Source of the DNA: Mobula hypostoma
Lineage: Eukaryota
Direction of reading: 5' to 3'
DNA length: 64,000 bases
NCBI RefSeq assembly: GCF_963921235.1
Contig: NC_086097.1
Coordinates: 127,784,001-127,848,000 of the forward strand
In this document: positions 1 to 64,000 of the stretch, in pieces
How positions within the stretch are numbered: the stretch's first letter is position 1
Layout of the letters: each line of letters begins with the position of its first letter
The notes under the pieces: model-generated
What the model was told of the DNA's origin: nothing
What the model saw: only the letters and a program-made list of their open reading frames with translations
The model's database searches: none
Made by a program: the position numbers and the translations under genes

Positions 1-99
1 ATACCAATTTCATAACATTTTAAAAGAAATTAAGTTCATGCCTAATGCTAAATTTAGAAGATTAATCATAAATATTCAGATTAAGTTTAAACTAAAATA

Positions 100-882
100 C
101 AGTGGATTCCGGTTAATTGCGCCAGCAGCTTATGTGGTACATCTCTTAAAGAACAAAAACTATTCGAGAAAATAGCTAGGATTCCCTTTGTTTATTTAGG
201 ATACTATGCTGTTTAATTGGTATAGGAGACTGTTACCAAACAGTTTCTAACTAGTCATGTGCACTTGTGTGGCTGTTAAGATACTATACCATACTCAATG
301 CAAACAATTTCAAAATAGCATGAGTTGTGAGTACTTATGTTTAAAAAGCAGTGATTGTTTGTCACTGACAGTTGGCATGAAATAAGCAGGAAGATAATTC
401 ATAACTGTTTTGCTCACTGCAGTTTCAAGCATCCAGGCTTGGAGATGCCAGAAATGGCTGGGAGTGAAAACAAAACGATTTCACTACTTCAACAAGTTAG
501 GACCTACAAAGGCTTTGAAAGTATTGATGATCATCTTGAATGTTAAGATGAAAATGAAGATTTGGAGGATGCATTGTATGAAGGCAGTCCATTATCTACA
601 ATGGGTGTCTGCTTGGATTTTGTTCATTTACAGTCAAAAGTACACACAGCATGCCGCCAATAGCTATTAGGAACTAATATAGTTTTATAGTGCTGTAGCA
701 GTATTTCTAGTGTCCTAATTTATTCTGTATTTCACTTATCTATATAATTTGTTACTCAGTTTGTGATCTTTAAAAAAATACCTTTTTAACTATTTCCATG
801 AAACTTTGGCTAATTGGGGCAGCTGCTTAATTGGGCCAAGATGTATTGGTCCCGATCTATCCCAATTAACCGGAATCCACTG
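100..882 (+). mobile_element. Tigger/pogo-like non-autonomous DNA transposon
   Basis: TIRs CAGTGGATTCCGGTTAATTG (100-) and CAATTAACCGGAATCCACTG (-882), with TA on the left. Internal remnant WHEISRKIIHNCFAHCSF resembles the pogo/Tigger transposase C-terminus. A second copy lies at 49366-50382. Confidence 0.85.
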
Positions 883-1048
883 TGCGACCAATTTTCCCTG
901 GCTTTTCCAACCTCTCCCATAACCAAGATCCTTTAACCAAAGCAACATCCTGCTGAACCACTTCTGCATTCTCTCCAGTGCAACCTTTCATGTCATATGC
1001 AAACTTATGAAACATGCCTCTTGCATACACACCCAAGCCTTTGATATG

Positions 1049-1554
1049 TACTCAGTGACACTTTATTGTACACATGTTCATCAATATAATTATCTAATTA
1101 ACCGATCATGTGGGAGCAACTCAGTGCGTAAAAGCATGTTCAGACCAAACATCCAAACTGGGAAAGAATATGATCTGACTTTGACCATGGAATGATTGTT
1201 AGTTGCAGACAGGGTGGTGTGAGTATCTCAGAAACTGCTGATCTCCTGGGATTTTTAGAGAAAGCAGTCTCTATATTTTACAGAGAACGGTGTGAAAAAC
1301 GGAACATCCAGTAAGCAGCGGATCTGTCGGTGAAAACAACCTGTTAATGGCAGAAGTCAGAGCAGCAAGTCACACTGGTTCTAACTGACAGGAAGGCGAC
1401 AGTAACTCAAGTAACCACATATTACAATAGTTGTATGCAGAGAGCATCTCTGAATGCACAACACATCAAATCTACAGCAGCAGAAGACCACAAACATGCA
1501 CTCATAACGACTTTATCAGGTTTAGGAGGAAACAAATCGAGTGGCCACTGAGTG
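1049..1554 (+). mobile_element. Tc1-like deletion derivative
   Basis: Imperfect TIRs TACTCAGTGACACTTTATT ... GTGGCCACTGAGTG followed by TA. The interior resembles a decayed Tc1 transposase N-terminal region. Confidence 0.65.
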
Positions 1555-2144
1555 TACATCACAAACAACAATGATCACAGCATCAACCCCTATGGTACAT
1601 CATTGGTACCAAATTTCAAATCAGAAAAGCATTGTTTCATCACTGTCTTCTGTGGCCTATCACCAGGACATTTTAAAATCCAATTAGCCATATTGCCTTG
1701 ATCATGGTCTGGAGCTTCCACTAGTCACACCAGTGTCTAAATTACAAATCCCTCAATGTTGACCAGTGTAAAAGCTTAAATCAATGTCTAGTCCACATCA
1801 GGTTTCTGCAGTCTATTGCGTCGCATCACAAGTCTGCTTCTCCTTGCTCTAATAGGGAGGGTGTCAAAAGTGCATTCACAAGGATAGGCTTTCCTGCTTT
1901 ACCTTTCATCCCATTTTAGTCAGTCAAGTGGGTATTGTCCATACTGTAGGCTTCCCCAAAGTACAGGCATTTAGAGAATGCACATTTTATCGAGACCTCT
2001 CAGCAAGCTCCTACAATTATCCTTGGTTGCAGATCTAAAATGCCTCTGTGGTTCTTCTGCACTAAGAATATGCCTCTTAAAAAAACTTAAGACTGATGTC
2101 ACAAGCAACATGTTTGTTTGACTACAAATGCAACCACAGGAAAC

Positions 2145-2290
2145 TGGAGACACAAAAAACTGCAGATGCTGGAATCTGGAGCAACAAACAAACTTCTGGA
2201 GGAACTCGGCATCATTTGGGTGTTGGGTTGGGCTGGGGTGGGAATGGGGAAGGAACTGCAAACGTTTTGAGTTGAAACCCTGCATCAGAA
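2145..2290 (-). mobile_element. Penelope-like element 3'/pseudo-LTR fragment
   Basis: CTGCAGATGCTGGAA motif shared with 25775-25795. A degenerate hammerhead core (minus: CTGATGC..AAAACGTT) lies at ~2260-2290. Confidence 0.55.
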
Positions 2291-2879
2291 AATTGTCAAT
2301 TCAAATCTTAATGAACAGTGCTGGTTTTGGTTAAAACTTTGGCAATTTTAAGAGTACCAAGGCCATAAACCCTATCTGAAACAGATTCAGACAAAAATTT
2401 GACCTTAGCAATGAGTAAATATCTTGTATGGTAAGTAATATGCCAGCTACTTCTAAATTTTTTGATATGCCATTTTTCAGGAAAGCTACAAAGATAAAAA
2501 AAAATTAACCTTTATTCCATTATTATAACTGGTTGGCAGAGTGACAATAGTTTTTGCATCTACCTGTAAATGTTTCTACAGTAGAGAGGAGCCATTTTGT
2601 TCAAAAACAAAATAAAACCCCCGCCAAAAAAAGACATTTCTTGTCCTATGGAAAATCTAGAATTAATTATGCTAAGATCTGATGAGAGGAGAAATTCTTC
2701 CTCATCTCAGTCTTACCTAGTCATGTCCCCAAGAATCTTACATGTTTCAGTAATCCTAATGCTCTTATTCTTCTAAAGCTCAACTTGTTCAACCTTTCAA
2801 TCCCAAAACAATCACTCCAGACCCAGGATCATTTCAGTGAAAGCTCTCTGAACTACCTCTGCAGCCAGTACATTATACA

Positions 2880-5800
2880 GTACTTCACAACTTCTGCCAT
2901 CTTCAATGGAATCCTACAACCAAACACCTTCACCTCCCCTGACTCCACTTTCCATAGGGATCATTCTCTCCATGATTCCCTTGTCCATTCATCCCTTCCC
3001 ACTAATCTCCCTCCTGGCACTTATCCCTGCAAGTGGAAAAAGTGCTACAACTGCTCACTCATCTCCTTCTTGACCTCCATTCGGGGCCCCAGTTCTTCCA
3101 GGTGAGGCAACAGTTCATCTACGATCCCTCTACTGTATCCGGTGCTCCCAATGTGGCCTCCTCTACACCGGTGAGACATAGAAATAGAAACAAAGAAAAA
3201 CTACAGCACAATACAGGCCATTCAGCCCACAATGCTGTGCTGAAGATGTACTTACTTTAAAAATTGCCTAGGGTTACTCGTAGCACTATTTTTCTAAGCT
3301 CCATGCACCTATCCAAGAGTCTCTTAAAAGACCCTATTGTATCTGCCTCCACCACCATCGCTGGCAGCCCATTCCACACACTCACCCAGTCTCTGCGTAA
3401 AAAAAAAACTTACCCCTGACATCTCCTCTGTACCCACCTCCAAGCACCTTAAAACTGTGCCCTCTTGTGTCAGCCATTTCAGCCCTGAGAAAAAGCCTCT
3501 GACTATGCACACAATCAATGTCTCTCATTATCTTATACACCTCTGTCCGGTCACCTCTCATCCTCCGTCGCTCCAAGGAGAAAAGAGCAACTTCACTCAG
3601 TCCATTCTCATAAGGCATACTCCCCAATCCAGGCAACATCCTTGTAAATCTACTCTGCACCCTTTCTATAGTTTCCACATCCTTCCTGTAGTGAGGTAAC
3701 CAGAACTGAGCACAGTACTCCAAGTGGGGTCTGACCAGGGTTCTATGCAGCTGTAGCATGAAGGCCAATGCACCATATGCCTTCTTAACCACAGAGTCAA
3801 CCTGCGCTGCAGCTTTGAGTGTCCTAGATCCCTCTGATCCTCCACACTGCCAAGTGCCTTACCATTAATACTATATTCTGCCATCATATTTGACCTACCA
3901 AAATGAACCACCTCACACTTACCTCGGTTGAACTTCGTCTGCCACTTCGCAGCCCAGTTTTGCATCCTATTGATGTCCTGCTGTAACCTCTGACAGCCCT
4001 CCACACTATCCACAACACCTCCAACTTTTGTGTCATCAGCAAATTTACTAATCCATCCCTCCACTTCCTCATCCAGGTCATTTATAAAAATCACAAAAAG
4101 AGGTCCCAGAACAGATCCCTGAGGCACACCACTGGTCACCAGCCTCCATACAGAATATGACCTGTCTACAACCACTCTTTGCCTTCTGTGGGCAAGCCAG
4201 TTCTGGATCCACAAAGCAAGGTCCCCTTGGATCCCATGCCTCCTTACTTTTTCAATAAGCCTTGCATAGGGTACCTTGCCAAATGCCTTGCTGAAATCCA
4301 TATACACTACATCTACTGCTCTTCCTTCATCAATGTGTTTGGTCACATCCTCAAAAAAATCAATCAGGCTCTTAAGGCACGACCTGCCTTTGACAAAGCC
4401 ATGCTAACTATTCCTAATTATATTATGCTTCTCCAAATGTTTATAAATCCTGCCTCTCAGGATCCCCTCCATCAACTTACCAACCACTGAAGTAAGATTC
4501 ACTGGCGTACAATTTCCTGGGCTATTTCTACTCCCTTTCTTGAATATGGGAACAACATCTGCAACCCTTCAATCCTCCAGAACCTCCCCCGCTCCCTATT
4601 GATGATGCAAAGATCATTGCCAGAGGCTCAGTAATCTCTTCCCTAGCCTCCCATGGTAGCCTGGGGTACATCTCGTCTGGTCCTGGAGACTTATCCAACT
4701 TGATGCTTTCCAAAAGCTCCAACACACCCTCTTTCTTAATGTCTACATGCTCAAGCTTTTCAATCCACTGTAAGTCATCGCTACAATCCCCAAGATCCTT
4801 TTCTGTAGTGAATACTGAAGCTAAGTATTCATTAAGTACCTCAGCTATCTCCTCCGGTTCCATACACACTGTTCCACTGTCACACTTGATCGGTCCTATT
4901 CTCTACATTTTATCCTCTTGCTCTTCACATACTTGTAGAATGCCTTGGGGTTTTCTTTAATCCTGCTTGCTAAGGCCTTCTCATGGCCTCTTCTGGCTCT
5001 CCTAATTTCATTCTTAAGCTCCTTCCTGCTATCCTTATAATCTTCTAGATCTCTATCATTACCTAGCTTTTTGAACCTTTTGTAAGCTTTTCTTTTCTTC
5101 TTGACTAGATTTACAACAGCCTTTGTACACCACGGTTCCTGTACCCTACCATCCTTTCCTGATCTCATTGGAATGTACCTATGCAGAACACCACGCAAAT
5201 ATCCCCTGAACATTTGCTGTACCTTTCTACCATACCTTTCACTGGGAACATTTGTTCCCAATTTATGCTTCCAAGTTCCTGCCTGATAGTTTCATATTTC
5301 CCCTTACTCCAATTAAACAATTTCTTATCTTGTCTGTTCCTATCCCTCTCCAATGCTATGGTAAATGAGATAGAATTGTGATCACTATCTCCAAGATGCT
5401 CTCCCACTGAGAGACCTGTCACCTGATCAGGTTCATTTCCCAATACCAGATAAGTACAGCCTCTCCTCTTGTAGACTTACATGCATATCGTGTCAGGAAA
5501 CCTTCCTGAACACACCTAATAAACTCCACCCAATCTAAACCCCTTGCTCTAGGGAGACATGATGCAGACTGGGAAACTGCTTTGTTATGCGCATTCACTT
5601 CATCTGCGGGGAAAAAAAAAGCAGGATTTCCTGGTGACCAACAATTTTAATTCCAGTCCCCATTCCCATTCCAACATGTCAATCCACGGCTTCTTCTACT
5701 GCCACATTGAGGCCACTCTCAGATTGGAGGAACAGAACTGCATATTCCATCCGGGTAGCTGCCAACCTGATGGCGTAACACCAATTTCTCCAACTTCCAG

Positions 5801-6160
5801 TAATTTTTTTCCCCTCCCCATTCCCTCTTCTTTAACCCCACTCTGACTCACCTCTTTCCTCTTCTCCTCACCTGCCTATCACCTCCACCGGTGTCCTTCC
5901 TCCTTCGCTTTCTCTCATGGTCCACTCTCCTCTAGACCTTTACCATTTCCACCATTCACCTCCCAACTTACTTCATGCTCCTCCTCCTACCCACCTGGCT
6001 TCACCCATCACCTTTCAGCTTCCGTTCCTTCTGCTCCCTCACAGCTTCTTCTTCCCGTCCTTTCCAGTCCTGAAGAAGGGTTGCGGCTTGAAATGTTGTC
6101 TGTTTACTCACTTCCGTAGATGCTGATCTGTCCCTCCAGCATTATGTGGGTATTGCCCCC
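2880..6160 (+). mobile_element. Penelope-like element (GIY-YIG end plus pseudo-LTR), split by a CR1 insertion
   Basis: 2880-3172 and 5561-6160 match the Penelope sequence at 32520-33254 (EATLRLEEQ...QPDG). A degenerate hammerhead lies at 6065-6102. Duplicated GAGACAT at 3173-3179 and 5554-5560 flanks the insert. Confidence 0.8.
3180..5553 (-). mobile_element. CR1 LINE, 5'-truncated, decayed ORF2 (endonuclease tail plus RT)
   Basis: ORF fragments with DVVYMDFSKAF, SGVPQGSVLGP, KFADDTK, RPHLEYCAQFW and HLGDSDHN. A short-repeat tail is at 3180, with a 7-bp flanking duplication. Confidence 0.93.
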
Positions 6161-6559
6161 ACTGACCATATGTTTCCTTAAAGAAGGGGACCAAAGCTAT
6201 TTACAGTGCTTAAGATATGGTCTCACTAATGCCTTGAACAGCTGTAGTAAGACTTCTCTGCTTTTACACCCCAAACCCTTTTAAATAAAATCCTATTAGC
6301 CCTCCCAATTAACTGCTGATTCTGTATTCCGGCTTTTAGGCAATTCTGATGGAGGGTCTTGCCCAAAACATTGGCTGTTTATTCCCCTTCATAGAGGCTG
6401 CCCGACCTGCTGTTCCTCCAGCATTTAATATGTTGCACTAGTTTTCTAACACTTGCAGAATCTCATGTGTATGCTAGCTTTCTGCATTTCATGTACAAAG
6501 ATCCCCAAACCTCTGTGCTGTAGCTTTTTGCAATCTTTACCAGACAATCTATTGAACGT

Positions 6560-8438
6560 ACCCAAACCACAAGCGGAGGATGAACCAAAAGATTCATAGT
6601 CTGTTGAGGGTTTTCTGATTTGTAGATCTGTGACATTAAAGACCTGTGATCCAGAATTATACAAGATGCCCAGGTATGACCTACAGGAGGCTATTTTAAG
6701 AGTGAAGAAACAATTCTGGTTGAAGTTAGGGATAGAATCGGATGCACATCAGCTCTGGAAGAGTAAGCAGGCCATTACTTCCTACAAGGCGAAACCTGAC
6801 GTCATGATTAGATGTGATGCTTCACTCCCAAATGAGCTCAATGTCTTCTATGCACACCTTGAAAGGGAGAATAAAACTACATCTGTGTGAATCCCTGCAG
6901 CATCCGGTGACCCTGTGATCACTGTCTCAGAAGCTGGCATCAAAACATCTTTCAAGAGGGTGAACCCTTGCAAACCATCAAGCTCGATGCTGTACCTGAT
7001 AGGGCACTGAAAACCTGTGCCAACCAACTGATGGGAGTGTTCAAGCACATCCACAATCTCTCACTGTTGCTGTTGGCAGTTCCCACCTGCTTCAAGAGGG
7101 TGACAATCACACCACCAAGAAGAGTAGGATGAGCTGCCTTAATGACCATCTCCTAGTGGCACTCATATCTACTGTGATGAAGTGCTTTGAGAGGTTGGTC
7201 ACGGCCAGAATCTACACCTGCCTAAGACCGATCTGGACTTGCTCCAATTTGCCTATCGCCACAACAGGTGTACAGCAGATGCAATCTCACTGGCTCTCCA
7301 TACAGCCTTGGATTAACAGGACAATAGCAATACCCATGTTAGGCTGCAGTTTATTGAACACTGAGCTACAATCAACACTAACATACCATCAGTTCTAAAT
7401 TAACAAGCTCCAAAACCTGGGCCTCTGTACCTCACTCTGCAACTGGATCGTTGACTTCCTCACCGGGAGACCATAGTCAGTGTGGATTGGAAATAATATC
7501 TCCTCCTCACTGACAATGAACACTGGTGCACCTCAAGGATACGTGCTTAGTCCACTGCTCTACACCCACAAATGTGTGGCAAGGCATGGCTCAAACATCA
7601 TCCACAAATTTGCCTATGACACAACTATTGTTGGCAGAATTTCAGATGGTGATGAGGATGCTTACAGGAGTGAGGTAGATCAGCTGGTTCAGTGGTGTTG
7701 CAATAATAACCTTGCACTTAACATCAGTAAGACCATGGAATTGACTGTGGACTTCAGGAAGGGGAAGTCGAGGGAACACATCGAGGGATCAGCAGTGGAA
7801 AGGGTGATAGTTTGAAGTTCCCGGGAGGCAACATCTCTGAAGATCTACCCAGGGCCGAACATACTGATGCAATTACAGACAAGACAGTGACTATGTTTCA
7901 TCAGGAGTTTGAGGAGACTTAGTATATCACTGAAGACTCCCACGAGTTTCTACCGAAGTAGCTTGAAGAGCATTCTAATCGGTTGCAACACCACCTGGTA
8001 TGGAGTGGCCACCGTGCAGGATCGGAAAAAGCTGCAGAAATTTGTACACTCAGCCAGCTCCGTCATGGGCACTAGCCTCCCCAGCATTGAGGGCACCTGC
8101 ACAGGTAATGCCTCAAAAAGGTGTCATCCATTATTAAGTACCCCCATCGGTCTGGACATGCCATCTTCTCATTGCTACCATTAGGTAAGGGGCACAGGAG
8201 TCTAAAGACCCCTGTACCTACAGGAGCTGTTTCAGGAACAGCTTCTTCCCGTCCGCCATCAGATTTCTGAATGGATAATGAACTCATGAACACTACCTCA
8301 CATAATTTTTGATTCCTTTGCACTACTCATTTAATTTTAATATACATTTCTTATTGTAATTTAGTTTATTATGTATTACAGTGTACTGCTGCCACAACAA
8401 ATTTCCTGACTTAAGCCAGTGACACTAAACCTGATTCT
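6560..8438 (+). mobile_element. Rex-Babar LINE, truncated and decayed
   Basis: VMKCFERLV, NTGAPQGYVLSPLLY, KFAYDTTIVGRI, LNISKTMELTVDFRK. The 3' end is AAACCTGATTCT. Confidence 0.88.
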
Positions 8439-8842
8439 CTACTTCTGAATTTTATCATTCTTCCTTCCAAAGTGAACAACACATTTTTGCTACGTACTTA
8501 TGTTACTTGCTAACTTTTTGTCCATGCCCTGTAACCTACCAATCTCTCTCTGTAAACTGGTTGTATCCTCTTGACAGACTGCCTTGCTACCTTTTTATTA
8601 TTCATAAATTTGGGTACAGTACTTTCATTTCTTTCCAATAAATTAAACATATTGCAAACAGCCATAATGCCAGCAGTAACCCGTGCCCTGCTAGTTACAG
8701 TTTGACAACTTGAAAAGGACTTAATTATTTCTTCTTGCGGCTTTCAACTGGTTAGCCAATCCCATTCCATTTTTTAACTCACATTAAGTCACCTTAAAAA
8801 GTAAATCACATTTACATCTCTGCATTTAAGAATAAAGCACAT

Positions 8843-9733
8843 CATAAGACATAGGAGCAGAATTAGGCTACTTGGCCGATTGAATCTCCTTTGCCATTTC
8901 ATCATGGCTGGTCTATTTCCCTCTCAGTCCCAGTCTCCTGCCTTCTCCCCATAACCCTTCCTGTCCTGATTGAGCAAGAATCTATTGAACTCTGCCTTAA
9001 ATATACCAAATGACTTGGCTGCTAAATTCCAGAGACCATCCACCCTCTGGCTAAAGAAATTCCTCCTCAGCTCCATTCTAAATGGACTTCCCTCTATCTG
9101 AGGCGGCGTCCTCTGGTGTTAGACTCCAACAGCTTAAGAAATACCCTCTCCACATCTACTGTACTGAGGCCTTTCAACATTTGATTGGTTTCAATGAGAT
9201 CCCTCCCTCATTCTTTTGAATTTCAGTGAGTACAGGCCCAGGGACACCAAATGCTCATGTGATAAGCCTTTCAAACCTGGAATCATTTTCGCAAACCTCC
9301 TTTGAACCCTCTCCAATATCAGCATATCTTTTCTTAGGGGCCCAAAACTACCCACAATGCTCCAAGTGAGGCCTCACCAGTCTCAACGTTACATCCTTGT
9401 TTTTATATTCGAGTCCTCTCGAAATGAATGTGAAAACCACATTTGCCTTCCTCACCACCAACTCCAACCTGCAAATTAACCTTTAGGGAATCCTGCATGA
9501 GGACACCCAAGTCCCTTTGTACATCAGATTTTTGATTTTCTCTCTATTTGGAGAATAGTCTACACTTTTATTTCTTCCACCAAAGTGCATGACGATACAC
9601 TTCCCAACTCTGTATTCTATCTGCTACTTCTTTGCCCATTCTCCTAATCGGTTTAAGTCCTTCTGTAGCTTCTCTACTTCTGCAAAACCACCTGTCCCTC
9701 CAACTATCTTCACATTGTCTGCAAATTTATCAT
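8843..9733 (-). mobile_element. CR1 LINE 3' fragment
   Basis: KFADNVKIVG...LQKDLNRLGEWAKK on the minus strand. Tail CATAAGACATAGGAGCAGAATTAGG. Confidence 0.85.
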
Positions 9734-9744
9734 ATTTACAAAGG

Positions 9745-10040
9745 AAGCACAGTAGAGCAGCTGCCTCACAACACCAGAGACCCAGGTTTAATCCTTTCTT
9801 CAGGTGAAGTTTCTGAAGTTTGCATGCTCTCCCGGTGATTGTGTGGGTCTCCCCCATGTACTCCAGTTTCTTCTCATATTCCAAAGACTTGTGGGTTGGT
9901 GGGTTAATTGGCTGCTTTAAACTGTCCCAGGTGTTTTGGAAAAAGGTAGAATCTGGGGAGTTGAAGAAATGTGGAGAGAATTCTAAAGATTGGTCAGTGT
10001 GATCTCAATGGGCCAAGGGTCCATTTCTGCACTGTATCTC
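9745..10040 (+). mobile_element. tRNA-derived SINE with V-domain (HE1/V-SINE-like)
   Basis: Degenerate B box (CCAGGTTTAATCC) followed by a V-domain-like core GTTTGCATGCTCTCCCGGTGATTGTGTGGGT...CTCCAGTTTC. Confidence 0.7.
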
Positions 10041-10689
10041 TCTGCTATTTACTTGTGCTATGCATGGCTCAATGCTGATACATGCAATTACAGCCATCAA
10101 AGGAGATTTACAGAACTATGGGAAAGAGAAGGGAGTGGACATCTTGATTGTACAGGTGTGCTTCGGCCCCTCAGTATGAAGCTTGGAACTCAGGACATTG
10201 GGATCCTCAAATCCTGACTGAACACCAACTGATTCGAAGACAGTAGGCTATTGTAGCCCAGGAATTCTGACATTCACATGGCCACCTCCAGATCTCGATC
10301 AACAAATAAGGTGGTTTTTAGAGGGTGTTCTTCCAGAAAGGGCAACTGAAATGGGTTTTGCTACTAAGAAAGATCAAGTCCAGCATATCAGCTACTCTCC
10401 GTGGAGGATAAGTGAATCTCATATCTTCAGGTTTACTCCAACAACTAAACAAGCACACTACAGGCATGAACTTCTATTATGGAAGCCTTACATCCTAAAG
10501 AGAAAACCATTATCCAAAGAAATTTCAACATCCAGGGTCAGAAAAGATGCACTCCTCTGTAAAAAATATGATCAGAAGGAGGAGGTAGTGAAAGCCAAAT
10601 AGAATAGGATCCTCTTTCTGCTAAAATGAAGGTTGAAGGAAGCATGTTTCATCAGAAAGGTGGGGTATTTAGACAATAGAAAGGAGGAA

Positions 10690-12650
10690 ACATACTAAAG
10701 TATTAGGAAGCAAAGATCAGACAGGGCTCGAGAGTTAAAAGGTAGCCAGGAAGGAGCTTAAGAATGGATAGAGGACATGAGATGGCCTTGATGAATAGGA
10801 TTAGGGTGTTCTACACATACGTGAAGAATAGGAGAATATCCAGAGGGAGGGTAGAACTGATCAGGGATAATAAAGGAAACTTGCTTGGAGTCAGAGGTGG
10901 TAGAAGAACTTTGCTTCAGTATTTACCAGTGAGAAAGATCTTGATGAATTGAGGCCAGTGTAGAACAGGCTGATATATTGGAATATGTCCACACTAAGAA
11001 AGAGGCAGTATTGGAAATTTTGAAAAAAAAGCCATTAAAATGGATAAGCCCCAGGGCTGGACAGGATATTCCCCAGGTTACTATGGGAAGCAAGGCAAGA
11101 GTTTGCTGCGCTGTTGGTGATCAGCTTTACATCCTTGGTGGCCACAGGAGTAGTACCAGAAGACTGGAGGAATGCAAATGTTACTCTTTTGTTCCAGGGA
11201 TAATCCTGCATTATACACCAGTGAGTCTTACATTAGTGGTGGCTAAACTATTGGGAGATGGTTTTTAGAGACGGGATTTATGAACATTTGGAAAAGCATA
11301 GCCTTATTAAGGATAGTCTGCATGACTTTGTAAAAGGCATATTGTGCCTTATGAACCAATTGACTTTTCTGAGGAAGTAACAAAACAAGTTGATTAAAGT
11401 AGAGCGGAGGATGTGGTGTATAAAGACTTTAGTAAGGTGTCCCACAAGATTGCCCATGGTAGGCTCATTCAGTAAGTCAGGAGGCATGGAATCCAGGGAA
11501 ACTTGGCTGCATGGATTTGGAATTGGCTTTGCCACAGAAGGCAGAAGATGGTAGCAGATGGAGCACATTCTGCCTGGAGGTTGGTGCCTAATGGTGTTCC
11601 ATAGGGATCTGTTCTGGACTCCTGTTCTTTGTGACTTTTAAAAATTACTTGGATGAGTAAGTGGAAGGGTGGGTTAGTAAGCTTGCAGATGACATCAGGT
11701 TAGTGGTGTTGTGGACTCTGTAAAAGGTTGTCATAGGTTATTACAAGACATTGACAGTTTGCAAAGGTGGGCTGAGAAGTGGCATTCGGAATTCAATCCA
11801 GAAGTGTGAAATGATTCACTTTGCAAAGTCGAACTTCATGACAAAGTACAAACTTAATAGCAGGATTCTTAGCAGTTTGAAGGAACAAAGGGGATTGTGA
11901 TTTCTGAAAGTTGTCACACAAGTTGATAAGGTGGTTAAGTGTGGTGGTTTTTTTAGTTGAGGAACTTAGTTGAAGAGCTACGAAGTAATGTTGCAGTTCT
12001 CTGAAATTCTGGTTATTCCAGAGTATCCTGTTCAGTTCCAGTTGCCTCATCACAGAAAGGAAGTGGAAACTTTACAGTGTGCAGAGGAGATTTACCAAGA
12101 TGTTGCCTGGACTGGATGACATGTCTTAAGAAGAAAGGTTGAGCAAGTTAGACTTTTTCTCTTTGGAGTGAACGAGGATGAGAGGAGACTTGATAGACGT
12201 GTAAAGATAACAAGAGGCAGAGATCAAGAGGGCAGCTAGTTCTTTTTCCCCAGGGTGGATAATATAAGAGGACAGGTGATTGGAGAAAAGTACAGGGGTG
12301 GATGTCAGAGTCACTATTTTTAAAAACAGAAATAGTGGTAAGTGCATCAAGCACATTGCACGGATAGTGGAAGAGGCTGATACATTCGGGACATTTAAGA
12401 AACTCTTAGATTGGCACAAGAGATTCTGCAAATGCTGGAAATCCAGAGTAACATACACAAAAAGCTGGAGGAACTCAGCAGTTCAGGCAGCATCTAAAAA
12501 GAGGAATAAAGAGTTAGTGTTTTGAGCTGAGACTTTTCATCAGGACTAGGCACATGGATGAAAGAAGAGTAGAGGGCTGATGGTTAGACTAATCTTGGAT
12601 AGGTCACGAGGTCAGCACAACATCGTCTGCTACACTATTCTCTGTTCTCA
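10690..12650 (+). mobile_element. CR1 LINE, decayed ORF2
   Basis: Recognisable but broken CR1 RT motifs (GACTTTAGTAAGG, GGTGTTCCATAGGGATCTGTTCTGG, GCAGATGAC). A Penelope 3' piece at ~12419-12548 is flanked by a GGCACA duplication. Confidence 0.85.
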
Positions 12651-12894
12651 AATGCAGTCTCGTTATATCAAAAACACTGTTTTGCCAGATGGGTAAGCAT
12701 AGAACTTCACAGCAACAACCCAATCTATGCATGTCACCTGTTAGATTCCATCTTCCTCTTAAGTGAGAGACTGCAAGCAGATCTTCAGCTTCCATGCTGA
12801 TAGCTATTGATAATCACTGCCAAAGCCACTGTGATCTCCTTCAGCCTGGTCATTAAACAACAAGGATAACAGAAATGATGCAATAATAAAAAAA

Positions 12895-13400
12895 AATAAA
12901 ATCAGATTCAGATTTATTTATCTCATGTACATCGAAACGTACAGAGAAATGCATTACCAAACGATACATCCAGAGCTGTGCTGGGGTAAGTCCGCACATT
13001 TCGCCACACATTCTGGTGCCGATATAGCATGCCCATGATGTCTGGCAGAACAAAACAGTAACAACAAGCAAAAAAACGACAACAGCAAAACAAGCTCTGT
13101 TCCTCCCGCCCACCCACCCAGATAATCCAACAACTCCAGGACAGGTCCCCTCCAAACTCCAGACTTTGGTAGTTGGGCTTCAACTTCCAATCGACCTTCG
13201 GCCTCCGGTCCTCAGTATGGACCGATGAAGGGACCACGAATTTCAGGGCTGAACTCTGCTCCTGCCGACACACTGGCCCTTGGGCCTCCTACTTGCACAG
13301 CCGTCTGATGCTGGGGACCTGGGACGGCCAGCATCTACGTTTGCCTTTTAACATACATCCATGTCATTGGTCTTTGAGTGCAGAGCGGAGGCCTGGAGAC
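12895..13400 (-). mobile_element. Short retroposon or LINE 3' portion with (ATCTGA)-type tail
   Basis: The minus-strand 3' end AATAAATCTGAATCTGA resembles Rex-Babar tails. No coding motif recognised. Confidence 0.45.
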
Positions 13401-13449
13401 TAAGTCTTCTACGTTCCTGTCCCGAAACCTTCCCCTCTAACTTCCCCGT

Positions 13450-14310
13450 ATCAAGATACAAGATTGTTTAATGCCACTTCCAGTACACCAGTGTAAAGAG
13501 AACAATATAACTGTTACTTCAGAACAGATGCAGCACAAAAAAAATGCACACAGCAAGATAAAAGAACATAAAACAAACCACAGTAAGTACAAATACATAA
13601 GATAGCTACGTACATAGATTGTGTATAAAGTGACTCTAGGTACAGGAGAGTCTGTCCATAAGGAGACTCAGTCAGGAAATGATAAAGTAATGGTAGTGGA
13701 GAGCGGTGTGGTGTGATGAGCCTTACTGCTGGGGAAAAGTAACTGGTTTTGAGTATAATGGTCCCTGGCATGGATGCTATGTAGCCTCTTCCCTGACGGA
13801 AGTGGGACAAACAGTCCAAGAGCAGGATCCTTCATGACATTGCTAGTCCTTTTCCAGCATCTTTCTGCATACAGGTCCTTGATGGTAGGTAGGCTGGTGC
13901 CAGTGAGGCATCGGGCAGCTCTGACTACCCACCGTAGACCCTTCCTGTCCGCTGCAGTGCAGCTTCCGTAGCATGCTCAGAACTGCACATCTGTACAAGG
14001 TTGCGAGCATTGCTGTGCACAGTCCATCTCTCTTCAGCCTGTACAGAAAGTAGAGGTGTCGGTGAGCTTTCTAGATTATGTAGGATGTGTTCTGGAACCA
14101 CAAGAGGTTGTGTGAGATATGCACTCCCAGGAGATTGGAACTGCTTATAGTTTCCACTGCTGTGCTGCCACTGGGAAGAAGAGAATGAGCGGTGCAAGCC
14201 CTCCTGAAGTCAATAACCATCTGCTTTCTCCTGTTGACACTGAAGAGGTTATTTGCCTGGCACCAGGCCAAGCTCTTCTACCTTCTCTCTGTAGGATGTC
14301 TCATCATAGT
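13450..14310 (-). mobile_element. Rex-Babar LINE 3' fragment
   Basis: AWCQANNLFSVNRRKQMVIDFRR and TSYFSPAVRL on the minus strand. Confidence 0.8.
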
Positions 14311-15059
14311 CATGTCATTAACAAACTGTCACTAAACTCTAACCTGACCCCTAACCCCCTCTGTCCCCAAAACCTTCCCTACTTAGAGAACTAACAATAC
14401 CAAGTCATTCTCCGACAGCGCCTTACGAGCATGTATAGGAGCACCCATGAAGAGCTTTTGTCTACCAGAAAACATCAGAGTTGTGTAATGAGAATAACCA
14501 TGAGCTAATAAAACACAAATACATCTTACAATCTATTTCTTGAGATCATGGGATCATTCATCTGCCTGAAGGGAACATGAGGTGTTTTGCAGACCAAGGT
14601 TATACAAAAAAGCTGTGCCCCACAGGCCAGACAGTGGGGACAGGACATGGAAGATCCAGTAACTTATTCATAACTAAGACATGCACATATTCTTCAGCAC
14701 TGTCAAGAACACCTAGAGACCAAACACTGAAGATCCCCTACCTCTTCCCAACTAACAGTCAAGAATTTACTCAAAAACAGACAGGCAACCAGCACTTGCA
14801 GGAAGGAACAGATTAAGGACCTCCTCAGATGTATCTCTGTTGCTGACATGTGCAGCCACAAACTGTCCATTCTCTCCACACTGACCAGTCAAAAGACAAC
14901 ATCCCAACTGAAAACTAACAAGATCATGGGGGTGTATTTTATTTACATTTCTAGTGAAAGTCTGTGTATTCTAAAAATTAGTGTGCAGAGATACATTACC
15001 ATTAGGAAATATACTTTTTCATTATTCTAAATGTAAATATAACCAGAGATCCATGAGCT

Positions 15060-15803
15060 AGTCCTCATTGGAGGATCAGAGGTAGAGAGGATTAGTAACT
15101 TAAATTCCTGGAAGTTATCTTTTCAAAGGACCTGTCCTGGGCCCAGCACATAAATGCAATTGCAAAGGAAGCACGGCAGTGCCTCTACTTCCTTAGGAGC
15201 CTGTGGAGATTTGCCACAATGTCTAAAGCTTTGACAAACTTCTATAGCGGTGTAGTGGAGAGTACATTGACTGTCTGCATCATAGCCTGGTACAGAAACA
15301 CCAATGCCTTTGAATGGAAAATCCTACAAAAGGTGGTGTATGAGGCCCAGTACATCATGGGTAAAGTCCTCCCAACCATTACACATATCTACATGAAACG
15401 CTGCCGGAGGAAAGCAGCATCTATCATCAGAGATTCCCACCACCCATGCCATGCTCTCTTTTTTCTGTTGCCATCAGGTAGAAGGTACAAGAGCCTTAGG
15501 ACTTGCATCACCAGGTTCAATAAGAGTTAATACCCCTCAATCATCAGGCTCTTGAACAAAAGGGGATCACTTGCCTCATCATTGAAATGTTTCCACAACC
15601 AATGATCTCACTTTAAGAACTCTTTATCTCATATTCTTGTTGGTTATTTATTTATATTTGCATTTGCAGTTTGTTGTCTTCTGCACTCTGATTTATCTTT
15701 CATTAAACCTGACATAGCTGCTATTCTATAGATTTGCTTGAGTATACCCTCAAGAAAATGAATCTCAGGGTAGTATAAGGTGATAATAAAGTTTACTTTG
15801 AAC
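15060..15803 (+). mobile_element. Rex-Babar LINE 3' fragment
   Basis: LTNFYSGVVESTLTVCIIAWY...LLPSGRRYKSLRT. Tail AATAAAGTTTACTTTGAAC. Confidence 0.85.
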
Positions 15804-15808
15804 TAGCA

Positions 15809-16449
15809 CAGGTTGAGTACTCCTTATCTGAAATCCAAAAAACCTCAAATCTTTTTTTGAGCGCTGACACGACATTACAAATGGAAAATTCCACAAGATG
15901 CTGGGAAGGCTCTCAGGGATCTGAGAGATGACCCCACATAAGTAAAAAATGAAGATCCCCAATCATGTACTGTCAGTGGTGGGTGAACATATGCCACTTA
16001 AAAGGTATGCTGATCATGAAACAAGCAAAGATCTATCACGATTAACTGAAAATTGAAGGCAATTGTGAATATTCAGCAGGCTGGTTGCAGAAATTTAAGA
16101 AAAGGCACAACATAAAATTCTTAAAGCTTCTGCTGATCTCGAGCACTAGAAAAAATCTACAATGCTGATTTTATATGAGGGATATAAACAAACTAAAATG
16201 CAAATACAATGTACTGAAACCCTTTCTTCAAAACGCAGAACGGTAGATGGAGACTGAAAGCCTGCAGTTGTTTACAGTGTTCAACAGCTGATTCAGATAT
16301 TTTCCTGATGCTGCTGTGTTGCTTTTGTTACTCTGCACATACTAACATTTCATTATTCTAACGGTATGTAATGATTTTTACTGTTTTATTTATATATAAA
16401 TATAGAAACTTCTGACCCCAAGCATTTCAGATAAGGGGTGCTTAATTTA
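15809..16449 (+). mobile_element. Tigger-like (Tigger4/MER46-type ends) deletion derivative
   Basis: Left end CAGGTTGAGTACTCCTTATCTGAAAT and imperfect right end ATTTCAGATAAGGGGTGCTTAA. Internal GWLQKFKKRHNI (CENP-B-type HTH motif) at ~16079-16114. Confidence 0.75.
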
Positions 16450-16730
16450 TTATTCAATGCGTTATATTAGGATACCATCTAACCACTGAACCTGTAACAT
16501 GTCTTGCAGAATGGCAACAGGATGGAAAGACATTATTCGGTCTATCAATACTATGATAGAATTAAAAAATGCTTGACTAAAAATAATTTGAACTGTTACA
16601 TGAATAGTCATACGACACGGTAAACCAAACCAGTTTAAAACCCAACTTCCGGGTTCTAAATGCGCGTTGTTTTACGTCTGCAGACTAAAATTGCAATGAG
16701 GGACTATCATAGTAACAACCGAACAAATAC

Positions 16731-16852
16731 CTCCTCCTCTTGTCCTGCGTGAACTGGAGCTCGACCAGTCCAAACGTGGAATAAAAAGCAAACTGCACCA
16801 GAGTTAGGTACCAGCCGAAGGGTTTGAAGCCTTCCAGTGAGAAAATGAGCTC
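16731..16852 (-). CDS. SLC35B3: SLC35B3 (PAPS transporter 2) coding exon, 122 bp
   Basis: Translates ELIFSLEGFKPFGWYLTLVQFAFYSTFGLVELQFTQDKRR(R), near-identical to vertebrate SLC35B3. Acceptor ttcctAG at 16853 and donor GTATTT at 16730. Confidence 0.96.
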
Positions 16853-17003
16853 CTAGGAATCAAGAGAAGGGACGTTAAATGCGAATGTAATTGTGTGTAG
16901 TGCAGAGCAATGCAATAAGCACAATCCACCCCGGCCTGCAAAAACACGGGGTAGGCTTGTACTGAAGAGCAAGCGGCATTTGTGCATAGAACTTGGCAAT
17001 GAC

Positions 17004-17192
17004 CTGCAGGTATCCATACACGAGATAGAAGACGAAGACTCCGGTCACACAAATGGCGAACTGCATAGACCTGGAACAGTCACCCAGATTGAAGCCGATC
17101 ACTCGCAGCTGTTCCGCCGACTTGATGTGCGGGGACATGGAATCGGGCGCATCGGGGACACTGATGGAGATATATTTCCTGGAGCCGTTCAT
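17004..17192 (-). CDS. SLC35B3: SLC35B3 coding exon (from the first in-frame ATG; true start and upstream boundary uncertain)
   Basis: MNGSRKYISISVPDAPDSMSPHIKS...QFAICVTGVFVFYLVYGYLQ matches the SLC35B3 N-terminal region. Phase-0 donor CAG|GTCATT at 17003 and a 151-bp intron to the next exon. Confidence 0.93.
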
Positions 17193-17194
17193 CT

Positions 17195-17720
17195 CTATCA
17201 ACCGGTCGGTCCCGCCGCCAGTCGCAGGCCTCAGGCTCAGAGCTGCCGCGAACAAACCGCAAGAGAAGTCAAGTCAATGCCGCAGCCTCACCGCCGCATC
17301 ATGAATGAATCCGGCAACCGTCCTTCGCACTGACAACACTAGTATAGTAGTAGTAGTACTAGTTGTTGTTGCCGGTATCTCGCTACCTGCCAGCAGTCAA
17401 TGGGCAGGGTTACGGCATCGGCACACCGCGCATGCGCTGCTGTCTACCTCCCTACCCGGGCAGGGTGAAAAATCCAAGGTGGCCTGCCTTTGCGCCTGCG
17501 CAGCACCCGGCTAGTGACGGCACTTCGAGTGGCTCTTGCTATGATTTCCCTATCCCACCCTCCTGCACGGTCAAAAAGGCACTGGCGCTCATTGCTGCTA
17601 AAGGATTTAGTGACACGTGTCCCTGAGTGCAGACGTATGGCGTGTTGATGTGTAATGCATTTCAGGCTCAGAGACAACTGGGTAGTCTAAACTTCACCGT
17701 TTGCGGCAGGCAAAAGTGTC
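17195..17720 (-). promoter_or_regulatory. CpG-rich promoter/5' leader of SLC35B3 with NRF1 motifs
   Basis: Locally high CpG density in an otherwise CpG-poor window. GCGCATGCGC at 17428-17437 and TGCGCCTGCGCA at 17491-17502. Confidence 0.75.
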
Positions 17721-18089
17721 AACAATTCTGCAGAAGTCGGGAGTGCAAACTTGAACTTAAAACAGGGTGCTAGGCTATGGTTGGTTTGCACGGACACAAT
17801 GAATGATCTACACACCGTGTTCTTTCTGTCTGTAGAGTTAATCAAAATCGCCCCACCAAGTAAAAGGAGCTGGCCCCGCCTTCACTTGGCGATGCTGGAA
17901 ATTAGGACAACCAACCTGATGTAGCCAAAAAAAGAAGACCCACAGTACAAAAGCAATTTTGCAACTAAAAAAATTCCAAGCCTGCTGTTAATCTCAAATC
18001 TTCCCCATACTTTCACTGATTTTCTGTAATCTGACCAGAATTGCGGGTGGTGCTTATACTTTGACATGACAAATATACAATTCTAGTTT

Positions 18090-18505
18090 ATAGAAACATA
18101 GAAAACCTACAACACAATACAGGCCATTCGGCCCACAAAGCTGTGCCAAACATGTCCCTACCTTAGAAATTACTAGGCTTACCCATAGCCCTCTATTTTC
18201 CTAAGCTCCATGTACCTATCCAAAAGTCTCTTAGAAGACCCTATTGCATCCGCCTCCACCACCATTGCCGGCAGCCCATTCCACAACTCACCACTCTCTG
18301 AGTAAAAAACTTACCCCTGACATCTCCTCGTTACCTACTCCCCAGCACCTTAAACATGTGTTCTCTTGTGGCAACCATTTCAACCCTGGGAAAAAGCCTC
18401 TGACTATCCACATGATCAATGCCTCTCATCATTTTACTCCTCTATCAGATCACCTCTCATCCTTTGCCGCTCCAAGGAGAAAAGGCCAAGTTCACTCAAC
18501 TCTCT
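18090..18505 (-). mobile_element. CR1 LINE 3' end
   Basis: Closely similar to 3180-3610 (ATAGAAACATAGAAAACCTAC...). Confidence 0.85.
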
Positions 18506-19679
18506 CTTATATTGTTGTTTTGACCAATAAGAAGAAAGCAGCCACAGAGCCATTTTAACAACCTCATCCAAGTAAGCTGAGAATCCTTCCATCCTTTACA
18601 TTTCTTAACATCTTGCATTTTTTGTATCTTCCCTTGACAAGTTTAATCTCTTAAAATTCATTCCTAATTCTCTTCCAACTGAACAAAGCTATGTCCTGAA
18701 GTCAAAAACTTTTGTCTTCTTGGTTAAGCTCAGCCAAATTTATTGTAAGTAAGCTACTTCTTTGCCCCTACCTTTAGGTTAATTAAGAAAACACAAATGA
18801 GGGACAAAACACTGACCCTTGTAGAACCTCATCAGTAACAGCTTTTCAGTCATTAAAAATCACCAGTTATTTCCATTTGCTTTCTGCCTCTGAACTAATT
18901 TTAGATCCAATTTGCTACACCATTTTGGATTTCTTTTTATCCCCTCACACTGTTTTGTGGGAATTCATTGAAGCTGTTGCTGGCATTCATGTCTGATTGG
19001 TTCTTATTTTGTTTTTTAGTGCATCCCATGGAACCACATTTGATGATCCCTTTAACATACCCTTCCTAATGTCCATTTCAGATTTGCCTGGAAATGACTA
19101 TCTCCAACAGGGGAGAATTTACCATCTCCACTTGATATTTCATGAATCCCATCATTAACATCTTTGTTCATCAAGCAGAATTTTAATTATGCCCACCACA
19201 TTAATAGTTTAAAATTGAGCAGGGAAAAGATTGAGTATTTTTCATGTTCTAATTCCATGAGGGCTTTCCACCAGCAGAAGGCGTATGTCAGGAATGTGAT
19301 GGAATGCTGTGCACATACCTAAATGGGGTGCAGCTGTAACCACACACTATGTTTGATTAACACCCCATAATCACACCAAATAACCAATACAATGTGGCTG
19401 TGGGTTATACAGTTTTAACTTTGGAAGAGCCACAGTTACCAGAGTTGGTGATGTAAAAGATCTTGCTCGAAATAATAAGCAGGAATTTTGAAAGATTCTC
19501 TCTTGGATGAATCCCAAAAGAAGTGCACTGAACACAAATCCACTGAGGTTTCATACCACTGCAGCACAAAAATAACAACAGGTGATTAAATAAGTTTCAA
19601 CAATGTTTTGGGGTGTGGGCAAATGGTGCTACATATTTACAATGGGTGGGCATTTCAACTGACAAAAATAAAAAGATAT

Positions 19680-19967
19680 TGTAGCGGTGTGCTACACACA
19701 GTGCTAGAATAACCACACGGAGCCGGGGAGTTGGAGTTGCGATAAAAGAGATGTATTCAAACTTCGCGGCCTGCTTTAAAGCCTTCCCATTCCCGCCCTC
19801 CCTGGGCAGGTCTGCTCTGGGGAATGCATAATCGCAGACCCTTTCTGCGCGTGGGATTTTCCCCCTACTGGTGAAGATGGCCTGGCGCCCTTTTTGGGGC
19901 CGGCCTCTCTGCCGGCGCGCACTGTTTCGTGAGCCGGTTCGTGTGTGCTAGAAAGTGGGTCGCCACA
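19680..19967 (-). repeat. 3' LTR of the Gypsy element
   Basis: Direct repeat of 23697-23984, with roughly 18 mismatches by eye. Confidence 0.95.
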
Positions 19968-20368
19968 TAAACCGCCCCCCCCCAGAACCGGAGATACATC
20001 CCCCAATGTCCACAGTCTGGATGGGCCTCTGTTTCGGAGGTCTGCCCCTGCGCCGCGGTGCCTGAGCCCGGACCGGCTGCGCAAGGTCCACATGGGCCAG
20101 TTTGAGTCGGTCCACCGTGAAAACCTCCTCTCTCCCCCCAATGCCCAGCATGAATGTGGACCCGTTGTTCCTGATCACCTTAAACGGCTCCTCGTAGGGC
20201 CGCTGTAGCGGTGTCCGGTGTCCGCCCTGTCATACAAAAAGAAACTTACAGTTCTGCAGGTCTTTGGGTACGCAGGTCAGGCTCTGTCCGCGCTGTGAAG
20301 TGGGTATGGGGGCCAGGTTACCGAGCCCTCTCACGTAGTCTGTCCAGGACTGCTGTGGGTTCTTCCTC

Positions 20369-22105
20369 TTACTCCCTTGGGGCTGGTATGAACTCTCCTG
20401 GGACGACCAGGGGCGCGCCGTACACCAACTCGGCCGATAAGGTGTGCAGATCCTCCTTGGGCTCCGTGTGGATTCCGAGCAGGACCCAGGGAAGTTCGTC
20501 CACCCAGTTAGGCCCTTCCAGGCGGGCCATGAGAGCCAACTTCAGGTGACGGTGGAAATGCTCCACTAGTCCGTTCGACTGTGGTTGGTAGGCAGTTGTG
20601 TGGTGTAGCTGTGTTCCTAAAAGGTTGGCCATAGCTGACCACAGGCTGGAGGTGAACTGGATGCCTCTGTTGGAGGTAATGTGGGCTGGTACCCCGAAGC
20701 GGGCTACCCAGGTTGCGATCAGTGCTCGGGCGCAGGATTTAGAGGTGGTGTCGGTGAGCGGGACTGCCTCTGGCCATCTGGTGAACCGGTCTATCATAGT
20801 TAGGACGTACCACGCTCTTCGCGACACTGGCAGGGGCCCCACGATATCCACATGGATGTGGTCGAACCTCCGGCGGGTGGGTTCGAACCGCTGCGGTGGA
20901 ACCTTGGTGTGCCGCTGCACCTTGGCCGTTTGGCACTGCATGCACGTTTTGGCCCATTCACTGACCTGTTTACGAAGTCCATGCCACACGAACCTGTTGC
21001 CGACCAGCCGGACGGTTGTCCTGATGGAGGGGTGCGCTAAGTTGTGAATGGATTCGAAAACCCGCCGGCGCCAGGCTGCTGGGACGACGGGGCGGGGTTG
21101 GCCGGTAGCTACGTCACATAGTAGGGTCCTCTCACCTGGGCCTACGGGGAAGTCTTGGAGCTGCAAACCGGAGACTGCAGTCCTGTAACTGGGGATCTCA
21201 GTGTCTGCCTGCTGTGCCTCTGCCAGCGCTGCATAGTCTACCCCCTGGGACAGGGCCTGTATGGTCGGTCTGGAAAGTGTGTCCGCCACGACGTTGTCCT
21301 TTCCCGAGACATGCCAGATGTCCGTCGTGTACTCGGAGATGTAGGACAGATGTCGCTGCTGGTGGGACGACCAGGGGTCGGACACCTTAGTGAATGCAAA
21401 GGTAAGCGGTTTGTGGTCTGTGAACGCGGTGAAGGGCCTACCTTCTAAGAAGTACCTGAAATGCTGGATTGCCAGGTATAGTGCCAATAGCTCCCGGTCG
21501 AAAGCACTGTATTTGAGTTCGGGTGGTCGTAGGTGTTTGCTGAAGAACGCCAGGGGTTGCCAGCGACCCTCGATGAGTTGTTCCAGCACTCCACCGACCG
21601 CTGTGTTGGATGCGTCCACCTTGAGGGCAGTAGGAACGTCCGTTCTGGGGTGCACTAGCATCGCGGCGTTTGCCAAGGCTTCTTTGGTTTTAACGAAAGT
21701 GGCTGTGGCCTCTTTGTCCCAGGTAATGTCCTTGCCTTTACCCGACATCAGGGTGAACAGGGGGCACATGGTTCGGGCTGCTGAGGGGAGGAAATGGTGG
21801 TAGAAATTCACCATACCCACTAATCCCTGCAGGCCTTTGATTGTGTTGGGTCGGGGGAAGTGGCGGACCGCCTCTACTTTGGCGGGCAGCGGGGTTGCCC
21901 CGTCTTTAGTAATCCTGTGGCCCAGGAAGTCGATGGTGTCGAGTCCAAACTGGCATTTGGCTGGGTTGATTGTAAGGCCGAATTCACTCAGGCGGGAGTA
22001 GAGTTGACGGAGGTGGGACAGATGGTCCTGACGACTACTGCTGGCTATGATGATGTTGTCCAAATAGATGAATGCAAAGTCCAGGTCGCGTCCCACTGCA
22101 TCCAT
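20369..22105 (-). pseudogene. Gypsy pol fragment: RT (YLDN, from YLDD), RNase H, integrase
   Basis: [42 protein letters not shown] zinc finger and IHVDIVGP...QSNGLVE. Confidence 0.93.
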
Positions 22106-22675
22106 TAGCCGCTGGAATGTCTGTGCCGCATTCTTTAGGCCGAATGGGGTGATGAGTGCTGTTTTGGGGATGTCGTCCGGATGTACCGGGATTTGATGGT
22201 ATCCCCGGACGAGGTCTACCTTGGAAAAGATCCTTGCTGCGAAGTAAGTTTGCTGCGAAGTCTTGAATGTGCGGCACAGGGTAGCAGTCTGGCGTTGTAG
22301 CCTCGTTCAGTCTGCGCTAGTCACCGCATGGTCTCCAGCTCCCTGTTGTCTTGGGCACCATGTGCAGGGGGGAGGCCCATGGGCTGTCGGACCGTCGTAT
22401 GATCCCTAATTCCTCCGTCTTCTTGAACTCCTCCTTCGCCAGTCAGAGCTTGTCCGGGGGAAGCCTTCGAGCACGGGCGTGGAGGGGTGGTGTCTGGGTC
22501 GGGATGTGGTGCTGTACTCCGTGTCTGGACATGACTGCCGTGAACTGCGGTGTCAGTACTGATGGGAAATCTGCCAGGACCCTGGTGAATTCGTCATTGG
22601 ACAGCGTGATGTCCAGGTGTGGGGCTGGCAACTTTGCTTCACCCAGGGAGAACATTTGAAAAGTCTTGGCATGGA

Positions 22676-23655
22676 CTAATCGCTCCCCTTACAGGTCGAC
22701 CAGCAGGCTGTGGGCTCATAGAAAATCTGCCCCCAGGAATGGTTGGGCCACGGCGGCCAGTGAGAATCCCACATGAACCGGCTGGAGCTGAACTGTAGCC
22801 GCACCGTGCGGGTGCCGTAGGTCTGTATTGTGCTGCCATTTGTGGCCCTCAGGGTGGGTCCCGGTTCTCTGTTGCGGGTGTCGTAACTCGTTGGAGGTAA
22901 GATGCTGATCTCCGCTCTGGTGTCGACCAAAAAACGGTGTCCCGACTGCTTGTCCCAGACGTACAGGAGGCTGTCCTGATGGCCAGCCGCTGTAGCGATC
23001 GGTGGCGGCTGGGCCTTGGCGTTTCCTGGGAATTTGCAGGGTGGTCTACAGCGGCGCTGGTGGTAGAAGCACCATTGTTTGTTGGGCTCCGCTGCCGGGC
23101 CTGGTCTGGTCTGTTGTTGGGCACGCGACTTGGTGATCTGTGCGACGGATGCCCCTCTCTCTTTCCTGGCATTCCACAGCACATCTGCACGGGCCGCCAC
23201 CTCCCGGAGGTTGCTGAAATCTATGTCAGACAGCAGCAGGCATATGTCCTCGGGCAGTTGCTCTAGGAATGTCTGCTCAAACATGAGGCAGGGTTTGTGT
23301 CTTTCAGCCAGGGCCAGCATCTCGTTCATTAATGCCGACGGTGGCCTGTCTCCCAAACCATCCAGGTGCATTAAGCGGCGTGCTCGTTCGCGCCGTGAGA
23401 GTCCGTAAGTCCTTATGAGCAGGGCTTTGAATGCTGTGTATTTGCCGTCCTCCGGGGGTGACGCTATAAACTCCTCAACTTGTGCAGCAGTCTCCTGGTC
23501 GAGGGAGCTCAGCACGTGGTAGTAGCGAGTGGACTCCGAGGTTATCTGCCAAATGTAGAATTGTGCTTCTGCCTGTTCGAACCACAGATGGGGTCGCAGT
23601 GCCCAGAAGCTTGGCAGTTGTAACGAAACTGCGTGAACAGATGCGGCGTCGGTCA
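22676..23655 (-). pseudogene. Gypsy gag-protease
   Basis: VSLQLPSFW...WFEQAEAQF, CHCC-type motif CFYHQRRCRPPC and protease FLVDTRAEIS (catalytic DTG altered). Confidence 0.88.
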
Positions 23656-23696
23656 TCTCTGGCCCAAAGATCGTTTGGGCCGTCGGGATCACCAAT

Positions 23697-23984
23697 TGTA
23701 GCTGGGTGCTACACACAGCGCTAGAATAACCACACGGAGTCGGGGAGTTGGAGTTGCGATAAAAGAGATTGATTCAAACTTCGCGGCCTGCTTTAAAGCC
23801 TTCCCATTCCCGCCCTCCCTGGGCAGGTCTGCTGTGGGGAATGCATAGTCGCAGGCCCTTTCCGCTCGTGGGATTTTCCCCCTGCTGGTGAAGATGGCCT
23901 GCCACCCTTTTGGGGGCCGGCCTCTCTGCCGGCGCGCACTGTTTCGTGAGCCGGTTCGTGTGCACTGGAAAGTGGGTCGCCACA
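23697..23984 (-). repeat. 5' LTR of the Gypsy element
   Basis: Direct repeat of 19680-19967, adjacent to the PBS at 23681-23694. Confidence 0.95.
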
Positions 23985-24249
23985 ATATTCAAGTATCTTT
24001 GTTGGGAAGATACCCAGAATAACCATTTAGCTTTGCAGAAAATGGCATTTATTCAAGCAGCTAATTTATCCTAGGTTGAAGCCTGACTATCATTTGTATT
24101 TTCTGGCTACTAGCCCATATCTTCAGAAGGATCTACCTACCTAACAACTTCTAACATCAAAAAAAAACACTGCACTGCATACTGAGGCTTAAACAGCATT
24201 CCCCAAATTTTTAGTCTCCATCACTACACAGGCAAGAGCACAAACACTT

Positions 24250-25332
24250 GAATGAATGAATGGACTTTATTTCTTCCATCCTTCACATACATGAGGAGTA
24301 AAAAATCTTTACATCTCCATCTAAATGTGCAATGCGCAATCATTGTAATTTATAATAAATAGAACAGTCAATGTAACATAGAAATCAGTGTGAATTAATC
24401 AGTCTGATGGCCTGGTGGAAGAAGCTGTCCTGGAGCCTGTTGGTCCTAGCTTTTACGCTGTGGTACCATTTCCCAGATGGTAGCAGCTGGAATAGATGGT
24501 GACTCGGGTCTCTAATGATCATTCGGGCCCTTTTTTCACACCTGCCTTTGCAAATGTCCTGAATAATAGGAAGTTCACAACTACAGATGCACTAGGCTGT
24601 TTGCACTACTCTCTGCAGAGTCCTACAATTAAGGGAGGTACAGTTCCCATACCAGGCAGTGATGCAACCAGTCAGGATGCTCTCAGTTGTGCTCCTGTAG
24701 AAAGTTCTTAGGATTTGGGGACCCACACCAAGGTTCCTCAACAGTCTGAGGTGAAAGAGGTGCTGTTGTGCCTTTATCACCACACAGCTGGTGTGTACAG
24801 ACCACGTGAAGTCCTCAGTGATGTGGATGCCGAGGAACTTAAAGCTGTTTATCCTCTCAACCCCAGATCTATTGATGTCAATAGGGGTTAGCTCATCTCC
24901 ATTCCTCCTGTAATCCACAACCAGCTCCTTTGTTTTTGCGACATTGAGGGAGAGGTTGTTTTCTTGACACCACTGTGTCAGAGAGATTACTTCTTCCTTG
25001 TAGGCCACTTCATTATTGTTTGAGATTAGGCCAATCAATGTACTGTCATCGGCAAATTTAATTAGCAGAGTAGAGTTGTGGGTGGCGACACAGTCATGGA
25101 TATACAGGGAGTAAAGGAGGGGACTTAGTACACAGCCCTAAGGGGTTCCTGTATTGAGAGTCAGAAGGATGGAGGTGAGGGAGCCCACTCTTACCACCTG
25201 CTGGCGATCTGACAGGAAGTCCAGGATCCACAAGGCAGGATCAAAGCCAAGGTCTCTGTGCTTCCTGTTGATCATGAATGGAATTATGGTATTGAATGCT
25301 GAACTGTCGTCCAAGAACAGCATTCTCACATA
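24250..25332 (-). mobile_element. Rex-Babar LINE RT/3' fragment
   Basis: MLFLDDSSAFNTI, LNVAKTKELVVDYRR, FKFLGIHI and ESILTGCITAWYG. (TTCA)n tail. Confidence 0.9.
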
Positions 25333-25758
25333 ACTTGATCCAGACTTTGAAATGTAATTTTTTTATCTGTCTTGTTGCATCATAGTTTGCTATCATTATT
25401 TCAATGCACAGGATTGCAAAAAACTAGAAAGAAGTGGACACAGCCTTGCCCATCATGGACACATACTCGCCACCACTGTAAGTATCTACATGAGGCATTT
25501 CATCAAGAAGGTGGCATCTATCATCAAGGATTCCACCATCTGGGCCATGTCCTCTTCTTATTATGACCATCAGCCAGGAGTTGCAGATGCTAGAAGTCTC
25601 ACATCGTCAGGTTGAAAAACAGCTACATCCCTATACCATCAGTTTCTTGATCTGACCTGCACAACTCTAATCCTACCTCAGCAATGGAACAGTATGGCTC
25701 TCAACTTTTCAAAGGACCATAAGATATAGGAGCAGAATTAAGGCATTTGGCTCATTGA

Positions 25759-26107
25759 CGTAAACACGAGGAATTCTGCAGATGCTGGAAATTCAAGCAA
25801 CACACATCAAAGTTGCTGGTGAACGCAGCAGGCCAGGCAGCATCTCTAGGAAGAGGTACAGTCGACATTTCGGGCCGAGACCCTTCGTCAGGACTAACTG
25901 AAAGAAGAGCTAGTAAGAGATTTGAAAGTGGGAGGGGGAGGGGGAGATCCAAAATGATAGGAGAAGACAGGAGGGGGAGGGATGGAGCCAAGAGCTGGAC
26001 AGGTGATTGGCAAAAGGGATACGAGAGGATCATGGGACAGGAGGCCCAGGGAGAAGGAAGGGGGGGGAAACCCAGAGGGTGGTCAAGGGGTATAGTCCGA
26101 GGGAAAG
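25759..26107 (-). mobile_element. Penelope-like pseudo-LTR, inverted, with ~47-nt terminal extension
   Basis: Reverse complement of ~32948-33256 with few mismatches. Contains a hammerhead motif and abuts the TSD at 25745-25758. Confidence 0.9.
25860..25895 (-). ncRNA. Minimal type I hammerhead ribozyme motif (Penelope-associated)
   Basis: Minus strand reads AGTC-CTGACGA-AGGGTCTCGGCCC-GAAA-TGTC-GACT: stem I AGTC/GACT, CUGANGA and GAAA boxes, a stem II hairpin and a very short stem III. Confidence 0.8.
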
Positions 26108-26294
26108 TTCTGCGGATACCACTCGAGAAAGGGGTCTGCACGGGCAGAACAGAATAGAAGATAAGGGTAGCTTAAGTAGAAAATTTAGACGCGGGTGAGA
26201 AGAAACCATAAGGATAGATAGAGAAATAGGTTACAGAAAATAGTATTACCGAGGTGTGAGACGTTAAGAATACCTTAAAAAGGGGAAGAACAAC

Positions 26295-28445
26295 ATGACA
26301 GGGAAAGGAATAGCAGTAGAAATACTGAGTAAAATATTCCCGGTGTGTCAAGGTAAGATCGCGGAAATTTCAGAAAAATGGGAAAAAAGAACCAAAAATT
26401 TGGTCACGAAATGGCCGAAAGAAGGAACATTTGATGTAAGTTTATGTGAGGAAATGGAGGCGCTGATTAAAAATTACAAACCAAGAGATAAATCCAAGAA
26501 AAGAGAGAAAAAAAGAAAACAGCAGATAGAAGTGTTAAAACTCTTTACGATGGAGGGAGAAAGATTGAGAAAGAAAGGAAGAATATCAGTAGCAAGTAAA
26601 GAAGACACTGAGAAACAAGAAAAGCAGTCTGGTAAACCACAGGAGAAACAGAATAAGGAGCCGACTCTATACCCAGACCTGAGAAATGTAGAAACCTCTC
26701 CCCTTTATTACGAGAAGGAGACTCTTAAACAGTGCCCTGTATTATCAGGAGAACTAGAACTGGAGGGAAAGTTTAAATTCTGGGAGACCGAGGAGGAAAG
26801 AAGAAAATATGAGGAGGAGAGAGAGAGGCACTGTGGAAGGAGATGCAGGAAGACAAGAAAAAAGTAGAACGAGAAAGTAAGATAATAAGAGAACGTATCA
26901 AAGAGTTGTGGGAATTGAGACTGAGGAAAAGTCAGGAGGAATTCCTGTTACAGGAACACGACGCTGAACAGGCTAGAAGAGAAGATGATTTATCAGAAGA
27001 GCAAGAGTCAAGTAATGAGTATGAGGGTATAAGAGAGTGTAGACAGGGGATAGAAGAGTTGATCCTTGAAGGGAAAAAAGAGAGAGTGGAAAGGGAGATA
27101 AAAGAAGTGGAGAAAGAGTATAGGAGATTACAGCAGGAATTGGGTTTCCCACTGGGTTTCCAACAACAGTTTGAGGACTTCGCGAGGACCCGAGCAAATG
27201 CTAGCCTGAATCAGAAAGAGAGGACTCTAAGGAGATGTCAAGAGAAAATAGGAAAACAAGGGAGAGGGCAAACCCTGGAGAGATTTGTGTGGTAGCCAGT
27301 AAGAACGAGGTCAGAAGGGGATGAGGAGTCGGGTGAGGAGGAAAATCAGAATACGGGGAGAGAAGGAAAAAAAAGTGATGCCGTTGTTCGTAAAAGGGTC
27401 AGGACAAGTACGGTATGTTCCTTGGGGCTCCCAGGACCTGGAAGGGCTGAAAAACATCCTGCCTAGCTTACATGAAGGAGCAGGGAAGTGGATTAGACCC
27501 TTTGAAGAAGAAACTACGGGATGGTTATTGGCTATGGGAGATTTGAAGGCACTGCTGATAAGGTTGATGGGAACCTCCAAATTAAAAGAGCTGATGGAAA
27601 CGGCTGGACTACTAAATGCGTTCAGCCCAATGACTGACGGGACCAGCTTTGACCAAGTGAGGCAGGGGGTATGGCAGGCCCTCAGGAAGCTTTACCCACC
27701 CAAAGTGGACCCCAGCGCTTTGAAAGGGGATCCGCTGGGGAACACTGAGAATCCAGCAGCCTATGTAGAAAATCAGTTGAAAAGGTGGAGGCTGGAGACT
27801 GAGCAAGAAGTGGAAGGCAACTCGTTTATGACCATACTGTTCTGAACCACCATTTTGGACGCAATGCCTCTGCAAGTTAAATCTAAACTGGAGGAAGTGG
27901 TCGGACTGATGTCAATGAACTCACAAGAACTTAGAGACCACGTACTCCATGCGGTTGAGAAATATCGGAAAGACAAATGGAAGCTGATTGAGCAGCAGGA
28001 AGAGGTGCAAAGAAACCTAATGCAAATGCAGCTTGAAGAACTCAAAAAGAAGGAAAAGGAGAAGGGAAAAAAGATGCTGCCAGTAGCACCCGATTTGAGT
28101 GCAACCGTTGAAATGAATGAAACACCACTGTATGCAGGGACGGGTCGTGCAGTCAGACAGGGGCCAGAAAACCCCATGCCAAAAATAAATGTCTTTGGAG
28201 GAGCATTCCCACGAATGCCCTATCAGGAACAGAGTAAATTTAAACAGCAGCCCAGACAGGACTGGAAATCCCAAGGAGGGGGACAGAGAGGTTATGGACA
28301 AAGAGGGCCAGTGAGGAGACAAGGGGAGAGAGAGATAGCCAGACTGTGCTGGGGGTGTAACCAGCCAGGACACGTGAGAAGAGACTGTCCACTCAGGATA
28401 TGGCCCGTCACATACCAGCAGGGACCGATGAGAAGGGAACCGTAG
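26295..28445 (+). pseudogene. ERV gag
   Basis: WPKEGTFD matrix-like motif, YPDL late-domain motif, YVPW...LPSLHEGAGKWI capsid region and zinc knuckle CWGCNQPGHVRRDC. Interrupted by stops and a frameshift. Confidence 0.88.
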
Positions 28446-28484
28446 GTTAGCCAAGGACCAGCCCCCACAGGCTCAGGTGGACCC

Positions 28485-30030
28485 ATGAACCCCTACGCAA
28501 GATGCTGGGGGTGCCCAGAGAACCCAGGTGGGAAGGGACATTACCCAGTGATAACAAGGGAGGCGCAAGAGGAACCCATTGTTCAGGTTATGTTAGAAGG
28601 GCAGCTGACACCCATGATGATAGACACTGGAGCCACGTATACCTCTGTACAGCCACAGTATGCCCTTCGCCTTCCCATGTCAGGAAAATTTATTAAGACT
28701 GTAGGGTTCTCAGGGAAAACACAGTTAATACAATGTACAGCTCCAGTATGATCAGAGATGGGCAGTAAAAGAATAGTTCTGCCAGTATTAGTGTCCAAAG
28801 GAACCCTGATTAATTTGCTAGGCAGAGATGCACTATTAAAACTAGAATTAAAATTAGAATGCACTAGAAATGGGTTGAGCGTGGAAAGAGCGAATAGTCA
28901 GTTACTAGTGCGGGAAATCAAGAAAACTGATGTTTTCTGGGTAGGCGACATAGAAGATCAGATCTGGGAAACCTGGGAAAAATGGGAAAAGGGCGTGCAG
29001 GCCATATTGCCCAAGGCGGAAGCGCCCAAGTCTGAGTTACATTGCACAGTAATTTTTGACGAGACTGAGTAAAGAGTTAGAGGAGAGATGGCACGAGGGG
29101 ACATGCACCCGGCAGCACCTAAGAGGAGAGGCTATAATAATTGGAAAGCAAGGGGCAGCCCTACAAGTCAGGTGGAATACCTTCTTGGAGATATGGTATA
29201 GAATACCGGAGGCTGTGCCCCACATAACGTTGCTGGTGAATGAAGGATACCAGTCTAAAGACCTAGGTCCCTTAGTAAAGCGCGTTGGAACTGTAATGGT
29301 TTGGAGGAAAATCATGCTGGAGGTATGGGCATCGGGAGACAACAACTACATTAGAATAGTGGTAGATATAAATATGACAGGAACTATAAAGGAGCTCGAA
29401 GTAATTCCTCAGCCGCACATGTCACTATTGGAAAAGGAGAAAAGACAGGGAAAAGATAACAGGCTGGATAGGTTACCATCTATTCTGTGGTTGCAACATG
29501 ACACGGACGTAGGGAGAATACAAACAGCAAGTCCGGTAGAAATAAAACTGAAAAAGGGAGCAGTTCCACCTTGGAGACCACAATGCCCTCTAAGACCAGA
29601 AGCAGAGGAGGGAATAGCGCCCACGATACAGGGGTTGCTCGAAGCAGGTGTACTTAAGAGGATAGATAGTCCATATAATACCCCGCTGCTGCCCATCTTA
29701 AAAGCGGACAAATCCAAATGGAGACTGGTACATGACTTAAGAGCGGTAACTGAGGTAGTGGAGGACCGGCCAGCTGTAGTTCCCAACCCGCATACGCTTT
29801 TGACTAATGTTCCGCCGGAATCAAGCTATTTTTCAGTGACTGATTTGTGCTCTGCTTTCTTCAGCATTCCCCTGGCCGATCAGTGTCAGTATCTATTTGC
29901 ATTTACATACAGAGATAACCAGTATACCCATACTAGAATGCCACAAGGATTTAAGCACCCACCGCAGTTCAAGTAGAAGGACGTTCCACCTGCTACCATC
30001 TCAAGCACTGCACCAGAGCAGTCCTGCAGG
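28485..30030 (+). pseudogene. ERV pol: protease, 2H-phosphoesterase-like domain, RT N-half joined to integrase tail
   Basis: MIDTGATYT...NLLGRD, LHCT and PHITL, SPYNTPLLPI-WRLVHDLRAV-DLCSAFFSIPL-TRMPQGFK, then TAVQVEGRSTCYHLKHC. Same frame as the gag end. Confidence 0.88.
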
Positions 30031-30149
30031 TACAGTCAGGTGTGGAGCTCGAGGTAAGTGGTGATGAGGAATGAATAACAGGGGACAGACAAGAAGAACA
30101 AGAAGTTGTCACTGTACACAGGAGTTTGATCAGACGATAAGGGAAGTTT

Positions 30150-31809
30150 TTGGTTTTGAGAGCAGGTCTGATGACCCTCAGAATGGGGTTGTGGGTAGTA
30201 GTACTCCTTCAGACAGTGAGGATGACTTGGGAGCGACCAGTCTTGCCCCTTGGGATGATACACCCACAAACCCCTGTATGGACTTGGAAACCATTAATTT
30301 GGCTGATATGGCATAGGAATGTTAGGACTCCGCAAACCTTAAAAGAAAGGAGTAAGCGGAGTGCAACAGTTACCTCTTTGCAGTGGCAACAGACACGTAC
30401 TAGCCAGTGGTACCAATGGGCACAATGCACAGCAGGAATGATGGAGAGACAGAATTGTTATCCGTGCTCCAGGGCGAAGCCCGTGCAATACGCAGCCCCC
30501 ATGCCTTATAACTCCTCCACCTGCACGCAGTGGCAAAAGGAGCAGAGGGGGCAGTGTGCACGGCACTGTCCGAGTGTAAAGACTTGCAGCATGGGGATTT
30601 GTAGCGGGACGGATCCTTGTTATCAGAAATGTATTGACAACACCCTATATTGCCCTTATTGGTGTATGCTATCCCAAGTCTCCTCGCAATTCGATCGAAA
30701 TGTGCTCGCCCATAAATGTAATTATAGCAGACCTTGGGCCACTAGTAAAAGAAGTTAGACCCCCGCAGTAGGATAATTGATAATGCAGGATCATTTGAAT
30801 TATGAATGTTTTACATGGACAGGTGCTTTTTCGGTTGGCCACTTTAGGGGTAACTGCGTGCAGACTTGGGATGTAACCCCAGGCCGAAGATACATAGTAG
30901 GTACTCCTCCACCCGAAGGTGTGTTGGATGTCCAGAACATCCCATTAGCGGACACTTGGTGGTTGTGCGGAATGGAGGAAGGCCCGAGATCCACGCTTCC
31001 CCTTAGTTGGGCAGGTACATGTACACGGGCTATGCTGATTCAAGAAGTTGTCGTATCCCCGAAGTACAATTTGACGCTCTGAAGCAGCAGAGGCGAAAAT
31101 ATGAACCTGACCCAACGATCCGAATCGATAGTATAGGACAGCCAAGAGGTATACCTAACGAGTTCAAGGCAAGAAACGAGATTGCTGCTGGCTGGGAAGC
31201 GATTATACCTGTAATAGGGGTTAGCAAAAACGTTGCGTGGATAAACTATATATATTATAATCAACAGAGATTCATTAACTACACCGATGATGCGCTGGAG
31301 GCACTAGGACAACAACTGGCTGCAACTAGTAGAGTGGTGTGGCAGAATAGACAGGTGTTAGACTGGCTGCTGGCAGAAAAAGGAGGAGTTTTGGAGAACA
31401 GTGCTGTACTTTTATACCAAATAACACGAGTCCGGAGGGATCATTTACCAGAGCAATGAACAAATTGAAAAGTCTGAGAGGAGGAGTTAGACAGAATGCA
31501 GGGTTCGGACATCAGTTACTTGACTGGTTAGATAGTAAACTAGGGGGATGGGGAGCATGGTTAACTAAGATAGCGATAACTGTAGGTATTGTATTGGTAA
31601 GCTGTGTGATTGTTTTGTGCTGTTTTCTTCCATGTCTCAAGTCTCTTATAGTGCGGGCCGCAACAAAACGCTTTCCGATGCTCTTGGAAATTGCTGAATC
31701 AAGCCCAGTGGAAAGAGAAATACTGATGATGTATTGTTACAGGTTACACGACATGCAAGATGTACAGGAGGGAAATGATAATGTGGGAGTAGACTGTAAA
31801 GGCTCCTGA
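30150..31809 (+). pseudogene. ERV env (gamma-type TM with immunosuppressive domain)
   Basis: Hydrophobic leader, RSKR, NCYPC, WWLCG, IDSIGQPRGIPNEFKARNEI, ISD QNRQVLDWLLAEKGG, QCCTFIPNNT and a membrane anchor IAITVGIVLVSCVIVLCC. Confidence 0.9.
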
Positions 31810-32014
31810 GTCTTTTTTCCTGTCTCAGACACGAAGGGACAGGCTTTTGGCTCAGTGGCCTAGGAAGGTAGGGAGAGAACACTTCGAGTTCTAAGCACAA
31901 GAAATTATAGTTTGACCCAGATTTGGGAGTAAATTCTGGAGTTTATTTGAGCTTTTGTTTGTGGACTCGTAGTTTCCTCTCTCTGTGAGACCTTATAGAT
32001 CTCAACGGAGGGAT

Positions 32015-32430
32015 TATATTGGAAAATATTGTAGCACTCTGTTTTCTAAGTGTTTATTTTAGTGTGCTCTTATTGCACATCAAGTGTTTATTCAGGTGTT
32101 TATTATGCATTAAGTGTCTGTTATTGAGTGTGTAGGGGATTAGTATGGTATTTCAACTATGTAACCATTGAACGAAACCTGTGTACTTTTGACCTCTTGA
32201 GAAAGAAGAATTTAACCAAGTAGATTGATTTATTAGCTAGAGTAAAACTTACAGTGATCTACTAATGCTGTTAACCCAGAAGGAGGCTTATAAAAAATGC
32301 TGTGTGAGAGAGGCAGGTAGACTTACAGAGGCTAGCCCACTGTCTGTGTCAGTTTTGATTTGCAAATTAAAGTTTAAAATTTCTTGCAGAATCTTCGGCG
32401 TTTCCTTTGTCATTTTGTAAAACCACGACA
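32015..32430 (+). repeat. ERV 3' LTR
   Basis: Follows purine tract AACGGAGGGA. TATAAAAA at ~32289, ATTAAA at ~32366, and ends in ...CACGACA. The left boundary is approximate. Confidence 0.75.
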
Positions 32431-33254
32431 GGCGACACTTCATCTGTGAGTCAGCTGGGGTGATATGCTGCGTCCGGTGCTCCCGATGTGGTCTTCTATA
32501 TATTGGCGACCATTCAGGGCCCCAGATAGTCCTTCCACGTGAGGCGACACTTCACCTGTGAGTCAGCTGGGGTGATATACTGCGTCCAGTGCTCCCGATG
32601 TGGCCTTCTATATATTGACGAGACCCGACGCAGACTGGGAGATCGTTTTGCTGAACACCTACGCTCTGTCCGCCAGAGAAAGCAGAATCTCCCAGTGGCC
32701 ACACATTTTAATTCCACATCCCATTCCCATTCTGATATGTCTATCCACAGCCTGCTCTACTGTAAAGATGAAGCCACACTCAGGTTGGAGGAACAACACC
32801 TTATATTCCGTCTGGGTAGCCTCCAACCTGATGGCATGAACATTGACTTCTCTAACTTCTGCTAATGCCCCACCTCCCCCTCGTACCCCATCTGTTACTT
32901 ATTTATATATACACATTCTTTCTCTCTCTCTCCTTTTTCTCCCTCTGTCCCTCTGACTATACCCCTTGCCCATCCTCTGGGTTTTTTCCCTCCCTCCCCC
33001 TTTTCCTTATCCCTAGGCCTCCTGTCCCATGATCCTCTCATATCCCTTTTGCCAATCATCTGTCCAGATCTTGGCTCCATCCCTCCCCCTCCTGTCTTCT
33101 CCTATCATTTTGGATCTCCCCCTCCCCCTCCCACTTTCAAATCCCTTACTAGCTCTTCTTTCAGTTAGTCCTGATGAAGGGTCTCGGCCCAAAACGTTGA
33201 CTGTACCTCTTCCTAGAGATGCTGCCTGGCCTGCTGCGTTCACCAGCAACTTTG
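32431..33254 (+). mobile_element. Penelope-like element 3' part: GIY-YIG endonuclease and pseudo-LTR
   Basis: FTCESAGVIYCVQCSRCGLLYIDETRRRLGDRFAEH...EEQHLIFRLGSLQPDGMN, a pyrimidine-rich UTR and a hammerhead. TSD at 33255-33268. Confidence 0.93.
33167..33202 (+). ncRNA. Minimal hammerhead ribozyme motif, core-mutated copy
   Basis: AGTC-CTGATGA-AGGGTCTCGGCCC-AAAA-CGTT-GACT. The GAAA box has become AAAA. Confidence 0.7.
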
Positions 33255-33519
33255 ATTTGGCTCATTGAGTCTGCTCTGCCATTTCGTCTTGGCTGACCTA
33301 TTTTATCCTCTCAGCCCCAGACTCCAGTTTTCTCCCCCAACCCCCTTTTCATATTCCTTCATGCTCTGACCAGTCAAGAATCTATCAACCGCCGCCTTAA
33401 GAATACATAAAGACTTGGCCTCCACAGCTGCCTGTGGAGGTCAAATTCCACAGATTCACCACTCTTCAACTACCATGAACTTATTTCCAATGAAACTGGC
33501 CTCAGGCTCCAAACTGGGT

Positions 33520-34128
33520 ACAGATGTCGAGTATAACTAATGTTTCGATAATAAACTCTGCCATAAGGAAGTTCAAGTCACAGCTTATGCAGGTCGAAGA
33601 TGACCTGGGACTCAGGTCAGCTGGTGTCTACTGGATTCCCTGTGAATGTGGAACAGCGAATATTGGCCAGACAGGATGCATGGTGGAAACCCGCATTAAG
33701 GAGCACAGGAGGTTGCCTGGAGAAATCGGCAGTAGCGGAACACTGCATTAGCGAAAGCTTTAGCATTGACTTCAATGGCACTGAACTACTGTGCCGTGCC
33801 AATGGCTTTTGTATCCACTTGGTTACGAAAGCCATTTAAATAAACTAGAGGAAAAGAATTTAAACAAAGGTGAAGGCCTCACTCTAAGTAAAAAAGTGGA
33901 ATTCAGTTGTAAACAAAGTGGGAGAGTGGAAACCTGATTGGATGAGGACTAAACAATCAGGAGGGATGGACTACGGGGCTATAAATGCCACTGGACTAGA
34001 CATGCCCACGCATTATCCCTGAAGAAGATGGCAGAGTCTATCATTGAAATGTCAGTTATAATCGATATCTGTACCCGGCTAGAAGCCCGAGAAGAGTTTA
34101 TTCATCATATATGCTGGAAAAACACTCG
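33520..34128 (+). mobile_element. Second Penelope-like family, GIY-YIG 3' fragment
   Basis: AGVYWIPCECGTANIGQTG..VETRIKEH and EKSAVAEH. Hammerhead-like CTGAAGA..stem..GAAATGTC at 34019-34053. Confidence 0.85.
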
Positions 34129-37100
34129 ATCTTTTTTATTTCTTTTTTCTTTTTTTATTCTTTTTCAATATTTTTTATTAATTTTCTACATAGGAGAAGA
34201 TAGAGTTCAAGAAATATATCAAATACATTATACTGAACCGCACATATAAACTCCTTATTCTATATTCATACAAATTGATTAATTCATAATATTGAAATAT
34301 AGTAAATTTATTATGTGGAGAAAAATCTAACCCACTACCGAGACTGAAGCTGATTAGTAAAGAAGAAAAAAGAAAAGAATATATATTATTAGCCATCATC
34401 TGTGCTTTAATGACAAATCAAAGGTTTTGAAAATAGTTCAAAAAGTTCCCTACAATGTTTGAAAGTCTTGATTAGATTCAGAAATTGAACACTGAATCTT
34501 CTCTAAATTTAAACATGACATCACATCATGCAGCCATTGAACATGAATGAGCGGGACTGCATCTTTCCTTTTAAGCAAGAGCGTCCTCCTAGCCATAATA
34601 GAAATAAAAGCCAAAATGTGCAAATCAGATTTCTCCAAAATAATATCCTTTCCTCCAACAATACCAAATAAAGCAGTCAAAGGATTCAGCTTAAAATTTA
34701 CTTTAAAAAGTACCAAGAAGGTTTGAAATACTTCTTTCCAATCTTTTTCAAGACTCGGACATGTCCAAAACATATGAATAAGTGAAGCTTCTCCATTATT
34801 ACATTTATCACAACAAGGAGATATATCCAAATAAAAGTGAGACGACTTATCCTTGGTCATATGAGCCTTATGGACCACTTTAAATTGTAGGAGACAGTGG
34901 TGAGCACATAACGATGAAGTGTTAACCAATTTAAAAATTTCATTCCAAGTTTCCTCAGAAATTGAAGCCTGTAAGATTTGTTCCCAAAGATTTTTAATTT
35001 TATCTAAAGGAACACTTCTCATTCCTAGCAACATATTATAAATATTAGATATAGATCCATTATAAAAAGATTTCAAATTAAAAATTACATCTAGTAGATT
35101 CTTACCAGGACTTTTAGGAAATGTACATATTTGAGACCGTAAAAAGTCTCTTATTTGTAAATATCGAAAAAAGTGAATTTTGGGTAAGCTATGTTTTGCT
35201 GACAGTGCTCAAACGAAAGGAGACTTCCCTCCACAAACAAGTCCTGGAAGCATTTAATACCTAATCTACCCCATTCTTTAAAAGCCACATCTATCATAGA
35301 AGATTTTAAAAAAAGTAGTAAAAAATGGGACTTGAAAGAGAAAATTTCAATAAGCCAAAGTATTTTCAGAATTGTACCCAAATTCTCATAGTATGTTTAA
35401 CTACCAAATTGTCAGTTAACTTACTCAGTGATAAAGGAAGTGAGGATCCAAGAAGAGAAATAATAGAAAATGTATTAACAAAGTTGGCTTCTAAAGAAAC
35501 CCATATCGGACAATCCTCATGATTAATGTAATATAACCAAAATGTAAGATTACGTATATTAACTGCCCAATTATAAAACCTAAGGTTTGGTAAAGCTAGC
35601 CCTCCATTCTTTTTAGCTTTCTGAAGATGAATTTTGTTTAGTTCAGAACGCTTATTTTTCCATATATAGGATGATATAATAGAATCAAGAGAAACAAAAA
35701 AAGATTTTGGGATAAAAACAGATAATGCCTGAAAAAGATATATAAATTTAAGTAAAATATTCATTTTAGTAGAATTAATTCGACCAATCAATGATAATGA
35801 GACAGGTGACCAATTGGATAGTGTCCTTTTTACATAATTCAATGGGGTAAAAAAATTTTCTTTAAATAAGCACTTACAATTTTTAGTAATTGTTATAATG
35901 AAGTATGTAAATTGGTGTCTTACAATTTTAAAAGGATGGTTAGAATTAGTTGATATCCAATTATTCAAAGAAAGAAGTTCACTCTTAGGTAAATTCAGTT
36001 TATAGCCTGAGAACTGGCTAAAACAGGAGAGTAAAGAAAGCGCATGGGATAACAAAGTCTCAACATTAGGAATAAAGAGCAATAGATCATCAGCATAAAG
36101 AGAAACTTTGTGGATAGTGCCTCTCCTTAGAATACCAGTGATATCATCAGATTCTCGAAAGGCTGTGGCTAAGGGTTCTAAAGCCAGATCAAAAAGCAAA
36201 GGACTCAACGGACAGCCTTATCTGGTGCCACGTTGAAGCTTAAATGGTTTGAAGTTCTGAGAATTAGTAATAACCCTAGCGGAGGGAGCTAAATAAAGTA
36301 ATTTAATCCATTGAATGGAATCAGGTCCAAAATTGAATTTTTCTAAAATTTTAAATAAATAATTACATTCAACTCTGTCAAAAGCCTTCTCAGTGACTAG
36401 GGGTACCACCCATTCCAATATCTCCTTAGAAGGAGAATAGATAACATTTAATAAATGATGAATATTAAAATGAGAATATCGATTTTTGATAAATTCAGTC
36501 TGATTATCAGAAAGGACAGATGGTAAAATATCTTCAATCCTACAGGCCAGAACTTTAGATAGAATCTTAGTATCAATATCAAGTAAAGAAATTGGTCTAT
36601 AGGAAAAGCATTCAATTGGATCCTTATTCTTTTTGAGGATAAGCGAAATGGAAGCCTCACAGAAAGATTGAGGCAGCCTGCCCAACTTAAATGAATCCAA
36701 GAAAACTGAACATAAATGAGGTATAAGCAGTGAGGAACAGGTCTTATAAAACTCTCCAGGAAATTCATCTGGACCTGGAGCTTTCCTCGAGTGCAATGAG
36801 CGCACAGCCTCGACAATTTCCTCAAAAGCAATAGGTTGTTCCAACGGCTTTCTGTTGTCAACAGAGATTGTGGGAATGTTTAATTGGTCCAAAAAAATTG
36901 TTCATTACAGTGCTATCCTTAAGAGAGTCAGAGCTATAGAGTCCAGAATAAAATTCTCTAGAAGTATCATTTATTTCTAAATGATCAGTTATCCTATCAC
37001 CTTTAGCTTTACTGTCATGGTCCGGTCCGTGAAATCTGCATTCCGGTTCATGGTCTGGTCCGTGGACTCAGGACTCTGGGTCTTCCAGCTGTCCCTTGTT

Positions 37101-37444
37101 TGAATTAATCATAGGCACCTGATTCCCATCTTTGGGCTTGCAATATAAGTAGCCTTGGGATTGAGTGTGGGCTGCTGGTTTGTCTCGTCAGTCCCCTTTG
37201 GAGCAACTGCTGATGGAAGGCTAGTGAAACCATTTGTGATCTCTAGGCCTGGTTGGAGGACCACTGCTTCATGGAGCCTTGTTGCCACTTGTTGGAGTGG
37301 TCTTTGCGGTATGGATTCGGCTGTTTCCCGAGCCAGCTGAGTGGCTGCCAGCCACTCCAAGCTAGGTAGGGATCTGGCTGTTTCCATAGCCAGCTGAGGT
37401 TGCTGGCCAAACTGAGACTCGGAGCTTCTCCAGAGCAGAGATGG

Positions 37445-37800
37445 AACTGTCTGTCATTCTTTGGTGTTTGTCTTGTCTTGTCCTCGCCTCTGTGGGGTAA
37501 GCCAGGCTGTTTTGCCATTGCCCTGCAGGGGGGGAGGGGATCTGTCTTGTCTTATCCTCGCCTCCATGGGGTCTGTCAGGCCGTCTTGCCATTGTCCCAC
37601 AGGGGGTTCATGTCTTGTCTTGTCTTATCCTTGCCTCTGTGGGGTAAGTCAGGCCATCTTGCTGTTGCCCTGCGGGGGGGTCATGTCTTGTCTTGTCTTG
37701 TCCTCGCCTCCGTGGGGGTAAGTCATCTTGCCGTTGCCCTGCTGGGGGACATGTCTTGTCATTGCCTCTGTTGGGTAAGTCTAGCTGTCCTGCCGTTATC
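37445..37800. repeat. Tandem repeat, ~60-75-bp unit, ~5 copies
   Basis: Recurrent TGTCTTGTCTTGTCCTCGCCTC..TGGGGTAAG..TTGCC.TTGCCCTGC.GGGGG. Confidence 0.85.
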
Positions 37801-37904
37801 CAACAGGTGGACCTGTCCCACCTTGGTGTGGAGAAGTTGAGTCCCGGCTTGTCTAAGGATAAGTCCCAGCTCTATGTTGATGTTTGGTTCCCAGTCTGTC
37901 TCTG

Positions 37905-38370
37905 AGCTCCAAGAACCCCAACCTTGAGGATCCCTCAGCCAAGCTCCAAGAACCCCAGCCTCGAGGATCCCTCAGCCAAGCTCCAAGAACCCCAGCCTCG
38001 AGGATCCCACAGCCAAGCTCCAAGAACCTCAGCCTCGAGGATCTCGCAGCCAAGCTCAAGATCCAAGAATCCAAGCCTCGAGGATCCCACAGCCAAGCTC
38101 AAGACCCAAGAACCCAAGCCTCGAGGATCCCACAACCAAGCTCAAGACCCAAGAACCCAAGCCTCGTGGATCCCAAACCAAGCTCAAGACCTAAGACCCC
38201 AAGCCTCGAGGATCCCAAACCAAGCTCGACCCAAGACCCCAAGCCTCGAGGATCCCAAACCAAGCTCAAGACCCCAAGCCTCCAGGATCCCAAACCAAGC
38301 TCAAGACCCAAGACCCCAAACCTCGAGGATCCCAAGCCAAGCTCAAGACCCAAGACCCCAGCCTCAAGCC
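37905..38370. repeat. Minisatellite, ~34-41-bp unit, about a dozen copies
   Basis: Recurrent CAAGCTC(C)AAGA(CCCAAGA)ACCCCAGCCTCGAGGATCCC. Confidence 0.9.
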
Positions 38371-40310
38371 ATGTCATGTCCCTGCCTGGTTCTGGGGTCC
38401 GAGCCCAAGGCAGGACGCAGGTTCTGGGTCCTTGTCCAGTCTCGGGCTCAGAGTACGGGCCTTATCTTTTATCCAAGCTCAGGCTTCTAGACCCCAGCCA
38501 CGTCCTGTCCTGAAGCCATAGCATGTCCTTGCCTGGTTCCGGTGTCCAAGCCTGAGGCAAGACCCAGGTTCTGGGTCCTTGTCCAGTCTCAGGCTCAGAG
38601 TCCAAGCCTTGTCTCCTAGTCCATGGTTCCTAGTCCTGGTCCCGCTTTCCCTAGCCCAAGTCTGCATTCTTGTCCCTGCTCCTGGTCTGAATCCTGTCAT
38701 GTTCCTACTCTAGTCAAGTCCTGTTCCTTGTACTTCAGTGTCTGTGTCTTGCACTTGGGTCCGTTCCCAGCACCTATTGTGACATTTATGTATTTCTTTA
38801 ATCTGCTGTTTAGCTATAAAGGTTTTAATTTGATTAGCCAATAATTTACCTGTTTTGTCTCCATGAATATAAAATTGACTCTTATCTTTGAGGAGTTGAG
38901 TTTCAATTGGATAAGTTAAAAGGAGATCATATTTAGTTTTAATTTCAACACACCTTTTATATAAAGCAGGATCTGGAACCAAGGCATACTGTTGGTCTAA
39001 TTTTTTCAACTGCTTGGGTAAATCACTTTTCTCTTTATCAGCTTTTTTCTTAATACTTGCAGTATAAGAAATAATTTGTCCTCTAGTATATGCCTTAAAG
39101 GCATCCCATCTGATAAGGCTAGAAGTCTCCTCTAACATATTCTCTTCAAAAAAAAAGAGTAATTTGTCCCTCCATAAACTTTAAAAAATCTTTATCAGAT
39201 AACAAAGTTAGATTAAAATGCCAAAACCTGTTTGTTTGAAGAAGGCCAGGGAGATTTAAAGATAAGAGCACAGGAGCATGATCTGAGACAACAATCTCTT
39301 TATATTCACAGGATCAAACTAGTGGAATCATTTGGCTATAATAAAAAAGTAATAAATCTTGGAATTTGTATGATGGACATGAGAGAAAAACAAATATTCC
39401 CTGTCTACTGGATAAAAAAATGCCAAACATCAACAATACTACATTTCATTAGAAAAGATTTAATAAACACAGCTGATTTATTTGGTATCACTAGTTTAGA
39501 AGATGAATGATCTAAAGCTGGATCTAAACAACTATTAAAATCTCCCATCACCAATGAGTACAGACTCAGATCTGGCAAACATGAAAAAAATGCTCAAAGA
39601 AGACTGGGTCGTCTATATTCGGAGCATACACATTGGCAAATACCATTAATTTGTTATCTGGCTTCCCTGATACTATAACAAAAAGCCTATTAGTATCAGA
39701 AATCACTTCGTTGAACAAAGGAAGCTTTATTATCTATAAGGATCGAAACACCTCTGGCTTTGGACTGAAACGAAGAATGGAAATGAGATTCTTTCCATCA
39801 ATTAAAAAGGCGTGAATTGTCACATTTACGTACATGAGTTTCTTGAAGAAAAACAATTGGTACCTTAATTTTTTTTAATATAGGCAAAAATTATATTTCT
39901 TTTCACAGGGAGATTTAGCCCTTTCACGTTAAAACTAAATAAATTAATACTTTGATCCATTTTAAAACTGTTTATAAGAAAAGTTAAAGTAGCAATCAGA
40001 AAAATATAAATTAAACCCAAATAATAAACCTTGAGATATAATCGCTAAGCAACAAAGTTGACTAAATTTCCAAATCAGCTTCAAGAAAAAGAACTCCCCA
40101 TCCCCCTCCCTCCTCCCAAAGAGAGAAAATCAACCAAAAGGCAGCCGCGCCTACCCCCACTAATATCATCTCCCCAGAAAAGCCTGCTGCAACTGCTCCA
40201 AAGAATTCAAGGTTGATTACTGTTCCAACCAAGACAAAGCAAAATGCAGTAAAAGATAAGCTTATGCAGTTTTACCAAACAAAAGAAGCAATTATTCATA
40301 CTGAAAAATA

Positions 40311-41102
40311 TTAAACAGTTATATTTCTAAGTCTAAAAATTTTTGTGCCTCTTTGTTTGTAAGAAACCATTTCTTTAAGCCATCTTGCATTGTAATTCTC
40401 CAGCCGAGCTGGATAGCGAAGGGAAGACTTGAAGTTTTTGCTGCAAAGTTCTGCCATAACATTTTTAAACGTAGCACGTTCTTCCATAACTTCCGATGAG
40501 AAATCTTCAATAATACCAATCTTCTGACCCTTGTAGTCAATCGTACCTTTCCGACGGGATTCACGAATCAAAAGGTCCTTTGTCTGAAATTCATGAAAGC
40601 ATATAATGACTGATCTTGGTCTTGATTCTGAAGTCGATCTACAAATATGCGATCTGTGAACATGATCAATCAAAGGTAAAGACTGTATAATATCAGGGAA
40701 TAATTCCATCAGAAGGTTTGCAAAGAATTCCTTAGGATTATATCCTTCCGTCAACTCTTTAAATCCCAAGATTCGTAAGTTGTTTCTTCTATTTTCCAAA
40801 TCAATAATCTGCTGCCTAGTTTTCCGTTGGACTTGGATTGTTTTTCATACAGCTTTGGCAGATTATCAGTTTTCTTACCCATTATCGTTATAATCTCTTC
40901 ATGCTCTTTTATCCTCTTATCATGCTCGATTAAAGTTTCTTGAATAACGTCCAGTTTTGTACCTATTTGTTTAACTTCAAAGCTGATTTGTTGTGAATCG
41001 GCCGACACTTCTTTTCTGAAACTCCTCGGTAAGCTTTTGCGAGTCTGTAGAAAGCTTTTGAAGCAAGCCCATAATAGATTCCAAAGTTGCTTTGGTAGCC
41101 AT
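40311..41102 (-). pseudogene. L1 ORF1
   Basis: Coiled-coil region followed by ENRRNNLRILG, IDHVHRS, PRSVIICFH, IIEDFS and LRYPARL. Frameshifted. Confidence 0.88.
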
Positions 41103-42414
41103 AGTAAGATAATAACATGTTTAACTGTAATATTTCAAAAGGTTGGAAACAAAAAAAGGAAGTAAACTAGGAGCACCGGGAAAGACCTGTTACTCCATCA
41201 GCGACCAGCAGGCCAATCTTTTTTATTTCTGATTTCTTTTTTTTACTAATGTCTCTTTTGTATACCTTGTTCATTGTCTTGTATAATTTATGGACAATTT
41301 ATGATGTTCTGTGAGTGTTGTCTGAATCTCTGTGCCTGTGATGCTGCAGCAAGTAAGTTTTCATTTTGCTTGTACCTCACTGTATTTGTATATACAATAT
41401 GACGATAAATTCGACTTTGACTTCCTTGCTGGATATATATCTCGGAAGAACTGTGGGAATACCTTGACTGCCCAATGCTGAGTGTCTCAAGGGGGATGTT
41501 TATCACTGTCCAGGACCATTGGAGATATGCAGTTAGTGCTACTCTTATAAACATCCCCATATCTTGTGAACAAATGAAAAAAAAAACCTTTTATCACAAT
41601 TTTAAGCACTGGTTTTCCAATGACACGTTAATAGAAATGAGTCTACTGCCAGGATCACATACATGTAAACCACAGTTTGACATTTGTATAAATCTTTCAG
41701 TATAATAATGTAAGCCTGGATTTACAGTACATATTCTAAATCTGGGTTGGTTTAGAATATATAATCTATTTACAATCGAGGTGTACATTAGAGGTGGCTA
41801 TTAACTGAGCTGGGTTGATGGACAATAGGTAATAATCTGTCAGAAAATAAAGCTATTCTGATAAGCTTAGATGACATACAGTACAAACATAGTTTATACA
41901 AAAATAAAAGGCTAGTCTTCCTCTGATTTATAGAAGAGTGTACTCCTTAAATCTTCTCCTTAAATAGTCCAGTTGTTTAATAACTAAGAAGTCACTATGG
42001 CAATGGGATAAAGAATGGATCGTTGCAGAAATTCCAGGAACTTTGCCAACAATGTTTGACTTGAGTCTCCTTTCTGAATTTTGTGGATGGACGGTTGAGC
42101 ACAAAAGTATTGCCACTCTACTTTGGAGAGCATGTTTTCTTGAGACTGTAGGAAGCTGAAGATCCTTTAAAAAAAACAGTGGTATAAAACTTGTCTTTTC
42201 CACCAGAGAGTTGAAGGGCAGATATTGAATAAAGAAGCCATGTTGGATTCGTGACCTTTGCTCCTTTACATTCTTGTGAAGCCAACAGTAGAAGCAAGAC
42301 CTGCTCTGTGGATTTGGATTCAATGAGCAATAACTTTTCTGGTTTGGTAATTTCCCCAGGGCTTCTGAATTTCACTTGAGAAATGGCTGGTTAAGGGTGA
42401 GATGTGACTACTTA

Positions 42415-44860
42415 GAAAGCTGCATGAAAACATCAAGTGGGCCAGAATGAAAATGAAACCCAGCAAGTCATGAAGCATCTCCATAGTCAAGGGAATGCGG
42501 AAAGACAAACTTCTTCATTGGTGATGACCCAGTTCCAACAGTGTCTGAACAGCCTGTCTAAAGCAGAAACTGGAAGAGCACCTGGAAAAGATTCACATTG
42601 ACTTGAAAAGACAGGAACATATGATCATTCCATCCAAAATCCTGCCAATTCAGCACCCTGCCTCCCCCCACCCCGTCCCCCACCTACCACGGATTTTGAC
42701 CCACCAAAATGGAGAGAAGTGGAAAAGGCAGTCCAGCGGGCAAGAGCGGCATCTGCTCCCAGGCTTAATGGAGTGTCATAGAGGCTTTATAGAAACACAG
42801 TGGGCAGCTTATGGTTTCTTTGGAGGTTCATGAGAGTAGTGTGCCAGAGGTTAATAACACCCACAGTGTGGCGAAGGGCTGGCAGAGTCCAGATTCCAAA
42901 AGAAAAGGATACAGAAACATCAGTTAGTTTCAACCAATTTACCTTCTGAATGTCGAGGCGAAAGTCTTCACTGAAATAGCACAGAGCCTGGCCAGCTACC
43001 TGGAGAGAAACAAGTACATTGATACATCTGTACAGAAAGCAGGAATTCCAGGGTTCTCTGGGTGTTTGGAACATACAAGCATGGTATGGCACCAGATCCA
43101 AGCATCTAGGAAGCATGAAAGAAATCTCTATGTGATCTTCCTGGACTCCCCAATGCATTTGGCTCAATTCCCCATGCATTCCTCAGGGAAGCATTTGACT
43201 TCTTCCAGAAACCAGAGCCCATCACTACGCTGGTGAAGTTGTACATCCAAGACCTGCAATTGTGCTTCACAATAGCAGATTTTACCACAACATGGCAGAC
43301 TGGAAGCTGGCATTATGGCAGGTTGCACTATATCACCCCTGGCATTCACAATGGCCACGGAGATCATTGTCAGGGCTTCAAGATGGGTGGTAGGTGGTGA
43401 AAGAACAAGTGCTGGACTTCACCTTCCCCCTGTTAGGGCGTACATGGATGATATAACAACACTGACCACCGTTGCAGAATGCACCAAGTGAATACTTGGA
43501 AAGCTGCAGGAAAACATCAAGTGGGCCAGAATGAAAATCAAATCAGCAAGTTATGAAGCATCTCCGTAGTCAAGAGAATGCTGAAAGACATAAAGTTCTT
43601 CATCGGTGACGAGGCAATTCCAGCAGTGTCTGTACAGCCTGCCAAAAGCCTAGGTAGATGATACAATGCCAGCCTCACGGACAAAGAGCAGGTGCAGCAA
43701 CTAAGGCAAAACAGCCTGGATAACATTGAGAAGACCGTGATTCCTGGAAAACTGAAGCGCTGCTGATTACAGTTTGGATTCCTACCCTGGGTGATGTGGC
43801 CACTCACTGTCTATGAGGTCCCACTAACAACGGTGAGGAAGCTCGAGCGAACCATCACATCACAGCTTAGTGTCCAGGATGTATCAGTAACATCAGCCTC
43901 TATGGTAAAGGAGTCCATGAATTACCTTTCAGTGGCCTAATAGAGGAATTCAAGTGTTCTAAGGTGCATCTACAGATGACACTCAAAGACTCTTGTGACA
44001 AGACCATTAGTAACACTGCATTGACCTTATTAACTGAGCGCAAATGGACCCCAGCCGAGGCGGTGCAGCGAGCAACAGCAGCCCTTAGGCATAAGAATAA
44101 TTGTGCAGCAAGTCCAATAGGGCAGGGGCAGCTTTGGTCTGGCAGCAAGTGGCACAAGGCCACAATTCCAGAGCGACGGAAGATAGTTGTCGAGGAAGTG
44201 CGGCAACAATAAGAGTCAGATGGAAGTGCATCGGCTGTCTGCCTGGCTACACAGGGGCAATGGATGTGGTGGGGAAGCATTGAGAGGAGAAAAGTCAGCT
44301 GGAAGGACATATGGGAGCTGGAAGCAAACAGACTTAGCTTTCTCATCACAGCTACATATGATGTGCTTCCCTCACAAAAAAAAAGCCCCCACCAGTGGTT
44401 CGGTGAAGACCCAACTTGTTCCCTGTGCCTGATTCCGGCAACCCTCAAGTATATCCTGGCAAGATGCAAAACCAGCTTCACACAAGGCAGATACACATGG
44501 CATCACAACCAGGTTGGTAGTCATATCCACCATCAAGTTGCTGAAGGAGCCAGGGATTCATGGTCAGTGGTGGCGGAGTGGAAAGAGGCAGTCACTGGCT
44601 TAAGATCAAGCAAAAAGATCTCTCCTGGGCTCCACGATGGCATCAAGGGAGTGGAAAGACACAATGGGGAATGACTCTGGGATGCCAGAAATCATCATTG
44701 AGCCCTCTGGAGGTGTAATGGGCTAATCGATGAAACATCGAGGAAGGAGGGTGCCCACTTGAAAACCCCTGTGCGTCAGCTCTATGCCACTCCCAACATC
44801 AAGGCAGTCTCGAGCAAGTGCTCATGACCCATTGGCACGAGGGATATTAACATCTTATCC
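42415..44860 (+). mobile_element. HERO-like (restriction-like endonuclease group) non-LTR retrotransposon, decayed
   Basis: LYVIFLDSPNAFGSIPH, GIMAGCTISPLAF, PPVRAYMDDIT, FLITATYDVLPS and CSLC...ILARC...GRYTWHHNQV. The endonuclease region appears largely deleted. Confidence 0.8.
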
Positions 44861-46427
44861 GGTGTTTTTTGATTTTGTGGCAAGAAGATGCATCGGATCA
44901 GGAATTCTTATGAATGGGAAATGCAATAGAAAAGATGCACCCTCACCAACCCAAGAATATTAAGCACCAAATTTTTCATATGTTGCAGTAGCTGGCCAGG
45001 AAGTTGATGCACCTTTTCTGAAGATGCTGTTTTAATTGTTATATGAAGAGTCTTGCTTAATCATTAGTCTGCGTATACCATGGCGATGGCATGACTTTTC
45101 TGTTCAAATTTGAATTGTTTTAATCAATCTTCATTAACATTTGATGAAAAAAAATCTCCTGATGTTTCATGCTTTTGGAAGATACATGGAAGGATAGTTT
45201 TTCTTTACCTCATTTAAAGAAGAAAGTATATGTGCAAATCAGTTTCACTGAAGTATGTTTTTGCGCAGTGCATTGAACAGATGCGTGTAGCAACCGACAG
45301 TAATTAACAGAAAAGAAGGTTGGAATGGATAGCTTGGATATCATTGCCCTCAGCTTTTAGAATCCTAAGTCTTGGAGTTCTAGAAAGATGCTTAAACCGG
45401 ACTACTCAGCATCCTTCTTTCCCTCTGCTCAAAATCTACCTTCCTGACCAAGGAATGTGCTTGGTTTATTCCTTCAGTGTCTCAAAGTCAGATTTTGCTT
45501 GAAGTGGAATGCAACCCAAGAGGTTTGTTATATCAAGGAGACTATGGGAATATTAATGCACAAGCAAAGGTCACGCACAATGGAAACGATTTGCCTTTTG
45601 TGACCACAATTTCCGATCATAAGCTAAATGGATCCATACATACATATTCAGATCATGGGAATGAAAATAGGCAGGGCATTTTCAGATGTAAATAAAAACA
45701 GAAAAAGCTAGAAATAATCAACAGGTCAGGAAGAGAAACCAAATTAATGTTCATGTTATTAAATTCAGGTAATTAAAATTCATATCATATAAGTCAGTGA
45801 TAATAATTTATCAAGAAACTGTCAAGATGGCAGCTATAAGCATCGACTGAGTGCAACTCCAAAGGGAACTATCAAATATTTCTACTGAGGACTAATACAG
45901 CTGAAATCCACATTCACAGCCATGGGTTCTTCAGTAAGCAACATAGTTTTAAGACAATTAAAAAATTTATTGATACTCAAAATCAACATATCCTGGACTG
46001 CAGACGCAGGTCGCGAATGCAGTTACCCTTTAGGAAAATGGAAGCATGGAGTCCAAGCCAATCCACAGGTACAATTGAAACACAGAGGCTTTAAACCCCC
46101 GCTCCCGACTATCCTGCTGGGGAATGTACAATCTCTGGAAAATAAAACCGAAGACCTCAGAGCAAAATTGCTGTACAAGAGGGGCATCAGGGACTGCTGT
46201 GTACTTTGCTTCTCAGAAACATGGCTATCCCCTGCCATTTCAGCCATAACTCTGCAGCTTGATGGCTTTACCATTCTCTGCAAAGACAAGAAGGTCAGTC
46301 TTTTAAAGACAAAGGATGTGGAGTATGCATTATGATTAACTCATCTTGGTGCACAGATGTGGCCACTCTGTTTCAGTCCTGCTCACCTGACCTCGAACAT
46401 CTAGGAGTCAAGTGTCATCTATTTTTA

Positions 46428-47093
46428 GAGTAGATTAGATTATGAGGACACTCAGTCCATGTTTATTGTCATTTAGAAATGCATGCATTAAAAAATGATA
46501 CAATGTTCCTCCAGAATGATATCACAAGAAACACAGGACAAACCAAGACTAAAACTGACAAAACCACGTAATTATAGCATATAGTTACAACAGTGCAAAA
46601 CAATACCGTAATCTGATAAAGAGCAGACCATGGGCATGGTAAAAAAAAGTCTCAAAGTCCCGATAGCCTCATCATCTCACGCAGATGGTAGAAGGGAGAA
46701 ACTCTCCCTGCCATGAACTTCCAAGCGCCACAAACTTGCCGATGCAGCACCATTGGAAGCACTTGACCGCAGTGGACTCTGAGGCCGTCCAAAAACTTCG
46801 AGCCTCCGACCAGCCCTCCGAAACCGAACACCATCCTTTGCCGAGCGTGTCGACCCTGCCCCGGCTGCTGAGCAACAAGCAAAGCCGAGGACTCGGGGCC
46901 TTCCCCTCCGGAGATTTCGAACCACACAGTAACAGCAGCAGTGAAGCAGGCATTTCAGAAGTTTCACCAGATGTTCCTCCGTGCTCTCACGTCCGTCTCC
47001 CATCAAATCAGAATTGTGCACGGCACCCTACTTGACAAATAACAGACATCACCACCGGAGTGGCCGCTGCAAGCTGCGCGGCGCCGCCATCTT
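46428..47093 (-). mobile_element. Non-autonomous retroposon with (ATCTA)n tail
   Basis: Minus strand starts AAGATGGCGGCGCCGCGC and ends CATAATCTAATCTA. It is CpG-rich and interrupts the Rex endonuclease region. Confidence 0.7.
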
Positions 47094-49365
47094 CTCCTCT
47101 CCTGAGGGAGTTTTCCAACATCATCCTGGTTCCACCTCAGGCCAACATCAGGCGGGCACCTGAGGAGCAAATCTTCATAATCAGCAGGCACGAGACTGCA
47201 CATCCTGATGCCTTCGCTATCATTGCAGGGGATTTCAACCAGGTCAGCTGGAAGAAGTCTGAACAACTACCACCAACTTATCACCTGTGGAACCAGAAGA
47301 GCCAACACACTTGATGGTGTTATATCACCATCAAGAATATCTGCCATACCATCCCACACCCACGCTTTGGAAAGTCTGGTCAGCTAGATGTATTTTTAAA
47401 TCTAATACTCCCAGCATAGAGGCAGAGATCAAAGACCACAGCACCAGTGGTGAGGACCAAGAACAAGTGGTCAAGGAGCAGTTAGAGGACTGTTTTGAGT
47501 GGGTGGATACCAAATATTCAGGGGTTCATCTTTAAATCTGAATGAATACGCCACAGTTGTCACCAACATCATCAAGGTCTGTGTGGATGAGTGTGTGCTT
47601 TTGAGAACATATCAGCCAGATCCAAACCAAAAGCTATGGGTGAACCAGAAGATTCGTAGTCTCCTGAGAGCTGGATCTGTGGTAGTCAAGATTGGTGATC
47701 CAGAATTATACAAGAAGTGCAGGTATGACCTACGGATGGAAGGCTGTTTTGACAGCAAAAAACATACTGATTGAGGTGAGAGACTTAAGTCTGATGCATG
47801 TCAACTCTGGTAGGACTTGCAGGCCATTACTTCCTACAAAGTGAATCCTAATATGAATGGTTATAATGCTTTGTTCCCAGATGAGCTCAATGTCTTTTAT
47901 GTACGTTTTGAAAGGGAGAATAAAAGCACACCTGTGAGAATCCCAGCAGCATCTGGTGACCCTGTGATCTCTGTCTCGGAGGCTGACATCAGGCCACTTT
48001 TCAAGAGGGATCAGGTGTAGCTAGTAGGGCTCTGAAAACCCATGCCAACCAACTGGTGAGAGTGTTCAAGGACATCCTCAATCTCTCACTGCTGCAGTCA
48101 GAGACTCCTACTTGTTTCAAAAGGACAACAATCGTACCAGTGTTGAAAAGAGCAGGGTGAGCTGCATCAGTAGCTATTGCCCAGTGGCACTCATGTGTAA
48201 TGTTACATAGCGCTGTGAGATGCTGATCATGGCTAGAATCAACTCCTGCCTAAGCAGGGACCTGAACCAGTTGCAATTTGCCTATCGCCACAATAGGTAC
48301 ACAGCACATGTAATCTCGCTGGCTCTCCACTGAGCCTCGAATCACCTGGACAATAGTACTACCTATGTTAGGCTGCTGTTTATTGATTACACCTCAACAT
48401 TCAACACAAAAGTACCCTCAGTTCTAATCAACAAGCTCCAAAACCTGGACCACTGTATCTCCCTCTACATCTAGATCCTTGATTTCATCACAGTTTATGC
48501 AGATTCAGAATAACACCTCTTCACTGATAATGAACTCTGGCGCTCCTTCATGCTTAGCTAACTGCTCTACTCTCTCTACATCCATGACTACGTGGTTAGA
48601 CACAACCCAAAGGTCATCTATAAATTTACTGATGTCACAACTATTGTTGGCAAAATTTCAGATGGTGATAAGGAGGCGTACAGGAGTGAGATAGAACTGC
48701 TGGTTGAGTGGTTTTGCGAAAACAACCATGCACTCAGCATCAGTAAGACCAGGGAATTGGTTGTGGACTTCAGGAAGGGGGAGTTGGGGGAACACATACC
48801 AGTTCTCATCGAGGGATCAGCAGTGGAAAGGGTGAATCAATCCAAGTTCCTGAGTGTCAGCATTTCTGAAGAGCTATCCTGGACCCAACATATTGATTCA
48901 ATTACAAAGAAGGTACAACAGTGGCTATATTTCATTAGGAGTTTGAGGTGACTTGGTATGTCACCAATGACACTCGTAAATTTCTACAGGTGTTCCATGG
49001 AGACCATCCTCACTGGTTGCATCACCATCTGGTATGGAGGGGCCACTGCACTGGATCAGAAAAAAACTGCAGATATTTGTAAACTCAGCCAGGCTCCATC
49101 ACGGGAAGTAGCCTTCCCAGCAACAAGGATTCCTCCAAAAGGCAATGCCTCAAAAAGGCGGCATCCACCATTAAGAACCCCCATCACCTAGGACATGCCA
49201 TTTTCTCATTGCTACCATCAAGCAGGAAGTACAGGAGACTGAAGACCACACTTACTGTTTCAGAAACAGCTTCTTCCCCTCTACCATTAGATTTCTGAAT
49301 GAACACTACACCACTATTGTTTCCTCTCTTTTTGCATTAATTATTGAATTTATTTTTTTAATATA

Positions 49366-50382
49366 CAGTGGATTCCAGTTAATACAGACACATTAGGACC
49401 AGTATATTTTGGCCAATTAAGCGGCTGTCTAAATTAGCCAAAGTTTCATGGAAAAGGTATGAAAAAGGCATATCATTTAACTGAGTAACAATTTATATAT
49501 GTAAATGAAGTACAGAACAAACTAGAACACCACCAATACCTCTATAGTAGCATAAAACTGTGTATTGGTTCTAATAGTTATCAATGGAGGAATTGATCTG
49601 CTATGTTCTTTTGACTGACTAAATGAACAAAATTGGCACAGACACCTATTGCCGATAATGGACTGCCTTAGTCTTTAAGGACAGCCTAAATGCTTTAGAC
49701 AGTTGAGTCTTCCCAATCTACATTTTCTTATACCATTCAAGATTATTGTTGATACCTTCGTAATTCCTAACTTGTTGAAGTAGTGAAATCATTTCATTTT
49801 TCTTCTGGACATTTCTGGCATCACTAAACCTCAATGCTTGAAATCACAGTGAGAAAAACAGTTCCCTTACTGCTAATTTCTCACCAACTATCTTTTGTTT
49901 GGTAATATTTGAGTAATACAGGTATTTTAAATATATTGGCTGGTTAAGTATTCTTTGTGTTTACATAATGCATTGCGGGTTATAAGTAAAAGTGCATAAT
50001 AATGCACATGTCTTGCTAAAAGTAAAAACGAAACTAACACACACAAGTTATCCTGGCTCTGTGTTTTTCTTTTAATTAGTTTAATGTTTTGTAGTTACAA
50101 AACATAACACTATCAGTGACAAAAATCGCTGCTTTTTGAACACAAACACATGCAAGTGATGCTATTTAAAAACTGATTGCTCTAAGCATGGTGTAGTGTA
50201 CAACTGGCACATGACTGACGCTGGTTAGAAACTATTCGGCAGCAGCCTCCCGCCTTCCCCCCTCCCCAATTAAGTAGCATTTGTCCCAAATAAACAAAGG
50301 GAATCCCAACTATTTTTTTGATTTAGATTTTCTTCTTTAGGCTCCCTGAGTCACTGATGGCGCAATTAACTGGAATCCACTG
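49366..50382 (-). mobile_element. Tigger/pogo-like non-autonomous element (same family as 100-882)
   Basis: TIRs CAGTGGATTCCAGTTAAT / ATTAACTGGAATCCACTG with a TA TSD on both sides. The interior is the reverse complement of the first copy. Confidence 0.88.
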
Positions 50383-52929
50383 TATGTACTTATTGTAATT
50401 TATAGTTATTTACATTATGTATTGCATGTACTGCTGCCGATAAACACCAAATTTCACAACATATGCCAGTGATAATAAAACCAGATTCTGATCCTGTGGT
50501 CTGTGATCTTTCATCAGAACTTTCAGCAAACACAGGGCTAGTCTTAACTAAGTAGTGGCACTTGTCTTTCTAACAGCTTCTTGATGCCATGGCAACGGTA
50601 TGATGCACCTGGAGGCAGAGAGTCAGAGAACAAAATCTTACCACTGTAAAATATACATGCAATTTAAATTTAACACATCAGCTTGTGCAAAGTGATCTTT
50701 TTATGATAACTTATATTTGTCATGAATTTCATTACCTTGTGACCTTTCAAATGTAAACTTAACAACTTTGTGATGCATGCCCATATTAGTTTTTTGAAGA
50801 TGCTTACACATATATAAATTATTAATAAATCTCTTCAGGGATTACCCAGTAAAAATGATCCAACTTGTAGATTCTGTGTACTCAAACTCTTAAAGAAGTC
50901 TGACTGTCAGTAAACTTATAGCAGCAATAAAATGCAAGTATCTTTTAAAAGATAAATGATCAGCTTGAATTAATTGTGGTAATTCAAGTAAGGGCAATAT
51001 AATATTAGTTATTTACTTGATGTCAGAACAAGAGACAGAAATGGGTCTATTGTAATCTTAAAGATACAACTGTGACATGAAATATAAATCATTCTGCCAG
51101 CTATCCCATTATGTTATGTCGCAAATACCTTATGGTATTTTCTCTGGGCTAGGTCTGATTACTTCCTTACTAAACATGTTATGTTGTGTCTGAAAAGACT
51201 CCTTGTATTTATCTGCTTTAATATCAGGTGAATTCACTGTTATGATTGCATCCTTAAATAGCTTTGACAATGCCCATGCCGATAACTCCATCTTTTTCCT
51301 GTCAGATATGTATCTGTTAGACCATGGGCTTGTACTCCGCACAGTGCCTGTAGCACCATTCTGCACTTTATGACACTTTAATGGTTTGGATGGAAATTTC
51401 CATTTATATAGATAATATTGTTAATAACACATTTTATATGAAATCTTTTGTATTCTCAATCCTCTTTATAAATGTGTCACAATTTTGATTGATTTTGTGA
51501 TAGATAAGGTGAGAGTGCTTCAGCAACTAAAGAATTATTATTTCCTTGATGCAGTCTAGATGAAAGTTCCTTGGAGAATGAGATGCTGTGTTTATACTTA
51601 TTCTGCATATTGACCCTCTATTACCTTGCACATATGTTTAATAGAATATTCATCTTATAATTGTGATGGATCCCTGTAATTTATCCATCTGTATTCTTAG
51701 GATTCAAAATCCCGGGGAAAATCAAAATGATTATTTATCGTATCAATTTTGCATTCTGTTTAAATGGTAACACATGATAATTTCTTTCACTGTTAGATCT
51801 TGTCAAGCATTTCAGCTAACACTTTCCTCTTTCATAGACAATCTTATTGGTTCTTTCTCCTGTTATTCTGTCCTTAAGCAAAACTTGAATTTCATAAGTT
51901 TTCAAAAATAAAGTATTTTATTTATATTCCAATAATTGTCCAAAAGAGGCACATTTCCAATCTCCTCTCTAGAGGGTGCTACTTGCTTTCGGGTGGAGAT
52001 TTTTGGATGGCTATTGGCACATATTTCAATTGCCATCTCCACTTGCACATTTCCTTGTTGTTAATGCAGAACAGAAGCAGTTGATGTGAACTTGTTTGTC
52101 ATTTCTCCAGGCGCTGTCTAGTCTTACCCATTTCAAGTGATGCATTTATTCATTTTGGTTAAAGAAATCTAACCTGCTCATATGCCACACTCTTTGAAAA
52201 TAAACACAACTAACTTCAGTGGGTTTTCTTTCTGTTTCCTGCTTTTTTTCCTGCAATGCATCACCCCCAGAGAAGTTCATTCCGACAGTTCTACGTTAGA
52301 CTGTTTCTTAAAAAACAATTTTAAGTGTCCTGGAGAAATTTTGCCACGTCCGAAAGGTAGTCTAGTGCTAATCTGAAGGAATGAGAAACTTCTCAATGTA
52401 TTTCTGGATTTGCTTTTGACACGTTCTGCATAGTTGACCTGAAGGAGAATGAAGAATGGGTAAATGTTCTCAATCATTTATGTGAACATTTCCGATAACA
52501 TTAGGAAACGAGATACGGTAAGTTAGATTGATAGTGGGTATCAGCTGAACTCTTACATTTTTTCTCTTTCTCACAATTGTTTATGATCTCTTCCAGTGCA
52601 CAAGAAGCAAATTAGCATTAATTGATCAGACACACTTGATATAGAGTTAAGTTTGTAGAAATAAATTAATGTTCATTTAATTTTAATCTTGGAAAATCCG
52701 TGTCAATCAATCCATGATGCCTTAATTAGCAAACCCCATGCCTTACTGAACAATTAGCCTTTAGAAATGGATCAAATTCATGGAGGATTAGAGCCTACTA
52801 TTATTGATAGTTTTTCTTTATTTACATACAAAAATTGATTCAGAGCAGGTTACAATACAACATTTTTGAAGCAGGAATATGCAAAGAGTTGAACGTTTTA
52901 TGTCCAGAATCAGAGTGAAGTTAGGGTTA

Positions 52930-53650
52930 AAGATATAACAACCAGCATTAATAATGCATCTTTTACACCCTCAGAAAGTGTAGTCACTCATATAATGTAG
53001 AAAATGAGCAACTAATTCATGCACAGTAAGCTCCCATAATGTGCACTGCAAAGCAATAGAGGGTCAAAGATAATGATCAGTTAATTTTTTTGTGATGTTG
53101 GCTGAAGGATAATTCCTCTCTTCTCTGAATGTTGCCAAAGGATCTTTTATCTTCAATTGAGAGACAGATAGGAGGTTGGTTGATCTTCTCTGAAAGATGG
53201 CACAGTATCAACTTCATCCTGCACTATCAGCAAAACAATAGTGATGAGAAAATGTATATTTATTCCTTTCTTTCATTGAAATTAGTGTGTCAACAGATGA
53301 AGTACCCGGAGAGTGCAGTAACTTTCACAATGGAGATAATGTACAGGGTGGTTCATACACAGCAAGCTCCCACAGATATTGACATAAACAAGATGAACTG
53401 TTTTTGTCTTATGTATTGAGAGATAAATATCAGCCAAGGGTACTGAAGGAACCCCTATAGTTTCTTCAAATTACAATCAAGCCATCTAAAAAGGAAGGTA
53501 AAACTCAGATTAGAAACTTGAATGAAAGTCACCATCTCCAACCTTGCAACATGCATAGAGTGAAATACCAACATTTGGGCTCAATTAAGTGCTCAAGTCT
53601 TTAGAATGGTGCAATCATGTAATGCTACCACATTAAGGAATGAACGATCA
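52930..53650 (-). mobile_element. Two ancient Deu-domain SINE remnants (SacSINE1/AmnSINE1-like)
   Basis: Both carry CAG.AAGCTCCCA.....GATAA...GGATCTTTTA...TGAAAGATGGCAC-like sequence, recalled as the reverse complement of the Deu core. Confidence 0.55.
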
Positions 53651-54599
53651 CTTGAAGCGTTGGTGAATTTGAATTATTCTAAATGGATATGATATCTTAA
53701 CCTTTGGAAAAGGTCAGAGGGGTGGATATACCTTTACACTAATCGATGGAAACAACTTTAGAGGTAGAGTACAATGGTCTGTTAAATAGCAAACAAGGCA
53801 ATTTTCTCTTGATGCCTTGACTAACAGTCCTCCCTTAACTGATGCAAACAGTCAGATTAATTGGCTATTTGACAACTAGATGCTTAGGGATTTTGTACTC
53901 AGCTGAAATAACTGGTTTTAATCTTCAGGTGAACCATAACTGCAATTCAGAATGTAATTCAGTGCAAATGATGTATTTGAATTGTTTAAAAATGTGCAAA
54001 CCATAGATATAAACACAAGTTCCTTTTAATTTATTTTTTTATTCATCTCTTTGCCACAGGAACCCAATGTAAATCCAGACTAAATTGAGTAATCTGTGTC
54101 CTTCAGCCACTTGTTACTCGGGCTGTTTGACCGGTAGACAAGCATACCATTTGAGATATTTTGTTTGCTATCAGCTTTGTAAGGTCAATTTCTCTCTCCA
54201 AGATCAAACAAAATTCTTCTTTAATCCTAGCATGGAACCTTGAGTGACATTAATAAATACAAAATCAAAAACTGCTGGAAAATAGGTAGCAGCATAGGCC
54301 ACATCTGTGGGAAGGGAAACAGAGTTAATATTTCAGGTTGAAGATCTTTCATCGGTATTGGGACGGAGGCAAACAAAGTTTTTAGACTGCAGGGAGGGTG
54401 CGTTAGGGTGGATGTCTCTGATAGGGTAAAACTGGTGTGACTATGGGTATCTTCACTTGAATTACTTTAGCATTGGAACCTTGCATATGTTCTATCCAGA
54501 AAACATGTTCCATGTTTAACCTAAGTGACCGCGATCTCTTTACTTTCCATGCTATGATCTTAATGTGTTTAATTCACTTTTGTATTCTGTACTTCTCTC

Positions 54600-54930
54600 C
54601 AACTCTGGAGAATTGGCTCAGAAATCAATTCTGAGACAGTAGTGAGAGAATGCTTGCTACTTAAAGCTGTCACCAAATGCGGTTGTAAACTAAGGTTCAT
54701 ATGCTTGTCTCAGGTGAACGTAAAGAATCCATTAGCACTATTTTCAGAAAAGCATCACTTACATGCTGGCTATTTTTTCCCTGATCAGCAGATGATCTGA
54801 TCAGTGTTTGTGAAGTCTGTTATTTGATGATTAGCTGCTTTTTTTTAATATTGCAAGAGTGAACACATTTCAGAAGTACTTAATTTTCTATAAAGTGTTT
54901 GTAGATGCCCTAAAGTTATGAAAAGTGCTG
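54600..54930 (+). mobile_element. Ancient Deu-domain SINE remnant
   Basis: TGTAAACTAAGG...TCTCAGGTGAACGTAAAGAATCCATTAGCACTATTTT resembles the Deu core. Confidence 0.6.
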
Positions 54931-57344
54931 TATAATTATGGGTTTTCAGAATTAGTATTCATGGAGATAGTCTGTACCAATGACTGAATGAGTGCAACTC
55001 AACTACACCCAAGAATTTCGAAACCATCTACTCTACTGCCAGCATTCTAATGGTAAACAATTTTTAAGTGCACCATTTACAAAGTAGCAGTAGTTTTCCA
55101 AGGCAATCTGATAATTCAAATCCATTACCTCCCCTGCACCAAGAAGAGCAAGAGGAGCAGACAAATGGGACAATCAAGGCAGGTTCCCTTCCTTGTCACA
55201 CAAAATCCTGAAATAGTAATACTTTAATCACTCATGGGTCTACATTCTGGAACACCTTGCCCAGTGGGACAATCTAGACAGAAAGGCTGCAGCAATTTAA
55301 GAAGGAAGCTCACCACCACCTTCTGGAAAGCAAGTAGTGATGGTAATAAATAATAGTCTTAGCTGAAACATCCACACCCTGTGAAACAAATATTTAAAAA
55401 GTGTTAATACAGCTTTGCAGACAATAGAAAAAAACTGCATAATATTTGTTAATTTCCATTCCAATACTGGCAATTTTTAATGTTATATTTTTGGCAATAT
55501 TGTTATGTGGTTCCATACTACTTATACAGTTATGTAGGACAGTGCACCATATTGGCCTAGATTTATTTAAATCATCCAATTCTCAGAATTTAGAAAATAA
55601 CTTATTAATTTTAAATAAATGTACTGTAGTGCCTTAGCTGCACATGAAAATCAGATATGTTATTAATTCAGCAAATCATGACATATGCAAAACTAAACTA
55701 TTTTCGGAAAAGAAGGAAGAAAACACTTAAGTGTTTTAACAGTTTAATTCCAATGACATTTGACTTTTGTGAAGGTTGGAATTGAATTATGACATTACTG
55801 TAACTGGTTTTTCAGTCATCATTCACTGTCTGTCACACAAGCTTGCAACTTGAAGTTATTATAAAATTACATATAGTTTAATAATATCCTTACAATACTT
55901 TTAAGCATGCTTCTCAAGTCAAAGGGGTTATCCATCTTGTAAATCCATTATTCCATTGTTCGTCTTGATAGCATAGGATTGCTCCTAGCCATGTTTAACC
56001 ATTAAATAGTGTGTTATTATTTCACATAAATCAAACAGAGATGTGTGAATTCATAAATTTTGCATTTGCACAGCCTGTATTTTAAACTTCAAATCACTAA
56101 ATGCTCACTTCTTAGGAAATACTGTATATACATTTCAAGATGGAGTGTCAAAAAATAGTAATTGTAATTTATGAACCCTTTCTACCTCTTTCTTCCTAAT
56201 TAATGAAACTGGGGATGAAAGGGAGATTCTGGAAATCTTCCTGAGAAATATCAAGTCCAGCATAGGGTTTTGTGTGACTACATGAGTTTGCAAGTGTAAG
56301 GCAGGATCAGGAAATTTTACAGATATCAAGTAAATGAGCATTTAAGGATAGGGGGGATTAAAAGGGAAGTAAAGTGCTTTCTCCACAAGTTGTCTTGGAG
56401 AATTGCTGAAAACGTTAAATTTGCAGCTAATTATTTCACCTCTTTATGAGATCCTCAAATGATCTGCTCAGATGAGGAGCCTCTTTCATGGCTGTATTGG
56501 CATCAACACCAGCAAAGGGTTCAACCGCATTCTAGGCTCCTTAGCAGAAACCTTACATCGAATGCCTGCGAGGCTTTACTGTTTGTTCTCGGATCAACAG
56601 ACTGCAAAAGTGAACCAATCATAATCATGGAGACATACTGCCCTTTGACCCATGTGTCCACACTGGTAAAGAGAAAGAAGGAAACATATATCATTTATAG
56701 GGAGCTGGGTAAAATGAATCCCTCAGCGAATATATTAAGTCTGAGAGCAGGCTTAAGAGGGGAATCAGGAGGTCAAATGAAGGTATGAGGTGGATTTGTT
56801 AGGTAGGGTAAATGATAATCACAAGGTGTTCTTCAGCCACATTAACTGTAAAAGGGTGACCAAGGAGAGACCAGGTCCTCTTAAAAACCATCAGGGCCAC
56901 CTATGTATGGAGTAGCAAGAGATGGCTATGATATTTAATGTCTATTTCTCCTCAGTGTTTGCTAAATGGAATGAGGGTAAAAAGTAGTGAGCTCTTGGAA
57001 ATTTTGCATATTTCAAGGAAGGATATATTTGCATCCTTGAAGCAGATAAGGTGGGCAAATCCCTAGGGCCTAAACAAGTGCATTGCTTACAAGAAATTGC
57101 AGAGGATCTTCTAAAGATAATTACTTTGGTGTTAGCCATTGGTGATGTTCCTGAAGACTGGAGGATGGCTAATGTTCTTCCATTGTTTAAGAAGGGTAGC
57201 AAGGAAAGGCCAGAGAATGACAGGCTGGGGAGCCTATTTCAGTTGTAGGGAAGTCACTGGAGGGATTCTGAGGTATAAGATCTAGCATTACTTGGATGGT
57301 CGGTACCTGATCAGGAATAGTCAGTGTGATTTTGTGTGTTGGAG

Positions 57345-57642
57345 GTTGGGGCACCGCGGTTGCATAGAGGTTAGTGCAGTGCTATTGTAGGTCAGGGCGT
57401 CTGAGTTCAATTCCGGTGTGCTCTGTGAGCAAATTCGTATGTTCCTTTCTGTGTGCGTGTGGGTTTCCTCCAAGTGCTCCAGTTTCCCCCCACAGACCTA
57501 AAAGGCATGCTGGTTAGCTAGTTAATTAGTCATTGTAAATTGTCCCTGATTGGGCCAGAGCTAACTTGATGGGTTGCTGGGTGACATGGCTCAAAGGGCT
57601 GGAAGAGCCTGTTCTACACTACATCTCTAAATATATAAATAA
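57345..57642 (+). mobile_element. tRNA-derived V-domain SINE
   Basis: B box GAGTTCAATTCC, V-core GCGTGTGGGTTTCCTCCAAGTGCTCCAGTTTCCCCCCACA and (TAAA)-type tail. Confidence 0.75.
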
Positions 57643-58076
57643 AATACCTGATGAATCTTTTGGAATTTTCAAAGAGATAACTGTGTGGATAGATGAAGGT
57701 ATAGCAGTGGTTGCTGCCTTAATGGACTTTAGTAAGGCCCTTTACAAGGTCTCACATGGCAGGCTGATCTGGAAGGTTAGGTGGCATGGGATTAGGGGGA
57801 GCTAGAAAGGTGTTTCAGAATTTGCTCGATGATAGGAAGCAGAGAGTGATGGTTGACGTTCAATTCTCTGACAAGAGGCCTGTGACTAGTATCGTGCCCC
57901 TGGGGTCAGTAATGGGACTTCTGTTATTCGTTATGTATGTAAATGAAGATAACATGAGCAAGTTTGCCAATAGTATTAAATGAAGGGGTCTTGTTGATGG
58001 TGAAGTTGGATAAAATAAATTGCAAAAACATCCTGATCAATTAGGGAGAATGTCTGAGGAATGACAAATGGATTTT

Positions 58077-58843
58077 CTTCTTTTTAAATCTTTTTATTGA
58101 GTAAGTATACAAAAAAGGTAAGCCATATAAACATTAATACAATGTTAAAGTATAATAAAATTCCAAAAGATAACAATACCAAAAAGAAAATACTACAAAC
58201 AATGTAATTTAAGCATAAGAAACCAAGATAACATAATAGTATACTAAATTTTATATATATCAATGGAAAAAAAGAAAAAAAAAACAACCCCAAAAAAAAA
58301 CCCACCGTGCAACTAACTAAAAGCAAAGCAAAGCAATGGGCTAACTTGAAACCAAACATAGTTAAACTTAAAATCACGTCCTCAATCCCGACCTCCATTA
58401 AAACAGTGAAAAAAAAAACAAGAAGGGTAAATATTACATTAAATGAAAATATCGAATAAAAGGTCCCCAAATCTGTTCAAATTTAAATGAAGAATCATAA
58501 AGGTTACTTCTAATTTTCTCCAGATTCAAACATAAAATCGTCTGAGAAAACCAAAAAAAGGTAGTTGGAGCATTAAGCTCTTTCCAATGTTGTAAAATAC
58601 ATCTTTTCGCCATCAAAGTAAGAAATGCAATCATTCTACGGGCTGAAGGGGAAAGATTACTAGAAATTTTAGGTAGTCCAAAGATAGCAGTAATAGGGTG
58701 AGGAGAGATATCTATATTTAATACCTTAGAAATAATATTGAAAATATCTCTCCAAAAAGTTTCCAAAGTAGGGCAAGACCAAAACATATGAGTTAAAGAG
58801 GCTATCTGCCCCGAACATCTATCACAGAAAGGATTAATATGCA
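58077..58843 (-). mobile_element. 5'-truncated L1 fragment
   Basis: Intact C-terminal ORF2 piece CDRC...HMFWSC...LNLEKI, AATAAA plus A-rich tail, and 13-bp TSD ACAAATGGATTTT (58064-58076, 58844-58856). Confidence 0.92.
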
Positions 58844-60410
58844 ACAAATGGATTTTAACTTAGACAAGTGTGAGGTGATGCATTTTGGACATTCAAATCA
58901 AGGTCGAACCTATAAAGTGAATGGCAGAGCACTGGTGAGTTTTGTGAAACCGAGGGACCTGGGAATACAAGGCCACACTTTTCTGAATGAGGCCAGGTGA
59001 TGAAGAAATCATTGAGCATTGATGGCCTGTATCCGTCAGGGTATTGACTTTAGGAGAAGTCTCATTAAGTTGAAGTTATAAAAGATGTTGACGAGGTTGC
59101 ACTTGAAGTATTGTGTATAGTTTTGATTACTCTGTTAAAGGAAAGACAAGTTACGCTGGTGAGGATGAAGAGATGAACAAGGATGCTGCCTGAACTAGAA
59201 GACCTGTGTTATAGGGAGAGGTTGCCCACACTGGATCATTTTTATTCCTTGGAGCTTAGGAGAATGAGAGGTGACCTCATTAAAATTTATAAAATCATGA
59301 GAGGTGTGGATAGTGTGGACTGTCACAGTCTTTTATGCAGGGTTGAGGAGTCCATAACTAAGGGGTACAGATATAGGATATGAGGGGAGATTAAAAGAGA
59401 TCTGCAAAGTAATTTCTTTATACAGGATAGTGAGCACCTGGAATGAGCTGCCAGAAAAAGTAGTTGAGGCAGGCACAGCTGCAACATTTAAGAGACATTT
59501 AAATAGGTACATGGAGTGGGAGAGCTTGGAAGTTTATGGGATGAAGGTAGACAAATAGGACTAGCAGGGAGGTAGCTGTGAACAGCATGAGCTGGTTGTA
59601 CCGAAGGGTCTGTTTCTGTGCTGTATTACTCTATGACACACTAACCAATCACTTTAACACTGCTTCAAGAAGGTAGCAAGTTGGCTCAAAGGCAATTAGA
59701 AATGGGCATTATGTGTTGGCTGTGTTAGCGACAGCTATTTGAGAGAATATAAAACTTATTGTAAAACAGTATCCAAATTTTTTTTTTATCTGGATATATC
59801 ATCTACCGAAAATAAGATTACAATACCTATTTACAGGTTGTATCAGCCATGAAAGCAAGTTATTAGGTTCAGCAAGAAAGGAAGATAATCCAATTATGAT
59901 GGCTGTTATTGTTCTTACATTCTTCAGGGGCCAATGCATCTGTTGTCATTAAGATCACAGCTATCGTTAAAGGAATAATATCTCCGCAAATCTATATTTG
60001 TCATATAGAGCTACAATATTACATTCATATGGGACTGATACACAATAGTTTTGTGAGTGTCTAGTTGGTCCTGATTTCAGTTGAGGGAGTCTATTGTGTT
60101 TGGTCAATATCGTCATAGGGTCATCTGTCACATATAAAGTTCCTTGTATAAACAAACCAGTTTCTTCAGGGAACAATATAAAGCCTTGCAAATAATAGAC
60201 AAGGTAAGTCCATCTTTCAGTTTAAATAATATAAGCTTGTTGTTTTCCACTGTTTTATAAACATTGTATATGACTGAGGAGGTCCAAGTGAAAGTAAGCA
60301 CATTCTGTTGTGACACTGTGAGATGTGTGTTGTCTCTATTTCATTACTTACTCCTTTGTAGACTTTTGCAATTCTTCTGCAAATGTGTATTGTAATGCTG
60401 GGTTCCGTAT

Positions 60411-60426
60411 TTCCCTCCTAGTGGCA
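60411..60426 (-). promoter_or_regulatory. Candidate CTCF motif
   Basis: Minus strand TGCCACTAGGAGGGAA resembles the CCASYAGRKGGC core. It lies in non-repetitive-looking DNA. Confidence 0.35.
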
Positions 60427-61024
60427 GATGGTTTGTAGGCAATGGTGGCACAACACCAGAGATTATCAGTGTAAGGAATATCATGAATGGTAATTGCCGC
60501 AATCACCCTTGCTGCTTGAAAAAAAATTCAGAATAAACTTTGCCAGATACCCTTGACATCACTGACAGTATTGGATTGAGCCACAGTTCTGCTTCTCAGT
60601 CATCACATTTAGCTCACTAGTATTAGCCATTTTATTTGCTGTGTGAAGATGATTTGTAAAATTGCACATATAAGAAGTGAGCAAATCCTCTCTATGATCC
60701 ATAGCATCCTTTCTCATGGAATTATTTAAACCCACCAGTTTGCACACGTACATCGATTTGAGTATTTGGAACATGAGTATTAGGTATGAACTTATCTCAG
60801 ATGGACACTCTACTATAAAGCCTGTTCAAGAACAGCTGCTTACTTTCCTTCAAGCATTCAGTCCTTGCACCAACCTGCACAATGAAAACCACGCTGTGTC
60901 AACACTATGACCAATTTAAACATTGATAGACCGTAGAGTCATAGAAAAGTACAGCACAGAACCAAGCCCTTCAACCCATCTAGTCTATGCCAAACTATTT
61001 AAACCATCTAGTCCCATTGACCTG

Positions 61025-61975
61025 CAGCTGGTTCCTAGACTTCCCATCGGATCATCAACAGGTGGTAAGGATGGGCTCCCTCGCCTCTGCTCCACTGACC
61101 CTCAACACAGGTGCCCCCTCAGGGTTGTGTCCTGAGTCCCCTCCTCGACTCCCTTTACACCCACGACTGTGTGCTGCCACGCACAGCTCCAATCTGCTGA
61201 TCAAATTCGCAGATGACACAACATTGCCTTATTCCTAGCGGTGATGAGACAGCTTGCTGAGGAGAGGTTAACACCCTGACACAGTGGTGCCAGGAAAACA
61301 ACCTCTTCTTCAATTTTCAAAAAATAAACAAAAGAGCTGATTGTGGATTACAGGAGGAACGGAGACAGACTCGCCCCGATCAACATCATTGGGACTGCAG
61401 TTGAGAGGGTGAGCAGTTTCAAGTTCCTTAGTATACACATCACCAATGATCTCACCTGGACTGTACACACTGGCTGTGTGGCAAAAAAAAACACAACAGT
61501 GTCTCTTCTGTCTGAGGCATGGGTCCCCAGATCCTCAAGACCTTCGACAGGGGCACCACTGAGAGCATCTTGACTGGGTGTTTCACCGCCTGGTACGGGA
61601 ACTGCACCACTCTTGATCTCTGGGCACTGCAGAAAGTGGTACGGACAGCCCAGCGCATCTGTGGACATGAACTTCCCTCCACTGAGGATACTTACAGCAG
61701 CGGGTGCGTAAAGAAGGCCTGGAAGATCATCAGGGACGCCAATCACCCCAACTATAACCTGTTTCAGCTGTTTCTGTCTGGCAAAAGGTACCACAGCACT
61801 AAAGCCAGGACCAACAAGCTATGGGATAGCTTCTTTCTACAAATCACTAGACTTAGAAATTCACATGTTGGTACATTGCGATGGAGTCATAACGCAAAGA
61901 TTTTTACTCCCTGACATTGTGGGATGGATGTAAGATTTAATAATTTCAATTCAATTCAATTTAAATTCAATTCAC
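61025..61975 (+). mobile_element. Rex-Babar LINE fragment inside a CR1 3' end
   Basis: NTGAPSG, KFADDTT and ESILTGCFTAWYG, with an (AATTC)n tail. Same family as 24250-25332. Confidence 0.87.
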
Positions 61976-64000
61976 TTCATACTCCTACCATCAATGTACC
62001 TATCCAAGTTTCTTTTAAGCATTGAAACTGAGTGTGCATGCACCACTTGCGCAGGCCAGTCGTTCCACACTCTCATGATCCTCTGAGTGAAGAAGTTTCT
62101 CCTCATGTTCCTCTTAATTTTTCACCTTCCACTTTTAACCCATGACCTCTAGCTGAAGTCCCACCCAACCTCAGTGGAAAAAAATCTGCTTGCATTTACC
62201 CTATCTACCCTCATAATTTTGTATACCTCTTTCAAATCTCCCCTCAATCTTCTACGATCCAAGCAATAAAGTCCTAACCTATTCAATCTTCCTTATAACT
62301 CAGGTCCTCTAGTCCTGGCAACATCCTGTACTCTTTCAACATTATTTACATCGTTCCTGGAGGTAGGTGATCAAATCTGCACATAATTCTCCAAATTAGG
62401 TCTCACCAACAATTTATACAACTTCAGAAAAATATCCCATGTCCTGTACTCAAAACATTGATTTATAGAGGCCAAAGAGACAAAAGCTTCCTTTATGACC
62501 CTATCTACCTGTGTTGCCACTTTCAATTATCAGTAATCCCAGATCCCTTTGTTCTACCGCACTCCTCACTGTCCTACCGTTCACCGGGTAAGACCTACCC
62601 TAGGTAGTCTCACCAAAGTGCAACAGCTTGCAATAGTCCGCTGCTTAACAAGCTATGAGCCCACAGTATTGCAGGGAAGATTCTAGCATGGATAAAGCAG
62701 TGGCTGATTGGCAGGAGGCAAAGAGTGGGAATAAAGGGAGCCTTTTCTGGTTGGCTGCTGATGACTGATGGTGTTCCACAGGGGTTTGTGTTGGGACTGA
62801 TCCTTTTTACGTTATATGTCAATGATTTGGATGAAGGAATTGATGGCTTGTTGTGAAGTTTGCAGGCGATTCGAAGATAGGCAGAGGGGCAGATAGTTTT
62901 GAGGAAACAGGGAGGCTACAGAAGGATTTAGACAGATTAGGAGAATGGACAAAGAAGTGGCTGAAGGAACATAGTACCAGGAAGTGTATGGTCATGTATG
63001 TTGGTAGAAGAAATGAAAAGGTCAACTATTTTCTAAATGGAAGGAAAATACAAAAATCTGAGGTGCAAAGGGACTAGGGGGTCTTTGTGCAGAATTCCTT
63101 AAAGGTTAATTTGCAGGTTGAGTGTGGTAAGGAAGGCAAATGCGATGTTCACATTCATTTGAAGAGAGCTAGGATATGAAAGCAAAACTGTAATGTTGAG
63201 ACTGTATAAAGCACTGCTGAGCATTCGCATAGAGTATTGTGTGGAGTTTTGGGCCCCTTGGAAAGGATGTGCTGAAACTGGAGAAGGTTTAAAGGAGGTT
63301 TACGAAAATGATTCCAGGATTAGGCCTTGATAGTGGATGTGGAGAGAATGTTTCCTATGGTGGAAGTATCTAAGATCAGAGGATACTGCCTCAAAATAGA
63401 AGAGCGTTCTTTTAGAAAGGAGATAAGGGGGAATTTCTTTAGCTAGAGAGCGGTAAATCTGTGGAATTCACTGCCAGAGGCAGTTGTGGATATTTAAGGC
63501 AGAGGCTGATAGATTATTGATTGGTCACGGCATGAAGGGATATGGGGTGAATGTAGGAGATCGGGGCTGAGAGGAAAAATGGATCAGTCATGATGGAAAT
63601 GGTGTAGCAGACTCAATGGGCCAAATGGCCTAAATCTGCTCCTGTGTCTTATATATCCTGTCCCTTAGAATGACTTCCATAACTTTCCCACTACTAATGT
63701 CAGGCTCACTGGCCTATCATTTCCTCGTTTAGTTTTAGAGCCTTTCTTAAACAGCGGAACAAGATTAGCAAAACTCCAATCCTCTGGTATCTTACCTGTC
63801 TCTAAAGATATTTTAAAAATCTCTGCTAAGGACCCTGTAATTTCTGCACATGCCTCTCACTGGATCCCGGGGAACAACTTATCAGGCCCTGGGGATTTAG
63901 CCATCTTAATTTGCTTCAAGATAGCAAACATCTCCTCTTCTGTAATTTATATAGGATCCATGACCTCACTGCTGTCTTTGCCTCACTTCTAAACACACTA
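61975..64000. mobile_element. Nested CR1 fragments (minus ~61975-62630, plus ~62635-63655, minus ~63655-64000)
   Basis: KFAGDSKIG..LQKDLDRLGEW on the plus strand, and CR1 3' and RT-proximal sequence on the minus strand. Confidence 0.82.

Follow-up and report, generated by a model that had tools for sequence, protein, structure and literature searches.

Endonuclease-bearing (EN+) Penelope-like elements insert with an inverted, 5'-truncated copy and an optional tail (PMC8557442; PMC11167929). In the rotifer Adineta vaga, an intron-containing NRPS gene and non-coding DNA have been described between Penelope pseudo-LTRs (pLTRs) with a target-site duplication (TSD) (PMC3846280). L1-made HERV-W processed pseudogenes start at R-U5 and terminate at R, where poly(A) follows (PMC5016936). 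ASLV and HIV are known to integrate by a single end, the joins then being made by the host (PMC5041404). Chlamydomonas Penelope-like elements were considered as a cause of large duplications and set aside, as PMC9977147 names Dualen LINEs instead.

The locus described here lies in the window, the whole 64,000-nucleotide stretch of Mobula hypostoma contig NC_086097.1 that was analyzed. With EN+ Penelope-like insertions it shares head-to-head pLTR arms, a 40-45-base tail at one end, a TSD, and a GIY-YIG domain C-terminal to the reverse transcriptase (RT), and it differs in the 6.3 kb of provirus held between the arms; the priming data (PMC11167929) come from a Poseidon element and are extrapolated here. 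Unrelated multi-kb DNA framed by pLTRs and a TSD is common to this locus and to Penelope-mediated mobilization in Adineta vaga, where, in the part of PMC3846280 consulted, the cargo lies between two direct pLTRs plus an inverted one and an empty allele was shown, whereas here no upstream direct pLTR and no empty allele were seen, and the inner DNA is a mobile element with its own integrase. An endogenous retrovirus (ERV) with a long TSD that no retroviral integrase would make is also shared with HERV-W pseudogenes (PMC5016936), but the present unit keeps U5 to the terminal CA, lacks poly(A), and has Penelope arms. Aberrant one-ended integration of ASLV and HIV-1 likewise leaves one exact integrase end and another that loses viral and host DNA, although the cases in the excerpted PMC5041404 involve mutated ends, drugs or mutant integrase in cell culture rather than germ-line ERVs. 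In the literature searched, no report was found of integrase-free provirus movement by a Penelope-like element; supplementary copy-level annotations could bear on novelty.

The favored explanation, which has close to an even chance of being correct, is that a retrovirus was integrated by its own integrase into a two-armed Penelope-like insertion and that its front end was lost there or through one-ended integration. That the Penelope machinery copied the ERV in is almost equally probable.

A two-armed Penelope-like frame with a 14-bp target duplication

In its outer frame the unit is a native Penelope-like insertion with two arms, bracketed by a target duplication of 14 bp. The word ATTTGGCTCATTGA stands at 25745-25758 and again at 33255-33268, alike at 14/14 positions and absent elsewhere in the window on either strand; over approximately 10 boundary positions, such a duplication has a chance probability of 4e-8. 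The target is the 3-prime tip of an old CR1-type LINE repeat on the reverse strand, split into a left part (25715-25744) and a right part (33269-33465). When the flanks are joined, the old repeat is contiguous across the empty site, as expected for a whole EN+ Penelope-like insertion, and the joined site is spanned by 18 of 25 BLAST rows, some of which are the same locus fetched twice. Two of the spanning rows (L077 and L209) continue into LINE-type RT coding sequence, the translation being judged by eye, which supports the description of the target as a CR1-type 3-prime end. The preliminary description was therefore correct in stating that one 14-bp direct repeat brackets the whole unit and that removal of the latter restores a contiguous CR1 3' end.

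Within this frame, an inverted arm on the reverse strand (25759-26104), consisting of a pLTR whose full tail faces outward, is an inverted copy of the pLTR of the forward arm (91.7% identity with gaps over 315 columns). The forward arm (32510-33254) comprises a GIY-YIG coding end (32530-32865) and a pLTR with a short end. The 40-45-base tail is present on the left arm and missing on the right, the same asymmetry as in native insertions, so that the arms, the inverted 5'-truncated copy and the one-ended tail together have the form of an EN+ Penelope-like insertion; 17 other cases show this two-arm plan to be native to the family. Family copies match RVT_1 (E 0.001) and GIY-YIG (E 0.0009), and the window arm matches GIY-YIG (E 0.013), all below Pfam cut-offs; the motif order is RT-linker-EN, with the GIY-YIG endonuclease C-terminal. 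The family ORF carries a CX4CXXC linker, absent from Penelope and Poseidon according to PMC8557442, and the family is therefore Neptune-like. Core-like words of a hammerhead were seen by eye in the pLTR near 25866-25889, but minimum-free-energy folds were not hammerheads (z -0.4, -0.8) and Rfam gave no match.

The forward arm is preceded by a feature that had escaped notice when a forward GIY-YIG region and pLTR were correctly placed after the ERV. A piece of about 80 bp from the Penelope GIY-YIG region, adjoining the LTR (32431-32509, forward), is a second, partial copy of 32543-32621 (74/79 alike), so that just past the LTR the Penelope sequence jumps back by 113 bases. A Penelope master already carrying this back-jump was rejected as its origin, since the back-jump junction is unique in the assembly. 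The idea that the left arm is younger than the right was also dropped: the difference is not significant, and native short-end arms are likewise slightly more diverged (81/4535 against 134/6187, from 9 of 13 pairs, four being dropped as duplicates or unmatched).

The enclosed provirus and its joins

The ERV body, a dead copy of approximately 6.3 kb, is predicted from its sequence to be class I (gamma/epsilon-like), given its gag-pro-pol-env order, MLV-like RT and TLV-type env; the domains found are a zinc knuckle, an aspartyl protease, an RT nearest to that of MLV (E 1e-30) and TLV_coat. All parts lie on the forward strand: a leader remnant (26103-26294); gag, interrupted by stops and frameshifts, with the zinc knuckle near its end (26295-28445); protease and the first part of RT, broken (28446-29955); env, split over several frames, with its TLV_coat match below cut-off (30141-31809); and, behind a purine tract, a complete 3' LTR (32017-32430) with a TATA-like word at 32288, ATTAAA at 32366 and a CA end. 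Between RT and env, approximately 2.5 kb of pol is missing. This deletion had been placed at around 29958; it is real, and its join is now refined to 29956-29966, one copy of an 11-bp direct repeat, with 2,497-2,536 bases lost between repeats alike at 10/11 positions. Splicing was discarded as its origin, the ends not being GT-AG.

At the 5' side, the ERV had been described as starting without LTR or PBS, which holds: 912-944 bases of provirus are gone, corresponding to the LTR, the PBS and about 480 bases of leader. The 3' end at 32430 also stands, while the 5' boundary had to be moved, as the ERV match begins at 26103 rather than 26108 and the match of the inverted pLTR stops at 26104 rather than 26107. 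The resulting arm-ERV join (26103-26107; 2 exact shared bases, 4/5 alike) sits directly after a leader unit of about 65 bp whose copy number varies among relatives.

The 3' LTR ends at the same CA as in relatives, and the four bases found there between LTR and PBS are absent. The LTR continues for 64 bases beyond the ATTAAA poly(A) signal to the CA, and U5 is therefore presumed present; it is not followed by poly(A), so that the R end with poly(A) and without U5 of a HERV-W-type LINE-made pseudogene is not seen, and the exact CA end together with U5 excludes plain ERV mRNA as template. Of the features of a canonical provirus, the unit retains the exact U5 CA end, and two LTRs, a PBS and the 4-bp duplication that is the norm of the family are lacking.

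Such an arrangement could in principle be a chimera, with an ERV repeat and a Penelope repeat falsely joined during assembly, a possibility to which we assign a very low probability. No contig bridges 26103-26107 in four public runs from two samples, with contigs placed on 26045-26170. However, a chimera would not yield a LINE tail that is contiguous across a perfectly matching 14-bp TSD, nor the tail/short-end asymmetry, the exact CA end and the junction microhomologies, and the locus lies mid-way in a 256-Mb contig. Furthermore, contigs lose rare variants and high-copy repeat links, and the missing bridge is therefore no evidence for absence, polymorphism or misassembly. No public run contained as many as half of the words sampled (0.40 and 0.35 at best), and alignment of the four contig sets placed on the unit was swamped by repeats; three flank contigs of organism A showed 0 differences (over 179, 181 and 255 bases), while the flanks of organism B were about 2.5-3% different.

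Probable integration in place and possible copying by the Penelope machinery

In the favored explanation, Penelope cDNA synthesis would have started from both nicked target strands, at the tail end on one strand and 40-45 bases further in on the other, with a single back-jump made in the right arm during Penelope insertion, and integrase would have joined the U5 end of the virus into the duplicated GIY-YIG piece. A microhomology-joined loss, occurring either after integration or during one-ended integration, would have removed the 5' LTR, the PBS, 480 bases of leader and the 4-bp proviral duplication, and would also have taken the Penelope DNA that separated the provirus from the left arm. As for the pol deletion, it may be older (a slip of retroviral RT between the 11-bp repeats) or later. 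The integration step is favored by two precedents: an older Penelope-like copy whose GIY-YIG region contains a two-LTR provirus in the same orientation (L260/L275; 1/37 proviral 3' ends), and a solo LTR with the 4-bp duplication typical of the ERV family inside a young Penelope-like copy (L184; 1/29 LTR loci). The loss step has a partial precedent in the 5' LTR missing from 2/29 close relatives, with no Penelope adjoining (the other 27/29 keep LTR and PBS), and in frequent internal deletions (ten recorded); the two relatives retain their own 4-bp duplication, and are therefore not boundary-crossing deletions. Other candidate parallels were rejected as Penelope insertions into ERVs, namely L024 and L049, where Penelope lies beside a 5' LTR, and a pair of duplicated copies (C82) with a two-arm insertion within env.

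Integration in place is weakened by the requirement that the provirus land within 80 bases of the only back-jump, comparable mid-arm jumps amounting to 1 in 107 young pieces (62,854 bases), and that the loss clear every stretch of Penelope DNA separating the provirus from the left arm, yet leave the TSD intact. In addition, the 2-bp join resembles native arm-arm joins, 8/17 of which are within 3 bases, more than it does the 11-bp pol join. The main rival, clearly short of an even chance, is the interpretation of the preliminary description, in which a provirus that had integrated into a Penelope copy elsewhere in the genome was copied by Penelope into the present site. An LTR-driven read-through RNA (or DNA) would have been copied by Penelope RT primed on its own pLTR, with synthesis of at least 6.3 kb, a stop in the leader, and joining to the left arm. 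The ERV has the orientation of the short-end arm, the left arm meets it directly with a native-type 2-bp overlap, and a source-type locus exists in kind (L260/L275). A two-template variant, in which Penelope RT begins on an ordinary Penelope RNA and jumps to a point 80 bases beyond the LTR, accounts for the back-jump beside the LTR and for extra changes in the re-copied piece and the ERV. Outside this locus, host DNA between pLTRs with a TSD in Adineta vaga (PMC3846280) and internal priming on both strands (PMC11167929) offer precedents, as does a 13.1-kb block in the same genome (G000:C1:95509192-95522296) with two arms and a 14-bp TSD. The inner DNA of this block has 95-98% paralogs at five other C1 places; in the 13 paralogous stretches examined, the TSD word of the block does not occur.

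A copied unit would be expected to have a source or a sibling sharing its cargo-Penelope junction, and none was found in the assembly, not even a shorter sibling, whereas the 13.1-kb block has five paralogs. The preliminary description had proposed looking for the LTR-Penelope and pol-deletion junctions at other loci; each matched only itself (for the former, the DNA search agreed with the pattern search), as did the back-jump junction. The left arm-ERV junction occurred in 0/39 other scored places, and the upstream Penelope-LTR junction expected of a source provirus was not found (5 matches, 2 of them in the control and 0 with an LTR). The interpretation of the preliminary description thus gained no direct support from these searches. 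Pattern searches were exhaustive, and DNA searches scored 40 of 175-2951 candidates each; for a source within the 200 contigs searched, the power of the main probe is approximately 84%, as gauged on natural pairings of 41 LTR ends with 27 Penelope copies. In C82, whose LTR is the closest relative, the 3' flank is unrelated. A cDNA of at least 7.1 kb would be needed, and the longest native arm is about 2.8 kb. Cargo is also rare in native insertions: foreign DNA of more than 70 bases was present in 0/17 TSD-bounded two-arm insertions, the inner 526 bases of one (L059) being a CT-tract expansion, and in 0/13 unresolved arms each followed for 10 kb. The absence of a second copy of the four internal junctions and of an upstream source junction, together with the rarity of cargo, favors integration in place.

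Another alternative without a genomic source, considered improbable, is that free viral cDNA was captured during Penelope insertion and patched between two nascent arms after the first back-jump. The substrate could be linear DNA whose CA end had been trimmed by integrase. It could also be a minus strand whose synthesis stalled in the leader; under the scheme of retroviral replication, such a strand has one full LTR and no PBS. Capture would cover the single LTR, the missing PBS, the lack of a source and the equal CpG age, and would fit the position beside re-copied Penelope DNA, since 6/17 native junctions hold re-copied Penelope fills of 17-105 bases; the ERV and Penelope-like families were also active in the same period. 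Native fills, however, are all short and, where traceable, Penelope-derived; with the four LTR-PBS bases absent, an untrimmed end would require a cut precisely at the CA; and two events must coincide in one germ cell. The overall statement that Penelope RT jumped from its own RNA onto the read-through RNA or DNA of a provirus sitting in another Penelope copy and wrote more than 6 kb from gag to LTR or, less likely, that free cDNA was patched in, has somewhat under an even chance.

Relative age and significance

CpG decay is equal in the ERV (35/130) and the arms (7/25), which favors integration in place. Private non-CpG changes amount to 102/4739 in the ERV (2.15%, or about 1.5-1.85% when calibrated against six LTR pairs), dated with one segment skipped (30470-30969; 7 relatives), to 6/823 in the arms, or 7/786 to 10/806 in a second scoring, and to 3/64 in the re-copied piece; the difference between ERV and arms has P 0.007-0.20 depending on calibration. 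The non-CpG clock leans toward an ERV at least as old as the arms, which would fit copying by Penelope and tends, without deciding, against integration in place, a route that requires an ERV no older than the arms.

If the favored explanation holds, the locus is an ordinary nested insertion with later loss, and warns that a long TSD and a single LTR are no proof of transduction. If instead the provirus was copied in, Penelope-like elements would, like L1, be host elements that relocate retroviral gag/env DNA, a new route for spreading viral DNA by which a provirus moved without its own integrase in a vertebrate germ line. The signature would differ from that of L1 in the U5 kept, the lack of poly(A) and the inverted arm. 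The locus would also be an example of template jumping and of 7-kb processivity in an enzyme class whose mechanism is barely known. Under either reading the unit is one dead copy, with no function indicated. Elsewhere in the window, ARAGORN returned a single prediction, in a tandem repeat outside the unit.

A native Penelope-like frame around a retrovirus

The insertion at 25745-33268 of the window, which spans G000:C1:127784001-127848000, is bracketed by a 14-bp direct repeat whose copies (at 25745 and 33255) match exactly and recur nowhere else in the window. Joining the flanks without the unit yields an old repeat, the joined site being spanned by 18 of 25 BLAST rows (some of which represent the same locus twice), and at two loci this target repeat continues into a LINE-type reverse transcriptase (RT); both the duplication and the contiguous repeat reported in the preliminary description are thus upheld. 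Its layout also stands with regard to the inverted pseudo-LTR arm (25759-26104), the endogenous retrovirus (ERV) lacking its front end (26103-32430) and the forward Penelope arm (32510-33254), but the ERV starts at 26103 rather than 26108, and an 80-bp Penelope piece (32431-32509) takes the place of the clean join between LTR and arm. The anatomy of the unit is confirmed.

The outer frame is a native Penelope-like insertion. The two-arm plan, with exact duplications of 9-18 bases, occurs in 17 cases among 207 loci of this genome, and PMC8557442 describes Penelope-like insertions with an inverted truncated copy and a 30-40-base tail at one end; the inverted cap is therefore, as the preliminary description stated, a normal feature. 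Measured against one natural Penelope-like copy as a ruler, the left arm ends at approximately position 1588, with a tail, and the right arm at approximately 1539, without one. The family codes for RT, a CX4CXXC linker and GIY-YIG, which makes it Neptune-like by the criterion in PMC8557442; a hammerhead was looked for in the family and not confirmed. For a Poseidon element, PMC11167929 shows in vitro cutting and extension on both strands and two internal start sites of reverse transcription, which delimit the tail.

Structure and age of the retrovirus

The domains of the ERV, and their order, match those of a class I retrovirus, every gene being broken. Its relatives are 91-96% alike, 27 of the 29 close ones keep the 5' LTR and primer-binding site (PBS), and family integrations produce 4-bp duplications. 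The window's copy lacks 912-944 front bases, and a further ~2.5 kb is missing from pol, where 11-bp repeats flank the gap. Its truncation point is the 3' edge of a ~65-bp leader unit, after an A-run; relatives L099-L125 carry one to four copies of this unit in tandem, just upstream of the point equivalent to 26103. A gag deletion of ~500 bases (26816-27322) is common to many proviruses (L045, L048, L050, L053, L137, L139, L202, L204), so that replication spread deleted forms of this ERV. At another locus (L032/L033, G000:C5:94724053-94733472), a second PBS and leader follow the 3' LTR, forming tandem proviruses with a common LTR.

The ERV and Penelope-like families are contemporaneous, with a terminal divergence of about 1-4%, and CpG decay stands at 35/130 in the ERV and 7/25 in the arms. 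Private non-CpG changes number 102/4739 in the ERV, 6/823 in the arms (7/786 and 10/806 with other comparator sets) and 3/64 in the 80-bp piece. In six two-LTR relatives residence is overestimated from internal changes by a mean of 0.3 points (-0.25 to +1.07); with this calibration the ERV comes to about 1.5-1.85%, against 0.7-1.2% for the arms, and equal age has P = 0.007 to 0.20 (using 6/823). The ERV comes out no younger than the arms, and this pattern leans slightly towards copying of the provirus by Penelope RT, while deciding nothing.

Integration in place or copying by Penelope

The mechanism is close to a tie between these two routes, the odds being judgements on rough base rates and not computed posteriors. 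At nearly even chances, we prefer an origin in which a provirus would have integrated in place, inside the Penelope-like insertion, and then lost its front end, because this genome offers a counterpart for every step and because a shared junction elsewhere, the sole positive sign of transduction, is missing. The 3' LTR stops at the family-standard terminal CA, 64 bases past the poly(A) signal, and its template was therefore DNA or read-through RNA; for the right junction the simplest reading is that integrase made it, either here or at a source.

Among 37 proviral 3' ends, one lies in Penelope-like DNA, namely a two-LTR provirus in the same orientation within the GIY-YIG part of an older Penelope-like copy (L260/L275, G000:C18:153903052-153915850), which is a natural source-type locus; one of 29 LTR loci is a solo LTR in a young Penelope-like copy (L184, G000:C5:79008550-79008998), with a 4-bp duplication. 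In 2 of 29 relatives the 5' LTR is missing and no Penelope sequence adjoins (L137 and L138, G000:C91:48856565-48861411; L139-L141, G000:C45:~97777350-97789678). Both retain the 4-bp duplication and start at the PBS, the 5' LTR being gone almost exactly; in one, 3 LTR bases are left, joined via a 3-base repeat. They are either neat LTR deletions or integrated one-LTR cDNA. For the unit itself, capture of free viral cDNA is improbable.

Copying by Penelope, best in a two-template form, is a somewhat less probable but serious contender, since it accounts more economically for the orientation, the age pattern and the back-jump, a 113-base step back in Penelope sequence 80 bases from the LTR. So near the LTR, the back-jump is a coincidence under both in-place integration and single-template copying, whereas it is expected if RT changed template there; among young copies, totalling 62,854 bases, a single native back-jump in mid-arm (L062) has a long piece upstream of it. 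The 17 native arm-arm joins comprise 8 within 3 bases, 6 with 17-105-base fills, one 6-base overlap and 2 complex cases; the arm/ERV join has 2 exact bases in common.

Such copying requires, however, a 7-kb cDNA and a vanished source. In exhaustive pattern searches of the assembly (3.48 Gb, 200 contigs), the LTR/Penelope and back-jump junctions (2 mismatches allowed) and the pol-deletion join (3 mismatches) each matched the window itself only, so that neither the LTR/Penelope junction proposed earlier as a sign of transduction nor the pol join recurs at other loci; the LTR/Penelope probe has a power of 0.84 on natural variation, and an unfixed or unassembled source would escape it. For the upstream junction expected of a source provirus there were 5 matches, a number at chance level, with no LTR in any of them; DNA searches, with 40 candidates scored each, spanned no junction at any other place. 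Misassembly of the unit is very improbable. In public contig sets from two samples nothing bridges the arm/ERV join, a result without weight for the state of the site, as contigs lose connections through high-copy repeats. The closest LTR relative is a duplicated provirus on C82, with an unrelated 3' flank. This pair (12.296-12.304 and 12.376-12.386 Mb; L201, L202, L266) is an inverted duplicate of one provirus, and both copies bear the same two-arm Penelope insertion in env.

Cargo in Penelope-like two-arm insertions exists. A two-arm block of 13.1 kb (G000:C1:95509192-95522296), flanked by a 14-bp duplication, encloses inner DNA that has five paralogs of 95-98% on C1 (at about 93.97, 97.11, 98.03, 98.10 and 98.11 Mb). 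The block belongs to a group of clustered, rearranged paralogous cassettes, where copying may have run in either direction; a 2.7-kb insert with a short tandem tail at its end interrupts the left arm. Foreign cargo above 70 bases is absent from the 17 native two-arm insertions, a count from which long cargo is censored because these were viewed mostly as 3-kb loci, and from 13 unresolved arms traced for 10 kb. PMC3846280 offers a cargo precedent in a rotifer. The closest known cases are host DNA framed by pseudo-LTRs in Adineta and HERV-W copies made by L1, and the literature sampled in part yielded no report in which a Penelope-like element had moved a provirus.

Neighbouring features

On the reverse strand, a Gypsy-like element recognized by motifs only (20369-23773) contains an open frame of 645 aa, predicted to be pol, and a putative gag-like frame of 365 aa. 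To the right of the unit lies a second, different GIY-YIG-like fragment (33567-33900, forward strand) with no Pfam match, and two tandem arrays, with repeats of 73-74 and 35-43 bases, occupy 37454-38614.
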